Below, piece after piece: positions 1 through 20,000 of a DNA stretch of 20,000 nt. The notes beneath the pieces were generated by a model that saw nothing but the letters and a program-made list of their open reading frames with translations, searched no databases and was not told the DNA's origin. The translations under genes were made by a program, and so were the position numbers. How positions within the stretch are numbered: position 1 is the stretch's first letter; each line of letters opens with the position of its first letter. The stretch lies in the IMG/VR virus record IMGVR_UViG_3300031746_002572; one strand, 5' to 3'. The DNA comes from an uncultured virus (IMG/VR IMGVR_UViG_3300031746_002572) (lineage: Duplodnaviria; Heunggongvirae; Uroviricota; Caudoviricetes).

Positions 1-207
1 GCTTTTGAACAATGGATTAAATCAAAACAACAATGTGATTTTGAAATTTTCATGGAAACAAAAGAAGGAGAATCTTACAAAGATAAAGAAATGATTTCAT
101 GTATAAATTGTGGAAAATTAATTTTATATTGTAATATACCAGAAATTGCTATGGGGGCTATTAAATGTCCGTATTGCAATAAAATTATAAATCAAGAAGG
201 ATTTTAA
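1..207 (+). CDS. 5'-truncated zinc-ribbon protein
   Basis: Frame 1 is open from position 1 to TAA at 205-207 (AFEQWIK...CINC...CPYC...EGF*). It has two CxxC pairs and the stop directly abuts the ATG at 208. Confidence 0.7.
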   Translation, partial: AFEQWIKSKQQCDFEIFMETKEGESYKDKEMISCINCGKLILYCNIPEIAMGAIKCPYCNKIINQEGF

Positions 208-861
208 ATGACGCATCAAGAATACGCGCTTAAAAATAAAAAAAGATTGATTGATTTTTTAATCGCAAAAGATATAGAAAAAATACATTTTATAGGAATA
301 GACAGGTCTTTAACGGCGACAGGATTTGCTGTTGTGAATGCGGGAAAATGTATAAAATCATTTGAAATAGGATCAAAGGAATATGGAGATAATAGACTGT
401 ATGATATAGGTAAACAATATATTGTAAATATAATGTCTTATTCAAATAATTTTGTATGTATGGAAAATTATGCTTATGGTATTAGTAATAGCCAATCATT
501 AACCGGGTTAGGTGAACTTGGGGGAGTTTGTAAGGTTTTTTTTCGTATGAAAAATATAGATTATTTGTCTGTTGCTCCTACTTTGTTAAAGAAATATGTT
601 TCTGGGTCTGGTATATCAAGTAAAACACAAATGATGATGTTTGTGTTGAAAAAATTTAAGATAGAACCTGTTTCGGATAATACCGCTGACGCTATTGGGT
701 TAGCTTATTTAATTTATAATACTATTAGATATGCCAAAGGCAATAAAAACTATACGCAAAAAGAGATCGAATGTTTTGATTCATTTTTATCATGTGAACC
801 AAAGAAGAAAAATATAAAGAAAAGATTGTTGCAAAATGAATTAGACTTGATAGATGGCTAG
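208..861 (+). CDS. ruvC: RuvC-like Holliday junction resolvase (phage type)
   Basis: RuvC motif order is present: FIGIDRSLTATG (first catalytic Asp), CMENY (Glu), GELGG, PTLLKKYVSGSG, DNTADAIGLA (DxxD). Confidence 0.85.
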   Translation: MTHQEYALKNKKRLIDFLIAKDIEKIHFIGIDRSLTATGFAVVNAGKCIKSFEIGSKEYGDNRLYDIGKQYIVNIMSYSNNFVCMENYAYGISNSQSLTGLGELGGVCKVFFRMKNIDYLSVAPTLLKKYVSGSGISSKTQMMMFVLKKFKIEPVSDNTADAIGLAYLIYNTIRYAKGNKNYTQKEIECFDSFLSCEPKKKNIKKRLLQNELDLIDG

Positions 862-1417
862 AAGAAAAATGATAAAATCACTATGGAATGTCGATCCTTG
901 TGATTTAACAGAGAAAAATATAGTTTATTTATTACAACATCCAATAGTAAGCGCGGTTATTAATAAAACCGTAAAAAGTTTATATTTTCGTTATAAAGAT
1001 TATTTTAAAGTAGATGAATTAAAATGCGCGGCTCGTGAAGGGGCATGGAAAGCTATTAAAACGCATGATCCTGGCCGTGGTGAACTTATACAACACATGA
1101 GTTATGTATGCCGCGCTTATGTGAACAGATATATAGAGACTGGGTTAAGACGTAATAAATACGAACAGAATTTTGGCGATAACGTATATTATGTTTATAA
1201 TAATAGCGATGAAATCAGCGATGAAATTTTAAATTCGATTACTGTAAATAAGATTTTAGATCAAATGAAAAATAAAGACAGGAATTTATTGGAACGGCAT
1301 TATTTAATGAATTATAAAATAAAGGATTCAATGACGATAAATAGGTTAAAATATAAATTATATAAAAAGAGATTGGAAAAGGCACTTCATCATGCAAGAG
1401 AAATTTCAGATAAATAA
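854..1417 (+). CDS. sigma70-family-like RNA polymerase sigma factor (divergent)
   Basis: Region 2-like DELKCAAREGAWKAIKTHDPGRG...SYVCRAYV (cf. DLxQxGxxGLxxAxxxFDPxRG). Region 4-like ILDQMKNKDRNLLERHY. Overlaps ruvC by 8 nt. Confidence 0.7.
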   Translation: MARRKMIKSLWNVDPCDLTEKNIVYLLQHPIVSAVINKTVKSLYFRYKDYFKVDELKCAAREGAWKAIKTHDPGRGELIQHMSYVCRAYVNRYIETGLRRNKYEQNFGDNVYYVYNNSDEISDEILNSITVNKILDQMKNKDRNLLERHYLMNYKIKDSMTINRLKYKLYKKRLEKALHHAREISDK

Positions 1418-1880
1418 ATCATATATTTTTGTAGATTGTGAATATATTTATACTTGCGCTGTGCATGAAGGTAAAATACCTAATTACAAATTTATTTTAG
1501 ATATACTTAATAAAGATCATCCTGCTTCAACAAAAATAGCTTATTTTGTCGGAGCAATGAGTCATAAAAAAGGTATTGCTGATTATTTGATTAAAATTGG
1601 TTTTGAATATGTAAATGTATTGAATTTTATTAATGCTTCAAAAACTCAAATTATAAGTTCGGCAATGTCTGTGGATGTGGCTAAATTATTATTTGCGATA
1701 ACGTGTGAAAAATTTATTTTTATAAGCGGAGATGATTATATGCTTAATATCATAGATTTTTTAAATGAAAAAACAGATAAAATATGCGTATATTATTTCC
1801 CTTTAATATTTAACAACGGATTAATTAATAAATGTCTTTTAACAAGATTGCCTGATTCATGTTTTATGTATTCAAAATAA
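1392..1880 (+). CDS. NYN/LabA (PIN-like) domain protein
   Basis: IFVDCEY near the N-terminus, MSVD, and FIFISGDD match the acidic motif layout of NYN domains. Confidence 0.7.
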   Translation: MQEKFQINKSYIFVDCEYIYTCAVHEGKIPNYKFILDILNKDHPASTKIAYFVGAMSHKKGIADYLIKIGFEYVNVLNFINASKTQIISSAMSVDVAKLLFAITCEKFIFISGDDYMLNIIDFLNEKTDKICVYYFPLIFNNGLINKCLLTRLPDSCFMYSK

Positions 1881-1899
1881 TTCAGGTAGAAAAAGACTA

Positions 1900-2421
1900 G
1901 TGCGTGCTCCCACGATTCGTAGAATTTTTATTGATAATAAAATAAGATTTTTATTATCAATAAATAAAAATCTTACAGAACGGGATATTGGGGTCATATT
2001 AGGTGTTAAAGGTATTGTAAGAGAATATTTTTATTATACTGCCTTAGTTAATTCTATTAAAAAATATAAACCATTGAATCCAAAATTTAATATACCGTTA
2101 AGTCGTAATAGATTCACAAAAAAAAATAAAAAGATACGGAAACCATGTTATATATATAAAGATGAAAAAAACGATGCTACAAATAGACTAAAGAAAAAAT
2201 TATGTTATATATTGACCCGTGAAAATCAAATGAAACCATATAAGGATATAGAATTAAAACAAATGCCGACATTACACCACACAAATATAATATATTTAAG
2301 AAATATTACTAATATTCCCTGTACGCGGCAAAGAAAAAGAATTTATTTTCTTAGGGGTCGGATGATTTGGAAATCAAATAAAAAGCATGTAATTTGTAAG
2401 AAAAAAATAAAACTATTTTAG
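1900..2421 (+). CDS. basic protein with a degenerate sigma54 (RpoN) C-terminal DNA-binding-like domain
   Basis: LKKKLCYILTRENQMKPYKDIEL...YLRNITNIPCTRQRKR parallels the RpoN C-terminus (IxxEDxxKPLSDxxI...KYRExLxIPSSxxRKR), but the RpoN box ARRTVAKYRE is not conserved. GTG start. Confidence 0.5.
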   Translation: MRAPTIRRIFIDNKIRFLLSINKNLTERDIGVILGVKGIVREYFYYTALVNSIKKYKPLNPKFNIPLSRNRFTKKNKKIRKPCYIYKDEKNDATNRLKKKLCYILTRENQMKPYKDIELKQMPTLHHTNIIYLRNITNIPCTRQRKRIYFLRGRMIWKSNKKHVICKKKIKLF

Positions 2422-2663
2422 ATCATATTTAACATTTTCGATATATCTACAGATGATTTAAATTTAAGCCTATATCCTTTTTTGCTTTTTTTAACTAAAA
2501 ACGTGCCAATGTCTTCGAGTTCTAAATTTTCTTTATTTAATATATTTTTTCGTATAATACGTAAAAAATGTTCAATAAGTTCTAATGAAGTAGAAAGATC
2601 AGGAATCCCTGTGTGGTCATCTAATAACTGTTGCGCCAGTTTTTTATTTATTTCATTGCCCAT
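2418..2663 (-). CDS. HU/IHF-like DNA-binding protein with a shortened arm
   Basis: 81 aa: NKKLAQQL helix, IEHFLRIIRKNILNKENLELEDIGTFLV (cf. GFGTF) and LKFKSS (cf. FKPS). Confidence 0.7.
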   Translation of the reverse strand: MGNEINKKLAQQLLDDHTGIPDLSTSLELIEHFLRIIRKNILNKENLELEDIGTFLVKKSKKGYRLKFKSSVDISKMLNMI

Positions 2664-2842
2664 TTAATTCCTTTTTTAATAATAGCACTAAATAAATTAT
2701 AAGTGTGTTCGGTAGTTAATTGTATTGTATTATTTTTTTCTTTTAATATAATATCGCCCGTTTTAGGATTTAAGTAGGCTATAGGACATTTTTTTTTCCC
2801 ACAACACAAATGAATAAGACTATAATCTTTACCTATTGTCAT
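2648..2842 (-). CDS. small Cys-containing hypothetical protein
   Basis: 64 aa with CCGKKKC; overlaps both neighbours in the operon. Confidence 0.6.
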   Translation of the reverse strand: MTIGKDYSLIHLCCGKKKCPIAYLNPKTGDIILKEKNNTIQLTTEHTYNLFSAIIKKGIKWAMK

Positions 2843-3201
2843 AATTTCTCCATTGTTTCGTCAAATTTTTTTTCTGATCGTTTCATTATCTGTTCTATTG
2901 ATAAATTTAATATAGAATCCATAATAATACAACAAAAATTTAAAACTAATGTGTTAATGAACCATTCTAAAAGAATTTCGAACCCTTTTACATTCATTAT
3001 AATAGGGCGAGAAAACAAACATACAATCATTGCAAATTTACCGATAAAACAAAATCTACAAAAGAAAAATTTATGCCAGAATTTACTTTTTTTATAAAGT
3101 TTGATTTGAAAAGAATCAAATATGTGTTGTCCTATAATATATTCTGTTATCATAGATATACAGATAGTATATATAATTAAAGCCAAAAAATCAAAACTCA
3201 T
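2839..3201 (-). CDS. membrane protein, DUF1360-like
   Basis: Hydrophobic segments flank FFFCRFC (a CxxC in a membrane context). ATGA overlap with the next gene. Confidence 0.5.
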   Translation of the reverse strand: MSFDFLALIIYTICISMITEYIIGQHIFDSFQIKLYKKSKFWHKFFFCRFCFIGKFAMIVCLFSRPIIMNVKGFEILLEWFINTLVLNFCCIIMDSILNLSIEQIMKRSEKKFDETMEKL

Positions 3202-3205
3202 TTAA

Positions 3206-3340
3206 TTAAAAATATCCTATTTTAATTCTTCTATTCTGACTACTCCCACGACTAAAGTCGTGGGGTTCTATTTTATTTGGAAACTCAAAATTCATTTTAG
3301 CATCATAAATTTGTGCTTTTAATATTTTTGTTTTTCTCAT
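3206..3340 (-). CDS. 44-aa ORF reading through the IS-end hairpin (may be non-functional)
   Basis: MRKTKILKAQ...IEPHDFSRGSSQNRRIKIGYF*, preceded by GAAGGA. Below the ORF-track cut-off. Confidence 0.3.
   Translation of the reverse strand: MRKTKILKAQIYDAKMNFEFPNKIEPHDFSRGSSQNRRIKIGYF
3237..3270 (-). mobile_element. orphan IS200/IS605-family right-end-like hairpin
   Basis: Perfect inverted repeat CCCACGACT-AA-AGTCGTGGG (3245-3264). The minus strand reads TAGAACCCCACGACTTTAGTCGTGGGAGTAGTCA, the layout typical of tnpB-element right ends. No tnpA or tnpB in the window. Confidence 0.6.
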
Positions 3341-3353
3341 TGCGAGTGTTCCT

Positions 3354-3530
3354 TCAAAATTTTATTACCGAGTTTTGCACTTTAGCCGGTTGTACGTTGG
3401 TCTGATTTTGAAGCCGCGCATTCATTGGACATTGATATTCCGCGCAATCATAATATTTCAATATTTTGCAAATATTGTTTTTTGTTAATTCTGGACAAAA
3501 TTTTCGTAAGTCTTTAAAATTTACTTCCAT
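3354..3530 (-). CDS. 58-aa Cys-rich hypothetical protein
   Basis: MEVNFKDLRKFCPELTKNNICKILKYYDCAEYQCPM...VIKF*. AAGGA upstream; start overlaps the methyltransferase stop. Confidence 0.55.
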   Translation of the reverse strand: MEVNFKDLRKFCPELTKNNICKILKYYDCAEYQCPMNARLQNQTNVQPAKVQNSVIKF

Positions 3531-4063
3531 ATTTTTCCTTTCTTTTGTGCCACTCTTAAAATTATTTCGGTATTACCTTTATATCCTCGCTGATAATATA
3601 AGCAACCAACAGGGAAACCAAAAGCGAATCCATGTTGCTGTCCTCCACCCATGTATAATATTTCTTTCAGACCCCCGTACTGTTCTACCATTTGCATTAT
3701 CTTATTGCTCTTTAATGCTTTAGCGACGGGAACAAAAAGAACGATATTATCCGCAACCATAAAACAATGCTCTAAAAAATTATCGTAAATAGAATATGGT
3801 GGGTTAGTCATTATCCAATCAACCTTTTTATTCCACTTAAAAAAATCTATTCCATCCTCTATTTCACAACGATATTTTGGCTGGTTGAATAAATCGAAAA
3901 AAACATTTTTACCTGCGGCTGGTTCTAAAATCGTTCCTTTTGGTTTATACCAACCATAAATAAATTTTGCAGTTTCTTTTTTTGTCATCACGCTATCTGA
4001 TGCAGTAGCAACTCCGCTTTTATTTGCTTTTGTTGGTTTTCCTTTTCTGGCGCAAAAATTCAT
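3521..4063 (-). CDS. DNA N6-adenine methyltransferase (small phage type)
   Basis: Motif I-like ILEPAAGKNVF, then EIEDGIDFF, then catalytic MTNPPYS. GAGGA upstream. Confidence 0.85.
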   Translation of the reverse strand: MNFCARKGKPTKANKSGVATASDSVMTKKETAKFIYGWYKPKGTILEPAAGKNVFFDLFNQPKYRCEIEDGIDFFKWNKKVDWIMTNPPYSIYDNFLEHCFMVADNIVLFVPVAKALKSNKIMQMVEQYGGLKEILYMGGGQQHGFAFGFPVGCLYYQRGYKGNTEIILRVAQKKGKIWK

Positions 4064-4089
4064 ATTAAAAGTTCCTCAAATTTTATTTC

Positions 4090-4161
4090 TGCCAACGTAT
4101 GATAAAGTAAGAAGTTGCGCTTCGCAATTTAGCCTTGCGCCTTACTTTGCTCTGTTGGTTG
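4090..4161 (-). mobile_element. attC-like recombination hairpin
   Basis: Minus strand: CAACCAAC-5 nt-AAAGTAAG...CTTACTTT-7 nt-GTTGGCA, with an inner AAGTTGCG/CGCAATTT stem and GCTTCGC apex (plus strand). It overlaps the stop of the upstream ORF. Confidence 0.6.
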
Positions 4162-4455
4162 ATGGCCTGCCGTTCCGATATTCGCGGGCGCATGTCCTTG
4201 TAAAAATTCCTCAATTGCTTCACGACATTGATTGCATACACTTCTTGCCCTTTCATTGTTCGCGCAATCAAGGGCATTCCTTAATAATTCTCTTCCTCTT
4301 CTGCCTGATAATCTTTCATGCTCAAATACTTTTGTTGCTTCTTCGGCTTCTAAATTTGCAGCATCCCAAGCTAAAGACGCAACCGTTAACCTATGGGCTA
4401 CTTCTCTCTCAGGACATTCAAAAACCAAAGAGTCTAAATATTCTTTTTTTGTCAT
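4129..4455 (-). CDS. hypothetical protein carried in a cassette-like unit
   Basis: The ORF track gives 4129..4500; the ATG at 4455 (MTKKEYLDSL) has an AGGAG SD and is the likelier start. Contains CxxC and is visibly more GC-rich than the surroundings. Confidence 0.65.
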   Translation of the reverse strand: MTKKEYLDSLVFECPEREVAHRLTVASLAWDAANLEAEEATKVFEHERLSGRRGRELLRNALDCANNERARSVCNQCREAIEEFLQGHAPANIGTAGHQPTEQSKAQG

Positions 4456-4504
4456 TCTTCGATTCTCCTGCGCCCGCTCCGTAATTAGGCAGGCTTTCAA
4501 CCAA

Positions 4505-4750
4505 CTAGTGATATGTTGTCATTCCCTTATTTAACACTTTATCAACAAACGGTTTAAATTTTTCAGATAATTTAAAACCATCTCGAATCAATTGATTAAT
4601 TACAGCATATCTAATGTATTTTGATCTTGTTCTACATTTAATTTTACTTGCCATAATAAGTGCTTTATCTGCCAATTCAGGTTCAAGATAAATTTTGTAG
4701 TTTTTTCTTAATGAATTCGTATCCATATATCTATAAATACAATTATTCAA
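4505..4750 (-). CDS. ribbon-helix-helix (CopG-like) DNA-binding protein
   Basis: YKIYLEPELADKALIMASKIKCRTRSKYIRYAV: alternating beta strand, helix, then the RS-x-hIRxA second helix. Confidence 0.65.
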   Translation of the reverse strand: MNNCIYRYMDTNSLRKNYKIYLEPELADKALIMASKIKCRTRSKYIRYAVINQLIRDGFKLSEKFKPFVDKVLNKGMTTYH

Positions 4751-4769
4751 AACCTTATTGCAAAAAAGA

Positions 4770-5798
4770 TTATAAAAAATTTAATATAAATTCGGATCGT
4801 TTAATATAATTTTCATTAGAAATAAAATCATTTAAAGTATCTTTATCAATACTATCATAAGTTTCTATATATTTTTCTAAATTTCTTTTAATATTATCTT
4901 TAGGCAATAATATAGGAAATTGGCAATTAGAAAAATAAATATTCATATAATCCATGATTGTTGTTCTTTCAATATTACATAACGGTATTGCTCCGCAGCC
5001 TAAAGCGTTAAAAAATCTGGGATTCGGGCTAACTGCCGAATTAACTATTTGTCTGCATTTAATACCACTCATAATAACATTAACTTTGATACCTGTTTCA
5101 TTTACTAATCTTATTGGATTTATAACAAATTTAGACATCGAATATGATTCTAATTCTTTATGATGAGGAATTAATTTAGGTTCTTGATTAAACATACTTA
5201 TGTCATAGGATAGCGAACCTTGATCTTGCATTTCAAATAGCGGCATTATACTACCCGCTATATATTTTTTACACTGAATTTCATTTATTTGTTTTAAATA
5301 GTCCATACGATTTTTATAAAAAGTACAGATATAACATAAATCTATATTTCTTTCTTCATTTTTTTTGTATAGATACAAATGGTCAAAAGCCAATGGTAAA
5401 TAAATAAAACCAAGTTTTGAAAACGATTCAGCTACGATTTTTTCATTTGTAAATTTTTTATCAAATAAATGTTGGATACTTAAAATAGTTTCAGTGGAAT
5501 AAGGATCATCTGTATTAATACTAAAAAATCTTATACCTTGTTGTTTTTTTATAAGCATTAAATATGTAGCCGTAATAGTAGTAAGATAACTGGGTTGAAT
5601 AAAAATTATGATTTTATAATTACCTGTACTGATTTTATAATATAAATTATGATTTAATATTTCAATAGAAGATGAGGAATCATAATAGTATTCAAAATCA
5701 ATGCCCAAAACTTCAAATGCTTTTTTATAAGCTTCTGCTATTAAAGTAATGCCTATATGAATTGAATTAGATACGAGAAGAATTTTATTATTTTCCAT
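4770..5798 (-). CDS. CgeB-family (GT-B type) glycosyltransferase-like protein
   Basis: TDDPY, YLPLAFD, YSMSKFVIN, NPRFFNALGCGA and C-terminal NYIKRSEFIL match the CgeB/DUF3880 pattern. Confidence 0.75.
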   Translation of the reverse strand: MENNKILLVSNSIHIGITLIAEAYKKAFEVLGIDFEYYYDSSSSIEILNHNLYYKISTGNYKIIIFIQPSYLTTITATYLMLIKKQQGIRFFSINTDDPYSTETILSIQHLFDKKFTNEKIVAESFSKLGFIYLPLAFDHLYLYKKNEERNIDLCYICTFYKNRMDYLKQINEIQCKKYIAGSIMPLFEMQDQGSLSYDISMFNQEPKLIPHHKELESYSMSKFVINPIRLVNETGIKVNVIMSGIKCRQIVNSAVSPNPRFFNALGCGAIPLCNIERTTIMDYMNIYFSNCQFPILLPKDNIKRNLEKYIETYDSIDKDTLNDFISNENYIKRSEFILNFL

Positions 5799-5808
5799 GA
5801 AGTTTTCT

Positions 5809-5961
5809 TTATTTAAGTGATTCTTTAGTTAATCTTTTGATTTCTTTATCAATTAATCTTTCGATTTCTTCATCTCTTGGCCTTGGACTAAAAAGATAAA
5901 TTTTTGTAGCAATAATACCAATTATTAAAATAATAATTACTGCAATGGTATAAGATGTCAT
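5809..5961 (-). CDS. 50-aa single-pass membrane protein
   Basis: MTSYTIAVIIILIIGIIATKIYLF followed by a charged tail. AAGGA SD; fills the gap between track ORFs. Confidence 0.6.
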   Translation of the reverse strand: MTSYTIAVIIILIIGIIATKIYLFSPRPRDEEIERLIDKEIKRLTKESLK

Positions 5962-6014
5962 ATATTATTCCTTTATGATAGAGTTTTATAACACCAGACA
6001 ACGGCGGTGTAAAT

Positions 6015-6218
6015 TTACTCCGCTATACTTTTTATTTTCTTGTTATTCCATTGTTCAGTAGTCATAATTATATGATGACCACACGCTCCTTTAACTATTC
6101 TCTTATTACAATTAAAGTCAGCACAAATTATACAACTATAACAGGAATTCAATTCACATAAATCCCTAATATTAAGTCCAGGATATTTTATTAAAATATT
6201 AATTATTTCTTTATTCAT
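6015..6218 (-). CDS. small Cys-rich hypothetical protein
   Basis: 67 aa with CYSCIIC...C; co-oriented with neighbours. Confidence 0.6.
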   Translation of the reverse strand: MNKEIINILIKYPGLNIRDLCELNSCYSCIICADFNCNKRIVKGACGHHIIMTTEQWNNKKIKSIAE

Positions 6219-6226
6219 ATAGGGTA

Positions 6227-6445
6227 TTAGTGTTTATTAAAGCGCGGCTTTTTTGATTCCTTTTTTTCCCATGAACTAAAAATTGATTGCTTTCTTTTAT
6301 CTTCATAATCAAACAGGCATTCTTGGCATTTTAAATCAGAACAACAATTTTGCATTATCTTGGTATTTTCGCAACATGACATCATGCGGCCAAGAATTCC
6401 AATACCTTTAAAATTTGGTACGAAAAGTCCTTTGTATTTTTTCAT
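6227..6445 (-). CDS. small Cys-rich hypothetical protein
   Basis: 72 aa with CC...CC...CQECLF; AGGA SD. Confidence 0.65.
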   Translation of the reverse strand: MKKYKGLFVPNFKGIGILGRMMSCCENTKIMQNCCSDLKCQECLFDYEDKRKQSIFSSWEKKESKKPRFNKH

Positions 6446-6552
6446 TTTTTTATTTTCCTATTTCACAGGGTGAACAGGTAATCGGCAGAGTAAATTTTAT
6501 TCATTAATAATTATTCTGCCTATTCACGATTTTTAGTTATTTCTTTCCATCT

Positions 6553-7182
6553 TTAGATTTTTTCGTAATATATGCCTATCGAAATTGCAAATTGATATGC
6601 CCCGTCTAGAATTAAAACACATCTTTTTTTTGAACTCTTTGCAATAGCTTGAGCACAGAATTCTTTTAAGTCATTTATATCGTCGCCATTTATACAATGA
6701 CCATCGGTATTGTCGAATTCAACGTTACCTACAAAATTTAATATCTTTTTATCATAAGTACCGGCTACTGGAATTAAATGAGGGGCTTTTCTAATCATAT
6801 CGAAACTGATTTTATCTATTTCTTTTTTATGAATAAAATTTGAATCTTCGGATAAATAAATATCTAATGCACAATTAAGGCAAAATTGTTCCCCATTTAC
6901 TATAGTATAATAATCTTCCCATGTATAATTTTCTATATGTAATTTTCCACAGTTATTACAATAGAAATAACCTTCACATACAATACCGGATGAATTATGG
7001 TGTCCTTCACATAAAGCTATTTCACCTTTTGGATAATTAGAAAATACATCATAATATTCTTGCCATATCAAAGCTTTTTTATTGCAATAATCACAACTAT
7101 TTTTTTCATGTATATTTTGTTTGTTTTTATAATTCTTTTCAGCCACTGTATTAAGTCTGCTAATGTCTGGTAGTGCCCACAT
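6553..7182 (-). CDS. zinc-binding hypothetical protein
   Basis: 209 aa with CDYC, CEGH, CNNC and CLNC; AAGGAG SD. Confidence 0.75.
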   Translation of the reverse strand: MWALPDISRLNTVAEKNYKNKQNIHEKNSCDYCNKKALIWQEYYDVFSNYPKGEIALCEGHHNSSGIVCEGYFYCNNCGKLHIENYTWEDYYTIVNGEQFCLNCALDIYLSEDSNFIHKKEIDKISFDMIRKAPHLIPVAGTYDKKILNFVGNVEFDNTDGHCINGDDINDLKEFCAQAIAKSSKKRCVLILDGAYQFAISIGIYYEKI

Positions 7183-7230
7183 ATTTAAACTCCTTTATTT
7201 AATTGTTTTATACTAATAAATACAAATAAA

Positions 7231-7596
7231 TTAATTCTTATTGCAAATATTAATTAAATATAATTCTAAATTATCTAATTGTTTCCATTGATCAGGATGA
7301 TTCATAGATTGCCAGCATGACCAGCATATATTTCCTAATGATGTTTGCGTGAATATCGAAGCGGAATATTCATTATAACAGATAGGACACGAAATGTTTT
7401 TAAATAAACTTATGATAAATAGTTCTTCTTCTATATTCCCAATATTTATACTGGCTTCGTGGATAGGTTTAAACATACCTTGATTTTTTTTATATAAAAT
7501 TATTTTTGTGTTTGTCGGCGTTATTATAGGCAAATAATAAAAATTTTCAATGGTGTTGCCGTAAATAATTAATTCTTTAAATGATAATTTATTCAT
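7231..7596 (-). CDS. zinc-finger hypothetical protein
   Basis: 121 aa with CPIC and CWSC. Confidence 0.65.
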   Translation of the reverse strand: MNKLSFKELIIYGNTIENFYYLPIITPTNTKIILYKKNQGMFKPIHEASINIGNIEEELFIISLFKNISCPICYNEYSASIFTQTSLGNICWSCWQSMNHPDQWKQLDNLELYLINICNKN

Positions 7597-7601
7597 AGTT
7601 A

Positions 7602-8078
7602 TTAATGTTTAACTTGTGAACAAATGACTATTAAATCCAATAGAATTAAAAAAGATATAAGAAATAGCCAACCAAACGAAATCTTTGGTTTTTTAATGTT
7701 TTTGTCTTCTATTTTTATTATAGCTTGTTCGCATATTGTTTTAATCAGTTCTTTCGCTTCCATACGTTCAGATATATTAATAATAAAATCTAAATTACAG
7801 TTAATTAAACCATTGTAGTAAAAAAAATCATATTTACTTATGTTTAATGCTCTTGTGCTGATATAAATTTTTCCTTCGGCATTTATGATTTTATTGTTTT
7901 CGTCTAACTTTAAATAAGTTATTTTTACTTGATCTAATTTTATTCTTTCATCATTAAATTTATTATTTTTTATTAGAATAAAATTATTTGATTCATTATT
8001 GCAAATATAGAAATCATTATCTTGTTTTTCTAACTTTTTTAATGCTTGTTTGTATTCATTTATTTCTTTGATTTTCAT
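7602..8078 (-). CDS. hypothetical protein with a C-terminal transmembrane anchor
   Basis: 158 aa ending FGWLFLISFLILLDLIVIC. Confidence 0.65.
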   Translation of the reverse strand: MKIKEINEYKQALKKLEKQDNDFYICNNESNNFILIKNNKFNDERIKLDQVKITYLKLDENNKIINAEGKIYISTRALNISKYDFFYYNGLINCNLDFIINISERMEAKELIKTICEQAIIKIEDKNIKKPKISFGWLFLISFLILLDLIVICSQVKH

Positions 8079-8102
8079 AATTAATTACTTTCAAATTTAT
8101 TG

Positions 8103-8252
8103 TTAATGAAATAAAAATATATGTATATATTGTGTTATTTTTAAAATAAATTTATCAATTTTCACAAATAGAAATATTAAAAGTAATACAGGTAAAGCTA
8201 AAGTTATTTGAATTGTTATTATTTTTATTTCTTCTATTATTTTTTTATCCAT
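8103..8252 (-). CDS. 49-aa membrane peptide
   Basis: MDKKIIEEIKIITIQITLALPVLLLIFLFVK...FH*; fills the gap, but the SD is weak. Confidence 0.4.
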   Translation of the reverse strand: MDKKIIEEIKIITIQITLALPVLLLIFLFVKIDKFILKITQYIHIFLFH

Positions 8253-8282
8253 TTTTTCTTTCTTTGTATTTATTATTCCTAT

Positions 8283-8618
8283 CTAAAATATAAGATGATA
8301 CCGCTCGTCTTTTAATATACTATAAAAACGCCCTATGAACTGAAATCTATCTGCATGATCTTTAAGATATGTTTTAAGCTCAACCTCATCCTTGAAAAAT
8401 ACATGGGTGAAGTTACACCCTCTCTGAATTTTATCGTAGACTTCTTTTGGGATACCCAGTATACACTTCATAAAGGAGGATGTTCTGCCTGCGTCTTGGT
8501 TGTAACAGACATGACAGTTATGACAAGAGGGTGTGCTCACCACAACGTTCTCATTATCTTGAACCACGAGTTCCATAACGCTTCCATGTTTACATCTTAT
8601 TGTACCGCCAACACTCAT
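8283..8618 (-). CDS. hypothetical protein
   Basis: 111 aa with CHNCHVC; GGGGG upstream of the ATG; co-oriented. Confidence 0.6.
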   Translation of the reverse strand: MSVGGTIRCKHGSVMELVVQDNENVVVSTPSCHNCHVCYNQDAGRTSSFMKCILGIPKEVYDKIQRGCNFTHVFFKDEVELKTYLKDHADRFQFIGRFYSILKDERYHLIF

Positions 8619-8650
8619 TTAAACCCCCAATACTTTTGTAATTTTACTTA

Positions 8651-8917
8651 TTATTTTTTTATCTTTTGCTTCCTTATATCTTCTAAAATTTGTTTCCTTT
8701 CCTTCTCTACTTTATTCAGGTCAATCTTGAAATATTCAGCAAGAATCTGTTCTATGGCCTTATGTATCGGAAACAATAACGCCTCACCCTCCTCATCATC
8801 GCTATATTCTGCAATTATATACTTGGTTTCATTCTGCAACCAATCAAGAAACGCTCCGATTTTTTGAGACTCCTCAGAAACCTTTTCTAGCTTTTCACAT
8901 TCAGGATATTTATTCAT
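8651..8917 (-). CDS. phage hypothetical protein
   Basis: 88 aa; YPECEKL...SQKIGAFLDWL...LAEYFKIDL resembles a recurrent uncharacterised phage family (recognised from memory). AAGGA SD. Confidence 0.75.
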   Translation of the reverse strand: MNKYPECEKLEKVSEESQKIGAFLDWLQNETKYIIAEYSDDEEGEALLFPIHKAIEQILAEYFKIDLNKVEKERKQILEDIRKQKIKK

Positions 8918-8948
8918 TAATTATTCCTTTCAAAATTTATTAAAATGA

Positions 8949-9218
8949 TTAATTATTTTTACCATAATGAGATTTATAAATATCAATTATCTTTTCTTTT
9001 AGATGTTGAATATTATCCATTTTCATTGATTCTATGTTTTCGCTTGAGTGATCGCAAGCTATTATATTCAGTTCTTTTATTTTATCTTTAGATAAAAATG
9101 GCATGATTTCATCTTCACCTATTTTTACGCTAATTACATCAGCCATTCCATCATCTTCTATATATCCAACCTTAATTGGTAATTCAAGATTTATTTCAAA
9201 TTCTTTATTTCTAAACAT
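8949..9218 (-). CDS. hypothetical protein
   Basis: 89 aa, acidic; GGAGGT SD. Confidence 0.7.
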   Translation of the reverse strand: MFRNKEFEINLELPIKVGYIEDDGMADVISVKIGEDEIMPFLSKDKIKELNIIACDHSSENIESMKMDNIQHLKEKIIDIYKSHYGKNN

Positions 9219-9257
9219 AAATTACCTCCATAAATTATTAGATTGTGTAAATATATT

Positions 9258-9527
9258 TTAACATTTCATCTCATTTTTTAACGCTTTTTGGCAATCCTTT
9301 GGTAAGTCTTTAAATTTAATACATTTACCAAGATGCTTTCCACGTTGCCCGCAAGTATGCTGATAAACTCCTTTATTAGGGCTTAACGGGGATTCATTCA
9401 TGGCGATCATAGTATATAATTTTACCCCATTGCCAACAATACGGTCAACTTCATTCAATACGACTGTATATCTATCAATAGCAAAATCTGGATTATCATG
9501 GATGCTTAAAATCTTACCTGTATTCAT
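9258..9527 (-). CDS. phage early-region hypothetical protein
   Basis: DN...DRYTVV...HLGKCIKFKDLPKDCQK resembles a recurrent uncharacterised phage family (recognised from memory). AGGAG SD. Confidence 0.75.
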   Translation of the reverse strand: MNTGKILSIHDNPDFAIDRYTVVLNEVDRIVGNGVKLYTMIAMNESPLSPNKGVYQHTCGQRGKHLGKCIKFKDLPKDCQKALKNEMKC

Positions 9528-9691
9528 ACTTTCTCCTGTAAAAGTTTAATTAATTCTTCCAAAATAAACTGGGCCTTATACGGCATCTCGGATTCTGTTC
9601 TCATAGCTTTGTCATTAATAATCAAAATAACATACCTTGAAATTTCCTTAACTGCATTAATTAATTCAGGATACCTTTCTTCTTTTTTCAC
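9524..9691 (-). CDS. 55-aa hypothetical protein
   Basis: GTG start after AAGGGGG; MKKEERYPELINAVKE...PYKAQFILEELIKLLQEKV*; ATGA overlap with the next gene. Confidence 0.65.
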   Translation of the reverse strand: MKKEERYPELINAVKEISRYVILIINDKAMRTESEMPYKAQFILEELIKLLQEKV

Positions 9692-9702
9692 GATAATCCC
9701 CC

Positions 9703-9954
9703 TTACATAATATGCTTTTGAAAAAACGACTTTGGATTCGTCTCTTGCACTGACTCGATCTTAACTGCAATAGCCATCGAACAACTAAAATAGTATGTAT
9801 TACTATTTTTACTAACGCAATCTTGATACCATGTACGGGCTATTTTCTTAGCCCTTTTCTTGGCAGATATAATATCTTTCTCTTTCACTACTACCCGATG
9901 AGTGTATTCCTGTTCGCCATTACGTTCTTCTAACACAATTTCAAAGTATTTCAT
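9703..9954 (-). CDS. hypothetical protein
   Basis: 83 aa; AAGGAG SD. Confidence 0.7.
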   Translation of the reverse strand: MKYFEIVLEERNGEQEYTHRVVVKEKDIISAKKRAKKIARTWYQDCVSKNSNTYYFSCSMAIAVKIESVQETNPKSFFQKHIM

Positions 9955-10081
9955 TTTATCTCCTTTATTTAAGTGTTTAATTTACCGCTTTCCAGCCACT
10001 AGGATTGAACTTACCAATTTTTTAATGGTATTACCTTATCTGGTATATAAATAATAAGGAATTTATTCATTTTATTTTCTC

Positions 10082-10384
10082 CTAAAACCTAAAGGTTTTC
10101 AATGATTTCCGATATATCAAATAAAATTGTTTTGTATGTCCATATTTAAAACCATGAACAAATAAATAATAATGAACGATTTCGTGTATAAACTTCTTAT
10201 ATAATAACTTATTATTTTTGCTTAATTCTTTTGTCATAATTATTTTAGGTTTTCGATATGGATAAAATAATCCATAGGCATTTTTTAATATAGTCTTTGA
10301 AAAATAAATACATATATTTTTAAGCTTATTACCAAAACAATATTTATTTATTTGATCAAAGATTATTTTTAATTCTTTGTTCAT
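10082..10384 (-). CDS. SprT-like zinc metallopeptidase
   Basis: FDQINKYCFGNKL N-terminal motif, HEIVH (HExxH), and downstream HTKQF. Confidence 0.8.
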   Translation of the reverse strand: MNKELKIIFDQINKYCFGNKLKNICIYFSKTILKNAYGLFYPYRKPKIIMTKELSKNNKLLYKKFIHEIVHYYLFVHGFKYGHTKQFYLIYRKSLKTFRF

Positions 10385-10560
10385 TTAATTGCATCCAAGA
10401 TAACATCTAATGGTTCATTATCTTTTTTAATTATTTTTGATATTACGTTATCGGATTCAAAAGAAAGACAATGGTTTAAAACGTATTCGAGATACTCTTT
10501 ATCTGTTAAATTCCCGTTTACCCATTGTTTTGTCCTGTATTTTAAATCTCTTGTATCCAT
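10381..10560 (-). CDS. 59-aa hypothetical protein
   Basis: MDTRDLKYRTKQWVNG...ILDAIK*; AAGGAG SD; ATGA overlap with the SprT-like gene. Confidence 0.65.
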   Translation of the reverse strand: MDTRDLKYRTKQWVNGNLTDKEYLEYVLNHCLSFESDNVISKIIKKDNEPLDVILDAIK

Positions 10561-10672
10561 TTTTCTTCTCCTTATAATAATATCTACTTAAAAATTTTAT
10601 ATTAACCAACAACGTTTATAAACAGGTAATTGTTTTAATGTCACTCTTTATTTATTATACGGTGTTTTCTTT

Positions 10673-11758
10673 TTACAAGCTGCAAGTCGTACCGAAAGGC
10701 GCAATAGAATTATTATTGCATACCCAAAGTACCGAATATTCCGGTTGTTCGCTTGGAAATTTTCCTTGTAAATCAGTCATATAGATCAAACATTTTGGCG
10801 GGTGTTCATTGCAGTATTCAAATACGGGGTTAAAATCAGTACCACCACCGCCAATAGTTTCTAATTTTATATCGTCGCCGGTTTTAAATGTTTGTATATT
10901 TTGAATTTTAGCATCGCAATATATTACAGTTAATTCCGTACTGTATTGATTTAATATTCCATTTAATTCGGAAGAAAATTCATTTAATTGTTTTTTGTTT
11001 ATACTTCCACTTGTGTCTATTGCTACGGTAATATTTTCTAAATTGTCGCTTTGTATTCCTGGTAAAATCACACCTAAATGTGCATAGCGTTTATTTGGTT
11101 TTTGCCACGAAAAATCATTTTTGGCGTTGTGTTCTATGAATTGCCTTAATATTTCAAACCAAGGTAATTTAGGATTAATGATTTCATCGGCCAATCTTTT
11201 CAAACTATTTGGTAATTTTCCTTGTGCTAACGCTGTTTGCGCGGCCTGTTTTAATGCTACTTTCCATTGTCCTTGTATTTCCTCTTTATTCCCTACTGCA
11301 TCCTGGCATTGCCCTATATTCCAATTTCCTTTTCTTTTATTATTGCCTTGCCCTTTATCATCTTCATCTGGTAATAAATTATAAATTTCATCAGCACTTT
11401 TATTTTCGTATGACTTTTCATATAGACAATCTTTAGGTAATTCAAATTTTTCATTTATTAAAACAGAATTAACGCAAAAATCTCCTGCCATATTCCATTT
11501 TTTATTATCACGTTCACCACGCCTTGTAATATGGCATAAAGCACAATGTAACACTTCGTGGACTAAAACGCCTTTCAATTCACCATAGGAAAGTTTATCA
11601 ATAAAGTCCGGTTCATATATAATGCTTTCTCCATTTGTTGCCATTGTTCCTATACCTTTTTGTTCAATCATAGGTAGCTTTAAAATAAGCGAACCAAAAA
11701 AGGGGTTTTCAATAACTAAACTAATTCTAGCTTTTTGTATTTTTGTTTGTATGTCCAT
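10673..11758 (-). CDS. DUF2201-type metallopeptidase + vWA-like domain protein
   Basis: TMATNG, HEVLH, WNMAGD in the N-terminal domain; MIDAS-like AIDTSGS, GGGGTDF and YMTD in the C-terminal domain. Confidence 0.85.
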   Translation of the reverse strand: MDIQTKIQKARISLVIENPFFGSLILKLPMIEQKGIGTMATNGESIIYEPDFIDKLSYGELKGVLVHEVLHCALCHITRRGERDNKKWNMAGDFCVNSVLINEKFELPKDCLYEKSYENKSADEIYNLLPDEDDKGQGNNKRKGNWNIGQCQDAVGNKEEIQGQWKVALKQAAQTALAQGKLPNSLKRLADEIINPKLPWFEILRQFIEHNAKNDFSWQKPNKRYAHLGVILPGIQSDNLENITVAIDTSGSINKKQLNEFSSELNGILNQYSTELTVIYCDAKIQNIQTFKTGDDIKLETIGGGGTDFNPVFEYCNEHPPKCLIYMTDLQGKFPSEQPEYSVLWVCNNNSIAPFGTTCSL

Positions 11759-11788
11759 AATTCATGTTCCCAAATTCAATGTTCCCAA

Positions 11789-12628
11789 TTATCCAATATA
11801 TCCTTTCATTTTTTCTAATATTACGCTTGCATTTTGCGCCGTATCGTCTCTTATGTCTTTATTATTACGTAATGTTTCAGGATCAATAGCTAAGTTATTT
11901 AAAGCGTCTTTTGCTAATTGTTCAAGTTTTACATCGCCGGTTATATTTAATTTAGGCAAAAGTTTGCATAAATCTTTTAAATTCTCAATTAAACTATCTC
12001 TAAAAATAGAATCTTTTATTGATAATTTTTCTTTTATATGATTAATTGCGGTATATAAACGGTTCCATAGGTCTTTATTAGCATTTTCAATAGCTATTTT
12101 TGATTTTTCTTCTATACTTTGTTTAATTATAGCTGTTTCATAATCACTTAATTGTACTCTAAAATCATTTGAATCCGGCAATGGCATAATATCAGTATTA
12201 AAAGAGAATAAATTAATTACATGATTTTTTTCTGGATAATCGCTGGCGTTAAACATACTATTTAATTTAATTTTACTTTCTTCAACAAATGATTCATAAT
12301 TATCTAAAAATTTAGCTACAACGACTTCAAATTTATCTTTAAAAGATTTTATTTTCGTTGTATATTCAAAGAAATTGCTTGCCGGTAATATTCGCGCCCC
12401 TTCATCCATCCAAGGGAGAGTGTTTTCATAATGAAATACCCTAGCCTGGTTTACAATTTTTTGTATGTTTTCAAGGTTTTCTTTTGCGATTAATTGTTTA
12501 TTATAACGCCCTGCGTTGTTATCGGCGTTATGTAAATCATTAGTTTCTTTTGTTATTTTTTTGTCATATTTTCTGGCGCACCATTGAGAAATAGATAGAT
12601 TTATTAACATTGCTTTTTCATTCAACAT
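11789..12628 (-). CDS. DUF3150-like protein
   Basis: 279 aa, helical. SQWCARKYD, TLPWMDEGARILP, FNASDYP and FRDSLIENL resemble proteins found between phage AAA and vWA genes. Confidence 0.6.
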   Translation of the reverse strand: MLNEKAMLINLSISQWCARKYDKKITKETNDLHNADNNAGRYNKQLIAKENLENIQKIVNQARVFHYENTLPWMDEGARILPASNFFEYTTKIKSFKDKFEVVVAKFLDNYESFVEESKIKLNSMFNASDYPEKNHVINLFSFNTDIMPLPDSNDFRVQLSDYETAIIKQSIEEKSKIAIENANKDLWNRLYTAINHIKEKLSIKDSIFRDSLIENLKDLCKLLPKLNITGDVKLEQLAKDALNNLAIDPETLRNNKDIRDDTAQNASVILEKMKGYIG

Positions 12629-12926
12629 TTTGTCCCCCTAGTTTTTTAAATATTAATTCGGCAATTTCCTCTTTTGTATAATTGATAAATCCCATTTTTT
12701 TTAATACGTTAATTTTATTTATTAATTCAGATTCATATTTTAACATTTCGAATCTATGTTTATATGTTAGACAATGCTTAAACAAACTCCATGGATAATT
12801 TCTAGATGGTGCGCGTGTAGTGCAACATTTATATGATTGGCTTGGATACCATCTTTTGCCATTATCACATTTACCACTGGCTTTAAATGTATTAAGTAAC
12901 GGCTTTAATTCATTTATTAAATTCAT
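12618..12926 (-). CDS. Cys/His-containing phage hypothetical protein
   Basis: GKCDNGKRWYP...CC...RAPSRNYPWSLFKHC; overlaps both neighbours. Confidence 0.7.
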   Translation of the reverse strand: MNLINELKPLLNTFKASGKCDNGKRWYPSQSYKCCTTRAPSRNYPWSLFKHCLTYKHRFEMLKYESELINKINVLKKMGFINYTKEEIAELIFKKLGGQNVE

Positions 12927-13918
12927 ATTAATACTTCCTTATGATCAGAGGCCCACATAATAAATGTTTTTGTGCTGTTTATTTGGGGACATTTTTTAAT
13001 ACATTCCTTAACTAATAGAACATTAAATTCAATTTTATCTTTTGGAAATCTATTTGCATATATCATTATCCTGTCAAAATTACTTGTGCTGGCGATTGAA
13101 GACAAGGCTCCTATAATAGCATATAAACTAGCGATCTTTTCGGGTAATCTTGCGGTGTCTGGATTTAAAAGGATTTCATCACGACTAGGTAATTCATTAT
13201 AAACTTGTAAAAAACTTATTAATTCTACCGCAGCACCTTCACCTATGAAACCGGTAAATACATCTAGTTCAGCTTGTTTTGTGTTTAAATACCATTGCGC
13301 ACACATAGATATAGTTCTAGGTGTGCATGTATTTTCCATGCCATTTGCAGGTTTCCAATCGCTCAATAAATTCGGCCTAAATCTGGCAAAAGCTATAATT
13401 TCATGCGTTATATTATTATGTAAAGCCCAATCAGTCCAAGATTCAATATCGAATTCAACATTAATTATTAAACATCTATTTTTTAAGGGTTCTAAAATTG
13501 AATGCACACTAGCCCTGTCTTGTGCTCTGTTTGTAGCCATTATAAACCGTACATTATCGCTTACTTTGTGTTCTCCAATTTGCCTTGCTAGTATTATCTG
13601 CATGATTGCAGATTGAGTTAAGGGTACGGCTTGGCCTAGATCGTCAAAAAAGCATATAGTAGGCTTGTCAGCGTTAATTAAGCGGTTTAAATCACCTATT
13701 GGAAGGAATACGGCAGTATTGTTAATTATTGCCGGTAATCCTTTATAATCCGTAGGATCAGCAATAACAGGATGAGACAAAATTATATCATAATCACAAA
13801 ATTTAGCTAATTGTGCAACAATATCACTTTTGCCTATTCCCGGTTGTCCTGTAATTAATACAGGAACATTATTTTTAACTGCAATTTTCAAGTTTTGAAA
13901 TAATTTTTTGCTTGTCAT
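12923..13918 (-). CDS. MoxR-like AAA+ ATPase
   Basis: Walker A GQPGIGKS, Walker B CFFDD, MATNR sensor, LKNR arginine finger, TPRT. Confidence 0.88.
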   Translation of the reverse strand: MTSKKLFQNLKIAVKNNVPVLITGQPGIGKSDIVAQLAKFCDYDIILSHPVIADPTDYKGLPAIINNTAVFLPIGDLNRLINADKPTICFFDDLGQAVPLTQSAIMQIILARQIGEHKVSDNVRFIMATNRAQDRASVHSILEPLKNRCLIINVEFDIESWTDWALHNNITHEIIAFARFRPNLLSDWKPANGMENTCTPRTISMCAQWYLNTKQAELDVFTGFIGEGAAVELISFLQVYNELPSRDEILLNPDTARLPEKIASLYAIIGALSSIASTSNFDRIMIYANRFPKDKIEFNVLLVKECIKKCPQINSTKTFIMWASDHKEVLI

Positions 13919-13956
13919 GTTTTAACTCTTTTTGTGGTTAAATTGGTATTATTACT

Positions 13957-14361
13957 TTATTTTAATTCGATTGAAATAACCTCTTGTTCTTCTATTTTTG
14001 CGATTTCCTTGATTCTTTTTTCCGGTAGATATTTTTCTGTTTCAGAAAGACTTACTTTAATACATTTTAAAAACGTGTCTTTATCTAGTTCTTTCTGTAA
14101 CTGTATAGGTGTAATAACTCGAATCTCTCGTATTTTATGTCTTACCCTGCCTATATTCCCTTCGACTTCATTTTTTCCATTAAAATTAATAGCTGTTTTT
14201 TCTTGTTTGATAAAATTTGCAGTAGTTTTATTGATATTATCAAATAAACAAATAATATCAATTTTTTCTTTTAAATCAGGAATTTTTTGAAAATCGTTAA
14301 TTAGAGATTCTAAATATGTCCTGATTTTAATTGTTGTATTTATCGCATTTTTAGTTTCCAT
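13957..14361 (-). CDS. hypothetical protein
   Basis: 134 aa; AAGGAG SD. Confidence 0.7.
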   Translation of the reverse strand: METKNAINTTIKIRTYLESLINDFQKIPDLKEKIDIICLFDNINKTTANFIKQEKTAINFNGKNEVEGNIGRVRHKIREIRVITPIQLQKELDKDTFLKCIKVSLSETEKYLPEKRIKEIAKIEEQEVISIELK

Positions 14362-14378
14362 TTTTGCTCCTTTATTTT

Positions 14379-14777
14379 CTATTCTTCCACTATAATATTT
14401 AATGCAGAAACCAATGGTGTTATTTGTGTTTTTTTTATTTTTGTGCCGTAAAGATCGGCTTTATAAAGATTGGCTCCACGGAGATTGGCTCCACGGAGAT
14501 CGGCTTCACGGAGATCGGCTCCATAAAGATTGGCTCCACAAAGATCGGCTCCACGGAGATCGGCTTCACGAAGATCGGCTCCATAAAGATTGGCTCCACA
14601 AAGATCGGCTCCACAAAGATCGGCTCCACGGAGATCGGTTTCACGAAGATTGGCTTCACAGAGATCGGCTTCATAAAGATTGGCTTCATAAAGATTGGCT
14701 CCACAAAGATTGGCTTTATATGTTGTTTCAATCTCTTTTAAAATCTTACCTGTAATTTTATGTTTAATTTGTACCAT
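14379..14777 (-). CDS. pentapeptide repeat protein, copy 1 (18 repeats)
   Basis: 21-aa leader + 18 x A(N/D)L(C/Y/R)(G/E/K) + 21-aa tail. Start reassigned to the ATG at 14777 after AAGGAGCACAA. Confidence 0.9.
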
Positions 14778-14845
14778 TTGTGCTCCTTTTTGGTTAATGT
14801 ATTTATTAATAAATACAATAAAATTATTTCTTATTGCCAATTTAT

Positions 14846-15010
14846 TTATATTTTTTTAAATTGGTGAAATTCATTTACTCTAATCAATCGTTTTAGTTCC
14901 AGACTTATAATTGTTTTGATTGTATTAGCATGATTATAATCATAGGAAATCCATCCTGCACACTCTCCAATAAAATCCATACAATGTTTTTCCCATTTTT
15001 TTAGTTTCAT
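14846..15010 (-). CDS. 54-aa hypothetical protein
   Basis: [24 protein letters not shown]...FHQFKKI*, with the same AAGGAGCACAAATG start context as its neighbours. Confidence 0.7.
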
Positions 15011-15124
15011 TTGTGCTCCTTTATTTTGTTCTAATTAATCTAGTCCATTGCCCGTATTTATTACGATATAAATACAGGTATAAATTCAATCCTAATTTTA
15101 ATTTTTTAATCATATATAACATCT

Positions 15125-15508
15125 TTATTCTTCCACTATAATATTTAATGCAGAAACCAATGTTGTTATTTGTGTTTTTTTTATTTTTATGCCGTAAAGA
15201 TTGGCTTTATAAAGATCGGCTCCACAAAGATCGGCTCCACAAAGATCGGCTCCACAAAGATCGGCTCCACAAAGATTGGCTCCACAAAGATCGGCTACAC
15301 GGAGATCGGCTTCACGAAGATCGGCTCCATAAAGATTGGCTCCACAAAGATCGGCTTCACGGAGATCGGCCTTATAAAGATTGGCTTCACGGAGATCGGC
15401 TCCACAAAGATTGGCTTTATAAAGATTGGCTCCACAAAGATTGGCTTTATATGTTGTTTCAATCTCTTTTAAAATCTTACCTGTAATTTTATGTTTAATT
15501 TGTACCAT
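15125..15508 (-). CDS. pentapeptide repeat protein, copy 2 (17 repeats)
   Basis: Same 21-aa leader as copy 1, 17 repeats, and a tail differing at 2 residues. Start reassigned to the ATG at 15508. Confidence 0.9.
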   Translation of the reverse strand: MVQIKHKITGKILKEIETTYKANLCGANLYKANLCGADLREANLYKADLREADLCGANLYGADLREADLRVADLCGANLCGADLCGADLCGADLCGADLYKANLYGIKIKKTQITTLVSALNIIVEE

Positions 15509-15524
15509 TTGTGCTCCTTTTTGG

Positions 15525-16130
15525 TTAATGTATTTCTCTGTCAATCAATTCCTTTAAAACACCACCACTATTGATATTTTCTCCTTTCTTTTTAAAAGTG
15601 TCTTTAATCTCTTTTTCTATAATTTTTAAACTTTTATTTGTATAACCACCTATTTTTTTTATTTGTTCTCTGATGGTACGGCAACGAGTGAATTTCGAAT
15701 AATTACCTGATTTTCTTTTTCTTTTCGGTTCGTAGCAATAACATTCCCGCAAATAATCAACAGCATTAGAGCTTAATCTTTTTTCCAGTCGTTCAATGTC
15801 TATTTTTTCAATGAGATTATATTCATTTTCAACGGAATTTTCATTTATTTCTAAAAATTCCGTTGATTTTATGTTATTAAACCTGTTCAAAATATTATTT
15901 AACTCGTTGTTAATTGATCGGATTAAATAATCATTATAATTTGCCATATATGATAAGGAACATAATTTAACCCGTAGAGAGTTTTTTATCTCATCATATT
16001 CCGGCAGTAAAAAAATTTTACGTTGAGCAGTGATCATATCTATAATCCATTGTTTTGATTTTAGAAAATTAGTCGTTAATTGTCTATTTTCTATTTTAGG
16101 AATTTTAGGAATTGAAACAATATTAAGCAT
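15525..16130 (-). CDS. possible divergent sigma-factor-like protein
   Basis: YNDYLIRSINNELNNILNR resembles sigma region 2; EKIDIERLEKRLSSNAVDYL resembles the lead-in to region 4. AGGAG SD. Similarity is weak. Confidence 0.4.
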   Translation of the reverse strand: MLNIVSIPKIPKIENRQLTTNFLKSKQWIIDMITAQRKIFLLPEYDEIKNSLRVKLCSLSYMANYNDYLIRSINNELNNILNRFNNIKSTEFLEINENSVENEYNLIEKIDIERLEKRLSSNAVDYLRECYCYEPKRKRKSGNYSKFTRCRTIREQIKKIGGYTNKSLKIIEKEIKDTFKKKGENINSGGVLKELIDREIH

Positions 16131-16138
16131 AATATCTC

Positions 16139-16222
16139 CTATATTTTAAAAATTGAAATACTGATTAATATTACAATACCAATAAAAAATATTATCGGTG
16201 AATTATCTAGATATAAATTCAT
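16139..16222 (-). CDS. 27-aa hydrophobic peptide
   Basis: MNLYLDNSPIIFFIGIVILISISIFKI*; AAGGA SD; the stop overlaps the SD of the next gene. Confidence 0.35.
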   Translation of the reverse strand: MNLYLDNSPIIFFIGIVILISISIFKI

Positions 16223-16292
16223 TTTTTCCTTTCTTATATTAGTTTCCCCTTTTCTTTAACAATTCAGGACAAAAAACCAATAAAAATTGATT

Positions 16293-16848
16293 TTATATGA
16301 CCGGAAACAATTCCAGCTGTTCACCATGCTTAATTTGCTCATAATTAACGGCGTTTTTGGCCTGTTTGATCATTTCTTTTTTTCCAGCGTCTCCATAAAA
16401 ACCCCAGCATGAATCTATCTGATAATTCGACTTCATCATTCAAAAACTTTTCGACTTTTTCAATCAATTTTTTGGTTAATATTTTGCCTCCATAGGCTTT
16501 TAAAATGTCTTTTTTTGTTGCAAAGACGATACCTACTTGCCCAGAATCAAATTCTGCATGCCCTTGTGGTAAATGGCCATAAAACGGATTTCCTTTTTTA
16601 CTGGCTTTCATTGTGATCCCGGAATGATCATATAAAAACAAATTCAGATATACCGGGTTTTCTTTTAAAATAAATTCTTTTAATTGATCCGCTGAAACAA
16701 AGTCAGCACAATTGCCTAAATCGTATCTTGAATGGAAACAAACGAATTTGCCTAGTGTTTCCATTTCTTTAATAGGGTTCTCTACGGTTTCATCAAAAAA
16801 GATTTTAATTGCATGATTTTTGTAATTAATTGTTTCAATCGCTTTCAT
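16293..16848 (-). pseudogene. frameshifted conserved phage protein (YDHSG / DSGQVG / DSCWGFYG motif family)
   Basis: The frame from ATG 16848 holds LYDHSG and FDSGQVG up to DEVEL. The expected IDSCWGFYG...QLELFPVI* lies in a different frame ending at 16293. Confidence 0.7.
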
Positions 16849-16865
16849 TTGTGCTCCTTTTTGGT

Positions 16866-17039
16866 TTATGAGAGTTTTTCTAAATGTATCTCCATATTTT
16901 TGATGTTTTCGCAATCGTAGGAATATTGCGGAAACAATCTATTCAGGCAGTCGTTCATTGATTCGTTTATCAAAATTTTGTTTTGTCCTAAATAAACCAA
17001 GCCAAAACGTGTTTTCAGAAAAACTAAAACCATTTTCAT
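16866..17039 (-). CDS. 57-aa hypothetical protein
   Basis: ATG at 17039 after GAGGT (MKMVLVFLKTRFG...). The track's longer version overlaps the upstream gene. Confidence 0.55.
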   Translation of the reverse strand: MKMVLVFLKTRFGLVYLGQNKILINESMNDCLNRLFPQYSYDCENIKNMEIHLEKLS

Positions 17040-17046
17040 AGAAACC

Positions 17047-17361
17047 TCACATTTTAGGGTTAATAAAATCGACGGAATTAGAAACTTGAGCAAGATAGTA
17101 ACTTTCCTGCAAAAAAATCGAATTGACTTTTTTAAGGAAAGAAACAATTTTTTGTTTTCCCTTACTGGCAATCAAAAACGATTTATTATGGTCTTTGTAT
17201 ATCTTTCCGCTTTCTGATTGCCACTGACCTTGTACGATACCGGCGCATGTAAAACCACCGAAGGATTCGATTAGCTGTTTTTCGACTAACAACCATGCTG
17301 ATTTATTTACTGTTTTGCCATTGTTTAATTTCAGTGGTAGATAAAATTTGTATTCTTTCAT
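17047..17361 (-). CDS. hypothetical protein, possibly DUF3574-like
   Basis: YLPLKLNNG...FGGFT...GQWQSESGKIYKD; GGGAG SD. Confidence 0.6.
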   Translation of the reverse strand: MKEYKFYLPLKLNNGKTVNKSAWLLVEKQLIESFGGFTCAGIVQGQWQSESGKIYKDHNKSFLIASKGKQKIVSFLKKVNSIFLQESYYLAQVSNSVDFINPKM

Positions 17362-17411
17362 TTTTTCTCCCTTGCCCTTGCGGGCGGTTTTAGTTTGTCA
17401 ACTAATTGGTT

Positions 17412-17546
17412 TTACCTTTTTGTAACTTCATCTTCGTAATTTTTTAATCGTTTTAAATCCTGTCTAACACAGGAAAAAAAGTAATCAATTGATTTTTTAT
17501 ATTGTTCGTCGATAATCCTAAAATTATTATTTCTGTTTTCTTCCAT
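17412..17546 (-). CDS. 44-aa hypothetical protein, probable first gene of the leftward unit
   Basis: MEENRNNNFRIIDEQY...EVTKR*; AGGAG SD. Confidence 0.5.
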   Translation of the reverse strand: MEENRNNNFRIIDEQYKKSIDYFFSCVRQDLKRLKNYEDEVTKR

Positions 17547-17633
17547 TTTCTTTTCTCCTGTTATTTTTTCCATTTTCTTTCCTCCTTATCTTGTGAATTG
17601 TTTTAGGACACTATTTTTATTTTCTCTATTTCT

Positions 17634-17642
17634 ATAATACCA
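17634..17642 (-). promoter_or_regulatory. candidate extended -10 promoter for the leftward gene run
   Basis: TGgTATTAT on the minus strand ~50 nt upstream of an AAGGAGG SD. No good -35 at 17 bp. Confidence 0.35.
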
Positions 17643-18289
17643 ATACATTGGTGCTATATCTGCAAGTGCATTATCATAGCCATGTATTTGTAGGTATGTC
17701 ATACTATCAGTAGTTTGTTTTTCGATAATCCCTAAACTATTTAAGATATTTTTTATTTTTTCCATACATATAAAATACATTTTGCTATAATTTGTTTTTG
17801 TATGACGCTATACCATATATGGTGGTTTTACATTTTTAAACTCTACCATATATGGTATAAAAAATGAATCATACTATATATGGTAGAAATAAATAAAAAT
17901 AAATACCATATATAGTATAAATGTTATTTTTAAAAAAGGTTCTATTTGTATTTTGTTTAAAATCAATGTGTTATATATTATTATATAAAATAAATAAATG
18001 ATAAAATATCATTTCCTTGTAAGTCATTATCAAATAACAAGATAAAAATACATGATAAAATAAAGAATAAAAACAAATAAATAATAAAATTCTACCATAT
18101 ATAGTATATCTCAAATAAAAATAAATACCATATATTGTATGATATAAGATTTCTACCATATATAGTATAGCCACAATATATAGGATACCATATATAGTAG
18201 AAAAATAATATTTCACCTTGAATAAAAATAAATACTATTGCATATAGCCCCAGTGTATTAGCACTATATCTGCAAGTGCATTATTATAG
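17640..18289. repeat. direct repeat pair 17654-17679 / 18264-18289 (25/26 identical), extendable to 40 bp
   Basis: CTATATCTGCAAGTGCATTAT(C/T)ATAG occurs twice, 610 bp apart. The preceding 14 bp differ only by transitions. Confidence 0.9.
17811..18199. promoter_or_regulatory. array of eight palindromic TAC(C/T)ATATAT(A/G/T)GT(A/G) boxes, NrdR-box-like
   Basis: Boxes start at 17811, 17844, 17872, 17904 and 18093, 18126, 18154, 18186, plus a degenerate copy at 18172. They fit the NrdR consensus acaCwAtATaTwGtgt at all upper-case positions. The repeat itself is certain; the NrdR assignment is inferred. Confidence 0.7.
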
Positions 18290-18487
18290 TGTAGACCATA
18301 TAGACGGCTGGGTGGCAAGGAGAGGATAGAGAGGATGAGTTACCCACCCCCCACTTTATTTTTATGTCAGTTTTTTAGGCGTTGACAGTTCATTGACAAA
18401 AAAATTTTTACATCTATTTTTTTATATAACCGTATGATTGACAAAAATATATTTGCAATAAGGTTTTGGATAATTGTATTTATAGGT

Positions 18488-18724
18488 ATGACGCATGAAA
18501 GATATATGGAATTAAAGCTTATATTTGGTTCGAGGGTATATGAGAATTATATTCAAATTGTTAAAGTTCTGGTAAAGAATGGTGTTAGCAGAGAAGAAGC
18601 CCATAATTATCAGCGTTATGATATGAAAGTTAAATTATTTACTTCTATTTTTGAAGGTGATAATAAATATAAAGACAGAGCGGGTTATAAAGAATTTACT
18701 AAAACCATTGGAGTAGAACCATGA
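18488..18724 (+). CDS. hypothetical protein
   Basis: The track ORF is 18434..18724; the internal ATG at 18488 (MTHERYMEL) is a plausible start. ATGA overlap with the next ORF. Confidence 0.55.
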   Translation: MTHERYMELKLIFGSRVYENYIQIVKVLVKNGVSREEAHNYQRYDMKVKLFTSIFEGDNKYKDRAGYKEFTKTIGVEP

Positions 18725-18870
18725 AATTCATTTGTATATTTTTGATTTATTGTATAATCGGGTTTACCTGTTCCCGTTATGTTGTCATGTCTGATAAGTG
18801 TTGTGGGGGCGTGAATAATATGTTGGGTTTCTGTTTTGATTTCCGATTGCGCCCGTATTTATCATTGTGA
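18721..18870 (+). CDS. 49-aa hydrophobic ORF, possibly frameshifted
   Basis: MKFICIFLIYCIIGFTC... after a GGAG SD. A second frame from 18840 (FPIAPVFIIVIPVYRKYR...) continues into the next gene. Confidence 0.4.
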   Translation: MKFICIFLIYCIIGFTCSRYVVMSDKCCGGVNNMLGFCFDFRLRPYLSL

Positions 18871-18976
18871 TTCCGGTATATAGAAAATATCGTATTAAGT
18901 CTGAATTGAATTATATCACACATATAGACTCTGGAATCGGCACACTATATAAAATAAAACTGATCAGGAGAGATAA

Positions 18977-19765
18977 ATGGGGCGTTATAAATTAACACCT
19001 GCTGAAAATATTATTAGAAATCAGCCTTATTACGATTTATATATGAATGGTCTTAAAATGAAAGATATAGCATCGAGATTTAATATGACCAGACAGAATA
19101 TATCGTTGAAAATCAGAAAATATTATAAAATTATGGGTTTATTGAATAAAACCAGTGTTACCAGAGCTAGGTGTAAGATATGCGGGTTATACTACGAATT
19201 CAATTATAATAAACGCGAATTGAATAAAAAAGAACGTATTATAAGGACCATTAAAATCAAATCTAAATTTCATTATGTTTGTGATATGTGTAAAAAATCG
19301 GATGTTTATAAATGCACGAATTGTAGTAAAACAGGTGAACTCTCTTTATTTTCGAAAAGTAATTATAATAGAATATTTAAAACTCATCTGGGCCTTTGTC
19401 TTATGTGTGCATCTGAAAGACATTTGAAATGGATAAATAAAAATGAAGTGAATAAGAACAAACATTTACTTAGATGCGAAAAATGGAGAAAAAGCGATAA
19501 AGGCCGGATGTGGTTTAATAATCATATAAAAAAAATAAGAATACGGCAAAAAGCCGATGGTATATGTTATTATTGCGGTAAAAATAAAGCCGAAGTGAAT
19601 AGAGCGTATTGTCCTGATTGTCTTGAAAAAAACAAAATAAGATATAAAAAGAGAACAAAAGTATATAAAATCAATGGTTTATGCGTGAGGTGTGGAAAAA
19701 CTTCCAGACCGGATAAATATACGTGTCAAAATTGCGAGGATAAAAGAAAAAGAAAAATAAAATGA
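18977..19765 (+). CDS. HTH + multiple zinc-ribbon DNA-binding protein
   Basis: GLKMKDIASRFNMTRQNIS helix-turn-helix, eight CxxC pairs, very basic; AGGAG SD. Confidence 0.75.
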   Translation: MGRYKLTPAENIIRNQPYYDLYMNGLKMKDIASRFNMTRQNISLKIRKYYKIMGLLNKTSVTRARCKICGLYYEFNYNKRELNKKERIIRTIKIKSKFHYVCDMCKKSDVYKCTNCSKTGELSLFSKSNYNRIFKTHLGLCLMCASERHLKWINKNEVNKNKHLLRCEKWRKSDKGRMWFNNHIKKIRIRQKADGICYYCGKNKAEVNRAYCPDCLEKNKIRYKKRTKVYKINGLCVRCGKTSRPDKYTCQNCEDKRKRKIK

Positions 19766-20000
19766 TCGCTTATACCGACCCAATTGAAGCCGCTGTTCGT
19801 CATGTGTTCGAAGTTAAAAAAGCTAATCCTGAATGGCCTCTTACGTTTATCGTGTCTAAAGTCTCGAATTGGCATCAATTGGATTTTCATTCGATATTGG
19901 AATATATTAAAGCAAAGACAAAGAGCGCAAAGAAAGGGCGTAGAAACGACGCTAATGCCCTTGTAAAGCCGGATAACATAGAAAGAGATAGAGAAGGCTA
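19762..20000 (+). CDS. 3'-truncated hypothetical protein
   Basis: ATG at 19762 (ATGA overlap), MIAYTDPIEAAVRHVFEVKK..., open to the end of the window. Confidence 0.65.
   Translation, partial: MIAYTDPIEAAVRHVFEVKKANPEWPLTFIVSKVSNWHQLDFHSILEYIKAKTKSAKKGRRNDANALVKPDNIERDREG

Follow-up and report, generated by a model that had tools for sequence, protein, structure and literature searches.

The unit at positions 4096–4504 (minus strand) of the window, as the whole 20,000-nucleotide stretch of DNA analysed here is called, is probably a gene cassette, with one ORF, of an integron-like system carried by phages. It occupies the first position after an attI-like docking site. The likely agent of its insertion is a small Xer-type tyrosine recombinase without the I2 insertion, whose source likely lies outside the locus. 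The system lies outside the IntI/attC family. A preliminary description had read the unit as an integron cassette; the complementarity of its own ends, the trailing hairpin and the insertion at a GTT core bore this out, and the membership of the IntI/attC family did not.

The window is the terminal 20 kb of G000, a 73,224-bp linear viral contig of 30% GC estimated to be 40% complete, and a single sequencing run, of a sediment metagenome that may be its source, contains it. The unit is surrounded by phage-type genes (RuvC-like, HU-like and an AAA/VWA pair). Consecutive genes for an AAA ATPase, DUF3150 and DUF2201 (VWA-like/metallopeptidase) were found at window positions 10673–13918, a tandem pair of pentapeptide-repeat genes, 88% identical, at 14379–15544, with a common 40-nt start region that occurs again at 16846, and densely packed palindromic repeats at 17806–18170. 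A short element at 3222–3271, which we take to resemble the end of an IS200/IS605-family element, is common to contig G001 (loci L006 and L013) and to another part of G000 (C1 47985–48009). A long run of ORFs at C1 37,400–53,000 of G000 appeared by eye to be sugar-modifying and glycosyltransferase-like. The features recognized in and around the unit were the following:

4096–4504, minus strand: intact gene cassette (leader, ORF, tail, hairpin), recognized from the complementarity of its own ends and from a frame as in the array cassettes at C1 6378 and 10434
4456–4505, minus strand: cassette leader, with an R'-like core, an 18-nt arm, an inner 9-bp arm (4477–4469) and a Shine-Dalgarno-like purine run; copies at C1 6377, 7703, 10433 and 12786
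4455–4129, minus strand: 108-aa ORF, the final ~21 codons of which come from the shared tail and hairpin; stop 28 nt past AAC
4154–4193, minus strand: cassette tail, in which an inner 9-bp arm (4192–4184) and an 18-nt arm running to the R''-like AAC can each pair with the leader
4094–4156, minus strand: attC-like hairpin belonging to the phage family with an asymmetric loop (1 versus 4 nt); 96–97% copies at C1 6703–6802 and 10883–10983
4502–4573, minus strand: attI-like docking site, sharing 72 identical bp with the head of a large array (C1 5662–5733); A before the GTT core at 4505
4505–4726, minus strand: ribbon-helix-helix (RHH)-like ORF of 73 aa (81 from TTG 4750), whose 3' end contains the docking site in frame and whose TAG ends on the core G
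4727–4764, minus strand: promoter-like motif, about seven copies in G000
3521–4096, minus strand: decayed second unit, with a cassette-type start at 4096 and a DNA methyltransferase ORF at 4063–3521 (phrog_799, E 7e-19)
3354–3530, minus strand: decayed third unit, with a 58-aa ORF, a leader remnant and half a hairpin (AAC 3391–3389), read by eye

The coordinates and letters first reported for the unit were correct: it starts at 4505–4488 and ends at 4171–4154, and its own leading GTT core is complementary to its own trailing AAC core over 16/18 positions with a perfect run of 9. The length of 409 bp (4504–4096) also stood, G 4505 being the final base of the upstream TAG. A second inverted 9-bp pair, 4477–4469 with 4192–4184, extends this end complementarity. 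The hairpin encloses 57 inner bases between AAC (4156) and GTT (4096), and the fold z was −2.99 for 4090–4165 (plus strand) and only −1.79 and −1.25 on the two strands of the wider interval 4085–4185. Folding of the bottom strand with the unit's own start, as in the circular form, gave −25.7 kcal/mol versus −12.5 kcal/mol for the integrated form. The GC content of the cassette was 0.43, above that of the upstream (0.22) and downstream (0.32) DNA and of the contig (0.30).

As had been noted, the window cores fit neither GTTRRRY nor RYYYAAC, the other canonical attC core. Canonical attC sites have spacers of 5 nt between R'' and L'' and of 5–6 nt between L' and R'; the R' side of the window site is 3 nt longer, outside the canonical spacing. 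The earlier remark that no extrahelical base is evident needs correction: at 3 nt from the core, the R'' arm of the site and of two sister hairpins has one bulged base, and the window copy differs from its sisters by three changes in that place. A cut exactly at G^TT could not be maintained, since 5 bases are repeated at both junctions and the comparison narrows the cut to the GTT core only. The ORF, taken at first to end before R'', reads through it and stops inside the hairpin.

No match to the 108-aa ORF was found in Pfam, PHROG or NCBIfam, and homolog searches gave no usable relative, the one weak partial match (E 3.7e-6) being to a 447-aa protein; the best Atlas score, 0.78, serves as a lead only. 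An Rfam scan of the unit returned chance matches only, and comparison of the unit with 50,697 phage records gave no match. The exact 18-mer of the cassette end occurred in viral contigs at 4 loci, all in high-GC unrelated DNA. Among the assembled contigs of run X1 no joint across the unit was found, and contig depth was 9.4 in the cassette body and about 10 in the upstream flank, neither of which has a bearing on excision.

The 72 identical bp upstream of the unit comprise 68 bp before the window's G and 4 core bases. A different cassette follows the copy at the head of the large array, and the stretch is non-folding (only −3.9 kcal/mol); because it is duplicated ahead of different first cassettes and does not fold, it is classed as an attI-like docking site. 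The preliminary description had missed that the site is a dedicated, duplicated one and not a chance GTT. In 13/13 heads located by complementarity alone, one of which (L021) was later classed as a hairpin, an A precedes GTT; hairpin sites have C. Six further heads, chosen with that A imposed, stand outside the 13. The heads have a weak arm-spacer-arm symmetry of 11-7-11 (n = 19), with 4.7/11 matches at spacer 7 versus 2.5–3.4 at other spacers; the window head matches at 6/11, and the window docking site departs in its left arm from the consensus of the recombinase-linked heads.

Duplicated heads were also present in L042 and L047. The repeated head of L021 was considered as a further duplicated docking site and rejected, since its folding energy of −14.9 kcal/mol makes a hairpin variant more likely. 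The L021 array, in the complete 213-kb phage G003, contains two copies (3842 and 10471) of a 46-bp hairpin in which A precedes GTT; the element is a variant hairpin or else a docking site able to fold.

The gene that contains the docking site had Atlas features of 0.94 with Arc/CopG-like structure rows, and no Pfam match. Weak look-alikes of it precede array heads in L040 and L032. Small genes of 49–86 aa, some of them RHH-like by eye, were seen at the heads of the arrays of L006 (446–723), L032, L040, L078 and L211; they occupy the place held by the recombinase in other arrays, and two weakly resemble that of the window. The promoter-like motif at 4727–4764 recurs in the window at 18452–18489, near 7210–7250 and at 14804–14847, and in C1 at 1425, 4938, 16605 and 24562. 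It likely represents a phage promoter class, and the copy at 4727–4764 would likely drive both the RHH-like gene and the cassette.

The DNA downstream of the cassette looks like two decayed further cassettes. No matching own end of the second unit was found within 1.5 kb, and the first cassette of L340 opens with the same 12 bases as that unit. Since the downstream DNA is decayed cassette, the junction CACTAG^TTGGCAG, previously proposed as the empty site, would be the docking site joined to the second cassette. The exact docking-site motif gave 0 loci in viral and metagenome contigs, and hence no relative with an empty site was found.

A free-offset scan identified the hairpins as having 1 unpaired base after AAC and 4 before GTT. 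A search with the loop motif gave 4 loci, two of which lie in large phage contigs (G001 and G002) with such sites; L005 and L007 were discarded as chance matches. The site model was a two-arm weight matrix, the alignment of the variable hairpins being too poor for a covariance model. Trained on 24 sites of G001 and G002 alone, it scored the window site at 36.9, compared with a best score of 26.3 in 20 shuffled genomes, and outside the large array the window site alone exceeds that level; the window proper holds one whole site and one half site.

With a junction pattern, 119 viral loci were retrieved, of which 80 had full flanks. At least three sites were present in 17/119 viral loci (13 contigs) and in 1/119 cellular-genome loci, from a cellular scan covering 7/64 parts of the collection; these counts measure spread, not frequency, because pattern and model derive from the family itself. 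The neighbours of the lone cellular locus with an array appeared phage-like by eye. An offset of 3 was found in 119/146 sites, and in 100/125 after removal of duplicate loci. Among these 125 sites RYYYAAC occurred in 7 and GTTRRRY in 6, and the bulge lay on the R' arm in 53 and on the R'' arm in 11 and was absent from 61, the window subfamily being one of the few with it on the R'' arm. Because the 125-site geometry shows them, the deviations in cores and bulge, earlier listed as departures from type, are family-wide rules and not decay. The preference for bottom-strand folding was slight (22/35 sites, −17.3 versus −16.9 kcal/mol).

Complementarity of cassette ends was likewise general. In 32 cassettes of three phages the leader/tail duplex had −24.4 kcal/mol versus −11.8 kcal/mol for mismatched pairs (0/20,000), and after removal of the outer 18 nt still −13.3 versus −8.6 kcal/mol (0/20,000). 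An inner perfect repeat of at least 7 bases was present in 41/63 cassettes versus 10% of random pairs, and in 46/63 the ORF extends past AAC. The same hairpin was found behind the same tail and ahead of three different starts: the hairpin travels with the upstream gene. A mirror model, in which the top strand is cut in R'' and the hairpin belongs to the downstream gene, was rejected, since leaders directly follow heads and hairpins co-vary with tails.

No recombinase is present near the unit, as stated before; PF00589, TIGR02249 and the clade profile found none in all of G000, and because of this the link to an enzyme rests on other phages. In G002 a recombinase directly precedes the array and heads a clade of 16 proteins of 40–53% identity, with a score gap beyond. 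The clade alignment led to 160 recombinase loci. In the five loci with at least 41% identity to the clade recombinase P0003, among them L261 (= G002), which defined the clade, a head lies 0–38 nt past the recombinase stop in 5/5; the three with enough downstream DNA all have hairpins (8, 2 and 11 scored), and two end before any hairpin. The recombinase stop of L262 ends on the core G, as the window gene does. Only one of the remaining 155 loci has a site at all, a single one at the threshold score. Integrons have intI divergent from the cassettes and attI at its 5' end; the enzyme linked to the phage family lacks I2, is co-directional with the cassettes and is followed at its 3' end by the docking site.

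The IntI-type recombinase first invoked is not supported, as the enzyme linked to the site family lacks the IntI-specific insertion (I2). The clade scored 114.5 against TIGR02249 (cut-off 265), in two stretches. The alignment of P0003 with archaeal XerA (4a8e) had hardly any gaps, and that with IntI4 (2a3v) fell into two pieces; the clade is accordingly taken to lack I2. A structure model built from the alignment (pLDDT 90.7; a single-sequence model at 39.5 was set aside) was matched by Foldseek to IntI4 first (TM 0.73), with an E-value level with that of XerA. In 50,697 phage records the best matches to the clade were near 27% identity. The available sections of PMC8138268 call the I2 insertion essential for integron function, and those of PMC4792948 treat it as the mark of a cognate integrase.

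Among 12 other array-bearing records, no PF00589 match was found in G001 and 9 viral records, two of them complete genomes of 213 and 168 kb; matches were present in G002 and a cellular bin. As most array-bearing records have no such match, supply of the recombinase in trans thus appears common in the site family, and complete phages with arrays and no recombinase would point to an enzyme shared between phages.

That a host IntI-type integrase inserted the cassette in trans, the Xer-like genes at other arrays being bystanders or serving another site type, is unlikely. It draws on a second array in G000 (L012, C1 24,600–28,100, minus strand), in which 7 near-identical 107-nt sites, with 5/6 spacers in 7/7, delimit 6 self-complementary cassettes, whose ORFs are AT-rich and partly hydrophobic. 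One phage thus contains two site families that are unrelated, and the canonical 5/6 spacing of the second suggests that the phage probably meets a true IntI. The two complete array-bearing phages without a recombinase agree with a host enzyme, and so do reports, in the accessible parts of the sources, that IntI1 can recombine phage attC sites (PMC9892861) and that attC sites without extrahelical bases still recombine, with weaker strand choice (PMC2727003). Against a host IntI stand the rarity of canonical cores (7 and 6 of 125 sites), the offset of 3 in 100/125, a bulge that sits on the R' arm (53) or is absent (61) far oftener than it is on the R'' arm (11), the docking site abutting the clade recombinases in 5/5 and the single array among 119 cellular loci (7/64 parts).

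The large array (L011) spans 8.5 kb at C1 5,730–14,290 of G000, 43–52 kb from the window unit in the order as assembled. By self-comparison, the window hairpin, leader and upstream DNA each recur within C1 5.7–14.3 kb. Ten sites of the array score above the shuffle maximum. Decay was seen at several junctions, and coding sequence occupies hairpin loops as long as 181 nt. In G000 units the start paired with its own end in a mean perfect run of 7.2 versus 4.4 with other ends (n = 13, one unit mis-anchored and scoring 0 and one spanning several decayed units; 0/100,000 permutations). The cargo included 1 methyltransferase and 2 Lar-like genes among 18 ORFs scanned.

One leader/tail/hairpin frame surrounds unrelated genes in three cassettes (the unit described here and two intact sister units), and its leader recurs in two further, decayed units of G000. 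Among 1,953 cassette pairs, 4 shared the frame and carried unrelated cargo, three of these being formed by the window unit and its sisters, and 1 shared the cargo in different frames; as sharing runs both ways, frames and genes are combined independently. This reuse may reflect either a dedicated capture step or microhomology swapping. Three cassettes with a common frame and unrelated genes are new here.

The same likeness could be explained by a frozen copy, homologous or microhomology recombination having copied docking site and frame out of the large array with no site-specific event. Docking site, leader, tail and hairpin are indeed near-identical in the array, and the DNA downstream of the unit is decayed. 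Such an origin is nevertheless quite improbable. The window docking site lies in frame within an intact gene, for which reason it looks like the original, whereas the array copy is a 68-bp fragment without the gene; the 108-aa ORF had no copy in the large array or the other loci searched, and within the array no copy of the window leader stands directly behind the docking site.

An assembly chimera across the 57- to 101-bp repeats is very unlikely. Each junction of the unit touches a repeat, only one sample contains the unit, and the join of docking site to leader is not among the matching X1 pieces; a contig of run X1 made by another assembler nevertheless spans 4164–4491 without a difference, joining leader, ORF and tail, and the layout of small gene or recombinase, head and cassettes recurs in other contigs. 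Finally, the 18-bp inverted repeats, which surround one ORF at 16/18 with 5 bases repeated at the two junctions, can hardly be the ends of a small transposon or MITE with a target duplication, as no direct repeat of 2–10 bp flanks them, the right arm lies 58 bp inside the unit end, and each cassette has its own, different complementary ends.

For the preferred reading, a cassette inserted by an I2-less Xer-type enzyme, the following course may be proposed. The cassette would be excised as a circle, in which its own start and end would pair into a duplex arm of sufficient length to bind one enzyme monomer, and the stem beyond the 4-versus-1-nt loop would bind the other monomer. The bottom strand would then be exchanged within the GTT core, the cut position within the core being placed by analogy only, against the double-stranded docking site, and the junction would be resolved by replication. 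In first position the gene would come under the upstream phage promoter. The enzyme would come somewhat more probably from a co-infecting or resident phage than from the unseen 60% of the genome. As the cargo consists of phage accessory genes, including methyltransferases and Lar-like proteins, the likely benefit is a fast turnover of counter-defence genes.

Compared with integrons, the phage family has GTTG(T/G) cores and not GTTRRRY, a central loop of 1 versus 4 nt, no bulge or one that lies mostly on the R' arm, an additional stem between leader and tail, and ORFs that run into the hairpin (46/63). As far as the available text of PMC2727003 and PMC4792948 goes, integron cassettes are alike in having one promoterless gene, a trailing AAC/GTT hairpin and complementary own ends, and integron arrays in having one orientation behind a non-folding site. 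Extrahelical bases of canonical sites are placed there on the R''-L'' arm (PMC2727003, available sections), and the GTTRRRY core of attC is given in the accessible part of PMC9892861. The integrons and CALINs of phages in the same part of PMC9892861 are similar as integrase-less cassette clusters in lytic phages with methyltransferase cargo; their sites were found by canonical attC models and recombined by IntI1, and Xer goes unmentioned in that part. A CALIN is a group of at least two attC sites within a few kb with no integrase; for comparison, the window has one whole and one half site and the large array 10, the sites being non-canonical and the genome 40% complete. The window system differs from the published phage integrons and CALINs in its phage-specific sites, duplicated docking site and phage-encoded enzyme clade, whereas the second G000 array (C1 24.6–28.1 kb) is closer to their kind.

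The Xer/dif system and archaeal XerA (4a8e, 5hxy; PMC2958812, available portion) are alike in that they include the nearest sequence relatives of the enzyme with solved structures and in the weak head symmetry. In dif, 11-bp arms flank a 6-bp spacer (PMC2958812, same portion); in contrast, the head spacer is best at 7, and in place of a second dif the partner site is one of a family of folded hairpins arranged in tandem. No description of an I2-less phage cassette system was found in the literature, mostly open-access, on phage and Bacteroidetes cassette systems.

More tentatively, it is possible that large phages share cassettes through an I2-less Xer-type enzyme that recombines sites folded from single strands and would be an extant intermediate between Xer/dif and integrons, and that new cassettes arise when a phage ORF is captured into a reusable palindromic frame, seen three to five times with unrelated cargo in G000. 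Two questions are posed as open in PMC4792948: by what route the I2 domain could have arisen in the absence of hairpin sites, or hairpin sites in its absence, and how cassettes come into being, for which a reliable model is wanting. Hairpin sites with an I2-less enzyme offer a test object for the first, and one frame around unrelated genes in one genome offers one for the second; if sharing and frame capture are as just described, both the "chicken-egg" question of I2 and cassette genesis would become directly testable. A compact recombinase for single-stranded hairpins could also serve as a tool. Canonical attC searches would likely miss such arrays, so that phage accessory regions may hide many. 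If the present reading is true, integron-style gene swapping can work without the part of the enzyme thought essential for it.

Follow-up and report, generated by a model that had tools for sequence, protein, structure and literature searches.

The closest known counterparts of the locus reported here are the NrdR operators of bacterial ribonucleotide reductase (RNR) promoters, including those of E. coli nrdAB, nrdHIEF and nrdDG, S. coelicolor nrdAB and nrdRJ, and L. monocytogenes nrdAB (PMC13584703, PMC12051234, PMC9110341). In the parts of these sources on which we draw, an NrdR box has conserved positions C4, A6, A8, T9, T11 and G13 and at least 63% AT between C4 and G13 (PMC13584703), and a pair of boxes is bound when its linker measures 14-17 or 24-27 bp, with good binding at 16-17 bp and poor binding at 12 bp (PMC12051234, Table 5). 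To bind a box pair, NrdR is described as needing dATP together with either ATP or ADP, and as kinking the DNA by about 90 degrees at each box (PMC9110341, PMC12176259). The protein is present in 77% of bacterial genomes, and NrdR proteins also bind heterologous boxes (PMC13584703, with Table 1). In P. aeruginosa lacking NrdR the RNR genes rise about 4-5-fold, and a target outside RNR promoters, topA, is activated by the protein (PMC4409342). Within the portions of the literature covered, the known targets are RNR genes and little else.

In this study, we analysed the window, a 20,000-nucleotide stretch that forms the final 20 kb of a linear 73,224-bp virus record (completeness rating 40%) derived from a sediment metagenome. 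Its control region holds eight boxes which most likely constitute a real operator array for host NrdR, and which we tentatively read, with rather less than even confidence, as a switch that responds to dNTP status and sits in the main divergent control region of the phage.

The boxes and their identity as predicted NrdR operators

The earlier note had described eight 14-bp palindromic boxes in two clusters, and every element of that description was recovered: the boxes start at 17811, 17844, 17872 and 17904, and at 18093, 18126, 18154 and 18186; spacing is 33/28/32 bp in each cluster, with 189 bp between clusters; the offset of 282 bp is exact for every box; and spacers differ at that offset (17 of 45 positions identical versus 17.8 expected), while boxes are identical at 53 of 64. 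One box is a perfect palindrome and seven have one mismatch. Across the contig these eight are the sole sites at one mismatch or fewer (16 strand matches versus 0.05 expected, a number reached in 0 of 200 shuffles), and four of the five strict pairs at 30-33 bp lie within the array (shuffle mean 0.023, maximum 1 in 300 shuffles). As to the proposal that geometry itself is conserved, the spacing triple is identical in the two clusters, but this is mostly a product of the spacing that NrdR requires. The chance that a pair of such quartets has the same triple is about 0.01-0.03 (post hoc), and we regard the identical geometry as suggestive rather than striking. Origin of the array as a single 282-bp duplication was rejected, as the spacers show no homology. 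A duplication of operator 2 into operator 3 looked plausible by self-BLAST, but the linker similarity is not significant (p 0.16).

By sequence, the boxes form four NrdR-type operators, two per side (Table 1). All eight carry the six conserved positions in the 16-bp frame, their AT content from C4 to G13 is 75-88%, and the pair linkers of 17, 16, 17 and 16 bp fit the 14-17 bp rule, which the 12-bp gaps, such as that between operators 1 and 2, fail. In tests on a box richer in GC, affinity fell 5-10-fold when both boxes had C5 together with G12 (PMC13584703); operator 1 has this combination and may bind more weakly.

We searched bacterial and archaeal genomes for pairs of the window's motif, leaving the spacing free between 24 and 44 bp, and obtained at least 120 matching loci. 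Among the 120 matches listed, spacing was 29-33 bp in 103, 40-43 bp in 14, 36-37 bp in 3 and 28 bp in none. Flanks were available for 80 of these loci (40 short loci were left out, and 5 of the 80 had no scannable ORF), and at 42 of the 80, among the matches listed, the pair precedes an RNR catalytic gene (36), a gene for an ATP-cone protein (5) or nrdR (1). In the same listed set, the gene behind the pair encodes a glutaredoxin at one locus, an activase-like protein at another and a deoxynucleoside kinase at a third; a few loci adjoin terminase, lysin, holin or integrase genes. NrdR is encoded in all 20 hand-picked motif-bearing genomes (7 with RNR-type neighbours, 13 without), versus a base rate of 77%. 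Half of the array's eight 16-mers recur letter for letter before RNR-type cellular genes, in a set selected by the search pattern, and the variable box positions (1, 5, 12, 15 and 16) include positions that NrdR tolerates.

The proposed NrdR-box identity is therefore well supported by the published binding rules, by the cellular RNR-promoter motif and by the phase control in phages given below, and host NrdR is likely, with high confidence, to bind the array. The flanking ORFs are not RNR genes, and the array does not lie upstream of an RNR operon; RNR adjacency and promoter overlap were both tested and both are absent, so the boxes are not members of an RNR regulon. The description of four pairs in a divergent region with no nrd gene is true for the available 40% of the genome, and the search for nrdR, ATP-cone and nrd genes beyond the window found none in the 73-kb contig, in which we looked for two RNR families, the ATP-cone and the NrdR zinc ribbon. 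The statement that operators normally occur as one pair per promoter proved too strong, since Listeria nrdAB has two pairs (PMC12051234, in the part drawn on), as does a cellular nrdD locus (L186).

At 17701-17716 we also observed a degenerate box (C4, A6, T11, G13) with, 33 bp off, a box-like stretch one base short (17734-17749); the two may be the remains of a fifth operator next to the leftward promoter.

Anatomy and setting of the control region

With an ORF cut-off of 85 aa, the array falls in the contig's biggest non-coding gap (17362-18433), which marks a switch in gene direction between a 15-kb minus-strand block and plus-strand genes. A separate assembly from run X1, which may represent the source sample itself, crosses the array unbroken; run X2 yielded short pieces only, of which, among the matches listed, one covers the right repeat and none the boxes.

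Table 1. Coordinates of observed and predicted features in the control region, in window positions
Feature	Position	Strand	Description
First leftward ORF	17412..17573	-	clear ribosome-binding site; opens the 15-kb block, mostly small minus-strand genes
Left flanking repeat	17633..17679	+	26-bp quasi-palindrome plus 21 bp identical to right copy
Candidate leftward sigma70-type promoter	17673..17702	-	10/12; about 110 bp from box 1; -10 within left repeat
Operator 1 (NrdR-type)	17810..17858		16-bp boxes at 17810 and 17843, linker 17 bp
Operator 2 (NrdR-type)	17871..17918		boxes at 17871 and 17903, linker 16 bp
AT-rich centre	17919..18091		173 bp, 13% GC; in the contig's second least stable 170-bp window
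IHF consensus match	17961..17973	+	weak, being 1 of 10 in contig
Perfect palindrome	17996..18014		8-bp arms around a 3-bp loop; its centre, 18005.0, coincides exactly with that of the eight boxes
Operator 3 (NrdR-type)	18092..18140		boxes at 18092 and 18125, linker 17 bp
Operator 4 (NrdR-type)	18153..18200		boxes at 18153 and 18185, linker 16 bp
Ninth box	18171..18186		within operator 4 linker; without partner at an allowed distance
Right flanking repeat	18243..18289	+	47 bp; 610 bp from left copy
Candidate rightward sigma70-type promoter	18393..18420	+	10/12; about 190 bp from box 8
First rightward ORF	18434..18724	+	start probably 18488; no family
Bipartite promoter-like motif, phage-specific	18452..18484	+	fixed spacing; 1 of 9 high-scoring copies in contig
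262-aa protein ORF	18977..19765	+	weak N-terminal helix-turn-helix signal, Cys-rich repeats; not NrdR

The array is mirror-symmetric to within 1 bp about position 18005, and box 4 lies 18.0 helical turns from box 5. By shuffling, the central palindrome has a p of 0.002-0.016 depending on tolerance, in a test that was post hoc. The 47-bp flanking repeat occurs in the contig in these two copies only. The candidate promoters all point outwards, about 110-250 bp from the array. No box is overlapped by a sigma70-type site of 10/12 or better or by a copy of the phage promoter motif; the only overlapping sites score 9/12 and are at background level. The sigma70-type scan returned 20 sites versus 14.0 +/- 3.5 expected, and its individual hits are weak.

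Further copies of the bipartite motif lie in the window at 4764, 7247, 10335 and 14840 (minus strand; the control-region copy is on the plus strand) and in the contig at 1438, 4945, 16618 and 24571 (plus strand). Most are just 5' of genes, and the copy at 10335 is inside an ORF. The motif is a candidate target of the protein encoded at window 854-1417, which looks sigma-like by eye and has no family match.

As to where replication might begin, contig 4685-4945, which precedes a phage-type promoter, is a gap made up almost entirely of A and T and is the contig's least stable region, which makes it a candidate rival origin. We discarded GC skew as origin evidence, because the skew minimum and switch coincide with the switch in gene direction and are confounded by it. 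Thirteen matches to the DnaA-box consensus occur in the contig, none within the control region, and no iterons are evident near the helicase genes.

The contig encodes a replication and repair set comprising a DnaE-type polymerase, a DnaB helicase, a loader-like ATPase, a primase, RecA, an SbcCD-like pair and RuvC; the closest cultured matches of the polymerase and the ATPase are about 30% identical. There is no match to terminase (terL), portal or capsid proteins in the contig with 15 queries from other phage loci, and no initiator was recognised among the scanned proteins of this 40%-complete genome. The integrase search covered the tyrosine family PF00589, which is absent from the contig. 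The 262-aa protein has no homologue beyond its own record, and protein searches either recovered just the query's own record or gave no match. Three proteins searched in viral contigs, and DNA searched against cultured phages, revealed no relatives. A search with the flanking repeat gave five matches, judged chance and mostly within unrelated coding regions, and Rfam gave a single match, also judged chance.

Elsewhere in the genome, contig 37-53 kb carries a large sugar-modification cluster (NeuB, cytidylyltransferase, glycosyltransferases, epimerase, radical SAM). In the window, consecutive minus-strand genes at 10673-13918 encode vWA/metallopeptidase, DUF3150 and MoxR-like ATPase proteins, and two paralogous pentapeptide-repeat-like ORFs (14379-14840 and 15125-15544, minus strand) are 88% alike in DNA. 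At contig 24623-28087 (L128 5623-9087) a repeat of about 110 bp occurs seven times, 500-600 bp apart, bracketing small minus-strand ORFs. The repeat ends resemble integron attC sites and suggest that this phage, in which no tyrosine integrase was seen, carries an array of gene cassettes. Two more repeat families, one of about 100 bp and one of about 55 bp, occur repeatedly between ORFs that look like cassettes, on both contig strands (contig 6377-13204; window 4093-4193 and about 4450-4505).

Box arrays in other phages

A viral census with a loose four-box pattern found in-phase arrays, with pairs at 31-33 bp, at 43 viral loci, and no array in the off-phase control at 36-38 bp. Together with 4 loci from other scans these made 47 loci in 22 sequence clusters, which we treat as lineages. 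Array-like patterns can also arise from 32-bp tandem repeats that have nothing to do with NrdR (L252, L255, L256, L272), and cluster L272, which resembles such a repeat, was retained in the counts. Gaps between pairs in phage arrays are mostly 28-33 bp, and one locus (L273) has eight boxes with 32/28/33 among its spacings. The most extreme array seen is that of genome G029 (L318 2885-4583), in which 35 boxes forming 15 pairs lie within 1.7 kb, in two clusters with interleaved pairs, 5' of terL.

The NrdR zinc ribbon is encoded in 0 of the 45 array-carrier records. RNR is encoded in 6 of the 45, and in one of the four that are at least 90% complete, among which two RNR families were searched; an RNR gene adjoins the array at L291 only. 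Within 4-kb flanks, terL was found in 11 of 22 clusters (two matches being weak), with the array 5' of terL in 9, in a scan that covered the first 250-350 residues of selected ORFs at loci of which many end short. This association has a p of 0.001-0.11 under assumed background rates of 19-35%, and may reflect merely where non-coding DNA lies. By lineage, the genes flanking arrays are divergent in 10 of 22, tandem in 9, convergent in 1 and undetermined in 2. A strong sigma70-type promoter (at least 10/12) overlaps or abuts a pair at 4 of 26 phage loci, representing 3 lineages. At L298 the promoter scores 12/12 and has a box between its -35 and -10 elements, with terL 2.7 kb downstream on the same strand. 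The promoter-box layout of L253 and L123 is similar, and at L126, by inspection, boxes likewise sit directly on the promoter of a packaging or capsid operon. Arrays lie within 1 kb of contig ends at 14 of 43 loci versus 7.4 expected (KS p 0.06), a count that includes related records.

Four cultured phages, HTVC027P, HTVC023P, DSL-LC04 and MinM2, have no pair anywhere, and their terL proteins are 46-70% identical to that of the largest cluster. Arrays thus appear dispensable in the largest lineage. The three complete gut phages each carry 2-4 dispersed exact pairs, encode their own NrdD and have no nrdR; two of them were examined for strict pairs 5' of the phage's nrdD, and neither has one there. 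A metagenome scan for quartets returned 7 loci, of which three are copies of one gut mobile element, one is phage-like and the remaining three are seemingly 32-bp tandem repeats in non-phage DNA.

The initial viral scan, with at least 120 loci, was dominated by one gut phage group. Large gut phages (150-185 kb; L001-L120, G001-G003) carry single NrdR-type pairs right behind stop codons. A short second inverted repeat follows the pair, and the junctions vary in gene content between relatives; at L016 two copies of the pair surround an 880-bp insert.

Possible roles and comparison with known systems

We propose, as the tentative reading named at the outset, that the state of the dNTP pool would be read by the four operators as follows. 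When dATP is plentiful, up to four NrdR tetramers would fold the 390-bp stretch between the outward promoters, and the folded array would hold down one or both gene blocks. Rather than cover a promoter, NrdR would have to repress at a distance, through DNA bending, looping or a roadblock. As phage DNA synthesis drains dATP, NrdR would be released and the gene block freed. Most plausibly it is the rightward arm that would be controlled, leading to the unseen part of the genome with packaging and structural genes, a destination we infer because no terL was seen in the contig. Partial titration of NrdR would be a side effect.

Several observations favour such a switch. The array lies in the largest non-coding gap, where gene direction flips; arrays in other lineages are often found between divergent genes and within 4 kb of terL (10 and 11 of 22 lineages, respectively); in some phages (L298, L126) the promoters of packaging or capsid operons themselves carry boxes; and NrdR can act beyond RNR promoters, as at P. 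aeruginosa topA (PMC4409342, as far as that source was covered). In addition, release upon dATP depletion would tie late events to ongoing replication. A classical operator is disfavoured here because no promoter of 10/12 or better overlaps the boxes. Counting against the switch are the promoter overlap in only 4 of 26 phage loci, the lack of pairs in the four cultured relatives of the largest lineage, and the occurrence of NrdR in 77% rather than all of bacterial genomes, so that the host may lack it.

A DNA decoy is a possible though doubtful alternative, in which the operators would bind host NrdR and exert no control in cis, so that multiplying phage genomes would titrate NrdR and raise dNTP synthesis. 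This would suit four operators that overlap no promoter, in 73 kb that encode a polymerase, helicase and primase and no RNR, and RNR genes rise about 4-5-fold upon NrdR loss in P. aeruginosa (PMC4409342, in part). Other arrays exceed the needs of repression (the 15 pairs of G029, the eight boxes of L273), arrays are patchy among relatives, and three of the four near-complete carriers lack both RNR families searched. However, RNR-bearing phages also carry pairs or arrays (all three complete gut phages and 6 of 45 array records), and the two gut phages noted above have no strict pair 5' of their own nrdD. A decoy needs no mirror symmetry, central palindrome or unique flanking repeats; draining of dATP would probably free NrdR anyway; and the other 60% of the genome may encode RNR. 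We found no figure for NrdR copies per cell in the literature.

Somewhat less probable, and in our view unlikely, is an origin or packaging gate, with NrdR as a DNA-bending host factor: two tetramers per arm would shape the AT-rich centre for unwinding or cutting in a dATP-dependent manner. It would account for the symmetry about 18005, the exact palindrome there, the 13% GC centre with its IHF-like site, the 18.0 turns between boxes 4 and 5 and the two unique flanking repeats, and the proximity of terL in 11 of 22 lineages and of contig ends at 14 of 43 loci is in keeping with it. Yet the symmetry test was post hoc, the GC-skew minimum tracks gene direction and is not independent, a more AT-rich gap exists at contig 4685-4945, and the contig yielded no initiator, integrase or terminase. 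An essential site ought not to be absent from cultured relatives, as it is in another lineage, and the contig-end count includes related records, with a KS p of 0.06. The switch, decoy and gate roles can coexist.

The main alternative of the earlier note was a phage-encoded binder. Such a binder might be a repressor, an initiator or an NrdR homologue in the unseen genome, and the likeness to host operators would then be incidental or inherited. This reading keeps a small share of probability, and we rate it as improbable. A helix-turn-helix, Cys-rich protein is encoded 780 bp to the right, and the box quartets beside AT-rich DNA match the plan of the lambda origin, with its quartets of palindromic iterons beside AT-rich DNA. 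A gene labelled NrdR occurs in some viral genomes (PMC5894146, in part), and the 32-bp tandem repeats of L252, L255, L256 and L272 show that unrelated sequence can mimic arrays. Set against this, the variable positions include NrdR-tolerated ones, 4 of 8 16-mers recur before cellular RNR-type genes, pair spacing obeys the NrdR phase rule, the array spacers are not tandem copies, and no NrdR zinc ribbon or ATP-cone is encoded in the contig and no NrdR zinc ribbon in the 45 carriers. An attP site was rejected, PF00589 being absent from the contig.

Phage NrdR arrays are apparently widespread and unpublished. We found no paper on them in the literature searched, which included few subscription journals; in the parts covered, PMC3019208, PMC5894146 and PMC10294663 name NrdR merely as a gene. 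New here are the census with its phase control, the association with terminase genes and the symmetric layout of eight boxes, and the present array is among the most elaborate cases. Arrays in about 20 phage lineages, in helical phase and without a phage nrdR, imply that phages would routinely read or drain the host dNTP sensor. A broader reading, which is possible and which we hold with considerable doubt, is that NrdR has been recruited by many unrelated phages as an architectural factor gated by nucleotides, such that host dATP would time the switch between replication and late expression or packaging, with arrays placed at the junction of early genes and packaging module and, here, arranged symmetrically around a palindromic, easily melted centre. 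If true, this would be a simple coupling of late events to ongoing DNA replication; alternatively, arrays would offer reductase-less phages a protein-free route to more dNTPs.

The array resembles the NrdR operators of bacterial RNR promoters in its 16-bp partial palindromes, six conserved positions, pairs about three turns apart and unconserved linkers. It differs from them in having four pairs, mirror symmetry, no adjoining or contig RNR gene and no overlap with a clear promoter. IHF bends DNA at the cos and att sites of lambda. Like those sites and iteron origins, the array has protein-binding arms, a predicted DNA-bending factor and an AT-rich, palindromic centre, and its repeats adjoin the AT-rich region, a trait of iteron origins. 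Unlike the lambda sites, it comes with no terminase, integrase or initiator identified in the contig, and its bending factor would be nucleotide-gated.

Among host-regulator sites on phage DNA, the Spo0A boxes of Bacillus phages phi29 and Nf are comparable, in that host state represses phage transcription and, in phi29, also the initiation of replication (PMC2731898, in part). Their signal is sporulation rather than dATP, and their sites were footprinted whereas those of the array are predicted (PMC2731898, in part). In phage T5, the protein is DnaA and the boxes are conserved across 25 T5-like phages (10.1101/866236, in part), whereas the search for relatives of the present phage found none to compare. 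The T5 left terminal repeat, with its eight DnaA boxes, nonetheless shares with our locus the form of an ordered eight-site array for a host protein in an untranslated phage region, its function being read from sequence in both (10.1101/866236, in part).
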